DNA of 64,000 nucleotides. It comes from Oopsacas minuta (taxonomy: Eukaryota > Animalia > Porifera). The notes below the pieces were generated by a model, which did not search any database, had not been told where the DNA came from, and worked only from the letters and a program-made list of their open reading frames with translations. The DNA is taken from assembly GCA_024704765.1 (NCBI GenBank), contig JAKMXF010000022.1, positions 635,055 through 699,054 on the forward strand, read 5' to 3'. Position numbers and translations under genes: made by a program. This document shows, one piece after another, positions 1 to 64,000 of this stretch (position 1 is the first letter of the stretch; each line of letters opens with the position of its first letter).

Positions 1-337
1 CGGCCCAAATCCCGAAGCCTGATCGTGCTCGGTCGTTGGTTAAAGACCTCAGGCCGAGAATTCAGGCCCATTGCGACCTCTAACTTAAATTAGCCGTCCA
101 AAACTAAGGATTATCCTTATTGCGATGATGAGAACATTTAGGTATGATAAATGTCAACATGACTGGGAATTTCTTGCGTTGCCATACATTATTTAAAACG
201 TTTTATTTTCCTGACGGTTCGAGATAGCGTATGTGTGTGTGTATTTATATACGCGGATTTCATTATAAGCTTATATGAAACAGTCCTGTGAGCATTCGAT
301 AAACCCTGCACGCATGTACATTCGCATATGGAATTAG

Positions 338-1055
338 TAGGGTGACAATTGTCCAGGATTTATCCTGAACAATACACAGGGCTCTCAACTCTCACGAGAG
401 CTCTGTGTACTGTCCATTTTGCTCTCCCATATGATACATAGTACACAGACATGCGCGTTAAATGTTTTGTGCGAAGCTTGTGCGATGTTTGTGCACAAAA
501 CATTAGTGCCTTCTTGGATGTTGTGCCAGTGTATTTTACACACTATTTTACTTGTTGTCGAGCGTATTTACCTTGGATTAGTGGTTAAGAAACCCTGTAT
601 GTTATGCCAGCGAATTTTAACACATTATTCGAGTTCAAAAGAGGAAACTTCAACCATTGATATTAAAATGACGAAAGGGTTACACTAGGTTTTTACACAC
701 CACTTAATAAACAAGCATGCTCTGTGTACTTTTAATTCCTCGATATTTCCAGGTTGAGAGGCCTGCATTACAGCCAAAATTCCTGTGTCCAGGATTCGGA
801 TTTTAATACCTATGTTACAGGATTCTCGAGATTATTATATTGAATAGAAGGATACGTATTACAATTCTTAATTAAACTGGCTATCAATACGAGCGGCAGC
901 CATGTTAAATAAGGTTTCACGCTATTTCTATTACAAAGTTAAACATCCAGTTATAATTCTATAACATATACTTGTCAAAGATATAGTGCCCACAGGAATA
1001 TTTGTGGATGTGCTCCAATGTCCAGGATTTATACCGAAACATGTTCGTCACCCTT
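338..1055. mobile_element. Non-autonomous hAT-type DNA transposon (~718 bp)
   Basis: Termini TAGGGTGAC (338) and GTCACCCTT (1047-1055) are inverted with one mismatch. Perfect 8-bp target-site duplication GGAATTAG at 330-337 and 1056-1063. Subterminal motif GTCCAGGATT recurs near 351, 787 and 1020. An 8-bp TSD is characteristic of hAT elements. Confidence 0.85.
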
Positions 1056-1229
1056 GGAATTAGCAAATTGGCATTGTGGGTTTAAGTAACTATCTTTGGG
1101 GATGATCAGTGTCTTTGGTTACGATTTTTTAGGTAGGGAAGGTTATATTTGTGCTAGTTAAACACAATTCTATTAAGAGGGGATCATGGCCTATATTAGA
1201 CTATATTTGCTGTTGGGGAAGGTTATATT

Positions 1230-1700
1230 TGGAGGTATTAAAAAGTACAATGAACGTGTCCATTAGGTACAGTAGCTAGTAGTCATGTCCATTAGGTAAA
1301 CTGCATGTACGTGTTCAAGATTAGTGTCATTGGACATAAGAAATCCCCTCCCTCCCGAGGTATTAAATAGTCGAGTGCGCATGCTCACAGAGTCCACGTC
1401 ACGATCGTAACGAATCCAAGAAAGAATAACAATTTCTCTTCACTTATAGTGAGTATAAATCCACTGACGAACAATATTGTCTCTATTTTAAGAAATTTCC
1501 AATTCAACATCTTGTATAACTCCTTCTATCGCTACTCTAGATACTAAGCATGCACCCTCGACTTAGAGTTATGAGCATGCGCACTCAACTTTTTAATACC
1601 TCGAGAGAGGGAGGGGATCTCCTATGTCCAATGACACTAGTCTTGAACACGTACATGCAGTTTACCTGATTGGACATGTCCACTGTACTTTTTAATATAT
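1230..1700. mobile_element. Foldback / long-TIR element (MULE-like)
   Basis: About 100 bp at 1284-1387 is the imperfect reverse complement of 1572-1678. 1230-1270 also pairs with 1661-1700, and a related motif recurs near 3092-3125. No clear TSD. Confidence 0.65.
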
Positions 1701-1879
1701 GGAGTATTCGAAAACTATACAGTGGAGACTTAACTGTATGTATTTCTATTGGATGTTGACCAGAACCTCTAGAAATGTTTAAGAGCAAGTCGGTTGCTTT
1801 ACCTTCTCTCTCAGATATTCTCTGGCAATATTCTTCTAATTTCCCTGCAAAATACGTTAGGAGTGTATGTGAGGGAAGA

Positions 1880-2290
1880 AATGCATAATAACTGCATGAA
1901 TTGACTCGGATCGTTGTGTAAAACGCCCCCTAGTGTCAAATATTCCATGCTCACCTTGAAACCCATTGTGCTTTTCGTTCATACAAACTCTGCAACCATT
2001 TCATTGCAGATTCTAATGCTGTTTTTGTCAGTACTGTGCTCAATAGACTCGAGTATTGTTAATAGATCATGCCACTCTTCATCAAAACTAATACATGATT
2101 CAGCATCTGCTTTTACAAATCTTCCACCAGCAATTGCAAAACTTATTCCAAATCGCTTTGGTATTCCAGTTTTCATATGAGCATATAGACTTTTAGAAAG
2201 ATGATACGTACATAGTAGACAAGATATATATGTTAACGCATTGCGGAGAGCAACAGCCACTGCTGGATCTCCATCAGTAAACAAAGAGCA
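1880..2290 (-). pseudogene. Degenerate Mutator (MULE/FAR1-like) transposase fragment
   Basis: ORF 1979-2284 reads TDGDPAVAVALRNALTYISCLLCTYHLSKSL, matching the MULE TDxDxA...CxxH core. A frameshifted TQRSESIH motif (1919-1896) matches the FAR1/MULE xQRSESxN region. Stops and a frameshift are present. Confidence 0.75.
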
Positions 2291-2444
2291 AACATGATAC
2301 TGCCATAATCTTTAAATCAGCTTACTTTATGTCCCCAAAAAGTGAACAAAAATATTCACAATATGTTGTTTACAATATCATATTTGATTCAGCATACTCG
2401 ATTAGCCAGTATAGCAGTTGAAAGTATGAATCTAACACTATCTT

Positions 2445-2746
2445 GAACTGCTAGAAACTGCAGGAAACTGGTAGAAACTGCTGGAAACTGCTGGAAACTG
2501 CTGAAACTGCTGAAACTGCTGAAAATGCTGGGAACTGCTAGAAACTGCTGGAAACTGCTGGAAATTGCTAGAAACTGCTAGAAACTGCTAGAAACTGCTG
2601 GAAACTGCTAGAAACTGCTGGAAACTGCTGGAAACTGCTAGAAACTGCTGGAAACTGCTGGAAACTGTGCGAAACGTCTGGAAACTGTGGGAAACTGTGC
2701 GAAATTGCTGGAAACTGTGGGAAACTGCTGGAAACTGACAGAAACT
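2445..2746. repeat. Decamer tandem array (GAAACTGCTG/GAAACTGCTA)n, ~30 copies
   Basis: Directly visible 10-bp period with occasional 9-bp units and variants. Confidence 0.95.
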
Positions 2747-3005
2747 TTTGGATTAATTGTACGTAAATGTATTGTTTTTTATGAATATAAAGTAGACAAA
2801 TTCGTAAAATCTCAAATATATATACAGGTTTGCTCTAAACGGCTACACAGGGGTAACACAGATCGCTGAATCCGAATTTCGCATTTTCAAGTTTCTCATA
2901 TGTAAATTTATAGTTGTTTTTATGGATATAAAGTAACAAATTTCTAGATTGTTGTATAATCATACTTTTAACGACTATGCTGGGGTAATCGAGTATACTG
3001 AGTCC
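2747..3005. repeat. Dispersed repeat with ~140-bp internal unit; second locus at ~20240-20600
   Basis: GCTTGCTCTAAACRGCTACACAGGGGTAAC...GCTGAATCCGAATTTCGCATTTTCAAG-like sequence is shared with 20430-20560. Confidence 0.8.
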
Positions 3006-3075
3006 GAACATGGTAGAACATGGTAGAACACGGTAGAACACGGTAGAACGTGGTGGAACATGGAGGAACATGGTA
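3006..3075. repeat. Decamer tandem array (GAACAYGGTA)n, ~7 copies
   Basis: Directly visible 10-bp period, followed by one GAAACTGCTG unit. Confidence 0.9.
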
Positions 3076-3312
3076 GAAACTGCTGGAAAATGTACCTAAT
3101 GGGCATATCCACTGTACTTTTAATATATGTATATTTGGACTTACATGTGGGTTGACAATTTGCATAGCTCGTGTACTGATCCTAATCCGCATACGTATAG
3201 TGGCTAATGAAAATGCGCACAGGACTTTCAATACCTCATATTAGTACTACTGTCCAAATGGAATGGACGCTGTACTGTGTGCAGCGTTCACATGTTAGAT
3301 GGTACACCATCC

Positions 3313-3680
3313 GGTGTCACAGCGAATAGTGTTCCCTGTGACTAACGTTCCCTTCTAGTGAGTAGTGTCCCCCATATTCACATGAGGGAATAGTGCTCTA
3401 GGGAATATTATCCACTAAGAAATTATTTTTAGGAGGTTTTAAAAACGTAAATCCGCATAAGGAATCTAGGAGGTTTTAAATAAGTATATCCGCATGAGGA
3501 ATCTAGGAGGTTTTAAATAAGTATATCCGCATGAGGAACTTCCGCAAATTTGACCCTTTCCAACATCAATATAGTTACATATTCCGCATGCAGATTAACA
3601 TTTTAGATAGCTTTGAACTGTTTAGGAACCATTTTCCCTTGTGAATAATGTTCGGGGACCATTATTCACTGTGACACACC
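3313..3680. mobile_element. Probable MITE with internal 37-bp tandem triplication (3431-3541)
   Basis: GGTGTCACAGCGAATAGTGTTCCC (3313) is an imperfect inverted match to GGGGACCATTATTCACTGTGACACACC (3654-3680). Unit AGGAGGTTTTAAATAAGTATATCCGCATGAGGAATCT occurs three times. Confidence 0.55.
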
Positions 3681-3820
3681 AGAGTTGCATAGAATAAAGT
3701 TTCAGTGGGCGTGTCTAATTTCCGGAACGTGACATGACATGACATAACCCTCGCTCGCCCATCGACATGCGTGACCTACCATCTACATTCGATTTAATTA
3801 GCTAGTTTTGAGTATACGAA

Positions 3821-6800
3821 ATGGCAACGGAGTCATTGGAACCAGACTCTTCCATCTCTGCACTTGATGACAAAAAGGACGTGTTATCACAGCTCTTTGT
3901 CTCTGGAAAGTTTGAGCGTCTCCTAGAGGAGATAGAAGCTGGGAGTGGTCAGGTTAGCGCTACTATTCGGAGTGTTTATGATTCAGACGAACAGAATGAT
4001 TTCGAACAAGCACTCGAGGTACGTCTTCAGACCAATTCTAAAGAAATAGAGAGAATGTGTAACAAGAATTATCAGGGATTTATTGAAGCAGTTGGTAAGC
4101 TAGATGAAGTGAGAGCAGATTCAGATTCACTCAAAAGCCAAATTATAAAAGTTGACAAATCTAATCAACATTCTGGCATTGATGTACTCGCTAAATTCTC
4201 TGAATTAGAACAGGGGCGTAACGTTCAGCTCAATGTTATGCGTACAATAGAGAATATTACAATGTGTATTCCTGCACTGGAGATGTATTGCAGACTACTG
4301 GATCAGATCGACAAAAAGCAGCACTACGGAGCTCTCAAAACCTTAGAACATCTTGAACACGTCACACTACCGAAGGTTTCCCAGTTTACCTTCTGCAATC
4401 TAATGACAGAACGTATACCTGAGATTAGACAGCTGATTAAGAAGAAGAGTAGAGCAGATATCAGAGAGTTTTTAGAGAAGGTTCGTGAGAAGAGTGAGTA
4501 CATAGGAGAAGTAGCTATGCATCAAACTCTAAGACACAGTAACATAGAAATGATGAAAGAGGTAATCTCAAGGATTAATCCGCTGCAGGATCAGGAGACT
4601 GATCTGTGTGCACAAGACCTACTTAACTTCTCTCCTGTGTACAAATGCTTACATATATATTCAGTGCTTGGTGCTAGAGAAGAGTTTGAGTCATACTACC
4701 GTGATCAGAGACACAGACAAGCTCGTTTAGTGCTGCAACAGAGACACGGACAATGGGAAGACTCCATACAGTTATTCAAGAGTTATTTCTTTCAAATAGC
4801 CGGATTCTTCGTGGTAGAAGATACTGTAATGCATACTACCCAAGGATTGGTAACTTCTACTGTAGCTGATGATCTATGGAGCATGGCAGTACATAGAATT
4901 ATGGCAGTACTACGCTCTCATAGCACTACGTGTAGGGAGATAGCTATATTAATGGGGATTAAGGAACTTGTTGTTTGGTTTTGTCAGACTATGAGGTCAT
5001 ACGGATACTCAGTAGAAAAACTATTTGAATTGCTTTTAGAGCTCAGAGAGATGTATGTAGATATTTTGATGAAGAATTTCGCAGATGATTTCGCACGAGA
5101 TTTTAGGAGATCTACGTTTATTCCAGTCTCTGTTAAGACAGAAGGAGAATATCAAAAGGTATAATATAGTAGATATACTCAAACCTTGTTAATACAAACA
5201 CTAGTGAGACGTAGTTCAATGGAATTCGCCTTATTAGCGAGTGGTATTTTCAAAGCATTTCTTGCTAATACGCGAACTTTACTATTAGCGAAACAGTTTC
5301 CAAAGCAAAATGAACTCTGTTCCTAGAATAACTTGTTATCAAGCTGTTATGCGTATGACACTGTGACTCCAGGTGTGAAGTAATAAACCTGTCCCTTTCA
5401 ATACTTTTCAATATGAATATTAATTTGTTTAAAACAAACTAAGTTGCAAATTTCGAATTTCGACGGTCCCCTTATGTATGTTTTACCGATATTCTACTGT
5501 ATTAAATTGATTTATACATCTTTAGGTTTGCTCTACTCTAAACTTCCATGATCCAGAATTAGCAAGAGCTGCTTTCCCCAAGCAGTTTAAGTTCTCTGAG
5601 TTGGTTTTACAAACGTTTAACTTGCTGAAAGATTTCATAAAGAATTGTAATCTCTTTACTTACAAACTCAACCTGAGTCAAACTGACATAGATGAACGAG
5701 TACGTAAATCTATCAATCACCTGTTCCAACGTACACTATCCTCACAGCTGAACCAGTTAGTGCGTAACACACGATTACAGGTGCAACAGCTGGCACAGGT
5801 CTACGTTGATTTCAGATACTTAGAAGGTTCATGTGCTGAACTGAGTAAGTTCATCTCTAAAACTACTCAGACAAGGAATGAAGGACCACACACTGTTCGC
5901 ATGCATGGAGCACAGGTTATGCGGGAAGCTTGTAAAGACTGTGAAGAGCAAATGATGATTCTTCTCTGTTCAAAGCTATCTGATTTTGTTGAGAGTTCAG
6001 AGTACGAATGGGAGTGTAAGCCTGGTTCTAACCATGCCTCAAAAAGTAGATTTATTGACGATGCCCTTCACTATGTGGACATAATGCTGGAGACCTTCAA
6101 ATCACTTCCTCCTGAGTTATCGAGACAATTATGTATAACTTCTTGTCGACATATGAGTGTAGAAGTACAGAGTCTAATTCTTAGCAGTGAAGTACCTGCT
6201 ATCTCACTGAACTGGTTTCTATTATTTGACACTGATCTCAATGCTTTGGAATCTTATTCACAGAGCTCTCATGTAAGTTAAATTGATATTTGGGACATTG
6301 TAGTTGTTGTCAAACTTGTGTGGCGCCGGGGGCCATATTTCAACTAATATGCAAGTAATACAGCATCAGCCTTATCCCTGGTCCTTGCTCCAATACGTAT
6401 TGTTATGTCAAGTACTCATTGAAATTACTTTATCTAATGATTATATTGTTACAGTTAATCTGTATAGAATATTAATTAATACTTTCTTACCAAATATATT
6501 TAATGCATTTTATTCAGTTATATTCCATTTACAAATTCTGATAGTTTAGTTATACATCCAGATAACTCATCTCAATTAATATATTTGGAAATTGGAATAC
6601 TCATTAAATCATATAAGATACTACTGTTAATGATTTTCTTTATAATAATTATAATTAGTCTATAGTGCATTAAACAGCATTTTCAATATATTTTCATTTA
6701 ATATATTCTGCCATCTTACCATTATGGAATACACTTCCTCTTCGAATCTTGGTGATAATTTCAATAGGAAGTGGGTTTGGTATAGCTTAGTCTTGACATA

Positions 6801-7555
6801 ACGAACCCTTTTGGTCTTGATCGCTTCGAGATAAATTGTCTTTTACAAAGACTTCAAGCAGTCTTTGTTCTTTCATACTTTTCGCCTCGAATATATAAGT
6901 GGTCCATAGATATATACGTATCATTACACTCCGTAAGTTTTCGTTTAACTGCAGAATTAACTTCCCTATCCATGTGCCAGGCCATTCTTATCTTTCGTGA
7001 AATCAATGCCAAGAGTTATTGTTTACTTGCGATTATGATAGTAATTACATCATGAGCGGATTTAGTAGCGTTTGAACTGTCCCTTGAATGAATTCCGAAC
7101 GCAAATACTCCCCGATTTCATTCTAGAAAACCACCATTTACATGTTGATGGTGACACAATATCGTTCTCTCTATATATAAAGAGTTGACAGAATATTTAT
7201 TCATATAAATCTCTAGGTTCATCGATTGGGGATATCAAGCAAGGAGATTCTCCAAGAATATGCCCCGCTTCGTCAACTTATCAAGCTAGCTCTCTCTGGA
7301 GACTGGAGCGGGTACATCACAGACTTTGAGTCTAATGGACCGATGTATCCCGACCTTTTACCTAGCAATGTTAATATTGTCATAAAGAAAGTGAGATTAT
7401 CTGAGTTCCCTAAAAAGTCAAGGAAGAAAGGTCTTCTCCATGTCCATGGAAAGAAGGAAAGTAATCCTTCAATAGAAGCTCGTGAGAACTATTACGATAT
7501 GATAATACAGAGAATAAACGGATTGAAAGAGAGAAAACCTCGTGAAAATAACTGA
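3821..7555 (+). CDS. EXOC6: Exocyst complex component 6 (Sec15), 3 exons, ~807 aa
   Basis: Exons 3821-5158, 5526-6272, 7217-7555, all phase-0 GT-AG junctions. Motifs EIERMCNKNYQGFI, QHYGALKTLEHLEH, NFSPVYKCLHIYSVLG, FQIAGFFVVED, LRQLIKLALSGDW match the Sec15/EXOC6 family. Confidence 0.92.
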
Positions 7556-7699
7556 TAACTAAATTACATTCTTCAATACGAGAAAATGAATGCTCTTTCA
7601 TGACTATGGAGATAAGAGGTGTATACAGTTAATTTGTTTAAATTTTTGAATTAGTCTTCTATATTACATACAATATTAGTATTTGATATTACCGGCTAG

Positions 7700-7955
7700 T
7701 ATTTATAATACGTATAAATACGGTATACGTGATTTATTTGAACGTATTATAGGTTAAACTCGAAATATTAGATTTTGGCATTGTTACACTTGTATAAGTC
7801 ACATTATTATCAAGTATTACATAATTTGGTCAACTATGATGAGACTTCTCACTAACAATTCGAGAACTACTGTTTTGATGAAAAATATTTATGGTAGAAA
7901 TCAGCCTAATAGAATTACGTCACCAATTAATTGTAGATTGAACTTGAACGTATTA
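7700..7955. mobile_element. ~240-bp dispersed MITE-like repeat (copy 1)
   Basis: Closely similar to 41300-41513; shared core CTTGTATAAGTCACATTATTATCAAG...ATAATTTGGTCAACTATG...CAGCCTAATAGAA. Confidence 0.8.
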
Positions 7956-8045
7956 AACAACTTTATATATTTCTCATACATAGCCAAATCCTACCTTGCA
8001 GATAATTTTGTGAATATTTGTGAGTACATTTAGCAGCAAATTTTA

Positions 8046-9788
8046 ATGGCCAGTGAATCCTCAACCTCTGGAGATTCTACTGTACAGGTTCCTCCACAAC
8101 AAGTGCTGAATGTTAATGTGGGTGTATTAGGACATGTAGACAGTGGGAAGACTAGCCTCTGTGCTGTATTGAGTACAATAGCATCTACTGCTTCATTTGA
8201 CAAGAGCAGACAGAGCAAGGAACGTGGTATTACTCTAGATTTAGGTTTCTCATGTTTCCTAACTCCTGTACCAGAACATCTATGCTCTCAGGTACCAGAA
8301 CAGATATCACATCTACAGTATACCCTTGTAGATTGTCCAGGGCATGCTTCCCTTATCCGTACTATAATAGGAGGTGCACAGATAATAGACATGATGATAT
8401 TAGTGTTAGACATTACCAAAGGCATTCAGACACAAACTGCAGAGTGTTTAGTCATTTGTCGTATTACACAACGTAAGCTACTGGTAGTACTTAATAAGGT
8501 AGATATGCTGGAGGAGAGTAAGAGAGTAGTTAGTGTAGAGAGAACGGCCAAGAGAATGAGGAAAGCCTTACAGAGCATGGATATAGAAGCTGTAGATATT
8601 GTAGCAGTATCTGCTCGTCCTGACGGTATAGAGACCAGTATAGACAAGGCCATAGGGATACGAGAACTAATCAGCTGTTTGAATGTTCACACTGATATGC
8701 CGGTTAGAACTTCTAAAGGTCCGTTCTTATTCGCAGTGGACCACTGTTTCCTTATTCGTGGACAAGGTACCGTGATGACTGGTACGGTATTAAGTGGGAT
8801 TATTCGTGTTAACGATGCAGTCCTTATACCCGCTCTCTCACTCAGTAGGAAAGTTAAATCCATGCAAATGTTCAGACAGCCTGTACAGAGTGCTATGCAA
8901 GGAGATCGGTTAGGTATTTGTGTTACTCATTTCGAACCTAAGCTCTTGGAGCGTGGACTGCTCTGCTCACCAGGAGCTGTACAGTCTCTATATGCAGCTA
9001 TTGTACAGGTTAACAAGATTCCGTTCTTTAAATTCCCTATTACTTCCAAAAGCAAACTTCACATATCAATTGGTCACGAGACTGCTATGGCTAATATTCT
9101 ATTATTCTCATCACCACATCATGCTATGTCTAAAGAATTCTCGTTTGCAGAGGAGTATACTTACGTTGAAGACTTCTCTCACACTCAAACTATTCCGATA
9201 GATACTTCTCCTGTTGATGTTGAAGGTGCTTGTGTAGACACACAGCCTATTCCTAACACCGTATATGCTCTATTGGAATTCGAGAAACCTGTAATATGCT
9301 CACTCGACGCTCTGCTGATTGGTTCTAAGCTAGACATGGACATTCACACTAATCAGTGCCGTATTGCCTTTCAAGGAAATGTCCTATGTCCAATGACAGA
9401 TAAAAACTATACAAACTCAGTTCTACCAAGCCTAAAAGTGATAAAGTTTAAACAGAAGGAAGGTATTGTAGACCGGATACAAGATGAATATACTGTGATT
9501 GTTAAGTCCCTGTTTAAGAAGGAAACACACATAGATTTGTTTATTAATAAGAAGGTAACTCTATCAACAGGAGAAGTTGGTACAATTGAGGGCACATTTG
9601 GTAGTAGCGGAAAGATAAGAATTCGATTAAATTCTGGGTTATTTGAATCAAGTAAGAAACTTTTAGAACCGATAAAAAAGAAAGGAAATGAAAAGAATGT
9701 TAGTAGTGAACAGAATCAACAATCCATTGTAGTAACGCTAAGATTTAAAAAATATTTGTTCGAAAAGTCTAAGACTATTTTTCAATAA
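8046..9788 (+). CDS. EEFSEC: Selenocysteine-specific elongation factor eEFSec, intronless, 580 aa
   Basis: GTPase motifs NVGVLGHVDSGKT, ERGITLDLGFS, LVDCPGHASLIRTIIGGAQIID and NKVD; domain II DHCFLIRGQGTVMTGTVLSG; C-terminal GxIEGTFGSSGKIR typical of eukaryotic eEFSec. Confidence 0.96.
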   Translation: MASESSTSGDSTVQVPPQQVLNVNVGVLGHVDSGKTSLCAVLSTIASTASFDKSRQSKERGITLDLGFSCFLTPVPEHLCSQVPEQISHLQYTLVDCPGHASLIRTIIGGAQIIDMMILVLDITKGIQTQTAECLVICRITQRKLLVVLNKVDMLEESKRVVSVERTAKRMRKALQSMDIEAVDIVAVSARPDGIETSIDKAIGIRELISCLNVHTDMPVRTSKGPFLFAVDHCFLIRGQGTVMTGTVLSGIIRVNDAVLIPALSLSRKVKSMQMFRQPVQSAMQGDRLGICVTHFEPKLLERGLLCSPGAVQSLYAAIVQVNKIPFFKFPITSKSKLHISIGHETAMANILLFSSPHHAMSKEFSFAEEYTYVEDFSHTQTIPIDTSPVDVEGACVDTQPIPNTVYALLEFEKPVICSLDALLIGSKLDMDIHTNQCRIAFQGNVLCPMTDKNYTNSVLPSLKVIKFKQKEGIVDRIQDEYTVIVKSLFKKETHIDLFINKKVTLSTGEVGTIEGTFGSSGKIRIRLNSGLFESSKKLLEPIKKKGNEKNVSSEQNQQSIVVTLRFKKYLFEKSKTIFQ

Positions 9789-12037
9789 TATTTGTTGTTT
9801 CTTATTCATAATTAGCATATAATTTAGCACATGCAATTGGAATATTTTATTGTTCTCAACTTCAGTTTTTTCTAATTTTTGTTAGTTAGTCTTTAGAGAC
9901 TTTTTGCAAAGTGCGATTTGAAATTTTAATGGTGCTCTGTAGATATATTATACTTGCCAATTATCCTGTTTTGGTAAACCAGACCAACACTAAATATTTT
10001 CCCGCTAATTATATTTGATTTTCCCTTCCTATTTTTCCCTCATCTGCTCTGATTGCGGTGTATGATTCTGACATAATTATTTCCTTCATTCTTAATGAAC
10101 TCAACTTTCAAGAATTTCACCAATTCCAGCTTGTTTAATTTTCAGTATAACACGAATAAATTGCATTGCAATACTTATCATGTTTCATGATAAGTATCGG
10201 TGGAATATCCTGTGAATACTCATTAGTATATAACACTTAAGAATGATTGTGAGTCTGAATACTACCAGCTAATTCAACAAGGAATTTGTTTAATTGGAAA
10301 GTGTGGGCTGATGTGGATTTATTCTCTCACGAATCACCAGGATGTGTTCATTGTTATTTCCTTGTGACTTTCCTGAAGCCGAAACCTATGAACTTGTTGA
10401 GGTACTCCTATTATATTTATTGAACATTGAAGTCGTTTATAAATTCATCTACCATTTTTCGCAGAATAATCACTCAACACAACAGAATTTGTGATAAATT
10501 TCTCTTCATGCTTGCACTGAACAATATGAGTTTAATATTATTGTTAATATATTCATTGTTTGACCAAATACATCCATCACTACTACCAAAATGATAAGAT
10601 CGTATTCATTCACGTACGTGTATAAGTTCAGATTCCTCCTACTTGAAAATGTTAATAAGAATTCCATGAGCTGCTACTTGCAATCGTTATCTTAATCGTC
10701 ATTATACTGGCTAATGTGTTTCAATTACTCTAAATTATTTTAATATACTCTTTTAAGTTCATAACTATCTGATGTAAACCTCATTCAGGTGCAAGACTTG
10801 TGGCAAGGAATGTTAACCTCCCACCATAATTGGTGTTAATCTGATATATAATTGCCAGAAACTATTATATGATTTAACTTGTTTCTTTATTATATAATTT
10901 ATTTCCATTTACAGTATTATCCAAGTCGTTACTCAGGTGAATTTAAAGATACGACACTCCCTTTTTATAATTAAATAATCAGATAAAAAGATAATTGATA
11001 GCGCATACATATAGTACCGTAATATGTTTACGCTCTAACCTTCAGGGCAGGTGCTACAGGTACGGTGCTCGTCGCACCAATAATTGAGAATTCCACCCCC
11101 ACAAATGGTCAGATGTGATGAATGCCACACTAATATATTTTACCCTTGGAGTAATATGATTAATATCTGGACTGAAATTAGTCGAAATTTGGAGTGGTTA
11201 TATTTCTGAATGGATGAATCTTAACTCTTTATTTGTAAGTTAAGTAACCGTCTTCTTTATTTGCCATAAGATTTGTTGTTTCGCTATTTTAGGGTCGTTT
11301 TTATAGTGCACCATTCTATATACTTGAAAGAATTAATTAGAAACATATCAATTCAATTTCCTTGATAGCTTCTCGTAGTAAATAGGACTTCTAATCTCCT
11401 TTGAGGATCCTGTTATCCATGTAGATGATAATGGGTTCCTGATTTATTATTGCAGATCATGGCACTTTTGGTAGTATAGCTAATGTTTCGATGATACCTT
11501 ATATAGATTCGAATATTTTAACACAAACATTCATTCATTTATTATAAATGAGAATTATTTGCTAGATCTTAAATCAGTTCATTTATTTTAAACTGTTTAA
11601 TAGCGAATTTATTCAATTGCGTTTTACTAGTAAATATAATTATTTGTTAAATATCATAAATTGTAATAGATAACATATGATTACATTCTATAGTCTATAC
11701 TATGACTAAACTTCTTGTAAAATTTGATTGTTTAATATATAAAAATTTCACTATATCATGATCATGTCTTACAATGCTTGTTTTAAACCCTTAAAAGGTC
11801 TCTTTCATGTGTCGCAATGTTCCCGTCTGGCACTAAATAACCTCAAATCTTAGTCTAGGTATAAATTCTATGCAATTATACTGCATGAGCTAGAAATTTA
11901 TAATTTTATTCATCGACACAATGTCTGCATTTTTATCGATTATTCTTTGAGATTAGTCTATTTATAAAATTATTTTTTGGATATTAAATTTGTTTTGCAA
12001 GTATTTAAGTATTCGCTAATTAATTAGCAGTAGCGTT

Positions 12038-15000
12038 ATGTCAGATTTACCAAAGGACTGGGAGGCTGTAGCTAGTAAAGATGGGACATATTACTGGCAT
12101 ACAGTGACAGGAGAGGTTACATGGAAAAAGCCGAAACAGCCTTCTAAACCTAAGCCCCCTCCCCCTCCTCCTCTTCCCAACTCCCCTATTGTCTCTGAAC
12201 CACCAGATGATTTGTATAATTACACTGACGACTATACACATGCTTTTCCTAATTACCAACCTGTGCAAACGTGTTATCAAAATGTTGTTTTGTTAAAAGA
12301 ACCCTCTCAAGATGATATCTCACCTTCTAAAGTTAAAACCGTTGATAATTATGAGAACGTTGAACTAATACAGAGACCATCTAGTCAAGATGAAATAAAC
12401 AAACCTGAGAGTACAGACAAACCAACATTAGATAGATATAGGGTGAGATGCTGGTAGTATTAGTAGATAGTTATCTATTAATCTTATTAGGCAATAATAA
12501 CGATAATATATCCAGTAAGTTCGGAGTAGATGATTAGTCCAGTAATGAGCAATAGCATAGTGTTAATTTCTGTAGCTAGCAAGTTTAACTTAATCCAGAT
12601 GGAATTTCATAACTGTTATAATTGTTTGCAAGTTTTTATATTTCTAGCTTTTGAATTGCTGCCAAATTTCTTTAATTAAATGATACAAACTGGAAAATCT
12701 TCAGCATCCGATTGAGAAATTTCAAATCTATTCAGATTTAAATTTCTATATTCAACTAAGCAATACACTCTAAAATCAAATTTATGGATTACTTTCTATT
12801 TATTTTTTTCGAATGCTGAATTCGATAATTAATCCAATATGTAACACCTAGCTTAGAGACTCAAGCATTTCCACTTCTACTCAAGGTTACTAATATTTCT
12901 TCTCCATGTCATATAACATGCGGTGAATACTATGAAATATAGAAATAATAGAACTGATTTAAATATACTAATTTGGATTTTAAATGAGAGAATTATTGTT
13001 ACAAAGGAGACGCAATATTTTTCGGATTAGTTATGAGCGCCAGCTTGATGTTTAAGCAGAGAGTGAGAGACTTCAAAATAAGCCCACTTAATGTAATATT
13101 AATTCTATGTAACAGTTTCATTCATAATATAAATTATCATAATAAGCGAGTATTTCTACTCTTCTTAAATATTCATTAATTGAGTCTATTAATCTCATTG
13201 GAATGTAATCAACAATCACATTTCAATTAGTTTATAATTCTATTACTTAGGGCCCTAGTGATAGTGAAGATCCGTATACTTGTGTGAACAAGGCTCCTGA
13301 CCGGAAGAGCAACTTCCGTCACTCAGCTGTGAAGAGAAAATTGTCTAATAATGTTGAAGAATTGGTAATAACTCGAGAAAAGGTAGATGTTAATGGAGCT
13401 GATAAAGTACCAGATATTCCTATCCGATCTCCTTCCATATATGACGACGAGGAAATTTGTAATAATCTCCCAGTATCCCAGGTCTATCCAGAGGATTCAG
13501 GTACTCAGTTCGCAGTGCCATTTTCAGATCAGGTATTCCTTATATTCATTTTTATTGTATAATGTATTCATGTATATTGTTATATTAAAGTATAGAGAAG
13601 TGGATAAGCCAGTTCTCATTAACGATCCACACTCATCACTGACTAAATTACCTTCCTATGACAAAGAACAAGACCCTCTCCTTACTAACGAATGTGATAC
13701 CAGTACAACTCAAACAGAAGTAAATAATCAGTCTCGTGATAGCGGTATTGGCCTCTCCTCCAGTTCTCGTGTTAATTCATACCAATCTAATTCTCCTTTG
13801 AAGTCTACTATCACTGAGAGGCCTGGTACACTGTATGAAAATGTAGAACTACCCTTTGAGAAGAATGTACCAACTACTCCTACCAAAGCACTTACCGAAG
13901 ACAAAACACTTCCTGAAGGTTGGAAACAGGTAATAAATTGATAACGTACTCAAATCATATTTCATCCAATACTTAAGAGTTATTATTACAGTGAATGCTG
14001 GTTATAAGGACCCCTTTGAGAGTAGCAAATAAGCAATAAATATACAGGAATATATGAGGACCGTTTTCCAGAGGATTGTGCTTATAACCGGAATCCACTG
14101 TATTTACATTTATGCTCTGGTTAGGTTGATTCAGATAACGGAGATGTATACTACTGGCATATAGAGTCAGGTGCCACACAATGGAACTTCCCAGAAGGCC
14201 AGCCTCTCTCTCCAATGCCTGTTATTCTCTCTGAAAAGATAAGTGAATCTTCCCAGCCTTCCACTCCATTATCTACATTTTCATTACCAAAGGTACCTCT
14301 ACCTGAACATACAAATGTACGGAGCTTCTCTGCTTGGCTTATAGACATACAAGACATAAATTCTAATGAGTTAAAGCATGGTAACTGTACTAACATCATA
14401 GAGAATTGTATACAGAGTGTGTCTGATCGTCTACAAGGTGATCAGGAATTAGAGCAGCAAGTTGTGCTTCAGGTGTCACCAGGTGTGTTAAAAGAATTAG
14501 ATGCTCAAACTAGTTCTATTAACAAAGCTTATTCTATCACTCGTATTCGTGCTTGGGGATGTAGCAGAGAAAATTCTCGGTAAGTTTTATCTGGATAGTT
14601 TTTATACTTTACAAGTTATAAACTTTATTCTAAATCTTATTTAATACATGTGTCCATCTGTAATCGCACTTCATTGTGAAGTATGAACAATTGTCGCATA
14701 ATCAACTGCGATCTAGATTTAACGTTGTCAATAGTGTGATTTTAATCGTCGAAAGAACTTTAGTCAATACTGTAATGAGGAATGTCTGATTTAAATATTT
14801 TATCACTCAAAATTCCTTATTATTTTGAGGAAGAAATTAACTTTTATGAAAACTTACTCTAAGATGGTACTCTAACTACAAATTTTACTAAATTTAGATA
14901 CATATGCACTTTGTATTCATATTGTAAATTCAATACCAGTGGATAGTTTGGGTGATAAAGTAGCTAGTATATCGATTCCATTATTTTTAGATATTTCGCA

Positions 15001-16119
15001 TATATAATTCGTCACAGTAAGAGTCAGGTTTACAAGTGTAACATTTATAAGTGTGCAAGTTCTGCGAAATCTCTCACACTAGCACTGAAAGATTTTTCTG
15101 GTAAATCTGCATCAGATAGCTCCACCCAATCCCCTTCAAAGGATAAGAGACAATCAACAGTATCAATTGGAGAAAACGAGTCGTGTAATCAACAAATAGA
15201 TGAAGGAGAACAATATCAACGATTCAATGTAACATTTCTAGGTTCTATTAAAGTAACAGAAGAGAGCGGTATTGAATTGATTTGTTCAAGTTTGGAGAAA
15301 CTTAAAAACCAGCCTGCTAACTGGATAGAAGCTATTATTGATATTTACACTACTCATTTCATAATTGTAGGAACCAAAACAGGTGAAGTTCTGACGGAGA
15401 CTAGAGTCCGTTTTCTATCATTCTTAGGTCTCTCAAATGACGATAGTATGTGTGGATATATTACTGGGGATGATGATACATACTTCTGTCTTGGTTTTAG
15501 AATGGAGCCGAATTCTATTCAACTTTCTCTTGCAATGAAGGACGCTTGTGAAAGCCGTTTTCAGCGAGTTTGTAAAGGAATTCCTGACGATTCGATCAGA
15601 TCAAATTCCTCCTCTCTCAAGAAAGGTGATTCTACTATCTTGAATAAAGCAGAAGTAGCTTCAGAAAAGATAGGCGGTTATTTCAAATCAAAAATGAGTA
15701 AAGTTAGTAAGCAAGTTGGACATAAACTACAGAGAACATCTAGTGCTAAAACTATATACGGAACTTATCAAGTACAACTCTATGGAAGTGCTCAAGTGCC
15801 AATTGACAATGACAAAAAAGCTGTAGAGGAAGCTATTTCATATCTAGAGAGTCAGAGTAATCGATTAACAAATCCACATGTTATAGAGTTCCAAATCACA
15901 CAAGGTGGATTTATTTTCCTAGACAAAGAGAAACGTAAATTTACGAAGAAAGTATTTTCAATTACTAACATAAGATATTGTCTGAAGAAAGGCCATTCAG
16001 TTGCTTTCGTAGTTATGAACAAATCAGGATTATTCGATGCTTACGCGTTTGGAGAAATAAACACAAATGCAAGTGTCATTATTGAAACGATACAAACAGC
16101 TGTAAATGAGAATGTTTGA
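12038..16119 (+). CDS. Fe65/APBB-like adaptor: WW-WW-PTB-PTB-PTB, 5 exons, ~869 aa
   Basis: Exons 12038-12442, 13251-13532, 13591-13929, 14125-14579, 14991-16119 splice in frame. WW1 LPKDWEAVASKDGTYYWHTVTGEVTWKKP; WW2 LPEGWKQVDSDNGDVYYWHIESGATQWNFP. PTB1 ITRIRAWGCSRENSRYFAYIIRH...YKCNIYKC resembles Fe65 IRVWGVGRDSGRDFAYV. PTB2 FNVTFLGSIKV...RVRFLSFLGL. A third PTB-like domain starts at YQVQLYGSAQV. Confidence 0.8.
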
Positions 16120-17553
16120 CCCGCTTTTTGTCACGAAACTAGATACCTAGATGTATTTATTGCTATCAACTAACTTAGTCCAGAGAGTTGTTTTTATTAC
16201 TGTTTGCATGTTATCTTCTCGAGATGAGAACTATTTTAAGCTCCCCTGACCCTCTCCCTAACTTTTTGGTAAAAATTTTTATTTATTCTTTGATAAATTC
16301 AATCTCTGTGAATTTGTGTAATTTTTGCTATCAGATTGTTGGTTTACATATTCGTTGTTTTGCACTATTAAACATTTACAAGTAAATCCGATTTTATAGA
16401 TACGTACTATTTATTATATCTGCAAATTTTACATATGTGCTGCTAAATATATACATATTCCGTATATATATTCCGTATACATATTATTCCAATTCACTAC
16501 TTTCGTTAAATTTGCTTCATTTAATATGTGTTACATATATTTGTGTGCCACTTCCACTTCCAATTACTAAACTTTGCGCTTCCTGCCATGTGTTTACGAT
16601 TGAAACTGGATTCTCTAATTTGTTACAGTTAGTTGCTATAGAATTTGTGTGATACATATCAAATTATACGTTGCTGGATTAATATGCAGTAGCTTTGTAT
16701 AAATTATGTATTCCTACTAAACTACAAGTAGTTTTGGATACATGACTCGCCAGTACTTCGCTTGCTTTCTTGCTCATTAGCTGTGGAGAACGTGGAGAAC
16801 AGGAGGTAGATTACCAATATTACAGTAGGCACTGAGGTTTGATCAAACTATTCATTCAATTGCTATTTTACTTCATATAATGTTATATTATTAAGCTAAT
16901 AGATGGTATCTTTACCATACCATAGACCCACCATGTCCTTACCAATTAATAATTTGATAACTCTCGTGATGCAGTCGAAACTGTTTTTGTGCTCAGCAAA
17001 ATACACAGTAAATAGGCATAACAACCAGTTGCGGCCCCAGGGGACAAACGGGGCATTTGCCCCGGGTTTGAAATCTTATGCAAAATCTTGGATCCGCTCC
17101 TGATAACAACCTTAGGTGGGTAAACCTTAAGATTGGAGATTTTGCATAGTTGAAAGTAAAATCCTTATTGTATCAATAACTGACTTATCAAGACCACTGC
17201 TTATATCGAAGCAGGTCTGACATTTTCATATAATGCCAGTAAAACATCACTCACAACGAACTCAAATACAAAATCAAGGTTACATTATAGAACCTAACCC
17301 AAAACTCAATTAAATGATAACTTATAGAACCTAACCATTCCTTTCCCAGTAAACTAGTGATACATTGATTACTACATCATTTAATACACTATGCGATGTA
17401 CAACACAACACATACAACAATTTGCTTAGTTCTGCTAATGTAGCAAGCTACTGCACATTTATTGCTTATGGCTCCATCAGTATAAATGAGTGAAAGTACG
17501 CTTATGTTTAGGTGAATTGGAAAAAGACTTTACAAACACAATCCAGATTTTTC

Positions 17554-19940
17554 ATGTCTGATCAGACGCCTGAACTAGCATGTTCCACTCTTCCAGATCC
17601 TAAAAATTGTGATCAATCAAAAGGTAAGTTAAACTTATACACTATCCTGTCAAATACGTCCTCGTGGCTTCCGATTTATCTGTGAATATCGTAAGCACTG
17701 GAGACAAGTTCACCTGCATAATCCGACACTGTCCCGACGAGTGTGAGCTTATGCAAGTTCTACTGCATATGGTAGTAATGGGTCATTAGTTCTCTGGATA
17801 ATCACTCTATATGTATATACTTCCTAGCTACTGGGTACACATGATAAATATTGCCACATACTACATTTGTATATGTAAATGAAGATATTGGTTAGTCATG
17901 CATGATGAACTATTGTGTAATATATAATATTAGTGTTATTAATGTGTAGTATTATTAACAATAAGAAAATGTATTGAAATACGTATATACCTGCACTACA
18001 TAAATTTATTTCTCGACAAAAATCAGGGGCGTAAACTTGGGGTGTGCGTCGGGTGCCTAGCACCCTGGCGGCTGTGATGTCATGGTGCCGAAGGTATCTG
18101 GCACCCTGGCATTTTCAAACTGAACTAACCCCACAAACTCAATTTATCAGGTGGCGAGCGAAAAAATTTTCTCTTAACAAAAATTAAGACAAGGTTTCCT
18201 AGTTTTAGTGTCTGTTACCATCCCAAGAGCAAATCTTGCCTAGCGTTGCTAATTCCTCATTACGAGTTCATCAACAAGCTGTGATTGATCAAGTGTATCG
18301 ACATTGTTCTTGTACACAAGAACATCGTCGATACAACAATGTGTCGTGGCACCCTGTGTGTTTTGACGAAGTTTACGCCGGTAACAAAGACCACTAGTTA
18401 GATCTTATAATTATACTTTGAAATTAGCTACGATGAATTTTATCAGTATTTATCTAATTTAGGAAAGAGGAAGAGGTTTGACGTGCAAACAGGTAAGAAA
18501 ATAAACAAAATCGATTCAAAGCAAGCACTCGGAGTACCAACCAATTTAACTGACGAGTCTGATCCCCAACACAAAGGCCACCACAATGCAGTTGAGAAAA
18601 AGAGAAGAGATAAAATGAATACTTACATTCAAGATATCCGTCACCTGATCATAAAATCTTCTGATTTTCAAGTCAGTTGCAAGAGCGATAAGCTGAGCGT
18701 CCTCAAAGCAGCTTACCAATGCTTGTGTAAGATGAGAGGTATCCCCAATGTCTCTGCCAGCATAGATTGTCCTTCTTTCCTCTTCGAAGACGAAATCAAA
18801 CAAATAATCTCCAAAATGAAATGTGGCTTCATCATGGTGACAGACGCTACAGAAGGCACAATCGTATGGGACTACAATCTTGACATAAATCTAGGCTACA
18901 AAAAAGGGGAACTGTTCGGCTCCAGCATCTTCAGCTTAATCAAACAAACTGACGTCACAACCTATAAACTCAATTCTATTCCAAACACCACCGGATTAAT
19001 ACGCATAGCCAACAAACGATCTTTCATCTGTAACTTCATCTCCAAGGCTGTTCCTATCACTCAAGAGCTGTCTAGCTCACTCGAAACCTACCAATACCTT
19101 CCTATTCTTCTCTCTGGAGAGGTGAAAGAGATACAAACCTCCTTACTACTCGGGGACAGGGCCGCTACTTCTGACCTGGGGGAGTGCATCAAGTGCTTCA
19201 TAGCAATCGGACAGGGATTAACTACTGAAGTGCTTGATGTTACTCAAGACATGAGAGAGAGTGTTAAAGTCTTATCTAGAGAAGGACCAGATGGTAAAAT
19301 TGAGAACATACACGACTCCATTTTTTATATATTGGGGTACACGCCATCTGAACTAGTAGGACATACTTTTTTGGAATTTGTACACCCTCATGATGGCAAG
19401 AGATTATATAATTCTCTATTCGAAGCCTCAAATATTAGAAAGTATACTGAATTGATTTTTATACGTCTAAAGCACAAATCAGGCATTTATAAAACAGTCT
19501 CAGTGAAAAGGCTAGCTGTACGCCATCCCACACAAGGTACTATTACTTCCTTCATTTCCTGCATGGATGAGACATTCATCCTGGAAGAAAATTGGGATAA
19601 CATGTTCCCTGTTGAAGTACCCATTGTTGAGAAATTAAACGACCCATTTGCAATGCTGTGTCAAGAAACATTCATACCCCGAATATTCCCCCTGGAAATG
19701 GGAGTTGAACAATCTCAGGTTCCTTCCTATCCCAATATACTAAACCCTAAAGATTTTGATGGAGAACTTTCGACCCTTTTTGACACGCCCATTTTCCTTA
19801 AGGAGGCAGTTGAAAAATACGAGTATGCTCAGAATTTTGTTAATCAACCATTTGAAGGGCAGATTAATAACAATATCCCCACCGGTTTCAATAGCCTGAT
19901 GACTAACTTTGTTGATATTTTCACAAGCCAGCCCTTTTAA
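17554..19940 (+). CDS. Class II bHLH-PAS transcription factor (ARNT/BMAL1/CYCLE family), 2 exons, ~515 aa
   Basis: Exon 17554-17623 splices in frame (phase 1) to 18463-19940, adding a KRKR NLS. bHLH HNAVEKKRRDKMNTYI...KSDKLSVLKAA; PSFLFEDEIKQII linker; PAS-B ILGYTPSELVGHTFLEFVHPHD. Confidence 0.85.
18024..18383. mobile_element. Degenerate hAT-type MITE in the bHLH-PAS intron
   Basis: GGCGTAAACTT (18028-18038) and AAGTTTACGCC (18369-18379) are exact inverted repeats. Flanks ACAAAAAT and ACAAAGAC match at 6/8, consistent with an eroded 8-bp TSD. Confidence 0.6.
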
Positions 19941-22090
19941 TTAATTGTCCTTATTTCACACATCACATGGCATTTTACACAGTTTTTTTTCGCTAGCTTT
20001 TCATGACTATTTTTGTTTTCTGTATATTTTTGATCTTTTTGTAGCCTATTCATGCTTTATTCCTCTTATTAGCCACTAATGTCTCTATTATTCAATCTCA
20101 ATTGTTGTTTGTTTGTTTGTCCGTTGTCAAGGAAAGGATTTACGGTATGCAATTTTGAAATTGTCGCATAACTATATATTTATCGTGTTTATCAAGGAAG
20201 TAAATAGAATTCAATAAAACTTTACAAAATATATCGAACATGCTGAATCCGATTTTCACACTTTTGGATTAATAATATGTAAATTTATTGTTGTTTTTAT
20301 CAATGGTTATGCTCAGGTAATGGAGTAAGCTGAGTCCGAATATGGTATTGTAAACAACATCAATATTATTAAACCTCAATTGTTGTTTGTTTGTCCGTTG
20401 ATATGTAAATATATTGTTGCTTTTATGAATAGGCTTGCTCTAAACAGCTACACAGGGGTAACTAAGTACGCTGAATCCGAATTTCGCATTTTCAAGCTTT
20501 TCATATTTAAATTTATTGTTGTTTTTATAGATATAAAGTAAACAAATTAGCAAAATCTCAAGATTTACGTAGATACTTGTTCTCAACTGCTACAAAGGGA
20601 GTTGATCTTACAAAATAATTCAATAATATATATGCCATATACGTATATTCGTGAATTATATTGTTCTAAATATATCTATGTTATAATACTCAAAGGGGCC
20701 GTCAATTTGGATAATAATGGATAACTCGAGGTGCAATTCGCTGAGTTAATCGCGAAGCGATGAGCCAAAGGCTCGTTCATATTAAGTTGTGTTTTTACTG
20801 CAACAATTCAGAGCTGTTTAGTTGTATATCTTATAAATAGCACTAAGGATCTGATACCTACCATATATTGTTGCATTGCGTGTCGAGTGTTGCATTCAAT
20901 TTGCTTGATGGAAACAGTGTTTGGCTACAACATGTATGAAAAATATGTTGCATGCAACTTTGTTGAGTGCTCAGTTGTTACTATTTTCACAGAATCACAG
21001 TTGTCACATGTCAGTGTTATTTTTGGGAATTTTTCAGGAAATAATGAAATGTATTGAAACCTCGTTAAGGAAATTTAAAAGATGACTGTAATGGATATCT
21101 TAAAAAATTGTATTTAATATTACAATGTTTGTTGAATTTACGTTAATAAATAAACTCACTATTCATCTCTGCTTCAGTCTGTTCAGGCACGGTTCTTGAC
21201 TCTCTCCAGTGTCTCCACCCCGCTTATGCCCGACATCTAAATTAAATAAATGCTACATTTTATACGAATTGCAATACAGAGATTATCCACACTGCTTCTC
21301 CGCTCACGTGGCTACTTGCATTTTTTCTGTTTTGAAACCCCTGAAAACGCATGATTTTGGAATATTAGTTACGACGTAATTTCTAGATCTATCAACACTA
21401 TACTCGACAAAATTCTATAAATCTTTTACCAACTTCAATCAGTATATTTCTTCTAAATGAGGCTAGAATCAATCCTAGAATGTACGTGTTTATCCCCTAG
21501 AAGCAATATGTTACCCTCGATTTGTATCTAATTTTTTTGTTTTTTCATATAAGTTGGAGATTATGGTATGTGCTAGGAATTAGTTCTATTGTTCGAGACT
21601 CTACGTAGCTTACTGCACATCAATGCTACAATTATTGTTTATCAAGGCAGAAATGACTGATTGCAAATGTGAACTTTTTGAATCTATGTAATTAGGATTG
21701 AGCCGAAAACTTATTTTTAGATATGTTTCTTTTAATCTTTCATCATTTGCACACCCCTTCTTGTCTTGACAATCATTTTAGTTTAATTTGGGCAAATTTC
21801 GTTTTCCTCCCAATATAATTATTAAGTAATTTGATAAAGTTTCTTTTAATAAAATTATCGTCTGCTCGTACGTGGTAGTTATAAACCGCTTTTCAGTTGC
21901 TAATTACCAATTAAAGTGGAATTCTTAGGCATTCACACAATGATAGCATCTTTCTGTAAAGTATATATTTTGACAGTAGCTAAGTGTTGTATTAAAACCC
22001 GTAAATATTAAGTGCATTGTGCAACCAACATTTGTGATTTTTCGAATTCATATCTTATATAACTAAATACATTTCTTGCTCAGTATTCAG

Positions 22091-23823
22091 ATGAAGCGTA
22101 GCAACCTTAAATCTCCAATAGAACCTTCAAATTCTTCTTTTCCAGTACTACCTTCCTTACAAAATCCCAATGTGAGACGTAGAGTGAGTTTTGGCCGTAA
22201 AGAAGTGCACGAGTTTGAAGTTGAGAATCTTTTCTCTCAAGACAAACCCGATACGGTAAGTTTGTTATAGTTTGTTATGTATCTACTTACTAGTACTTAG
22301 CGCATCTCAAAAGTAACATGCAATTATGAAATTGGATTATATTATACTTGTACTATGTTTGTACATTAATATGAGAACAATATAATACTGTTGGTGTTAG
22401 GAAGGCTATTTCGAAGATGATTAGTTGTAAATTTTGAAAAATAACTTTTTATCAAATGTAAGGTTGGTAGAAGAGGTAACCATCTTTTTTTAATGACCAA
22501 ATATAGTAATATGTCATTCTACATAATTTTCTACGTATTTCTAGTATTATATTATTGACTACTATCTAGAACACATCCAGGGTATCTTTGGGAGAATCTA
22601 TGGAACTGACTTGTATGGATAATTACAATAAAGTACCTTTATTCATGCATGATCAGCTACAGGCTGACAACAACCAATCAGTCCCTATAGCACAAGTACA
22701 ATGTGGGAGAGAAATTCCTGTTTTACATCCTGTAAGAGCTCCTCTCTTAGAAAAGCAATCACAAAGGTATCCTAGTATCATTCTTTATACATTAACAAAT
22801 GCTGTATTCTTATTGAGCTAGTCTTATAGTAACATACAAGCACCTTCTGAACATGTTTATGAGGATCATAAGACATGTAAGTATTCAATTATACATAGTG
22901 TAGTACGTATATATCTTGGATGTCAACATTCCTTACGCAAAATATTTCTAATACATTCTTGAGCTAATTAGTTATTAGCTATAAAGTGTTTTGAGAATAT
23001 TGATGAGTTATTAAGTAGCTTAAGAGAATTCTACTTTAGCTTTGGTTTGGGGGTATTCAATACATAAATGGAATTAGACGGAATGTAGTAATTCCTTTGA
23101 ATCCTGCTCATTCTAGTTGATAAAACCGATGAAAGCATTCCTATTCTGAACATAAGTAATCAACATTCACTTGTTAATAAAGCACATTCACTTCCGAATA
23201 CTTTTGATGAGAATATTAATTGTCGACCTGAAGTGTCCATGGAGTTGACTGAGATTAACGTAGTGAATGGTAAGTTATATTTATAAACTTATTTATTAAG
23301 AATTAATGAATCTTATTTTTTAGCTGATGAATTTATTAATCAAGAAATAGAACAACCTGCTCGCTTAACACCACATCATCCTTTCAATGGTACATCCCGT
23401 ATGTCATGGCTGAACTACAGTCAAATTAACTATGTAGAGAAAGTTGATGAATCTATTCAAACAACGCTTAACGATACTCCAATTTCTTTCCTGAAATGCA
23501 ATGGCCTAACTATTTCAATGATGCTACCGACTACTGAGAAGGCTGATAGAAGAAGATACGAAAAATATTTGGTGTATAGAGCTAGTATTATAAAACTCCG
23601 TCCAATAGTTGATATGTTACAAAAACAGAATTTAGAACTCGAAACCAACAAAAGTGATCTTGAGAAGAAATACTCAGAAAAAGTGATTTATTTAGATAAC
23701 GTCAAAGGAAGATTAGCTATAGCAAAAGCAAAGGTTGAAACTAAAAGAAATACAATTCAGCTGGATATACAAGCCCGCCTACAAGTTGTTAAGGATAAAT
23801 TTCGTAGTATAGATAAATATTGA
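22091..23823 (+). CDS. KNL1: Miniature KNL1/Spc105-like kinetochore scaffold, 5 exons, ~353 aa
   Basis: Exons 22091-22255, 22570-22766, 22830-22876, 23117-23269, 23324-23823 give one open frame. It carries SNLK (SILK-like) and RRRVSF at the N-terminus, two MELT motifs (GESMELT, EVSMELT) and a C-terminal coiled coil. An upstream exon cannot be excluded. Confidence 0.65.
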
Positions 23824-23967
23824 ATAATATGGATTGTGGCTGATTATCTCATAGGGCCTTCGTGTATCTGTGTATTCATTCATATAGAAGAGAATTGCTC
23901 AATTTACTTTCATTGTAAGAATTTGATTTTTCTTACAAAATATTTGTATCTTTTGACATTAGCAATA

Positions 23968-26900
23968 ATGTATATCAGATCTTTCCTAACATTACTATCA
24001 ATGCTGGCAGTAGTTTCGAGCTTGCCACAACTCGCGGAAATTCTACCACCTGGTTTGGAAGCTAGTGATGCTGAAGGGACCTATTTGGTGGGGATGGGTC
24101 GCTATGACATCACAGGACCTGTTGCTGAGGTCAATATGATGGGTTACGCAATGATGTCCCAGATAGCACATGGCTTACATCTTCGACAATATAGCCGTGC
24201 TTTTGTATTCTCAAACACAGCTGATAAGAAGAGACACGTGTTTGTAAGTATTGATGCTTGTATGGGAACTCAAATTGTAAAATTGGAAGTTGTTAATAAG
24301 CTTAACAAACTATTTCCTGGCATATACACAGAATCTAATGTTATGATCAGTGCAATACACACACACTCAGGACCAGCTGGCTTCTTCCAGTATCTTCTGT
24401 TCGAACTAACATCCCTCGGTTATGTCAATCAAACTACATTCGCGATTATTGACGGGATTGTAGAAAGCATTGTAATAGCTCATAATAATATGAAGAAGAC
24501 TAATATATTTATCAATCAGGTATTTTACAAAATATTATTTCAAATTTTTTCAATATGGATATTCATTTTAAACTTAGGGAGAAGTACCTAATGCAAATAT
24601 AAATAGAAGTCCTACTTCATATAAACGTAATCCAGCTTCAGAACGAGCTAAATACACTCATGATACAGACACGAATATGGTACTGCTAAAGTTCGTAGAG
24701 GCTGATACCGGGAAGGAGAGGGGTATGATTAACTGGCACGCTGTCCACTGTACAAGCATGAACAACACGAATGAGCTGGTGAGTAGTGATAACAAAGGAT
24801 ACGCTTCCCTCCTCGCAGAAAAACATTTCAACCCTCCTGGAACTCCAGCTGGCAGAGGAGAATTTGTGGCCGCTTTCGCTCAGAGTAACCTCGGAGATGT
24901 CTCTCCAAACACCAAGGGGCCACACTGTCTAGACACTGGGGAACCTTGTGATATTCTCACCAGCACCTGTGGAGGTAGGAACGAAATGTGCGTTGCATTT
25001 GGACCTGGAGATAACATGTTTGAGAGTACTAAAATAATTGGTAAGTTTGAATATATTTAACATTTTAAGATATGTCTGTGTTATAATTATATATTCACAA
25101 ATAGCTAACAAGCAGTATGAAGTAGCAATAGATTTGTTTATGAACGCTAATAAGAAAGTAACAGGACCTCTTGGCTTTGTAGAACAGACCATAGACATGA
25201 CAAACCAGGTGGTTACACTCTCAAATGGTACTCAAGTTCATACGTGTAAACCAGCCATGGGGTATAGCTTCGCTGCTGGTACTATTGACGGACCTGGAGC
25301 TTTTGACTTCACTCAAGGAGATATTACTACTAATCCATTATGGAATTTTGTTAGAGATTTGATTAAGGATCCTTCAAAGGAGCAGGTTAGTTAAATACGC
25401 CACGACTAAGTTAATTGCGCCATACCATTAAGGACAATTTGTGATATGAGTTCAAACTTTTCAATATACAACTTGATCCCATTAATATAAATAGAGTAAT
25501 TCAGTCAAATTCTCTGAATTTGTATTAAATTTACAAATTCAAAAGTTAAGAAGTTTCGGTTTTGAATGAGGGCCAAGTTGGGATTTTCATGTTTATATCA
25601 TATTCATAATTTCATATTGATATAGATACATATGTATTTAGCTAATATTTCTCGTAGTACAGGAAATAGAATTCTATTTTTTCCTTAACAAATTTGCATG
25701 CACTTTATAAAATATTAACTAATTTATTTGTATTAACTAGTAATGACTCTAACCGATATTGTTTCAGGTTTTTTCAGTTTCACCATTTAATGAATTTCAA
25801 TACTTAGTAATACTCTGATATAGGTGTACATGTAGAATGAATGATTAGATTACATTAATTGCTTTTACTATTTTGATGTTCTTTCCATTTCTCTTCCTTT
25901 ATGATATTTGAAGTTTGAACATGCATATACTCACTTGTTCTCTGTCATTGATCATACTTTTCAAATTTTCAAATTAGCTCATTAAATATGGCAATTCAAA
26001 AAGTTGATTATTCAGAATTTTCTGATATTCAGTACATCAATCGTGGCCAGTTTGGAATGGTACACAAAGCTAAGTACAAAGATAAATGGTATGCCATTAA
26101 GATACAGTCAATGGACACCAAACGTGATGAAACTAATCCCAAATTCAAGGGTTATGAGACACATCTGAGAATGGCAGAGTTAAATCACGATAACATTGTT
26201 AAAGTAATGTTCACTACACAAACTAAGACAGATCCTCTAAACAGCGTTGAGAGTTTAGTTTTAGAGTATGCTGATTTCTGTCTTTATGACGTATTACACA
26301 AATACAAACATCTCAACTATTCTCCAGAATTAGGATTGCTATGGGCACTCCAGCTGGCGCGAGCTCTTAGTTATCTACACATCCGACCATTTCCTATACT
26401 CCACAGGGATATGAAGTCTCCTAACGTGTTGCTGTTCGGGGACGGCCGTCTTCTAAAAATAACTGACTTCGGACATGCAACGGATATTCATGACGTCATG
26501 ACTAATTGTGCTGGTACCATCAAGTGGATGGCTCCTGAGATTATCACCAGTAAGAGCTACAATGAAACCTGTGATGTTTATAGCTTTTCAATTGTTCTCT
26601 GGGAAATTCTATCAAGAAAAGAACCTTACAGCAGTGGAGAGTTTAGATACATGATGTTACCCCAGTTTGTGATGGAAATTCTTCAACAAGACGTGAGACC
26701 TAATACCATTTATGGCATTCCTAAAATTTTGAATGAAATCATGGTGAAGTGTTGGGATAAGGATTACACTTCTCGGCCTAGTTCTAGCTGTTTAGTAGCC
26801 ACATTTGAGCAGCTTTGTCACCATTGTAAACTCGTTAAACCGCTACAAACTGAAAACGGTGAGTATCTCAAGCAAACTAAGGTACCTGAATCACTATTAC

Positions 26901-28579
26901 CATTCGTTAATCAAAACGTATTATTATCTTCTGAGAATTCATTCAAATACCATGATGTACCCGAGCTAATGTCTTCTCCTAACCTCCTCCCTTTTGAACC
27001 GGACGAATCCACTAAAAGTAGTACAGACATTTACTCAAAACACAAAAAATACATACTATCTTACACTCAATCAAATGCTAAGCTTAAGAGCTATCTAGCT
27101 GAGGAGGTTGAAGTAGATAGACAGCTTTTTCAAGAAGAGCATAGCATTAAACAGATAAAAGGAATTAGAGAACAACTGGAAGAACTTAGCATTACGATTT
27201 CTCAAAGGGAATCCAAAAGAAATGAGCTTTGGTATACTCTTTATAAAGACAACATTAGGAAACGTCCTTGAATGGACATAAACATACTTTATATTATTAC
27301 AACGCTCAATACCCTATATGGATGTATATTGTGATACAGTAGAATATTCTAGAATATGAACGAAATATTTTCAGTATTCTCATTATTTTATTATAATATT
27401 TTTTGAACTATATGATAATAATTATTGTTTTCAACTATATGATAATAATTATTGTTTTCAACTATATGATAATAATTATTGTTTTCATATGTTGTATCAA
27501 TATTTTAGCAGCGATGAACGATTTCTTGTTGTAAAATAAATATTTACTGTGCGAATTTCCTTGGCAGTACACAAATGCTTAAGTGTATTTAGGCATAAGT
27601 TTGCGTCGCCAAAACGCATTGCGATGAAAGCGAAAAATTATGCTTTGCTTTTGGAAATAAAATGAATATTCTATATTTGAGAATTTTATTCTTAGAAACG
27701 ATGTCAACATCCTAAACCAATTCTCCTCGACACAGGAGAACTTAACTTCCCCTATCCATGGCAAGCTCACATAGTAGACTCACAGATCCTCAGAATAGGG
27801 CAATTCTACATGATTGGAGTACCTGGGGAGTTTACTACTATGTCTGGTCGTCGTCTCAGAGATGCTGTGTATGAAACTCTTGTAAAGGAAGGAATGACGA
27901 ATGGATCTCAAGTTGTAATAGCTGGACTATCTAATGTGTATTCAGACTATATTACTACATATGAAGAATATCAGGAACAACGGTATTATTGTTTATTCTT
28001 ATTTATTAATATTTTTATGAAATTATCTATTTCAGATACGAAGCTGCTTCTACAATTTTTGGACCTCACACTTTATCTGCTTACATACAACAATATAGGA
28101 AGCTAGCCTCTGCTCTTGCTCAGGGAAAATCAGTACCCTCAGGTCCCAACACTCCTAACTACCGCTCAAAACAGCTGACCTTCTTAGGTGGAGTAGTATA
28201 CGATGGAGGAGACCCAGGCAATATAGTTACACAACCTAAGTCAAGCTACAAAGTAAAATCAATTGTAGAAGTTGTGTTTCAGACAGGACATCCTAAGAAT
28301 AACCTATTTACCAACTCCACATTCCTAGAGGTACAGTGCTTGGATACGACTACAGGTGATTGGAATGTTATAGCCACTGACTCAGAATGGGAGACTAAGT
28401 TCAAATGGGTGCGTACTAATCTTCTCGAGGGCAAGAGTCATGCTGTTATTACCTGGGACATTCCTTTAACAACTAAGCCAGGTATATATAGAATTAAGCA
28501 TTTCGGCTATATGAAGCATCTTGCTGAAAAGATTACTCCTTTCAGCGGAACATCTAGTCAGTTTTCTGTCACAAACTGA
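23968..28579 (+). CDS. ASAH2: Neutral ceramidase, 5 exons, ~708 aa
   Basis: Exons 23968-24519, 24578-25040, 25105-25385, 27696-27982, 28036-28579 splice in frame. Signal peptide; motifs GxGRYDITGP, HLRQYSRAF, ISAIHTHSGPAGF, NWHAVHCTSMNNTN, MGYSFAAGTIDG, PGEFTTMSGRRLR, YEAASTIFGPHTL. Confidence 0.93.
25988..27271 (+). CDS. MAP3K7: TAK1/MAP3K7-like TKL kinase, intronless, 427 aa, nested in ASAH2 intron 3
   Basis: RGQFGMV, YAIK, HRDMKSPNVLL, KITDFGHATDIHDVMTNCAGTIKWMAPE, YNETCDVYSFSIVLWEILSRKEPY and a C-terminal coiled coil. Closest recalled match is TAK1 ([25 protein letters not shown]); orthology not tested. Confidence 0.7.
   Translation: MAIQKVDYSEFSDIQYINRGQFGMVHKAKYKDKWYAIKIQSMDTKRDETNPKFKGYETHLRMAELNHDNIVKVMFTTQTKTDPLNSVESLVLEYADFCLYDVLHKYKHLNYSPELGLLWALQLARALSYLHIRPFPILHRDMKSPNVLLFGDGRLLKITDFGHATDIHDVMTNCAGTIKWMAPEIITSKSYNETCDVYSFSIVLWEILSRKEPYSSGEFRYMMLPQFVMEILQQDVRPNTIYGIPKILNEIMVKCWDKDYTSRPSSSCLVATFEQLCHHCKLVKPLQTENGEYLKQTKVPESLLPFVNQNVLLSSENSFKYHDVPELMSSPNLLPFEPDESTKSSTDIYSKHKKYILSYTQSNAKLKSYLAEEVEVDRQLFQEEHSIKQIKGIREQLEELSITISQRESKRNELWYTLYKDNIRKRP
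27407..27487. repeat. 27-bp tandem repeat x3
   Basis: ACTATATGATAATAATTATTGTTTTCA repeated three times, 3' of the kinase. Confidence 0.9.
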
Positions 28580-28739
28580 ACTAAATTGAATCCTCCTGAG
28601 CTTGTTAGAATCAATGCATGTACTAAATAATGAGGATTTACGATATTGTATATTTATATTATCCTATTTCTATGTATAAAATATTTCAATTAGTAATCCT
28701 ATAAACATATAATTATAATTATACTAATAAGTAAGCTAG

Positions 28740-29636
28740 CTAGAATGTGAACACCTGTGTGTTGAGATCGAATCCAACTTTCTCTAAGTTGGGTCTACAC
28801 GCGTACTCTACCATAGGGGGAGGCCCACATATCAAGATAAGGGTGTCATCTCCGGGAGTAGGTAGTCTCTCTCTGATCATTTCTTCATTAATAAACCCTT
28901 TGCTGAATGTCCAGGTATCACCAGGTCGATCTAACGTATACCACAAATTGAATCTGTTAGGATATTTTCTAGAGAATTGTTCCAAATCTTCGCGGATTAA
29001 AATATCTTCTTCAGTTTGGTTTGCGAATAATAAATTAATCTTAGTAGTGTCATTTTCGTCTAGAAATATTGCTTGTATAATCTGATACATTGGAGTTATT
29101 CCAGTTCCACCAGCTATCATTCCAATCTCTGATACCCTGACTGTCCTTTCGTTCTTCCCCAAAGCGTCTGTGACACTCAACACGCCCCCTCCCCTATATG
29201 TCATCTTACCTCTGGGACCCTTCACATTAACTGTATCGTTAATATTCAGCTGTTCTAAGTGTTGACTCATTTTCCCTCCATCTGGAAATTTGGGGTGAAC
29301 TCCTGCGAAATATACCTTTATTACCAGCTCGAAATAACCCTTCTGGTCCTGGAGAGAGGTGGGAGTGTATGGTCTGCTAACAGACATCCCTCCTACTGTA
29401 GCAGACAGGTAGATGTGTTTACCAAGAGGCAGGCCTAGTGTGTGATTTGCACTAGGTAGAGCGAAACGGAACCTTCTTGTGTCATGACTTATCGTATCTT
29501 TTTGAATAAGTCTCACTGCAATAGTTTCCTGTGGATTGACTAAGGTTATCAGAATTTTCTTTCTCCTTCCAAAAAAATACCAAATCCCTGTAATCAGGAT
29601 ACCAGAGATCACAACTGGTAATACCCAACCTGCCAT
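28740..29636 (-). CDS. CYB5R3: NADH-cytochrome b5 reductase, membrane-anchored, intronless, 298 aa
   Basis: N-terminal hydrophobic anchor; SHDTRRFRF, LGLPLGKHI, RPYTPTS, VIKVYFAGVHPKFPDGGKMSQ, MIAGGTGITPM, CGPPPM. Confidence 0.93.
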   Translation of the reverse strand: MAGWVLPVVISGILITGIWYFFGRRKKILITLVNPQETIAVRLIQKDTISHDTRRFRFALPSANHTLGLPLGKHIYLSATVGGMSVSRPYTPTSLQDQKGYFELVIKVYFAGVHPKFPDGGKMSQHLEQLNINDTVNVKGPRGKMTYRGGGVLSVTDALGKNERTVRVSEIGMIAGGTGITPMYQIIQAIFLDENDTTKINLLFANQTEEDILIREDLEQFSRKYPNRFNLWYTLDRPGDTWTFSKGFINEEMIRERLPTPGDDTLILICGPPPMVEYACRPNLEKVGFDLNTQVFTF

Positions 29637-29916
29637 TCAATATTTGTAACGTTTCTTGATTAATTCAGAATTGTAGTTTGATACTTTAGAAAGATGTATG
29701 GTTGTTTTAGATATTGAGCCATTAATGTGTCCTCTATAACCTATTCAAGTGTATGGTCTGGGTCTGACCACTTTATAATAGATCAAGCCATTGGCCTTGA
29801 CCGCCACTTAACACCTTCCGCCGCCCCTACTTATACACTAATGAGTTATCAAAGAACTTTTTATTGGATCTATTGCTATTTAATCAATAATGGTCATTAT
29901 TGTTAATACGGAGGGA

Positions 29917-29952
29917 GACGTTTATGTACAAATAGATTTGTACACAAACGTC
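29917..29952. repeat. Collapsed hairpin derivative of the MULE TIR family
   Basis: GACGTTTATGTACAAAT-AG-ATTTGTACACAAACGTC folds back on itself and matches the inverted repeats at 44923-44975 and 46873-46925. Confidence 0.6.
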
Positions 29953-30469
29953 ACACTAGCTTTTTACCTTGGATTAGTGTCAATATTGCTTCTGGATGTG
30001 TAAGTGCCTGCATTTTGTAAAAAATGGGTATTTTAAATCTATATCTACTTGGTGGATGAGGTTTTGATTGGATTAGTTAAGAATATTGCTTATATATTGT
30101 GATTATGTGGATTTTAGCTCACTATTTCACTAATGTCATAATTGTGCATAGCTAATGTCACAAATGTCATTCTCCCTTGTTAATATTGGACTGTGCTAGC
30201 GTTTCACTTTACTTTCTAACTTCTCCACTTGGGGTAAACTACTACCAAATACGGTAACGAGTTGAATATCTCGGGTGACTAACAACATCACTGACCATCT
30301 AATATTCCAATGTTTGATTTAATCACAGATATACATTACATGATTTGCGTTATGCAGTTGAGAACCACCGAATTCCTGACAAATGAAGCTAGATATCATA
30401 TTTCAGTAGTCATTCAGTTCAGTGTTCTCCTCTCATATGATTCGTATCCCATTATATCTTGGGAAAGGG

Positions 30470-30688
30470 TAAGACATTAGTCGATCGTGTTAAACAAGAT
30501 CGCGATCCCGATCCCGATTTTCGCTGAAATTATGATCGGCGATCCCGATCAAGATCCTTATTTCAAAAACAATCGCGATCTTACATCTGATCCTTAATAA
30601 AACAATGATCGCCGATCGTCGCCAGATCGTCAAAAAAGTATCACGATCGTGATCGAGCGATCAATGATCATACGATCCTAATGCCCTA
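30470..30688. mobile_element. hAT-type MITE (219 bp) rich in CGATC motifs
   Basis: Left end TAAGACATTAGTCGATCGT resembles the reverse complement of the right end (TAGGGCATTAGGATCGT). Flanks GGAAAGGG and GAAAAGGG match at 7/8 (TSD). Confidence 0.75.
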
Positions 30689-30769
30689 GAAAAGGGTGTA
30701 TTAACTATTGTCTACACTCAGCCACAAATTAGATTATACGTATCTCCTGATTTCATTGAAGAACTTTTG

Positions 30770-31879
30770 ATGTGTAAATCAAATTCTAAGCGTTATATTT
30801 TATCTTTTATGTTGTTATCAACAGTACTCATTTTCATTTTGAATAATTATTATATCATCCAAATACGAGTTGATAAAATTGTAAAGCCTATCACAAGACC
30901 ACCAAAATATTCAAAGAGGAATTTTGAATCATGGCCCTTCTCAATCCCTGTTGATCAGAAACGATTAATAAATTCTACAATAATCTCAGAACTATACACG
31001 ATATCAGGAAAAATACATTCAAGCTTGATAGTGCCAATATTTATCACAGACGATTACCTTTCTATACTCTTTAATTGGATTTCAAATGTTTTGCTACAAG
31101 ATTCGCCTCACTTGTTACGTTATTTGTTAGTTATACCAATGGATAAAGGTTCTTGTGAAGTCATTCAGCATTTCAAGATAGCTTATATTTGTATAAATCC
31201 TCCTGAATTGCTGCTACATTTGAATTCATTTGAGAGTGATAAAACTTATTTACAAAGTATATTTACTGTTCGAATGATTTGTTTCTGGCTATTGAGTAGT
31301 TGGGGTTTTGATATTCTACATTTCGATGTTGATGCTATTCCAGTTAGACCGAAATTCTCTGATTTATTTTTACGGGGAGATGAGGCAGATATTGTAGCAG
31401 GGATTGGATTATTCCCTCATTCTGTTTATAAGAATTTAGGCACTACTGTATGTATGGGAAGTTTCTATCTGAAATCACTCATTTACTCAGAAGGTGTTCG
31501 TCAGCTGTTTACAACCATGAGTACTATAGATGCATTTGATGACCAATTGAAAATGAATAAAGCACTTGTTCGAATGGGATTGTATTGGAAGAGTAAAAAG
31601 CCTGGCGAAACATGGATTGGCTTAGATTCTAATCAGAGATTGAGAGTTAATTTCTTGCCAGAAACCATAGTCTGTAGGAGAACTTGTGAGGCATTATTTG
31701 AGATCCTTGGTACTGCTAAAGATGAACTATACATTATGCACCCTTTCACTCAAAAATCAGGACAAGTGAAGAAGAGTCTGTTAGGAGTTTTGAATTTATG
31801 GCAGCTAAAAACATATGATATTCCTAATATTTATAATTTTAACCTAGATTTGATTGACTTTGTTCAAAGCATATCTTAA
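30770..31879 (+). CDS. Type II membrane nucleotide-diphospho-sugar transferase (Nucleotid_trans / GT77-like), intronless, 369 aa
   Basis: N-terminal signal anchor; NW motif, DxD motif (ILHFDVDA), TTVCMGSFYL, DDQLKMNKAL and late IMHP fit the GT-A fold Nucleotid_trans family. ATG is at 30770; the ORF track used an upstream TTG. Confidence 0.7.
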   Translation: MCKSNSKRYILSFMLLSTVLIFILNNYYIIQIRVDKIVKPITRPPKYSKRNFESWPFSIPVDQKRLINSTIISELYTISGKIHSSLIVPIFITDDYLSILFNWISNVLLQDSPHLLRYLLVIPMDKGSCEVIQHFKIAYICINPPELLLHLNSFESDKTYLQSIFTVRMICFWLLSSWGFDILHFDVDAIPVRPKFSDLFLRGDEADIVAGIGLFPHSVYKNLGTTVCMGSFYLKSLIYSEGVRQLFTTMSTIDAFDDQLKMNKALVRMGLYWKSKKPGETWIGLDSNQRLRVNFLPETIVCRRTCEALFEILGTAKDELYIMHPFTQKSGQVKKSLLGVLNLWQLKTYDIPNIYNFNLDLIDFVQSIS

Positions 31880-32133
31880 TTCAGTTTGATGGATTGCAAA
31901 TTTCGCTGGATGAAATTTGTATTTGTTTTGAATATTCATAAACATAATTAGGTTACTTAATACTATTTTCATTTGTATGTACCAAGGTTGCAACCGAATA
32001 GTTCAATATTCGGTTAAGCAACTCATCATGAATACTGATATTAGGTTTGATCGGTTTCAACCTTGGTATGTATGTTATTGCTCTAAATATTAGTTTTGTA
32101 GTGTATTGGTTCTATTGAATTACTCGTGACGTC

Positions 32134-35100
32134 ATGAGTAGTAATATGTCTGGGGTTCAGTCTCGAGTGACTGAGAACTGGCATCAGCTGGGAAACCTGT
32201 ATCTGCGAAAATTTGATTTCTACGAGATGGCATGGATGGATATGTTTGACATGGACAAGAGTATGGTAGTGCCAGCACCTTTTGGTGGTTATATTGCTGT
32301 TGTTGTAGATCCTAACCGTCTGAGCGAGTCAGACAGAGAGCTTGGGACTGTAACCCAGGATAAAATTCATCTCTACCGTCCAACCGGAACCCCTACTGCT
32401 CTCGTGAAGTGGGACGGTGGAACTGTAGCAGGGATGGGCTGGACACAAAATGAAGAGCTTATGGTTGTATCAGAAACAGGAATGATGAAAAAATTTGATT
32501 TGTTTGGTAGATCAAAGGTAATATTAGATCTTATACATTCAGATTAAAAGATATAATTTTAAATATAAGTATATACTACTATAGATACAGCCACAAAACA
32601 TTCTACCACAAGGACAGGGACGTATCCAAGAGGTACAATTCTTCCAGAACCGTTACGGAACAGGTGTAGCCTGTCTCACTACTACAATACTGTTCTGTTA
32701 TTGTACGAATATAAATGAGCCTCGTATGAAGTCTGCCTCTCTAGCAGCTCTCCCTGAAACTACTAGGAGACTAGATTGCTGGCTTCCTGTTGAGATATTA
32801 GATACTGTAGCTATTCTAGCTTCATTCAACGGACGTTTGTACTCACTTACTGTAGATACGTCTGAGGAGATTATAGTTAAGACAAGGTGAGTGTTCTGTT
32901 AGAAACTTCAACTTAAATATTTATAGTCTTGTATCTCAGCTGTCCGAACGAACCTCGTTGGGAACGAATGGCTCTTTCAATCAAGACAGAATCCACTTCC
33001 CAGAAACTAGCTCTCTTCAACTCTCAACAGGGTTGGTTATGGATGGGAGATATTAGTGCTCCTCACAGACAGGTTGATCTAGAAGTATCTCTCTCTAAAA
33101 CCAAGCGAGACTCTCCTCCCTCACAGATCTGCTGGCTAGCTGCTGATGCTGTTGCTATGAGTTGGGAGCATACTCTGTTGGTACACTCTCGTAGAGGAGA
33201 GGATTGGGTTAAGTACACTCTGTATGGAGCTGTAGTCTTGCTACCAGAAGTAGATGGGATTAGAATATTACATCCAGACAGGTTTTTTATATATTTTTAT
33301 AATTCATTACGTCAGTATAATTATAAAATTTTCCATTACAAGTGTTAATCTGCGTTGCCTCTTACTTATCTATTAACTCAGATTATGTTTCTTACCCTGC
33401 CTGCTATGTCCGTCAATGTATTCTGAAAATTTTTCAGTGATCCACCCAAAAATTTGTTTGAACTGTACAGTAGAACTCGGATAAACCGTGTACCTCCTCG
33501 GGGAACAAAATTGTTTGCAATTAAATAGTCGCGCGCTCCTATAGTGCTCTGACTTTATACCAGTTGACAATGTAATTAATTGATTGTCTATAGACACGAG
33601 TTTTTACAGAGAGTGAGTACAGTATCTGTTCAAGTATTCCAGACAGGTAGTATAGCTCCTGGAGGTATTCTCAATGATGCACTCAAATTATATTCCGAGA
33701 AGGAGGGTCACAAAGCTGACGAATATATCAGACTTATTAAGGAGAAATCAGAAACTGAAGATGCTATCAAACAATGTATTTCTGCTGGAACTTTAGAAAT
33801 AGATCCTGAAGTACAGAAGAGCTTGTTCCTGTCTGCTGCTTTTGGCAAGAGTTTTTTAGGCGGGGAAACCATATCTGATGACCTCATTAAACAATTTATG
33901 TCATCCTGCAAACAGCTGAGAGTTCTAAATAACTTGAAAACTGCAGAAGTAAGAATCTCTATTTCATATTTTTCTACTTATGTACGTATAGTTGTGTATT
34001 AATCTTGTATTGTAGGTATCTCTGCCGTTAACCTACGTACAGCTCAATACACTGGGTCTCCCCGAGCTGATCTTACGTTTGATAAGAAGGAAGATGTTCT
34101 TCTTAGCACACCACATTGCCTCCTATCTGGAGATACCAGCTGGCCTAGGTACACATCAGGTACTGTTAGAGTGGGCTAGTCTTAAGTTACAGCAGCAAGA
34201 ACCGGATGAGGTGATAACATGGGATATTGAAAGTTGATGTATTTCGGGAAAATTGCAAATTTTGATTTTATTTATATTTCGAAATATTATTTGTATTATT
34301 AGGTAATTGCACAACAGATTTTATCAAAATTCAGAGACACTCCTGGCATTAGCTACTCATATATTGCAGAAAAAGCTCGATCAGTTGGTCGTCCAGATCT
34401 AGCAACACTACTACTAGAAGAAGAAGCATCAGCTAGTGAGCAGATACCCCTACTGCTAGATATGGGGAGAGATGAGATAGGATTGGATAAAGCTATCAGT
34501 AGCGGAGATCCTGATTTAGTATACTCTGTTATATTCAGACTACAGAAGAAGATGACGCGAGGAGATTTCCTACTCGCTATCCGTAACCGTCCAGTTGCTA
34601 GAAACCTGTACTTAGATTTCTGTAAGAAGCAAGAACGAACAACTCTATACAATTTGTTCCAACAGGATGATATGTTCCTAGAATCTGGTATGATGCGAGT
34701 AGAAGAGACACTAGATCATGAAATACAGGAGGAGAGGAAGAAACTGTTAGTTAAGGCTAGGTCTGATTTCCAGAGTGGAGGATGTGCTCTCTCTATATCT
34801 CTCAGGTAAGTTATCAAACAACAACGAAATATTAGTTGATAACTAATTTGCATATTACAGTCATTACTAAGTCTAGGGGCGCGGGGTCTAAGCCAGGGTG
34901 ATCCAATTTTATTATATTAGACCTTATGGTGTTTATATGGGTTTCTTTTCAATGAATAAACTACAGTAGAAACTCTGAGATTCGGGAAGTCTCGTTCTAA
35001 GGGTGTCCTGTTCTCAGAAAATAATAATAACTCTATCTATGATAGATCAAATTTGTGTATTGTAATATGAAATATTGAAATTCATTTGAATTGGCGAATC

Positions 35101-35783
35101 TATATTTGTTTTAAGGGTGTGTAATTACTAAGAATATTTCCTAAAAATGGACAAATTATGCCCTGGTGGCGTCTGGATCACGAAGGTTAGAGTATATCTC
35201 TACTGTCCCTGAGTACGTCTATGGTACGTATCTTATCCATTGGAGAATGTTTAATTGATTGTTTGTTAGTGAGGATTACATCCGTCTTTACGAGAAACAA
35301 AGAGAACTTGAAGAGTCTCTTGGTAACCGATTTAACATGACTGGTCTCTCTGTTACTGATACGCTAGAGAAGTGTTTCATACATCATCGAGCTAAAGAAG
35401 CAGAATACATACGTAAGGAGTTCCGTATATCTGATAACCAGTTCTATTGGACAAAGATTAAAACTCTAGCAGCTCTGCACGATTGGGCGGAGTTAGATAA
35501 ACTTGCACGTTCCAAAAAACCTGTAATCGGTTATGAGCCGTTTGTAGAAGTGTGTCTAAAGAATGGGAGCCTCGGGGAGGCGATGAAATACTGTCAAAAG
35601 ATACCTTTAGACTCACGAGCACATGCTTATATAAAATGTGGTGCTTATAGAGAGGCAGCTGATGTAGCTTTCCAATGTAAAGAAATAGGTATTTTAGAAA
35701 CTATTCTACAAAAGTGCGGTAATGACAGAGCTCTGACAGAAATTGTCCGTCAGCAGTGTGAAGCATTAGCACAGAAAGTATAG
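32134..35783 (+). CDS. VPS16: Vacuolar protein sorting 16 (HOPS/CORVET), 7 exons, ~864 aa
   Basis: Exons 32134-32517, 32585-32886, 32940-33281, 33594-33948, 34016-34210, 34303-34805, 35270-35783 splice in frame. Motifs APFGGYIAV, MGWTQNEEL, LPEVDGIRIL, LFLSAAFGKSFL, LDKAISSGDPDLVYSVI, KIKTLAALHDWAEL, PVIGYEPFVEVC. Confidence 0.94.
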
Positions 35784-35927
35784 TATAAATTATCAATCGG
35801 GTGTATACGTTTATAATGTTTGTATATATTAATTCAATGATATATATACTATTATGTCATTTTTGCAAGAATTAGTAAAATTCGGTTAATTGTTATATGT
35901 TTTTCTCAGCTAGAATTTGGACTAGCT

Positions 35928-38864
35928 ATGGATGAAGCTGAATTATATGACGTCATTATAATTGGAGGAGGGCCAGTAGGGCTCATTATTTCCCTACTGC
36001 TGGAAAAGTACAATCTCTCTGTAGCGGTATTTGATATGAAAATTTCATTTCCAATCATCCCCAAAGCTTTACATTTAAGTCAATGTACTATGGAAATATT
36101 GGCTAAAATCGGTATTTATGATAAAATACTTCAACATTCTCTTTCTAAGGATTATCCCTTTACTATGAAGGCCTCGATTGGAATCACGAAACCACCATTT
36201 TTATATTTCACCATGGATACACGTGAAGAGATTACCAAGGATTTTGATTCTGCAGTTTACCAATTCCAAAATGGAAGAATTTCGAAAGCAGAATCAGTAT
36301 TTCTCCCACAACCCAAGTTAGAAGAATTATTGTTTGAACAAATTCGTAATGAAACTAAGGTTAAATTATTTTTTGGAACAGAAGTTATTAAGTTCTACCA
36401 AGATGGGGATAGTATTGTCGTTCAAGCTAAATCTTTGCAACACGAATCTTCTCCTCGTATTTATCGTTCTAAATATTTGATTGGATGTGATGGAGCCAGG
36501 AGTAGAGTTCGTAAAGAATTGGGAATACATCTTCATGGTGAAGTAGGCCTTCAGAATTTTTTGATGATGTATATAGAGTCAGAGGATGTGTATAATAAAT
36601 TCGAAAATAATCCTAATTCTCATCGGTTTGGAATTAGCACTTCATTTCAAGATGATAGATTTATAATGCTTTTCCATATGCAGCATGACAATAGATTTAC
36701 ATTTCATGCAAGTGGAGGTTCTAGTCGAGATATTTCAGAGATCGTTAAAATGGACAGGAACGAATTGGTGAGGCGCTTCTTAGGTAGAGACATTCGTTTC
36801 GAAGTAATTGACTCATCTGAGTGGCACGCTAATCAGCTGATAGTCACACATTTCTACAAAGGACGTATATTCCTAGCAGGAGACTCTGCTCACGCCTGGA
36901 TTCCTGCTGGTGGGTTTGGACTAAACACAGGGCTACAAGATGCAGTCAATATTTCATGGAAAATAGCAGCTATGTGTCAGGGCTGGTCGGGACCTTATTT
37001 AGCGCCATCTTATCAGGTAGAGCAGAAGACTTATGATTATAACGTAATGAGAATGGTATCACAGGATATTGAACCTTTCCAATTTTCTGTTCTCCCTCTC
37101 TGGATGCGATTATTGACACCATTTGTAAAAATAGGTTTACTACTGTTTCCTAAGAGAATAAGAAATATTGTTAGTCGAGGATTTAAGTTTATAGGTTATC
37201 AGGTTTTAGGTCAGAGACATATTGCTTCTAATATTTGTGTGTTCGAAGAAGATCATACTCAGCGTTTGAAACCATTCGCACATCCTGACTCCGTTGTGAT
37301 AGAGGATCTCCCTGGGTGTCGTGCTCCTCCTATCCTCCTTAGCGACGGGACACAAATCAGGAATGCGAGATACGATACTTTCTTGATACTCAGTTTTGTA
37401 GAGAATTCGAATTTCGGTAATTTAATAAGCCAAGCTTCCACTAGATCAATTCCTGTAGATTATGTTTATGTGAAGAAAGAAACTGATTCAGTTTATAAGA
37501 AGAATTTCTATTTAATCCGTCCTGACAGCTTCATAGCCTGGAGATCAGATCGTATACCTCAGGGTAGAGATATCGGGGATATATTGGATAGAGCAGTAGG
37601 TTGGATTAAGCCTGAGAGATTCAATCCTGTCTATGTGGATTGGAATTGGAAGCATTACCCTAATGCTACCAAAGAGTTATGTATTGTAACTCCTTTAGTA
37701 ATCAGTTGTGTATGGGCATTATCTCTTCCAATGGTTACCATACCTACTCTTATACTAATGTATTGTAGTACTCTATTGTATAGAGTTAAATATCCTAAAA
37801 CTACTCCCAGGAAAGAGATAATGTCAAGACATAGAGCTGTGTTGTGTAACTCTCCAGGTAATCCTCGTGATGTAATGAGTTTAATTTCTAATCGTTCTTG
37901 TCAGATAGAAGCTGATGATATAATCGTTAATGTAAAATCCGCTGCATTACATAATATAGACTATAAACTGTGTCGTGGTTATGCTGCTAACTTGTTGAAT
38001 TTTGTCTTCTCTTTAAGTTATGAGAAAAGATACCCTCTCTTATTAGGGAGAGATTTCTCAGGAGAAGTTGTTGTTGTGGGGTCTAATGTTAAGAATTTTG
38101 TCCCTGGTGATAAAGTGTATGGATGTCGTGACATTTCTTCACAAGGCACATTATCAGAATTTATTTCTGTTAATTCTAATGAACTGAGTTTAATGCCTGA
38201 ATCTATTTCGTATGATCAAGCTGCTTCTCTTCCATATGCCTACTTAAGTGCTGTAAGTGGTTTGAACAGAATTCCAGCTGATTTCCTTAAGGATAAGAAC
38301 GTATTAGTGTGTGATGTAGGTACAGCTACTGGGTTAATTCTAACTCAATTGCTGGTGCATAGAGGTGCTAATGTACATGTTTGGTGTAATGGAGAATTCA
38401 ATGTTGAGTTCTTCACTGCAGGTGCTACTACTGTGTTTCTACTGAGAGAGAAGTTAACAGGCTTAAATTTTTCTAATTTTGTTGCTGTATTCGATATTAA
38501 TGCTGGTGTCAGTGATTTTCCTCCAGCACATTTTACTATAAATAGAGGTACAAGATTGATTAGTTGGACGCGACCAGGTGCTCGTATCATCGAACAATAC
38601 GGACCTGTTTTTGGCACAATCCAGTCTCTACTCACGACTCGGAGTAACATATCCAGTTTTGCTAAATTAGGTGTAACTTTATCTTATGTAAGCTTGAAGG
38701 TAGAATTTAAAGTGTTTGATGAGTTATCTCAAATGATAGAAGGAAAAATAGTGAAACCTCTGAAAGGGAGAATGTTCAATCTATCCGATTCACCTGAAGC
38801 TCTGTCTTGTTTTGAAGATGTAGATTGGATGGGACCAGCTATCATACAAATATCTTGTTATTAA
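35928..38864 (+). CDS. Fusion: FAD-dependent aromatic hydroxylase (FAD_binding_3, PheA/TfdB-like) + hydrophobic hairpin + MDR quinone/enoyl reductase (RTN4IP1-like), intronless, 978 aa
   Basis: GGGPVG, LIGCDGARSRVR, GRIFLAGDSAH, PAGGFGLNTGLQDAVN, PGCRAP and LIRPDSFIAW (aa ~1-560). Hydrophobic segment at aa ~583-620. DIIVNVKSAALHNID, YPLLLGRDFSGEVV, FVPGDKVYG, AASLPYAYLSA (aa ~634-978). Confidence 0.85.
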   Translation: MDEAELYDVIIIGGGPVGLIISLLLEKYNLSVAVFDMKISFPIIPKALHLSQCTMEILAKIGIYDKILQHSLSKDYPFTMKASIGITKPPFLYFTMDTREEITKDFDSAVYQFQNGRISKAESVFLPQPKLEELLFEQIRNETKVKLFFGTEVIKFYQDGDSIVVQAKSLQHESSPRIYRSKYLIGCDGARSRVRKELGIHLHGEVGLQNFLMMYIESEDVYNKFENNPNSHRFGISTSFQDDRFIMLFHMQHDNRFTFHASGGSSRDISEIVKMDRNELVRRFLGRDIRFEVIDSSEWHANQLIVTHFYKGRIFLAGDSAHAWIPAGGFGLNTGLQDAVNISWKIAAMCQGWSGPYLAPSYQVEQKTYDYNVMRMVSQDIEPFQFSVLPLWMRLLTPFVKIGLLLFPKRIRNIVSRGFKFIGYQVLGQRHIASNICVFEEDHTQRLKPFAHPDSVVIEDLPGCRAPPILLSDGTQIRNARYDTFLILSFVENSNFGNLISQASTRSIPVDYVYVKKETDSVYKKNFYLIRPDSFIAWRSDRIPQGRDIGDILDRAVGWIKPERFNPVYVDWNWKHYPNATKELCIVTPLVISCVWALSLPMVTIPTLILMYCSTLLYRVKYPKTTPRKEIMSRHRAVLCNSPGNPRDVMSLISNRSCQIEADDIIVNVKSAALHNIDYKLCRGYAANLLNFVFSLSYEKRYPLLLGRDFSGEVVVVGSNVKNFVPGDKVYGCRDISSQGTLSEFISVNSNELSLMPESISYDQAASLPYAYLSAVSGLNRIPADFLKDKNVLVCDVGTATGLILTQLLVHRGANVHVWCNGEFNVEFFTAGATTVFLLREKLTGLNFSNFVAVFDINAGVSDFPPAHFTINRGTRLISWTRPGARIIEQYGPVFGTIQSLLTTRSNISSFAKLGVTLSYVSLKVEFKVFDELSQMIEGKIVKPLKGRMFNLSDSPEALSCFEDVDWMGPAIIQISCY

Positions 38865-39355
38865 TTATTCAAGTTATCAACCATATGGTTAGATTTATCA
38901 TCATATCAGCATTGTCAGTATAATATTATTGAGGATATGTGAGAATTATTATAATGTATTATTGTTTTGATATTCTTCTTTTTATTCATTTATGGTATCA
39001 TTTGGTTACAGATAATTGGCGAGTAGGCTGACCATACTCACCAAATGGTAAAGGATGTAGTTTTATCAAAGTTTTATCCTCCGTCACAGTAGATACATAA
39101 TTTCATTTCTACCTGGTATATTCCCTATTGCATATTTTATAATACAAACTAAACTACAAATATATATTCATCTTGTATATGTAGGTATTTAGCAAGTGGA
39201 TTTCTAATCAGTTATTTGGCAATCTCTAAAGGTGAATCAGATTTCTAAGCTGCAACCTAATAGCTGACAAAGCTATTCGTATCTCTATAAGAGCCTTTTT
39301 GTTAGTAGTTTTAACACTTTTCTATTTTATTCTCTTCAACTAAATCAGTTATAAT

Positions 39356-42300
39356 ATGACAGAAGTTCTACCCCTTCCTGACAGATGGGCTGAGTACACT
39401 AGCAGACAAGAATCTATAGCTAATGAGTAAGTACAATAAACTCTCGTTACAACGAATTGCTCGGCATCCAGGTTTCATCTCGTTATAAGCGGTTTGTCAT
39501 TGTAAACGGAGTAAAAGCGATTACTTTACATCTATAGGGGGTAAAGAATCACTTCTTTAAAACGGAAGTTCCGTTATATCTGACTTGACGGAAGTTTACT
39601 ATATTGCATTTCGTTAACTAATGACAATTATTCAAAGCAATGCGAAACGATTTTGCATAGTGTAAACTTCGAAAAATGCTACTTCATTTTCCTCGTTTCC
39701 ACTGCCCCCTTTATGAGGTTTACTGTATGGAAATGAATAACATTTATACATTTCATACACACAGTTGCAAATCTCTACCCTGAAATGTTTGTACATATTA
39801 TGTATCAAATTTCGTGTTAATCGAACAGTTATAGTGACGTACTCACGTACGGATGTCAGAATTGATTCATGCAATATCTCCCTATATGAGTTGTAGTAAT
39901 AATTTCCAATGGTAATGTATTGTACGTCATCGTTTACATTCAATATTTTAGTGAGGAAAAGAAGTCAGCATGGACACAGAATGGTCATACTAATAAGCCT
40001 CATATTATTGGTGAGTTGTCAGAGTAAAATCTATTAGTTTATTGTTTCTCTCCAACTTCTGAACCTGTAATATAACTGTAACTTAGGTTATTTATATTTG
40101 ATTCATTTGTAAGGGTTAGAACTCAACTTAGAAGTGTTGATTTTTATTTTAGCAAACCGCAGTTGACTACCCTGCTGGAGTATTTTAGTACATATATTTA
40201 AAATCCTTACTATTCCTCTACCCTACCTACAATCTGAATAAATGTATAGAATTGCTAAAGTATTATTTTTAGATACTTTGTTAATTAAGTTACACCATGA
40301 CATTACTATTCCTGAGCTATAGATATAAAGCTCCTGATGAATTGAACATATTCCTACCCTCTCCATAAATCTAGTCTATCATTTAAACTATTAGCCCCTC
40401 CTATATGTCTCTCTAGTACAGCTGTGACCTGGTACAGCCAGTACAGCTCTCATTTATAGGAGTAGGATATCTTGCAGTTACTGGTTTATTCGCTTACGTA
40501 TTCACTCATGACTATCCTTTTGCATAGACGTGATATATATGTATCAAATTGCAATATATTCTTGGTGGCAAATTGTAAAGCTCTGTACCTAGTGTTAGGA
40601 GAAAGGAGTTATTGTTAGAGTACTAGTATTTATTAGTATTTTAAGAATTTTATATTTAATCTCAGAATAAATGCTTTATTTTACTTACAATATCAGATGG
40701 TTATAGTATCCGTCACTAATCACGAATTAATTGATATTAATCTTATATGAACAATGTAGTGTCAGATTGCCTATATGACCAATAAAATTGTGGAAATGAC
40801 CTAAATATCATGACTGGGAAACATACAAATATTAATAGGAGACTTTGTTAGAGGAAATGTTCTTGATTGTGATGTTTCCGGTCCGATCACAGTCGCTAAG
40901 TTTGTAGCATGTTGCAACACTAATTCGATTAGATTGGATTGATTGGGTTGGAATCTTTATATTAACACATTTTACTATCAGTATATATTATTTATTTATT
41001 TTAAATATTTTTACAATTTTCTTTATTTTAGTTGATAAGTCAGAATCCATTGATTCAAGATTTTACGAAAAAGTTGACTCTAGATCTGGGTAAGTTGTAA
41101 AACTTCCCGCATGATTAGTTTATTGCAATCTAGTTACTCTAGTATGCTGACATTCTCAGATAAGTTATGTAAAACTTCAATCTATTTATCATTATTCATT
41201 TAGTTCTCCTTCTTCAATGATTAGTGACACCATAGTGAGTTATAGTTTCATAAGTATTTATACCTATATTGTATAATACGTTATACGTGATCTATTTTAA
41301 CGTATTATACGTCGAGGTTAAGTTCGAGATTTTTACATTGTTAGACTTGTATAAGTCACATTATTATCAAGAATTAGATAATTTGGTCAACTATGTTGAG
41401 ATTTCTCATTAACAATTCGAGAGCTACTGTTTTGATGCAAAATATTTATTAGGCAGATATCAGCCTAATAGAAATTACGTCACCAAAAATTGTAGATTGA
41501 ACGTATAATACGTATCATACGTATCATACGTAATACATCTTCATTGAAACACGTATTAAACACTCATTTTACTATTAATACAAACTGTAAATATTCAAAT
41601 CAAGATTAAAGTATGTTTTAGAGACATAATTATATTTCCAGATAGAACTCTTTTGGTGATAGGAATTTATTAAATTCACATTTATCGCTCAGCTGGGGTT
41701 GATAGTATCGCTGACTAAATCTCCCGATTGTGGAATTGGTTCGTCCAATGATTACCAACTTTGAATAATACTAATTTACATTTATATCAAGGAATTTGTG
41801 TAATATATTCAACTCCTAATTAGCAGTATCGATATATCAAACTTCTATTGTTTAATCCATCTCTCATCTCTTTACAGATAATTCCGAAATAAATCAGTTT
41901 AGTCTTTCCCTTTACGGAATTATTCCTATTTGATATTGATAATGTCAAAGTTCATAATTCGTGAATGTATTAATTTCTGAGGTAATTCTGTTATCTTATG
42001 TTTCCTAGCTTATTTGTATTCTATTTTATTGTTAACTACATGTGATAGGCCCCAATGTGTCTGTTCTTATTTATTTTTATTCTATATTCTCCTGGCTAAA
42101 GTATTATACAATTTGAAATATTTTCTTTTACTTTGGAGAATGGAATTTGATTATCTTTGAATAATTATATATTATCCAATTACTCACTCACATTATTCAG
42201 AATCTGCGTTTTTTCGGTCAAACCAGATAGTTTTAACCGGCTTTAAACTGTCCTATCCAAAATCTATAGTGAACAAATCTATATAGAATGCGTTCTACAA

Positions 42301-45300
42301 GCTTTATACTAACCAGATATATAATTTTCCCTATCAATTATTAGCTGACTCATAATTATGTCAGTACCTTATAAGTATGTTTGAACAATCTCGAATATCT
42401 TCACAAACAAGTATTATAAATTTGTCTCTTTTACATACAATACATTTCTTCTGCTTAGTTAACATTTCTATTCCCATTTGCTTCTAGAGCATCTCTGAAT
42501 TTGATCCAACAATTAAGAATATGACGTAAGTTTATCATGTAATCATGTAATCATGTAATCATGTACTTAGAGCTATCATAGAATTTCAAATCTTGATTGT
42601 GATTTTTATTTAAATTTTTAGGCAATCACTTTGCCCTCAAGGCAAATCCATAATTTCAGGCTATCTATACAAAAAGGTTATTATACGATAATTATGTATT
42701 TTTATTATATTTGTATTAGCTATTTGTATAGTGAATGTTGGAATATATTTGTTGATCCTTTTAGAATTGTCAATAATTCTCCATAACTCTGCCGTTATAT
42801 ACAATTATGTCTCTAGGGTGTAAAGTCAAAAATGTGGATGAAGCGTTGGTACACACTTTCAGATTACACACTCTTCTGTTTTAAAAGTACGTATGCTACA
42901 ATATTTATTGACGCTATCTCTCTTAGAAATGTGTATTATTTTAAAACAAATATACTGTAGATCCAAAAGATACACAACTTTTACGTGCAATCCCATTACC
43001 AAGCTTCTCAGTTTCTGTGTTGACCCCAGATTCCAAAATCAGAAAGAAACATGGTTTTAAGGTAAATAGGTTAATTCATTGTATTTATTCAGTGATTACC
43101 CAAAGAATTACGAATTTCATTGTTTTATATTTATTATTATTGACTAGGTTTATAAAAAGCAGCTACGTACACATTATTTTGCTGCTGAGACAGAAGCAGA
43201 AATGCTTGACTGGGTTCAAGAAATATCCTCCGCGTGCAATTTACTATCTGGGTTTGTGATTTTTAATAATTTTCAGTTTTTTCAATTCTAATACCTCAAA
43301 AAACTGTCGTACTAAACCTACAAAATTTTAAAATTACATATAACGAGCCTTTGACTCTCTGGCATAGTTGTTTCACGACAGATGATTACTTTATAAATTA
43401 TCCACCAATTTTTTTAGTAGTTATTTGGCCAGTGAGTAATAATTTTGGTTCATACTTACTACATGTTACAAATACATCATCTGCTATATACAAAAATTAC
43501 AAATCTCGATCTAGATCGAACAAACAATATTATCGAGATTTAGAGATTTTATCTGATCTATTTTATATAGAACTGATACAGCAAGTCTAGCTTCTGGTAA
43601 GTTCATTTATACGTAATTATGTATTTATCCAATAAATGTCAAACAGTTTACATCCATTATCTCGAACCGTAAGGGGTAATACAAATATGTTCCAGATAGC
43701 CCGCATTAGGAGGCATTACCATTATATTGTGTTAATTAGTTAATTAAATAATAACATTTAAATATCCATCATTTCCATCATTTCTTTCAAATTTTCACTC
43801 TTCAGTCTCTCCTTGAGAGCTTTCATTTTTAATCGTCTTTTCTTATTTTTCTTTGCACTCGTATTAATCCTATTAACCCTCCTTATTTCCTCTTTACTTT
43901 GTACCTTTTTCAAGTCGCTCAGATACTTTCTACTCTCCACCAGCCTTATAAACACACCCCCAATACTTCTACGTGTCCCCTCTTGGGTCAGCATTCCCCC
44001 TTTTTCCTCTAATTCCAGTGTATCTTGTACTAATTGTATAGCATGCTTTTTCCCGATACAATTGACTATGCTTTCTATAATCGGCACATTTTTTTCATTG
44101 AACCTTGCGCATATACTCTTAGTTAGCATGTTTGTGTCCATCTCACTCGATTTTAAAGAGTTAATAAATTCTGTACCATCGATTTTATCTTCTGTTGCAC
44201 ATTTCTCGTTCAAACTATTTCCATCTATCAGGTCGCAAAAAGGATTATCTTTATCACCACTCAATTCTTCGCGAAATTCGTCACTAATCATCATTGTTAT
44301 TTCATCTTCAGGATACTCACATGCCATGATTAACTTGTTTATAAATTATTGCTTTTGCTCAACTAGATACCCTGAATGCAAAATATTGAATTGGTCTGAT
44401 TATATTACTTCTGTTCTTCCTTATTGATAATTACAAATTACAGTTAATTAGAGAATTACGGATAAGGTGTACTACTTCTTTCAACCGAAAAATTTAACTC
44501 TCATTTGTATTAAATACAAATCTCTATTCGGATAAGACGTAGGAGGTACGTCTTATCCGAGATTCCAAGTTCCACTATATTCCGTTAATTACAAGAATAA
44601 GCATTACAGGTAAACTGAGAAGATGAGGCATCATTGTATTGGGAGAAACCGCTTGGTTCCATATCCGCATGTATTATCAGCAAAGGGAAGCCAATCAGTG
44701 AATATAACACTAGGGTGTGCCACGTCTGGGTTGTCTGCCGCATTTACAAGTACGATTAATTCCTACAAATTACTTACGTAATTATAATATTATCACAGCT
44801 GAGAATGTGCTGATTTAATTTAGCACTGCCGACTGACTAGTTCTGTATCAGAGTATGGCATTTTCGGTGATTTATATTCCCTAAAATTACTGATTGTTGT
44901 TATTTGCAACGGAGAGAGACAGTTGTGTACAGAGACATTTATGTACAAAGCTAGTGCGACGTTTGTGTACAAATATTTTTGTACTTGCCTTTTGTAAGTG
45001 CCTGGAGGAGTGGGTAGAGGGCTCACTGGCTTAGTATCACTGTACAGTGGAATCTCTTTAAATGGGGGAGCATGGAACGGGGAAAACCTGACTTGCTCCA
45101 CATTTCCCGGTTATAATTTGCATTATGAAGTGCATGTTTATCAAATTGCTCGTCTATCAAGTGTGTTAATGTAAGTATTACACTTTTGGGATGAGTGTAG
45201 GTGTTAAGAATCAACAATTGGATATGAAACAGAAAAAAATATATAAAATTTTTACCATCCTGAGCACCCTTAGATTTTTCAGTCAATTTGTGTAGTAATA

Positions 45301-48300
45301 TAAATAAGGATAAAAATAGAGGGAAAATGATCTCTACTCCCCCAATTATAGAGGTCATTTTGTATGAGAATAATAACTTCTGGAAACTCTAGGTCCCCCG
45401 TTCCCCACCTCCCCGTTTATTGAGGGTAATTTGTATGGAAATGAACTAAGATGGTCTAAAATTCCCTCACTTATGGAGGTTCTACTCTATCAGTAATACT
45501 TGATAAACTGTAACTGTAACAAATCAACGTGATAAGTCATTTATTTAAATATCATTGTAAGGATCAATACCTAATACCTATACTACAGAAATAGTAATGG
45601 CGGTAATACTAATTCTAAAATGGAGATGCTAACAATACTGAAAGATTTGATAATTAAAGGGACACCTTAAAAGCAATACTTTTAAGGTAGGTATGGATAG
45701 GCCTCGTGTGATAGCTCATTACTAATCTAGCTAATGTGAATTCCCTTTCCAGTGATTTTTTAGACTTGTTCGGTGGTCGGTGGCATGCCTTAATAATACT
45801 GTGCTTGTTTAAGTTCCATGCTTGATTGTTCTATTTTTAGAGTTTCACAAAACTTCCAAAAGTTAGGATGGTGAGATGCAACCGTTGATGAGAAGGCATG
45901 ATGCCAAGCTTCAACTAAATTTGTTGTAGTAGGTATCCCATATGCCACCAGATGGTAATTGTTCCACATTGGAATTGGAAATAATGGTGGATGATAAAGT
46001 CCGTGTTCATTTTTTTTTCCAACATAGGTGTCTTGAAAATATATATACACTCCATTGTTGTTTACCATTTGATTCACGTTGGAAATTGAAAATATAGCCA
46101 CTGTATGACAGTTAATCCCGGCCTTTCGATGATTTTATTAGTTTATTATTTATAGTTGTTACATCAATTGCTTCGGAGGAATTGTCGATTGAAGAGTTAA
46201 TGTTTTCTTATTGTGGGTCATTCTCAGATAAAAAGTTAGCGCTATCCATGGCCATTGGCATGTCTTGAATGATATTATCCAGATTAACCATTACATTTTG
46301 CAATTCTATTGCATTCTTTCTAACCTCTCTATGTAAGATGTCAGTTTGTTGTTGCCTACCGTGGCAATAATTGTGGCAATCTGACAACTTCTCCAGTATT
46401 TCTACATTATCAATGAATGTGATATCATCTTCTCCTGTCCACGTTAGTATTCCTCAACATTCTTGAAAATCTCCCCAATTTATCAATTCCACCTTTAAAC
46501 TTTGAGTAGTCAATTTGAATCTGAAACCAGCTATGAGACTTGGTGTAGCAAAGGGTTACAAAAAAGTATTATTTAGTCCATGCAAAATTTGTTGGAGACC
46601 GAGTATAACTTCTATATTTCGAAAAGGAATAAGAATCGTTATGAGCACTTCTAACGGTTTTTCCATCAGCTCGGAAATTAGTAGAGTATCATTACAATTT
46701 AAAGAATTCGGAAGCGCAATTTCATTGAGAAAAATTCGTTTATTCGCCAAAAATAAATGCCAAGGAATAATTAAGTAATCCATCAAGCAAAATATATTAA
46801 AGAATACTAAGTGAAATGTTATTATTTACTAGTGCTGTACTATTATTCCATATTTATGAAGTATGGCTATTTTATTTGTACACAAACGTCGCACTAACTT
46901 TGTACACAAATGTCTCTGTACACAAAAGTCATACTCCTATTTGCAAAGATATATAACTCAGCTGTTGTATTTGTAATTAAATTATTAGTCATGTTTAATT
47001 ACACCATTTATTAGATTATTTTATGTCCATAATTTCCCTTAGAATCAACAGATCTTGCTCGATCTGTTTCTTACACAAACAACAGAAACAACCGATTCAG
47101 ATCAACTACTGATACCAAACCATCAAGAAGTGAATTCATAAGACACGGATCTCTGATGTTGAAAAGTTCTCAAGGTACATGTAATAAATACACTAGAGTT
47201 AATTTCGATCATAAATCTGAATTGTTTGTCCGTTGTCATGGAGGATTAATGGTATACTACTTTGAATTTGAATTTCGCAATTGCGAAATATCGTATGCAT
47301 TTAGCGTACGAAGAAAGTAAACAGAATTAAATATTTACATTATTGATTAACTTGAAAGTACAGAATTCAGGTTCATTAATCTGTGTAGCTTTATCTACGT
47401 TATTAAACGATTTTGAGTGTTTAGAAATCCATGCGAACACCAAGAGCAAGCGAAGCACGCTTTTTTAAGAATAGAGAAGCATATTCGTTATATATACAAG
47501 TCCCTCTTTTTTAGATGATCTCTGTGATCAAACTGATAGCTCCAACTCGAAATTACTTATAGGAACAAACACAATGGCTTGGAGGAAGGACCCTAACCGA
47601 GGCATGGTATTGTGTTAACTAATTTACTATAACTTTATTATATAATAGTACTGTCAATGACAAATTTCTTATTATTTCTGCTTTTTATATTTATTTAAAA
47701 ACTAGTTAATGTGACTTTCACTAGATACCAGACAAGTTACAAAAGATGAGCGTAGACTCTGGTGTCCTACTAAAAGGACAAGCTTATGAACGAGAAAGAA
47801 TCATAACAGATGTGCGAAAAAGCGCATCTTCCTTCGAATTAAGATTGTTGAACGAAAATTCAGAAACCGTTCCGCAACCCCAGATTCAGCAAACACAGGT
47901 GAGAGTAGTAATTTATCCAAAATTACAGTACCATGATGGAATGACATTTTTTGGATAACTATTTTGATTGGGTGTGAGGGAAATAGGAATAATATTTACA
48001 TATTCTTGTTCTCTTCAGTCTAAATACGCTGGATTCACAGAAAATAATTTGAACGAAAATTCGGTAAGTTGACATATTCAAGTACTCGTTATTTGTAAAA
48101 TATTTTGCCTTTTAATTCCGCGCTTTCTTTGATATCTTTTAGAAAGAAGATCTAGTGAGAATTGTATTAATGTTAGTTAATGAATTAAATGTAACGAATA
48201 CTGAGAAACTAAGATATAAGAAAAGAATGGAGAAACACAAATCAACCTTAATTGACCTCAAAACAAGGTAGACTAGTACTTTATGATGCAATTGGATATC

Positions 48301-51126
48301 CACGAATGTAGCTGGATATTGTACATAGGTTTATTTAATTAATTAATTAATCTCCTTTAGTATGGTTAAAATATTTGACAAGATGCAGAGTCAATTATTT
48401 ATTGAACAAGAGAAATACTCTGCTGCTATGAGACAAATTAAACAACTAGAAAAACAGGTCAGGAAATACTTATACTTTATTCACTAGGTAGAACTCGGTT
48501 AATATACCCCCTAGGGAAGCTATTATTTATTATTAGTATTAGTATTAGTATTATTAGTATTAGTATTAGTATTATTAGTATTAGTATTAGTATTAGTATT
48601 ATTAGTAGTATTAGTATTAGTATTAGTATTAGTATTATTAGTATTATTAGTATTAGTATTAGTATTAGTATTAGTATTATTAGTATTAGTATTAGTATTA
48701 GTATTATTAGTATTAGTATTAGTATTATTAGTATTAGTATTAGTATTAGTATTATTAGTATTAGGTATTAGTATTAGTATTAGTATTAGTATTGGTATTA
48801 GTATTAGTATTGGTATTAGTATTAGTATTAGTATTAGTATTAGTATTAGTATTAGGTATTAGTATTAGTATTAGTATTAGTATTATTAGTATTAGTATTA
48901 TTAGTATTAGTATTAGTATTATTAGTATTAGGTATTAGTATTAGTATTAGTATTAGTATTAGTATTAGTATTAGTATTAGTATTAGTATTAGTATTAGTA
49001 TTAGTATTAGTATTAGTATTAGTATTGGTATTAGTATTAGTATTAGTATTGGTATTAGTATTAGTATTAGTATTAGTATTAGTATTAGTATTAGTATTAG
49101 TATTGGTATTAGTATTAGTATTAGTATTAGTATTAGTATTAGTATTAGTATTAGTATTAGTATTAGTATTAGTATTAGTATTAGTATTAGTATTAGTATT
49201 AGTATTAGTATTAGTATTAGGGTTTATTAGATATTCTGAACGTGGAGTGTGACAAATTGCTGCTATTTTCCAGTTCATCAGTACAAACACAACTATAGTA
49301 CTAAATATAACTGATTTCTTCTAAGACATAGATTTCTGAGTAACAAAAGATGATAAAGCGATGAGCTTACAGGCTATGTAATGGTATTGGACAGGCTATG
49401 TAATCATGTTGGTTTAGAGATGATCATTTGAATTTTCTGAACTAGTATATTCTAAATCTGTTGTAATTGTGGTATTGATTGTGACATCTGGAGTATTATC
49501 GGGTTCTTCGTTAGGTGGTTGACTAATAGTTTCGTAGAAAGGTTCTTGAATCGTAAAGATTTGTTGTATACTACTATTATTATTATTATTATTAATTATA
49601 CCTGATAATTTTTCAGGTTAATAATTATTCTGTTGTGTAGATTTCAAACCTTGAAGCTCCGAGCAAACTTGGCAGAGATATATTTAAACTTACTCCACAA
49701 CTAGCCAATGAAATAGACGCATTGGATGCAAAGATTAGTAAAGTAAATACTCATTTACCTTACAATTATGAAATATTCCAAATTTTATGAACATCTTTAT
49801 GCTAGGCCCAAGAAGCACTAGCAGAAGTTAAAAGCACTGCTTACCACGGCTCATTTAAAGATGTAATAGCACTGAGTTCTAACCTAGAAGCTCAAGAACA
49901 ATACGACATACATCTATCTCAACTCAGAGAATTCATTGTAGAACTCAATTCTAAATTACCAGTGAGTAATATTCTTTCAAGGAACTACAGTCATCTCTCG
50001 ATATTTATATTAAACAATATTTGTATTTATTAGGGTTATCAATTTACAAAAGAAGAAGTTACTACTCATATGAAAGAGACATCTGCTAATATTAAATCTC
50101 TTCATTTATCTAAGGTAATTACTCCTAGCTCTAGAATTTGAAAACTATTGGAAGTATTTATAATGGTTTGATCGTTTGTAGACAAAATTGGAGAGAACAA
50201 TTGAGAATCTGAGATCTAGTGATGACAGTGTGAGTTCTCTGGAAGAGAATTCTCAGGAGAGATATGAGCAACAACTGATGAAAATTATTGAGAATCTTCA
50301 TCAAGAAGAAAAGGTAAATCTTCTAGATTCGCTTAATTAGACTTTCTCGAAAGTGTTCAGAATTCAGACTAAACCCTCTAGAATTTGGTTAATAGGGAAT
50401 TGCGCCATAATTTTTTCATGAATTTGGTGAGTCATTATTTTAAAGATAATTTTGCCTGTTTTATATTTATAGAAATTCGAACAACTTGCAACGGAGGATC
50501 AGATGCTAATTGCTCGTCTCCAACAGATGGACAAACAACTGCAGAGGGACAAACAGCTGGAGAGAGAAATTGTTAATATTGAGGAGGTATAACATTGACA
50601 TATTCAAAATATGAATTTTCAGTACGTATTTTTAACTCTTCTTTAGAATCAAGCTACTCTATATCATAAAATCCTAAAGACCACAGAGCTGACCAAATCC
50701 CATCTCTTAGATTTAGCAGAAGATCGTTATAAATACGAGCAAGAATTTTATAGTCTTTCTTCTCGCAGTCCTAACGGGATGTTTCCTAACCTGCCACAGC
50801 CCACTCAATTCCACTCTGATTATCTGAAAAAGAGTGTAAATGCTATGTGAGTTTAAGTTCTGTAACGGATTATGATAACAAACGCGAACTTTCAAATTTT
50901 GCTGCCAAATAATAGTATCGGATAATTTCGATTTTCAGCTGATATTTCTGATTTCTATATTTAATTCGCATATTTTGTTTTGTTTTACAGGAATCATTTA
51001 AAATACAAGAGTATCCTAGAGCTCGGATTGTTTTCAACTTTGTTGCAAGAATTACTAGAAATGGAATCAGAGAATATGGATCAGCTGATTTCTCTCGTTG
51101 TGGGGACTAGAAGGCTTCAAAGTTAG
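39356..51126 (+). CDS. Large multi-exon PH-domain + coiled-coil protein (PLEKHA4-7-like); model only partly resolved and could be two genes
   Basis: PH exons 42622-42676, 42817-42886, 42961-43061, 43148-43251 read SGYLYKKGVKSKMWMKRWYTLSDYTLFCFK...AIPLPSFSV...HYFAAETEAEMLDWVQEI. Candidate first exons 39356-39426 and 39952-40010. A series of short coiled-coil exons between ~47040 and ~50850 leads to a last exon 50991-51126. Exons in 40150-42500 and 43550-47000 are unresolved. Confidence 0.6.
39434..39601. mobile_element. Degenerate Tc1/mariner (Tigger-like) MITE
   Basis: Ends TA-CAATAAACT...AGTTTACTA-TA with TA flanks, and internal CTCGTTACAACGAA / CTCGTTATAAGCG motifs typical of such MITEs. 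Confidence 0.45.
41300..41513. mobile_element. ~214-bp MITE (copy 2) with 13-bp TIRs
   Basis: ACGTATTATACGT (41300-41312) and ACGTATAATACGT (41501-41513) are exact reverse complements. The body matches 7700-7955. Confidence 0.8.
43758..44327 (-). CDS. PHAX: Phosphorylated adapter RNA export protein, compact, intronless, 189 aa, antisense in an intron of the PH gene
   Basis: ICARFNEKNVPIIESIVNCIGKKHAIQLVQDTLELEEKGGMLTQEGTRRSIGGVFIRLV matches the PHAX RNA-binding domain (...IELLMETAEVEQNGG...RRRTPGGVFLNLL). Basic C-terminus. Confidence 0.85.
   Translation of the reverse strand: MACEYPEDEITMMISDEFREELSGDKDNPFCDLIDGNSLNEKCATEDKIDGTEFINSLKSSEMDTNMLTKSICARFNEKNVPIIESIVNCIGKKHAIQLVQDTLELEEKGGMLTQEGTRRSIGGVFIRLVESRKYLSDLKKVQSKEEIRRVNRINTSAKKNKKRRLKMKALKERLKSENLKEMMEMMDI
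44895..46955 (-). mobile_element. Defective Mutator-like element (~2 kb) with long TIRs and transposase remnants
   Basis: 53-bp inverted repeats at 44923-44975 and 46873-46925 (51/53 identical), extending outward more degenerately. ORF 45790-46101 reads PPLFPIPMWNNY...PTTTNLVEAWHHAFSSTVASHHPNFWKFCETLKIEQ, the MULE transposase C-terminal signature. Confidence 0.85.
48531..49220. repeat. (TATTAG)n hexamer array, ~690 bp, intronic
   Basis: Directly visible. The 5' half is interrupted by TATTATTAG units; the 3' half is nearly pure with TATTGG variants. Confidence 0.98.
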
Positions 51127-51578
51127 TTTTATTTTATCATTACTAGTATCCAAACAACCAAATTTTATTGATCCTCTATATATAGCTGACTACACCCCAG
51201 ACATACCCCTGGAAAGCACAATACTAAGCATCGTGAATCCAAATTCCTCCCATCTTGCTAGACAACTCTACTCTTCAAAGAATTTCCAATCATTGCTACT
51301 CATATAATTATCTACTAATCACCCTTTTGAAAGCAAGCGTAATTGTATATAATCAATCTTAACCTCAATACCATAATTCTTCATATCAAGCAATATTACT
51401 AGTGAATATAAATTAGTTTTGTTAGTTAAGGGTGTAATATATTAATACTACTGTATTGGTTTTAAATTGATGGATATTTTTATATTATTTTGTTGTTATG
51501 ATGATATATGATGATTGTGTCAAATCTATTTACGTATAATAAACAGACATATAACATTATAGTTCATTAGTAGCTCAA

Positions 51579-51950
51579 ATGAGAGGCCTTCTAGTCCTCT
51601 CACTATTTGCTCTCATGCTGCATCCTCTCTTCGGAGAAGAATCAGGTGATAAAATTGCAGAACATGCAGTGCTAGAAACCTGCAGTGGATGACGATTAAA
51701 CAAGCTGCCTCAGGTGAAGGCATTCATCAATGAGGCAGCTCCCTTAATCCCCAAACTTGAAGTTAAGTATGTGGGAGGGGCTACACCTGAGATTAGTTTC
51801 TTCTCTGAAAACAATGAGTTAATTGATAAAGTTGATGTCAGCGGAATGAAAAAAACTGAGATTATAGAGCTGGTAGCTGATTACGGTTTCTTATTCGCCC
51901 AAAATGTGGAACCAGATGTGGGACAGGAAAGCCACGACGGGGATCTGTAA
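51579..51950 (+). CDS. SELENOM: Selenoprotein M-like (Sep15/SelM family), 123 aa, in-frame UGA at 51690-51692 read as Sec
   Basis: ATG 51579 opens a signal peptide (MRGLLVLSLFALMLHPLFG), then AVLETCSGU-RLNKLPQVKAFI...KYVGGATPEI. This matches SelM ARVETCGGUQLNRLKEVKAFV (CxxU). C-terminus HDGDL. SECIS in the 3' UTR. Confidence 0.88.
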
Positions 51951-51990
51951 CTCTTTATTAATTAACAGTGTACAATTATTTGATCATTAC

Positions 51991-52056
51991 TCTCGTAACT
52001 CAATCGTGACGTACAACATTGAAATGTGTGATGTTGTGCTGAGTTTATGAGTGGAG
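51991..52056 (+). promoter_or_regulatory. SECIS element (type I-like, GUGA core)
   Basis: Helix I ACUCA/UGAGU (51998-52002 / 52048-52052). G-UGAC...UGAG quartet (52006-52010 / 52040-52043). 9-bp helix II GUACAACAU/AUGUUGUGC. Apical AAA (52022-52024) lies 12 nt after GUGA. Confidence 0.85.
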
Positions 52057-52521
52057 GGTAAAATCCATTGATTGTATCTGATTTATTTATGTAATAGTTT
52101 AGGAAATAGTTTTGAAATTACATGTGTTAACATTATTACACACTATGATCGTCTTGATAGCTTGAAAACCTCTGTACAACTCTCTTATACAGCCGGACAG
52201 GATAGGTTTACATTACCGGGACCATAGACATGCCTGTACTTATACTCTATCAGTAGTCCAACTACATATGTATGTTGCATCTTAACAAAGTTCAAAAGTC
52301 TAAACCTTGCAATTATTGTACATTTTAATTTATATGCCACAAGGCAACACCTGATTAATTTATGCGAATGAATTGGTATTAATTAGTAAACAGCAAACTC
52401 TTGCAAATACTTTATCTTTAATGAAATGTTAAGCACAATAAGATTCGACTGCATTAGAGCTAGATATAGGAGATTATAACATTTCTATTTTACGTTAATC
52501 GAGTTTGAATGTCTGATAAAG

Positions 52522-54437
52522 ATGGATCTAGTGGATTACACTGAGTCTAGCAGTGAAGCAGACCAAGAGAATGACCTAAGTTTACATGGTAACACAAGTA
52601 GACACGCCTCTCACTTCTCTCCAAGTCCAGATTCTATCTTTAACGGGAGCAATCACTCTATGAACCAGTCTCTAGTTAGGGAGCTTAGTTTTGTAAAGGG
52701 AAGACTAGAAGAAGAGAGAGATAAACTAAAAGATTGGGAGGAACAGCTTAGACAGAGGGAAGAGAGGCTCCTGTCTCTAGAGCAGACTGCCTGGGAAGCT
52801 CACAAGAATTTGGATAGCATAGCTAGCAGTGAAGTAGCCAAGAGATGGAATGAAGTAGAGGAGAGTCAGGGAAGAGTTGTGAGTGAGTTGAGAGGAGATT
52901 TGAGAGAGAAGGGACAAGAGAATAACAGATTGAAGAATTCTTTTAATTATGTGAGACAAGGTAATGATGTATTGAGACAGCAAGTATCAGACCTAAAAGT
53001 ATGTAATAACAAATTATACCACGAATATATGTTCAAATAGCGTTAATATTCTTTAATAGAGTAAAAATGATAGACTTGAGAAAGAGATTTCTTCCTTACA
53101 AGGCAGAATTACTAGTTTGAAGAGACATAAAGTTGATATTTTCCATGCAGGCTCGAATCAGCAATTATCTACACCTGATGTTTGTTTAGACAGAAATACG
53201 TCATCTAGGTCACTACAGACTGTTACGTCACGGGAGAATAAGAAAAGAACTTCTACAGGTTTAGCTATATCTCAGCTACAAGTAAGTATACCACATACGA
53301 GTAAAGTAATGTCTCATATTGTATAATATAGTATACTTTTACAGCCGTATTCAGACAGTCTATTCATCACGCTCTCCTGGCTAACTGACTCTACACTAGC
53401 TCCCGCTCAAACAACAGAACTTACTCCTGTCAAATTATCTCTGAGAGTAACAAGACTACTGACTTCTCTCTCCGAACTAATGCACTACTTCTCTTCCCTG
53501 AGCCCTAACCACGAGCTTGTATTAACCCGCTTCTGCTACTGGAGTATCTACCACTATAGAAGGGAGCTTGACAACTCTAACGCAACAAACTCTGGTGCTA
53601 CGAGTCTGCCTACTACTCTTAGACGGATTGGAGAGGAGTGTACATCTAACTCAAGTAAAGGGAGTAGTGTTAAGAGGAAGGTATATATTAATCTAATAGA
53701 AATCTGTCCAACTTCTCATTATTACTCATTTAGGCATCAGAATCTACAAATCTGTTCTTACACTCAGATAGCTTAGAAGTTAGATTACTGAGCTCTGTCA
53801 TTATATTACAAACTATCTCACAAGCTGATATATGTAGTCATGCATACGACCTGCTACGCAATGAATTAACAGATGTGAGAGCAAGAGAAATACTGTTAGT
53901 GTATAAGAGACAGGGTTATTAATGTTATAATAACTCACTTTACTTCTCAGAATAGGTATGTGATGGGTTCACATTTTAGGAAATAAGTTATGTCTAGGTA
54001 CCTTTCTACCCTAAAATGACCTTTAATTTTTAGGAAAATGTCCTGTCTACAATTTATTGCAATAGCCAAATATCTTATACATTACATGTAAATCTAGGCT
54101 TCTTCTCTCGAACTCAATCCTAACTTTACTCCTGTTAGTTGTAGATCAGACTCCTTCCTCTCTCCAGTTCTCTCTCGCTCTCTGTAGTGATCATTTCTTC
54201 CGCTACACTTCTCACTTAATCACAGAAGACAGACTAGATGATGCTTTGAAAGAGAAACTAGCAGTTATCCTACAGCGTCTCTCCAAGCTACCTCACAGCA
54301 TGAAACTATTCGAACGATCTGGTCTTGAGCACAGCTGTGAAGAGTTGTTAAGAAGATTGGATCCCAAACGAACATTTCTGAAACTAAATATTGAATCAGT
54401 ACTCGCTAATCTTGCTCTAGCTCGACACAACAGTTAA
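52522..54437 (+). CDS. CCDC138: Coiled-coil domain-containing protein 138, ~5 exons
   Basis: Exons 52522-52998, 53060-53281, 53345-53680, 53734-~53898 (donor uncertain), 54066-54437. EEQLRQREERLL, LREKGQENNRLKNSF, RFCYWSI, TTLRRIGEE, RLLSSVIILQTISQAD, EKLAVILQRLSK and FLKLNIESVLANL parallel recalled CCDC138 segments. Confidence 0.8.
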
Positions 54438-54819
54438 TGTATTGTCCAGTACAGTTATGCAACCTGTTCTCTTAATTAATGCTTGCTTCTGGAATTTATC
54501 TTTATTGATTATTTATGAGATTGTTGGATTTCTTGAAATTTATGGCATTCCGATTTTAGAATATAGAATTAGCGCTAACTTACAAATTTATTCAATAGAT
54601 TTATTGCATTAAGCTTTGTGACAAAGTCTATAACTCTTTTCAACTGATAAATTTGCCGTTGGGACGGAAAAATCCAATGTTCAGTTGGTAATTACAATTT
54701 TACATTTATTACCAACAAAGTATAACCACATACGTATGAGTGTACCGATATTTCATTTGTTGGAAGGAACATGTTGTCTCTATTTAGTCAATGTAATGTA
54801 AACGAGTAACAATACTATC

Positions 54820-56201
54820 ATGGGATACATATCTCGTGAAACAAACAATTATAATATTCAACAAGACAATGAAGCCCTCACTCATATGGACACACAACTC
54901 GTATATATTTGGACATTCGGCCTAATTATAATATTTGCAAAATGAAGAAATTTAACTTGTATAAACAGAAAAGATACAGTATGCTGATGGAGACAGCAAT
55001 AGATGGGAGTAACCCCTTCCATAGTTTTGATATGATTGAAGGAAAAATAAGAACAAGATTTAATATAATAATTGAGAAATTATTAATGCGAAGAGATACA
55101 ATCCTGAAAAACCTAGCTGAGGTTAAAATAGAATACGAGAAGAAAGATCGAAGTAGAAAACTATCTATTGAGGAAATGAAAGAATGCAAGAAACAAATGG
55201 AAACGATGAAAGCAGATAATGCATCAGCTCAGAAATTCAAAAACCAATGTTTGGAAAAACTTGAGAAAGATTTACAAGAATTTGAAATATCAGTTGTACC
55301 TAATCTAATGTTTCTCTGCGATAGCATTGAAGTAGAAAGAAGAATAGGGAATTTAGGTGAACTTCTGAATGCTTCTGAATTTTACAAGAGCAAGAAGCTA
55401 CCGGTAATTCATAAAGGTAGGAAAGGATGTGGCTTGAAGGAGTTTGACTACCCAAAAGGAATTTCTCTTGACATAATAAATCATCACATCCACATTGCAG
55501 ATAGTAAAAATAAAAGAATTTTGATATACACAACGCATGGAGAACAGATATCAGAGATTACAGAAGGATTATCTTCTCCATATGGTGTTGTATTAGCCAA
55601 TAATCCCAATGAGTTATATGTTACCGATATTGCAGAGCATGCTCTATTCAAATTCTTTATACCTAACCCTACGCTAATACATAAAGTCACTAACTTTGAC
55701 AAGGGTAGAGAAAAGTTTAATGTACCAAAAGGAATAGACATAGACTCGCATAATCAAGTATATATAGCAGACAGCGAGAATGATAGAATTGTAGTTTTAG
55801 GTCCTCGTTACGAGCTTAGGAGTGTTATCGGTGTTGGGATATTGAAAGGACCTTTGGATGTTAAAGTTAAGTACAACAAGTTGGTTTATGTACTAGATCA
55901 GAGTAAAGAGAGATTGCATGTATTCTCTATGTATGGAGAAAGGGAGAACAATCGGATTGATTTGACTAAAATGTTTGCTCCAATCTTTCTTGCTTTTGAC
56001 AACAGAGATAACTTGCTTGTAAGTGATTACCATCATGGCTGCATAAATATATACGGGCAAGATGGCCTATTGTTGCATAGTTTAGGGAAACATGGACAAG
56101 GAATAGGGGAGTTTATGCGGCCTACTGGCGTGGTTATAACTGAAGAAGGACGATTAATAGTGCTTTCACAGAGTTTATGGTATCCTCTACAAATATTCTA
56201 A
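54820..56201 (+). CDS. Coiled-coil + NHL-repeat beta-propeller protein (TRIM-NHL-like, no RING/B-box seen)
   Basis: Probable exon 54820-54900 spliced (phase 0) to 54969-56201. Repeats FDYPKGISLD...IHIADSKNKRI, FNVPKGIDID..NQVYIADSENDRI, GEFMRPTGV. Confidence 0.8.
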
Positions 56202-56361
56202 TCACTAAAAATGCTCCTATTGAAGATTTCAATTATGATAACTCTTTTAAATTTACTCATTATATTACAAGTAATAATATATCTAGAATATTGTAATTGA
56301 CAAAATATAATATCCATAAATTATGGGAGAAGTTATGAGCAATTATTAGAGCTTAATATTA

Positions 56362-57576
56362 TCAAAATATAACAATGGGATTATCCTTGTTACGAGTAAC
56401 GACTATTATTTCATTTTCACTATGTGATAAGCATATCCCAGTGGGATTAGTCAGTGTACCGGGTCCTCCAATAGTTTTTTGTTCCCCTCTCGGATTAATC
56501 ACACTGATACAATTATTTTTGTAATCGCTTATGATGCAATTCTCGTGGTTATCAGCTGTAAAAAAGTGGTTTGATTTGAGCACCTCTTCTATTGAATAAA
56601 TATTCTTTTGGTCTGTACCGTCTTTAGCGTAGCTCCTAAGGTTTGGAGTTCTACACTCGAGAATGAAAACACGTTGTTCAGTGACCTTGATACAAATCGG
56701 ACCTTCAGTAGACTGGTCCAGGAAGAATCGCTTAAATGTCAAATCTATATTGTATATTGCAATTCTGTTGTTTAGATAATCTGCCACGTAGAGCTCTTTG
56801 GTACTAGAATCATAATCAATCATTGTAGGAGATTTAAGTTGTCCTTCACGCAAGCCTAGTTCACCCACTACGTTGCATTTTGTGAAGTTTATTAGCTCAA
56901 ACGCGAATATGCAATGCAACTTATGATCAGTAACGAATAACTTGTTTTCAACACAACAAACACCCCATGGTTGAGATAAGTATTTTTGACCAAATTCTCC
57001 CAAAAACTGTCCCTCTATTGTGAATACAAAAATGCAATGTTTATTTCCACATGCGACGAAAATCCGGTCGTTACTATCGACTGCTAACCCATGTGGACAC
57101 TCCATGGGACCTTCATCAGTCCCCAAAGTACCGAATGAACGTTTAGACTTCTTTATACTCGAATAATCTCGAAAGGTTGGCTGAAGTGAACCGAAATTTA
57201 GGATTGAGCTTTTCAGATTGTCTAATTTATTTGTTTTGAAAATGTAATCAAAGGATAGAGACTCACTCCTAATTTTGTCCAATTTCTCTTCAATCTTCGC
57301 ATCAGAACCTGTAATAATATCAGTAACAGGATTACTCTTTACCTTAGATTTGAAATTATCAAATTCTTTGCAATCTTCTTCGATTTTCTTTTGTTCAGCT
57401 ATATCTCCTTCAAATTCACGTTTCAGAGAATTTACGTAATTCAGTAGAGTTTCTTCACGTTTTTTCAACATCTCAATAAGTTCAGAGAATATTTCGCTTA
57501 TAGTATCTATGAGAAGCTGTACTTTCTTTTCAAACTCTAAAAAGTTTGAGTCTCTACCTGATTCACTCGTGGCCAT
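56362..57576 (-). CDS. Coiled-coil + NHL-repeat protein, intronless, 404 aa
   Basis: N-terminal helical region, then GPMECPHGLAVDSNDRIFV, LSQPWGVC, GQLKSPTMI...LYVADYLNNRI, LTNPTGICL. Confidence 0.85.
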   Translation of the reverse strand: MATSESGRDSNFLEFEKKVQLLIDTISEIFSELIEMLKKREETLLNYVNSLKREFEGDIAEQKKIEEDCKEFDNFKSKVKSNPVTDIITGSDAKIEEKLDKIRSESLSFDYIFKTNKLDNLKSSILNFGSLQPTFRDYSSIKKSKRSFGTLGTDEGPMECPHGLAVDSNDRIFVACGNKHCIFVFTIEGQFLGEFGQKYLSQPWGVCCVENKLFVTDHKLHCIFAFELINFTKCNVVGELGLREGQLKSPTMIDYDSSTKELYVADYLNNRIAIYNIDLTFKRFFLDQSTEGPICIKVTEQRVFILECRTPNLRSYAKDGTDQKNIYSIEEVLKSNHFFTADNHENCIISDYKNNCISVINPRGEQKTIGGPGTLTNPTGICLSHSENEIIVVTRNKDNPIVIF

Positions 57577-58041
57577 GTATTCCTAAAACTTTTTAGAATT
57601 CAACTTTTATAACTGTTGTACATTGTTGCTACCTATTTATCCTATGAAATTTGTGAATAATATTACAAGGGGAGTAACCTGAAATGTAAGCCTAACTTTC
57701 AAATAAATTATTCGATCCAAATCCCTCCCAGATAATAATCTGGCATCTGTAATATGTATTGGATTGCAATACATATTACAGATTATATCTTAATATAAAC
57801 ACAATTGCTTGTGATATTGAATTTTTATTCTATCTAATGTAAATGAAAAGTTAATTGATAATGCCGAATTTTGCCACCGAATATATTGCATACAAGAAAA
57901 TTCAAACTGTATTGGTACAGTTAGCAAAGCTACAGAGATTGAACAACAAAACTTGCGTTATACTTCACTAAATTATCATAGTTCATAGTTCTTCCTTTTG
58001 CAACTAGACATACTTGAACAATCTTGATAATTATTTGTTGG

Positions 58042-59970
58042 ATGGCATTTCTGAATACCCTACGCATTGGACTGTCCTCTAAGCTAACTCGCCTCCTTTC
58101 CTGCTCCTCCCTCCCGTACTCTACTCGTAGTTACCAGGTCGTGGATCATACATATGATGCTGTGGTAGTAGGAGCAGGGGGAGCAGGTCTAAGAGCCGCT
58201 TTTGGTCTTGCGGAACAGGGCTTTCGGACCGCTTGCGTAACAAAATTGTTCCCCACCCGGTCCCACACAGTGGCAGCACAAGGAGGTATCAATGCGGCCC
58301 TGGGGAACATGGAGCCAGATGATTGGCGATGGCACCACTACGATACCGTGAAGGGATCTGACTGGTTAGGTGACCAGGACGCTATACACTACATGACCGA
58401 GCAAGCTTCACAGGCTGTGATAGAGTTAGAGAACTATGGTATGCCTTTCTCACGCACTGAGGAAGGGAAGATTTACCAAAGAGCATTTGGTGGACAGAGT
58501 TATAACTATGGGAAGGGTGGGCAAGCTCATAGATGCTGTTGTGTAGCAGACAGGACAGGACACTCCCTCCTACACACTTTATATGGTAGGTCTCTCAAAT
58601 ACGATTGTGAGTACTTTGTGGAGTTTTACGCGTTAGACCTCTTGATGGGAGCAGGAGGGGAGTGTCAGGGAGTTATAGCTATGTGTCTTGAAGATGGAAC
58701 TATTCATCGTTTACGTGCTAAGAACACTATAATAGCTACAGGGGGTTACGGGAGAGCCTATTTTTCATGTACCTCTGCTCACACATGTACTGGTGATGGA
58801 TCGGGAATGGTTACACGTGCAGGCCTACCTAACCAGGATATGGAGTTTATACAGTTCCATCCTACCGGTATTTATGGAGCAGGCTGTCTCATCACAGAGG
58901 GGAGTAGAGGAGAGGGAGGATTCCTGCTTAATTCAGAAGGGGAGCGGTTCATGGAGAGGTACGCCCCCTCTGCGAAAGATCTCGCTTCACGTGACGTAGT
59001 ATCCCGGTCAATGACACTTGAGATCCGTGAGGGTAGAGGGGTAGGTCCATTGAAGGATCACGTCTTGTTACAGCTGTCTCATTTACCCCCAGAGATCTTA
59101 GCTAAACGGTTACCCGGTATCTCAGAGACAGCCATGATATTCTCAGGGGTAGATGTAACCAAAGAACCGATACCAGTCCTCCCCACTGTACACTATAACA
59201 TGGGAGGGGTACCCACCAACTTCAAAGGACAAGCTCTTAAACTAGGACCTAACCTGACAGATCAGATAATACCTGGTTTGTATGCTGCTGGAGAATCTGG
59301 TTGTGCATCTGTACACGGGGCCAATCGTCTGGGAGCAAACTCTTTGTTAGATCTTGTCGTGTTTGGGCGTGCATGTGCCCTTGATATAGGCGCTAATGCG
59401 ATGCCAGGAGACAAACTGCCCCCTCTCTCCCCCACTGCAGGGGAGGAAACCTTTAAATATCTTGATAGGGTACGATATGCGAAAGGTAACACCTCAACAG
59501 CTGAGATCCGTTCTCAGCTCCAACGAGCTATGCAGAATCATGCAGCAGTATTCCGAACAGGACCAGTTATGAAGGAGGGGATAGACAAGATAAATGAGAT
59601 ATACAGATTGTATAGAGAAGATTTGAAGCTGTTTGATCGTAGCTTAATATGGAATTCTGATTTGGTTGAAGCACTTGAATTGGAGAATCTTCTACTTTGT
59701 GCCAAACAGGCCATACATGGGGCGTATGCTCGAGAGGAGAGCAGGGGAGCTCATGCTAGAGAAGACTTTACAAAGCGTATTGATGAATATGATTATGCTA
59801 AGTCATTGGATGGACAGACCAAGCTAGGATTTGAAAAGCATTTCCGGAAGCATACCCTCTCTCGTGTTGATATTGAGACAGGTGACGTCACTCTAGAGTA
59901 CCGACCTGTCATAGATCAGACACTAGATGAAGGATGTCCCAGTGTTCCGCCAGCAGTCAGAGTTTACTAG
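58042..59970 (+). CDS. SDHA: Succinate dehydrogenase flavoprotein subunit, intronless, 642 aa
   Basis: Mitochondrial presequence-like start; [19 protein letters not shown]-binding [56 protein letters not shown] at 58042. Confidence 0.98.
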
Positions 59971-60092
59971 CAATACACACTTTATAATATTTATATATTG
60001 ATTAGAGTAGTTAGAAAATCGAAATTTTCGAAATTTCCAATTTTATTTCCTTTCAATTTACTTTTGCATTTATTAGTGTTAGATTTGTTGCA

Positions 60093-61328
60093 ATGAGTTC
60101 GTCACGAGAAATCGAGACTAACAACTGTTGTATAATTCAAGTTACAAACATTTCTCCTTCATGTACCTCTCTCCAGGTTGAGACTCTCTTCTCTCTCCTG
60201 GGTCACATCGAAGAGATGCATTTGTATCCCAAAGAGGAGACATCAGTCGTGTCTTGTCGCTCTTGTTGTATACGTTACTCCACCCCAGAAGAGGCTCGAT
60301 TAGCTACTCACCTAACTAACACTGTATTTATAGACAGAACTATCACTGTTGGACACCCACGCTTTGAGACGATAGCTTCTGAGAGGCAGGTTAGCTACTC
60401 CGAGCTTATGAGTCCTGAGGTACACCGACAGGACTCTAGAGGGGAATCTCCACGGTCTGACCCTGCTATGCAGGATGAGATACGTCGTACTATCTATGTA
60501 GGTAATCTAGCACATGAAACTACTGCTGAGCAGGTTATGAAGTTCTTTGTGGGGTGTGGCGAGATTAAGTTTGTGAGAATGGCAGGTGATCAGTCTCAGG
60601 CGTCAAGATTCGCGTTTTTAGAGTTTACAGATCCGAACTCTATCACACAGGCTATTCAGATGAACGGCGCTATATTCGGGGACAGACCATTGAAAGTTAA
60701 TCACTCTAAGAAAGCTATTGTTAAGCCTAATAACGCTCTGTTGAGATTGGATCCATATTCAAAGGAGAGTGAGGCCTTGAGACGTGTACAGGAGGCTAGC
60801 AGGTTCATTTCTGAGGTAGTGGGGACTAATGAGGAGCATCGTTCCTCTCGTAGTAAGTCCCGTGAGTATAGGAGACCTGGTTACAGTAGCAGGAGGTACA
60901 CGAGGTCTCCAGACTCCAGAAGAGAAAGGTACCAATCCAGGAGCAGATCTCCTGACGAATTCAGGGAACGACAATACTCCAAGAGTTCTAACCATGAGTA
61001 CTCTGAGAAAGCGGATAAACATAGATCATCTGAAAGGAAGAATGGACACCATCACTCTAGAGAGGAGACAAAGACTTCAAAACGTTCTCACTCACACAAA
61101 GAGGGTAGATCTCAGCACTCAGAGAGCCACTCCAGGAGGAAAGATTCGGAGAGACGCTCCCACGTACACGTGAAGAGTAGCACCTACTCTGACGAATCCC
61201 CTCCCAAGCATAAGAGCAAATCTAAACACTCTAAAAAGCACAAGCACCATCACGATCATGAGGAGCATTCTTCTTCATCAAGGAAGAAATCTAGGAGATA
61301 TGAACCAGACTCAGACATGGAGTATTAG
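60093..61328 (+). CDS. SREK1: SR-related splicing regulator with two RRMs (SREK1/SRSF11 family), intronless, 411 aa
   Basis: RRM1 IQVTNISPS...VFIDR; RRM2 EIRRTIYVGNL...GEIKFVRMAGD...RFAFLEF...GDRPLKVNHS..AIVKP; RS/His/Lys-rich tail. Confidence 0.85.
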   Translation: MSSSREIETNNCCIIQVTNISPSCTSLQVETLFSLLGHIEEMHLYPKEETSVVSCRSCCIRYSTPEEARLATHLTNTVFIDRTITVGHPRFETIASERQVSYSELMSPEVHRQDSRGESPRSDPAMQDEIRRTIYVGNLAHETTAEQVMKFFVGCGEIKFVRMAGDQSQASRFAFLEFTDPNSITQAIQMNGAIFGDRPLKVNHSKKAIVKPNNALLRLDPYSKESEALRRVQEASRFISEVVGTNEEHRSSRSKSREYRRPGYSSRRYTRSPDSRRERYQSRSRSPDEFRERQYSKSSNHEYSEKADKHRSSERKNGHHHSREETKTSKRSHSHKEGRSQHSESHSRRKDSERRSHVHVKSSTYSDESPPKHKSKSKHSKKHKHHHDHEEHSSSSRKKSRRYEPDSDMEY

Positions 61329-61846
61329 CGCAATTAACAGGTGCATTGAGAAATCAGCTAATAACTGTTAGTACATAATTAGCAGAGAGTAAGACACATA
61401 GTTTTGGATTAATGATAATAATAAATAATCAATAAATAGCTAATGGTATAATATTATTGACTCTCTGTTAATTTATCCTGTCCCTTCAAAATGTATTACC
61501 AGGCAGGAGACTAATAGTACGAGGCTAAAGAGATGGGAACTACGCTAGAGCATATGCATACGTATAATACCAATATGTTATATAACAGACACCGATCATG
61601 GTTAGTAATTTCTACCGGTACTAAGGGCTTGAACATATTTGAGAGTATATTTGTAATTTCAATTTCTCTCTCTCTCTTGTCTCAGATCTGGACGACAACA
61701 GACAACTGGAATGTGATATTTTTCTTTCTTGATCTTCTCCAGATGGATTATGTTATCTGTTCTCACTCAAGGAAGTATGCTCTTAGGTCACATGGTTGTT
61801 GTAATATCCAATTACAAGAGACACCGAGATTATTAACTCATATTCT

Positions 61847-61978
61847 CAGGGCGCCGAACTTTCTAACAAACTTGAAGGATCCAGGGTTGGGCTCACACAT
61901 GATTTTTTATTAGCTCTATGGGTTTGCAACAAATTCTGGGGGCTGAGCCCCCCTGCCCCCTCGTGTTCGGCGCTTATG
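61847..61978. mobile_element. Short hAT-like MITE remnant
   Basis: GCGCCGAAC (61851-61859) and GTTCGGCGC (61965-61973) are inverted; internal GGGGCTGAGCCCCC. No TSD found. Confidence 0.45.
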
Positions 61979-62368
61979 CCTAGCTTATAAGTGCATGAAT
62001 CAATTGTGTAAATATGTTACCATGAAAACAACCAACTTTTGCTCCCTATGTTATACTGAAATGTATAGCCGTGGACTATTACAAATTATTATTTATTTGT
62101 TTTCATACATTCTCTGTCTCTACAGCCAGCAGCTTTACATCAAAGTTCTTTAGCGAATCCTCCCTTTAGACCTCAGTAGAGACAATTCGACAACTTCATT
62201 GAAAAGATCATGCCCACTCAAATATAAACAGGATAACTTGTGTTTAGCATGTTTGTTTGCTAAACTGTGTTCATTATACTGAGCACAATGTGCATGTTCA
62301 GCCTAGATTCGATATTCATCTAACTATTATTTGAGTATATATTTAGTTATCACAGTTAGCTAGTTGCA

Positions 62369-63106
62369 ATGCAGACTGATGACGTAATCTGGGGATTAAT
62401 TAACAAGGGCTTCTGTTCTTTCAAGGCTCCTAATCGTCCTCTCACATTCTGTAAGAACAAATACAACCTTACAGGTATCTGCTCTAAAAGCATGTGTCCG
62501 CTAGCTAACAGTAGATACGCTACAGTACGTGAACATAGAGGTATGATTTATTTGTATATGAAGACGATAGAGCGATCACATCTTCCTTCTAAATTGTGGG
62601 AGAGAGTTAAACTGTCTAGAAATTATGAAAAAGCTCTGAAACAAATAAACGCTCATCTTATCTACTGGCCTAAGTACATGATCAATAAGTGTAAACAGAG
62701 ATTAACCAGGATTACTCAGTACTTGATTCGAATGCGGAAATTGAAATCTCGCAAAACTGAGAAGATTATCCCCATCAGTCGGAGGACTGAGAAACTTGAA
62801 AAGAGGAAGGAATTACGCGCATTAAATGTAGCTCAGCTAGACACAGCGATTGAAAAACAGCTGCTCAACAGACTTGAGACTGGAGTGTACGGAGATATTT
62901 ATAACTTTCCTGAGAAAGAATTCATAGAACAGGTGGTTTCAGATACGGAGAGTGAGACAGAGTTTGTAGCAGATGATGAGATTGAGGAATCAGAAACATC
63001 TGATGTGGAAGATGTGAAATCTATCCAATCAGAACCTGATTTGGAATATGAATACGAAGTAGAAGGATTGCCTAAAGGCAAAAAGATTAAATTACTAACG
63101 AATTGA
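62369..63106 (+). CDS. MAK16: 60S ribosome biogenesis protein MAK16, intronless, 245 aa
   Basis: [27 protein letters not shown]...[53 protein letters not shown], acidic tail. Confidence 0.97.
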
Positions 63107-63315
63107 TTTTAAATATTATTAATAGTACTAGTCAAATAAACAAGTTTGTATGGCAATCTGCGATTTCGCCAACATAACTAATTGAACGTTTGTATTTTCT
63201 TGTACTCCAAACTGCTGGTGAGTTTACCACACAAAATGTGATTATATTTCTGACACAAACGTAGACCATCTTATTAGTATTACCCCCTAAACTATTCACT
63301 GGAATAAAGCACAAG

Positions 63316-64000
63316 ATGGGAGATAAGAGAAAGTTACAAGCTGAGATTGAACGAACATTAAAAAAAGTTCAAGAAGGCGTTGACCAATTCGATGAAATAT
63401 TTGGGAAAGTACAAACTGCAGCTAACAATAATCAAAAAGAAAAGTATGAAGGAGAACTCAAGAAGGAGATAAAAAAGCTCCAAAGAATGAGAGACCAAAT
63501 CAAAGCCTGGGCAACTTCGAATGACATCAAGGATAAAAAACCCTTACAAGAGTCACGAAAAAGAATCGAAGCGCAAATGGAAAAATTCAAAGTTATCGAG
63601 AGAGAAACAAAAGCCAAACCTTTCTCGAAAGAAGGACTTGGGATGGCAGCTAAGGTAAAGTTTCCTACCTAGAATATTTCTAAAATTTCTATTTTCTCCA
63701 TAAATATTAACATTTCTACTTATATAGGTGGATCCTATGCAAAAGGAGCAAGAAGAGTTGAATGATTGGCTGACGGAAACAATTTACAGACTCAATGTAC
63801 AAGTAGACCAGTTTGACTCGGAAATTGACAGTTTGTATGTGGGCAGTAAGAAAAAGAAACTGGACAGAGATAAGCAAGAGACTGTAGATGAACTGACAAA
63901 TAGGAAAGAAAAACACAAGTTCCACATACAGGTACGACCTTATCTTATTTACCATGCTAATACATTTCACTATGGGTCTGAATCTTTCTAGGAAAACTGC
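63316..64000 (+). CDS. CNOT3: CCR4-NOT subunit 3, 5' part, runs off the window
   Basis: Exons 63316-63654, 63728-63931, 63992-end. [22 protein letters not shown]...[26 protein letters not shown]...[21 protein letters not shown] is the Not3 N-terminal domain. Confidence 0.96.

Follow-up and report, generated by a model that had tools for sequence, protein, structure and literature searches.

The glass sponge Oopsacas minuta carries an expressed, intronless gene that joins, in one polypeptide of 978 amino acids, a group A flavin hydroxylase, a predicted membrane hairpin and a medium-chain dehydrogenase/reductase (MDR) domain related to RTN4IP1. The gene lies in the window, by which we mean the whole 64,000-nucleotide stretch of contig JAKMXF010000022.1 that was analysed. 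The explanation we prefer is that this is a real gene, derived from a fusion of single origin, whose hydroxylase half is of the active type and whose MDR half has become a pseudoenzyme; taken as a whole, we give this explanation a probability of about 0.55. Each half comes from a well-known family of enzymes; what is new is their joining in one membrane-anchored chain. A reading made from the sequence alone had recognised no described protein of this architecture, and our searches of the literature, which found no paper on a hydroxylase-hairpin-MDR fusion, and of protein collections (below) agree with it.

The features discussed are the following, in window coordinates; X4 is a cDNA-like run.

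35259..35783, + strand: last exon of VPS16, the upstream neighbour kept in relatives, shown for context (ORF; X4 GT..AG joint 34803/35268)
35928..38864, + strand: complete single-exon fusion-protein gene (ORF including stop codon; single copy; X4 contigs along the gene)
35946..37034, + strand: FAD-binding and substrate domains of a group A flavoprotein monooxygenase, aa 7-369 (Pfam FAD_binding_3)
35964..35981, + strand: GxGxxG dinucleotide-binding motif GGGPVG, aa 13-18 (G13, G15, P16, V17 and G18 invariant in 11/11 aligned fusions)
36486..36503, + strand: DG motif CDGARS, aa 187-192 (C187, D188, G189 and S192 invariant in 11/11 aligned fusions)
36873..36941, + strand: GD motif and adjoining flavin-contact stretch LAGDSAHAWIPAGGFGLNTGLQD, aa 316-338 (invariants in 11 aligned fusions)
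37308..37601, + strand: thioredoxin-like C-terminal domain of aromatic-ring hydroxylases, aa 461-558, with LIRPD..W (Pfam Rng_hyd_C)
37665..37790, + strand: predicted hydrophobic helical hairpin, aa 580-621 (Kyte-Doolittle; AlphaFold2; X4 contig 37591-37984 across the region)
37830..38861, + strand: RTN4IP1-like MDR domain, aa 635-978 (PDB sequence match, Pfam ADH_N)
38301..38333, + strand: degenerate nucleotide-binding loop VLVCDVGTATG, aa 792-802 (alignment)
38817..38837, + strand: DVDWMGP, aa 964-970, where RTN4IP1-like reductases have G-H-x-R-G-K (alignment with second-clade fusions, animal RTN4IP1 and bacterial relatives)

The fusion is a genuine gene under selection

The ORF listing of the window confirms the single intronless frame that had been described, with one uninterrupted, ATG-started run of 978 codons on the + strand inside a stop-to-stop frame of 1007 codons; in DNA of 36% G+C, an open frame of this length cannot have arisen by chance. 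It is present once in the 61.46-Mb genome (61,460,524 bases in 365 contigs), its G+C of 0.37 equals that of its flanks, and the 144 bp said to separate it from VPS16 are indeed found, the VPS16 stop codon being at 35781-35783. The DNA runs X2 and X3 cover the locus evenly from end to end, and the assembly and reads differ at six places in the gene, three of them non-synonymous (Y310H, D380G and C585S). The X4 data show GT..AG splice joints in both of the adjoining genes, which carry introns as the fusion gene does not. RNA across the junction had been suggested as a check on the fusion; X4 contigs cover the ORF, and one of them (37591-37984) bridges the two halves with no break or stop. The depth of X4 is zero over 35816-35897 and declines to 10.5 in the bin 38831-39027, in a run that is on record not labelled RNA and whose contigs show no transcript ends and leave an internal start possible. 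The Oopsacas minuta fusion is thus a genuine, expressed, intronless nuclear gene, its expression being read from this cDNA-like run.

Seven full-length orthologues, 57-69% identical to the window protein, are all single ORFs of 975-980 aa, and in each of the five related assemblies that were checked the fusion comes directly after VPS16 (L001 and L021-L024, with Vps16_N/Vps16_C ORFs upstream). Overall dN/dS is 0.15-0.34, and pairwise values with orthologues span 0.05-0.34. By Fisher tests (p = 7e-4, 0.027 and 9e-4) the MDR half, at 0.11-0.19, is held significantly more tightly than the hydroxylase half, at 0.18-0.46. In the comparison with the closest relative seen (run X5), 21 non-synonymous and 8 synonymous codon changes fall within aa 246-454 of the hydroxylase, a stretch that looks nearly neutral; the positions concerned lie in two stretches that are the least conserved in the family.

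The hydroxylase half retains its flavin motifs

Residues 1-560 form a group A FAD hydroxylase of the RebC/PRK06126-like kind, an assignment that rests on the Pfam score, the GxGxxG/DG/GD fingerprint and the fold of solved members, including its thioredoxin-like domain. FAD_binding_3 (PF01494) matches aa 7-369 with an E value of 3.5e-59 (201.2 bits, cut-off 22), and Rng_hyd_C matches aa 461-558 with 29.8 bits (cut-off 27.5). The best family match is PRK06126 (NCBIfam; aa 6-560), at 333.9 bits below its curated cut-off of 445, so that by the NCBI threshold the window protein is a relative of this family and not a member. It falls outside the UbiH/UbiF/VisC/COQ6 family as defined by TIGR01988, scoring 70.8 bits where 224.65 would be required. 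RebC is the best PDB sequence match of the N-half (aa 8-557, E about 1e-40), with PnpA and pentachlorophenol/rifampin monooxygenase-type enzymes also among the matches, and Foldseek aligns the N-half model to RebC with E 4e-41 and TM by target of 0.86-0.89 at about 23% identity.

The FAD motifs are all intact, and every motif that the sequence-only reading quoted is present in the translation. LAGDSAHAW occupies aa 316-324, and in aa 316-338 the residues A317, G318, D319, A321, H322, W324, P326, G328, G329, G331, N333, T334, G335 and D338 are invariant in the 11 fusions, as are L529, I530, R531, P532, D533, I536 and W538 of the LIRPD..AW module at aa 529-538. Structural neighbours of the hydroxylase in the Atlas are 84-100% bacterial clusters, and its named sequence matches are mostly from bacteria. 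The predicted activity of the N-half is most likely the hydroxylation, with NAD(P)H and O2, of an aromatic (phenolic) compound that is lipophilic.

The halves are joined by a probable hydrophobic hairpin

The membrane hairpin that had been proposed between the two enzymes is favoured by both hydropathy and modelling. Apart from the Rossmann folds, strong hydrophobicity is confined to residues 583-613, Kyte-Doolittle means exceed 1.6 in windows lying inside aa 582-613, and AlphaFold2 places two helices here (580-597 and 601-621, pLDDT 65-84) with a turn S-L-P between them, in a model of the whole protein with pLDDT 90.6 and pTM 0.90. Basic residues, YRVKYPKTTPRKE, follow the hairpin, and R634, H635 and A637 at the border of linker and MDR domain are invariant in both fusion clades (below). 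With such a hairpin the two catalytic-type domains would share one face of the membrane, probably the cytosolic one; the segment could alternatively be one long tilted span. The three-part architecture read from the sequence alone is correct.

The reductase half has lost conserved motifs in glass sponges

The best PDB match of the C-half is human RTN4IP1 (2vn8), with E 4.7e-27 over aa 663-973 and with E 1.2e-27 and 100 bits for the MDR domain, and the GroES-like domain ADH_N (PF08240) matches aa 662-757 (E 2.9e-10, 40.8 bits, cut-off 23.5). HNID and LGRDFSGEV (aa 706-714) are present. The nucleotide-binding models ADH_zinc_N (PF00107) and ADH_zinc_N_2 (PF13602) have no match in the window protein at E up to 0.1; both match the second-clade fusion P0010, the C-half of which aligns to human RTN4IP1 at 221 bits with a full GGxGGVG loop, as against the 100 bits of the window C-half. 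In a C-half profile, RTN4IP1 of crinoid, amphioxus and frog scores 311-316 bits and the best named bacterium 281 bits. The domain starts internally, at aa 635, and has no N-terminal mitochondrial targeting sequence of its own.

In place of the glycine-rich A/GxxGxxG NADPH loop, GG[ST]GG[VI]G, the window protein has CDVGTATG. All eight proteins of the glass-sponge clade read V/L-L-V/L-C-D-x-G-T-x-T-G at this loop, whereas VLVHGG[ST]GG[VI]G, or something close to it, stands here in the other nine fusions or fragments in which it could be read and in standalone relatives. The IDY motif is also absent from the alignment of the window MDR half, and DVDWMGP replaces the GHxRGK motif, which we take to be an NADPH contact of RTN4IP1-like reductases. 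The sequence-only reading had called the loop degenerate, and the comparison strengthens that view, given that the loop is canonical in the sister clade of the same fusion and that two further conserved motifs are gone as well. These losses suggest that NADPH binding and reductase activity have probably disappeared from the glass-sponge MDR half, which would then most likely serve as a non-catalytic module that binds substrate or product, or acts as a scaffold, for the hydroxylase.

Distribution and origin of the fusion

An exhaustive search of 1.84 billion protein cluster representatives, which stand for about 15 billion predicted proteins, restricts the fusion to the glass-sponge clade and one second clade of marine eukaryotes, which has the canonical NADPH loop GGTGGVG and in which the fusion genes have expanded in tandem. 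The full-length fusions recovered by profile search are P0007 and P0142-P0145 only, plus fragments. When the genomes of 185,579 prokaryote species were scanned for the junction, two copies came up, both on one 1.52-Mb contig of a 'Nitrospirales' MAG; with its intron-split Ras GTPases and ORF-poor flanks this contig is eukaryotic, and it is mis-binned, so that no prokaryote in the scan or among the protein representatives carries the fusion.

The two halves were placed in separate phylogenies, as had been proposed for a check. The N-halves of both fusion clades form one group (SH-aLRT 97) to which the unfused hydroxylase of the hemichordate Ptychodera flava (P0012; 10 exons, hydrophobic tail at aa 582-605) is sister (95), and this eukaryote clade is nested in a mostly bacterial family. 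The C-half tree is without resolution at its base, and its glass-sponge stem, at 2.5-3.4 substitutions per site versus 0.2-0.5 in the sister clade, is a long branch prone to artefact. Constraining all C-halves to one clade is not rejected; the constrained tree lies 6.9 log-likelihood units above the free tree (p-AU 0.73). These trees, and the residues R634, H635 and A637 shared by both clades at the linker/MDR border, are consistent with the idea that the fusion formed once, in a eukaryote lineage. The N-half had been thought possibly to be acquired horizontally, and as a sponge-specific or recent event this is not supported, given its grouping with the other fusions and the 10-exon, tail-anchored Ptychodera gene; an ancient transfer of the hydroxylase half, in one direction or the other, is possible because the eukaryote clade lies within a mostly bacterial family.

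The joined parts were probably a tail-anchored hydroxylase, like the unfused protein of Ptychodera, and an N-terminally anchored RTN4IP1-like quinone reductase, like amphioxus P0297 and crinoid P0259, which have N-terminal TM-like segments; the hairpin might then be the two former anchors merged.

Alternative explanations

That the gene reflects recent bacterial transfer, an assembly chimera or contamination is scarcely credible, even though the hydroxylase family is overwhelmingly bacterial and the gene is intronless amid intron-bearing neighbours. The synteny with VPS16 in five of five related assemblies, the host-like G+C, the DNA reads tiled evenly over the junctions, the cDNA-like coverage, the absence of the fusion from the prokaryote genomes searched and the 10 exons of its nearest unfused relative have largely refuted it already, and the argument against contamination first made from the gene's position among animal genes is upheld. 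It is also highly improbable that the Oopsacas gene is drifting to loss and its open frame is a functionless relic. The 21 of 29 changed codons that are non-synonymous in aa 246-454, and the same property of three of the six assembly-versus-read differences, would fit such decay, but the frame is intact over 978 codons, the FAD motifs are invariant, the cDNA-like run covers the gene, dN/dS with orthologues stays at 0.05-0.34, and the changes fall where the family is least conserved.

Two other readings concern function. A coenzyme Q (CoQ) module, in which the hydroxylase replaces or assists a COQ6-type step and the RTN4IP1-like half serves the COQ metabolon, would accord with the support that RTN4IP1 gives to CoQ synthesis, with the weak similarity of the N-half to Ubi hydroxylases, and with a genome search by P0297 that found only a zeta-crystallin orthologue, a VAT1-like gene and the fusion and no separate canonical RTN4IP1, in a six-frame search that a multi-exon RTN4IP1 can escape. 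The N-terminus MDEAELYDVIIIGGG, however, is acidic and runs straight into the Rossmann fold, so that a presequence is lacking, the MDR domain lies inside the chain and has lost the NADPH loop that RTN4IP1 chemistry requires, and the TIGR01988 score shows that the hydroxylase is not of UbiH/COQ6 type; the link to CoQ synthesis that had been drawn is accordingly very unlikely. We also think it rather unlikely, though less so, that the glass-sponge fusion is still a working two-step enzyme whose MDR half binds NAD(P)H or another nucleotide through its non-canonical loop and reduces a quinone or other group of the product. The strong conservation of this half (dN/dS 0.11-0.19), the family invariants ID.K...GY and LGRD.SGE kept in its GroES-like domain, the high confidence of its modelled fold and the altered loops GGSTPVG and GGCTPVG of divergent insect RTN4IP1 homologues all speak for activity. 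Both key glycines of A/GxxGxxG are nevertheless replaced, with Asp at the loop's first position, IDY and GHxRGK are gone, neither Pfam nucleotide-binding model matches, and the changes arose in one very long stem branch.

Proposed working and meaning

On the pseudoenzyme explanation that we prefer, the sister clade, with its canonical reductase half, would hydroxylate a phenol and then use NADPH to keep the resulting quinol reduced. Along the glass-sponge stem the reductase half would have changed drastically, losing the glycine-rich loop and the two other motifs, and would thereafter have been held under strong purifying selection, so that present-day glass sponges would have a membrane-anchored phenol hydroxylase fused to a quinone reductase turned non-catalytic module. 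The two-step hydroxylate/reduce enzyme that had been envisaged survives as plausible for the sister clade only; in glass sponges its reductase step has probably been lost. The fusion offers a matched pair for the passage from enzyme to constrained pseudoenzyme, the reductase half being canonical in the second clade and, in glass sponges, motif-dead yet more constrained. The fusion also ties RTN4IP1-like reductases to a flavin hydroxylase, a testable hint as to the partners of this disease-linked family outside CoQ synthesis.

A broader and doubtful suggestion is that the fusion is a 'Rosetta stone' for a pathway that has gone unrecognised in early-branching animals and lies outside mitochondria: an anchored bacterial-type phenol hydroxylase and an RTN4IP1-like quinol keeper would act on lipophilic aromatics, and the glass-sponge reductase would be a conserved pseudoenzyme that controls or feeds the hydroxylase. 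If this were true, one would expect the tail-anchored hydroxylase that is still unfused and the TM-anchored RTN4IP1-like paralogues of deuterostome invertebrates to be paired likewise, and one candidate role would be host-encoded hydroxylation for prenylated hydroquinone/quinone meroterpenoids, which are abundant in sponges and of unknown biosynthetic origin (PMC3707164). The tandem expansion in the second clade would fit specialised metabolism. As a candidate host-encoded tailoring enzyme of sponges, the fusion would bear on animal-encoded natural-product pathways there, which are only starting to emerge (e.g. PMC12833800).

Comparison with known systems

The window N-half has in common with the RebC/StaC-type group A hydroxylases (RebC, PieE, GrhO5, RubL, MbnF and HbpA) the three-domain fold and the GxGxxG/DG/GD motifs; it differs in being animal-encoded and in being followed by a membrane hairpin and a fused MDR domain. 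Kynurenine 3-monooxygenase (KMO) is an animal group A hydroxylase with a C-terminal hydrophobic membrane segment, an arrangement like that of unfused Ptychodera P0012, but it belongs to another subfamily, is only weakly similar to the fusion (E about 1e-5) and has no thioredoxin-like domain or reductase. A KMO-like ORF in the sponge genome carries a hydrophobic tail of this kind too.

The logic of pairing a hydroxylase with a quinone reductase is already known from bacteria. In PnpA/PnpB (p-nitrophenol) and PcpB/PcpD (pentachlorophenol) the hydroxylase makes a quinol or quinone and the partner reductase returns quinone to quinol, the same chemical logic as we infer for the ancestral fusion. 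Those partners are separate soluble proteins with reductases of other families, whereas the fusion is one polypeptide with a membrane anchor and an MDR/RTN4IP1-type reductase that is degenerate in glass sponges.

RTN4IP1/OPA10, the animal mitochondrial NAD(P)H quinone oxidoreductase, is both the best solved-structure and the best named sequence relative of the C-half. Unlike it, the window domain is internal, has no presequence, lacks the glycine-rich loop, IDY and GHxRGK, and is not matched by the Pfam nucleotide-binding models. As an NAD(P)H quinone reductase, RTN4IP1 maintains CoQ intermediates in their reduced state and supports CoQ synthesis (bioRxiv 10.64898/2026.07.16.738879; PMC10830421), and the sister-clade fusion, in its proposed working, would follow the same logic.

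Gene structure and domain matches

The features on which the analysis rests are the following; the first two are in window coordinates and the others in residues of the encoded protein.

35259..35783, + strand: last exon of VPS16, the ORF preceding the fusion
35928..38864, + strand: fusion ORF, 978 aa, ATG start
aa 7-369: FAD_binding_3 (Pfam, E 3.5e-59)
aa 461-558: Rng_hyd_C (Pfam, narrowly over its cut-off)
aa 662-757: ADH_N (Pfam)

The sequence-only reading had described one uninterrupted frame in which a flavin hydroxylase (the N-half), a hydrophobic stretch and an RTN4IP1-like MDR domain (the C-half) follow one another, starting 144 bp after VPS16. The ORF listing confirms the single 978-aa ORF, which lies in a stop-to-stop frame of 1007 codons, and exactly 144 bp separate the VPS16 stop from its ATG. 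All of the quoted motifs are present in the protein, the hydropathy profile has its sole strongly hydrophobic stretch outside the Rossmann folds at aa 583-613, and Pfam places FAD_binding_3, Rng_hyd_C and ADH_N on one chain; neither of the Pfam MDR nucleotide-binding models matches the protein. The top NCBIfam family is PRK06126 (aa 6-560, 333.9 bits, under the cut-off of 445), and the score for the ubiquinone hydroxylase family TIGR01988 is far under its cut-off. Among solved structures, the closest by sequence are RebC to aa 8-557 and human RTN4IP1 (2vn8) to aa 663-973.

The fusion gene has the same G+C as its flanks and is present in a single copy in the assembly, which totals 61,460,524 bases on 365 contigs; for the published genome of Oopsacas minuta the figures are 365 scaffolds, a size of about 61 Mb and a G+C of 36% (PMC10280926). 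The sole other group A hydroxylase match in the genome is a 496-aa kynurenine-3-monooxygenase-like ORF on another contig (C255; L007 970-2460, - strand) with a hydrophobic segment at its C-terminus. A polypyrimidine-CAG (ttttctcag; window 35898-35927) 19 bp 5' of the ATG resembles a 3' splice acceptor; the runs mapped to the locus show no splice joint that uses it. The downstream gene, on the + strand, begins about 500 bp past the fusion stop (window 39358-39426, then 39952 onward).

Read support and expression

Four public sequencing runs were mapped to window 34300-40200, among them the three same-sample runs X2-X4. X2 and X3 have even, DNA-like depth across this region. X4 has TruSeq adapters, very uneven depth, and GT..AG joints that skip from 34803 to 35268 in VPS16 and from 39426 to 39952 in the downstream gene, the latter confirming an intron (GT..AG) at 39427-39951. 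Because of these joints and the uneven depth we read X4 as cDNA-like, a judgement made from its behaviour, as the kind of run is not on record. X4 contigs extend along the entire fusion ORF, and one of them (37591-37984) spans the hairpin without a break, reaching back into the end of the hydroxylase and forward into the MDR domain. In the gap between VPS16 and the ATG, at 35816-35897, X4 has a depth of 0, and beyond 38831 its depth drops to about 10. The fusion is a real host gene that is covered by a cDNA-like run. Since such contigs reveal neither transcript ends nor internal starts, a shorter isoform from the same gene is possible.

The ORF contains five fixed sites (window 36855, 36923, 37066, 37244 and 37681) at which runs X2-X4 disagree with the assembly, and these are either alleles or assembly polishing errors; the protein changes among them are Y310H, D380G and C585S, and none creates a stop. 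A sixth difference, 37007 A>T, is synonymous and occurs only in one low-depth X4 contig.

Conservation and selection

A word search found seven full-length relatives of 975-980 aa with 57-69% identity, all from ENA assemblies, which together with the Oopsacas protein make up the glass-sponge clade. VPS16 precedes the fusion in all five of the loci fetched, each fusion being a single ORF, and PHAX lies further along on the opposite strand in three of them. The MDR half is under tighter constraint than the hydroxylase half in every pair compared (Fisher p = 7e-4, 0.027 and 9e-4 in the order of the table).

Table. dN/dS by the Nei-Gojobori method for the whole gene and for each half.
Pair; whole gene; hydroxylase half; MDR half
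hexA/hexC (closest pair); 0.34; 0.46; 0.19
hexD/hexE; 0.15; 0.18; 0.12
Oopsacas/hexA; 0.17; 0.22; 0.11

An X5 contig from the nearest relative, about 95% alike, spans window 36634-37438 (aa 236-503). Between aa 246 and 454 it carries 21 non-synonymous and 8 synonymous codon differences, a pattern compatible with neutrality; these changes sit in the least conserved segments of the family, and the indels of the contig are confined to the surrounding intergenic and intron DNA, with none inside the ORF.

Distribution of the architecture

A profile built from 11 fusions was searched against 1.84 billion cluster representatives, and among the best 150 matches the only full-length fusions are P0007, of the glass-sponge clade, and P0142-P0145, with P0146-P0149 as fragments; the rest are stand-alone hydroxylases or stand-alone MDR proteins. 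P0150 is MDR-only by Pfam. A second clade of fusions, from marine eukaryotes, has about 25% identity to the Oopsacas protein and lengths of 968-992 aa, and comes from unannotated long-read assemblies and metagenomes. Its Pfam-recognizable neighbours are generic domains of eukaryote-like kind (a P4-ATPase exon, WW, NHL, DDE_3 transposase and MFS). On one Tara metagenome scaffold an MFS transporter ORF lies 70 bp past the fusion on the same strand (L013 3279-4547). Tandem copies are frequent in this clade, and the 11 members of one 90% cluster, P0009, are spread over four contigs. At two loci the second tandem copy is split into two called ORFs, of 905+55 aa (L002 14912-17747) and 101+876 aa (L012 9308-12466), pointing to an intron, a frameshift or decay.

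The junction region was also scanned over 185,579 prokaryote species at one genome per species. Only two full-junction matches were obtained, both 987-aa ORFs and both on CBDBCZ010000016.1 (contig C16, 1.52 Mb; loci L026 and L027), about 125 kb apart, in a metagenome-assembled genome of about 16 Mb labelled as a 'Nitrospirales' bacterium. We rejected a bacterial origin for this contig and regard it as a mis-binned eukaryote contig, because it encodes Ras GTPases (150-163 bits), one of them intron-split, and the DNA flanking the fusions is ORF-poor. Contigs C17 and probably C13 of the same bin also carry intron-split Ras-family GTPase genes, and the bin is chimeric. Thus no bacterial fusion was found among the 185,579 prokaryote species genomes or the 1.84 billion representatives. 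Literature searches found no paper on RTN4IP1 with a flavin-dependent monooxygenase, and nothing on the architecture under sponge horizontal transfer of an FAD monooxygenase. The Protein Atlas gave no usable match to the Oopsacas protein by features, and by structure only bacterial hydroxylase clusters that cover the N-half. In P0174 (887 aa) another hydroxylase of this family shares a single chain with an extradiol dioxygenase of BphC type, so that it too is paired with an enzyme from further down an aromatic pathway.

Origin of the fusion and its hairpin

In the N-half tree both fusion clades form one group (SH-aLRT 97), whose sister (SH-aLRT 95) comes from the hemichordate Ptychodera flava and is an unfused hydroxylase of 605 aa; the fusions and the Ptychodera protein together lie inside an otherwise mostly bacterial family with some fungi. 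In Ptychodera the gene spans 8.9 kb in 10 exons (L025 10001-18931, CM083795.1) and encodes a protein with a hydrophobic C-terminal tail (aa 582-605), which lies exactly at the start of the fusion's first hairpin helix. There is no RTN4IP1-like or MDR gene within 10 kb of it, and hence no adjacent unfused pair there. Neither the quick nor the careful C-half tree placed the glass-sponge domain, because its stem is so long (2.5-3.4 substitutions per site); the grouping with divergent insect RTN4IP1 homologues in the quick tree is probably long-branch attraction and was set aside. When all fusion C-halves are constrained to one clade, the likelihood improves on that of the free tree and the constraint is not rejected (p-AU 0.73), and R634, H635 and A637 at the border between linker and MDR domain are invariant across both clades. 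Together with the N-half tree, these results favour a single origin of the fusion.

Proteins named 'RTN4IP1 homolog-like' from Branchiostoma floridae (P0297) and the crinoid Anneissia japonica (P0259/P0427) have an N-terminal TM-like segment, just upstream of the MDR domain, instead of a mitochondrial presequence; in the crinoid there is, in addition, an RTN4IP1 of the presequence type (P0249). We infer that the hairpin arose from the tail anchor of a hydroxylase and the N-terminal anchor of an RTN4IP1-like paralogue. Both domains are therefore predicted to lie on the same side of the membrane, and the basic residues after helix 2 would fit a cytosolic orientation. The sequence-only reading had suggested that the N-terminal half was possibly acquired horizontally; as a recent transfer into sponges this is not supported, since the N-half groups with the 10-exon Ptychodera gene and the hairpin is best read as two joined anchors. 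The hydroxylase may have entered an early eukaryote or animal by a transfer of ancient date.

Cofactor motifs and proposed function

The suspicion that the MDR nucleotide loop is degenerate holds throughout the glass-sponge clade, where it reads V/L-L-V/L-C-D-x-G-T-x-T-G in eight of eight proteins. In the other fusions whose loop was read, in animal RTN4IP1 and in bacterial relatives it is VLVHGG[ST]GG[VI]G or a near variant. Alignment also places AGATTVFLL where LGAD.(V/I)IDY is expected, and VDWMGP in place of the C-terminal GHxRGK. In MDR quinone reductases these motifs contact NADPH. Among the fusions compared, this loss of cofactor motifs is restricted to the glass-sponge clade. Within the C-half, conservation is highest in the GroES-like part, whose identity is 79% inside the glass-sponge clade and 34% against the second clade; for the Rossmann part the corresponding values are 67% and only 21%.

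Group A hydroxylases convert phenols to quinols or catechols, which are readily oxidised. RTN4IP1, an NAD(P)H quinone reductase, holds CoQ intermediates reduced for the methyltransferases (bioRxiv 10.64898/2026.07.16.738879; PMC10830421). Given this reductase chemistry and the ready oxidation of hydroxylase products, the ancestral fusion would most likely have hydroxylated a lipophilic phenol at the membrane and kept the product reduced. The same logic underlies bacterial hydroxylase/quinone-reductase pairs, and the P0174 dioxygenase fusion likewise suggests that the products are dihydroxy-aromatic.

Every hydroxylase motif is intact in glass sponges, and the reductase half seems incapable of ordinary NADPH binding. 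Since its cofactor motifs are lost and yet it is the more constrained half, we read it as a probable pseudoenzyme, a module that would serve to bind substrate or product, to scaffold the hydroxylase or to dimerise it. We give this overall reading, with a putative pseudoenzyme half, a probability of about 0.55. Its main rival, a reductase half that is still active despite the odd loop, seems to us considerably less probable. A CoQ role for the fusion is unlikely: the protein has no presequence, its hydroxylase is of the wrong subfamily and the NADPH loop is lost. Such a role would gain from the seeming absence of a separate canonical RTN4IP1; none was found in the genome with the amphioxus P0297 as query, by a six-frame exon-by-exon search that could miss a gene of many short exons, and the only matches (at loci that include L009 1468-2487 and L010 1204-2448) were a zeta-crystallin orthologue (1yb5, 320 bits), a VAT1-like gene and, after these, the fusion itself.

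The fusion is a real, conserved and undescribed domain architecture in early-branching animals, built from two known enzyme families. With substrate and function putative, its interest is at present moderate; it would be greater if the fusion turned out to be a step, encoded by the host, in the quinone/hydroquinone chemistry of sponges, or to indicate more generally which partners RTN4IP1-like proteins have.

Comparison with known structures and enzymes

An AlphaFold2 model of the Oopsacas protein, made from an alignment of 106 sequences (fusions and both stand-alone families), has pLDDT 90.6 and pTM 0.90. The hairpin helices (580-597 and 601-621) have lower confidence (65-84), as is expected for membrane helices. 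A two-chain prediction of aa 1-575 against aa 625-978 scored 0.00 and is neutral on contact between the halves. Foldseek matches the N-half of the model to RebC (TM by target 0.86-0.89) and also to PieE, GrhO5, RubL, an MbnF-type enzyme and HbpA. Human RTN4IP1 matches the C-half of the second-clade fusion P0010 at 221 bits, and both Pfam nucleotide-domain models match that half, whereas it matches the Oopsacas C-half at 100 bits, and neither model does.
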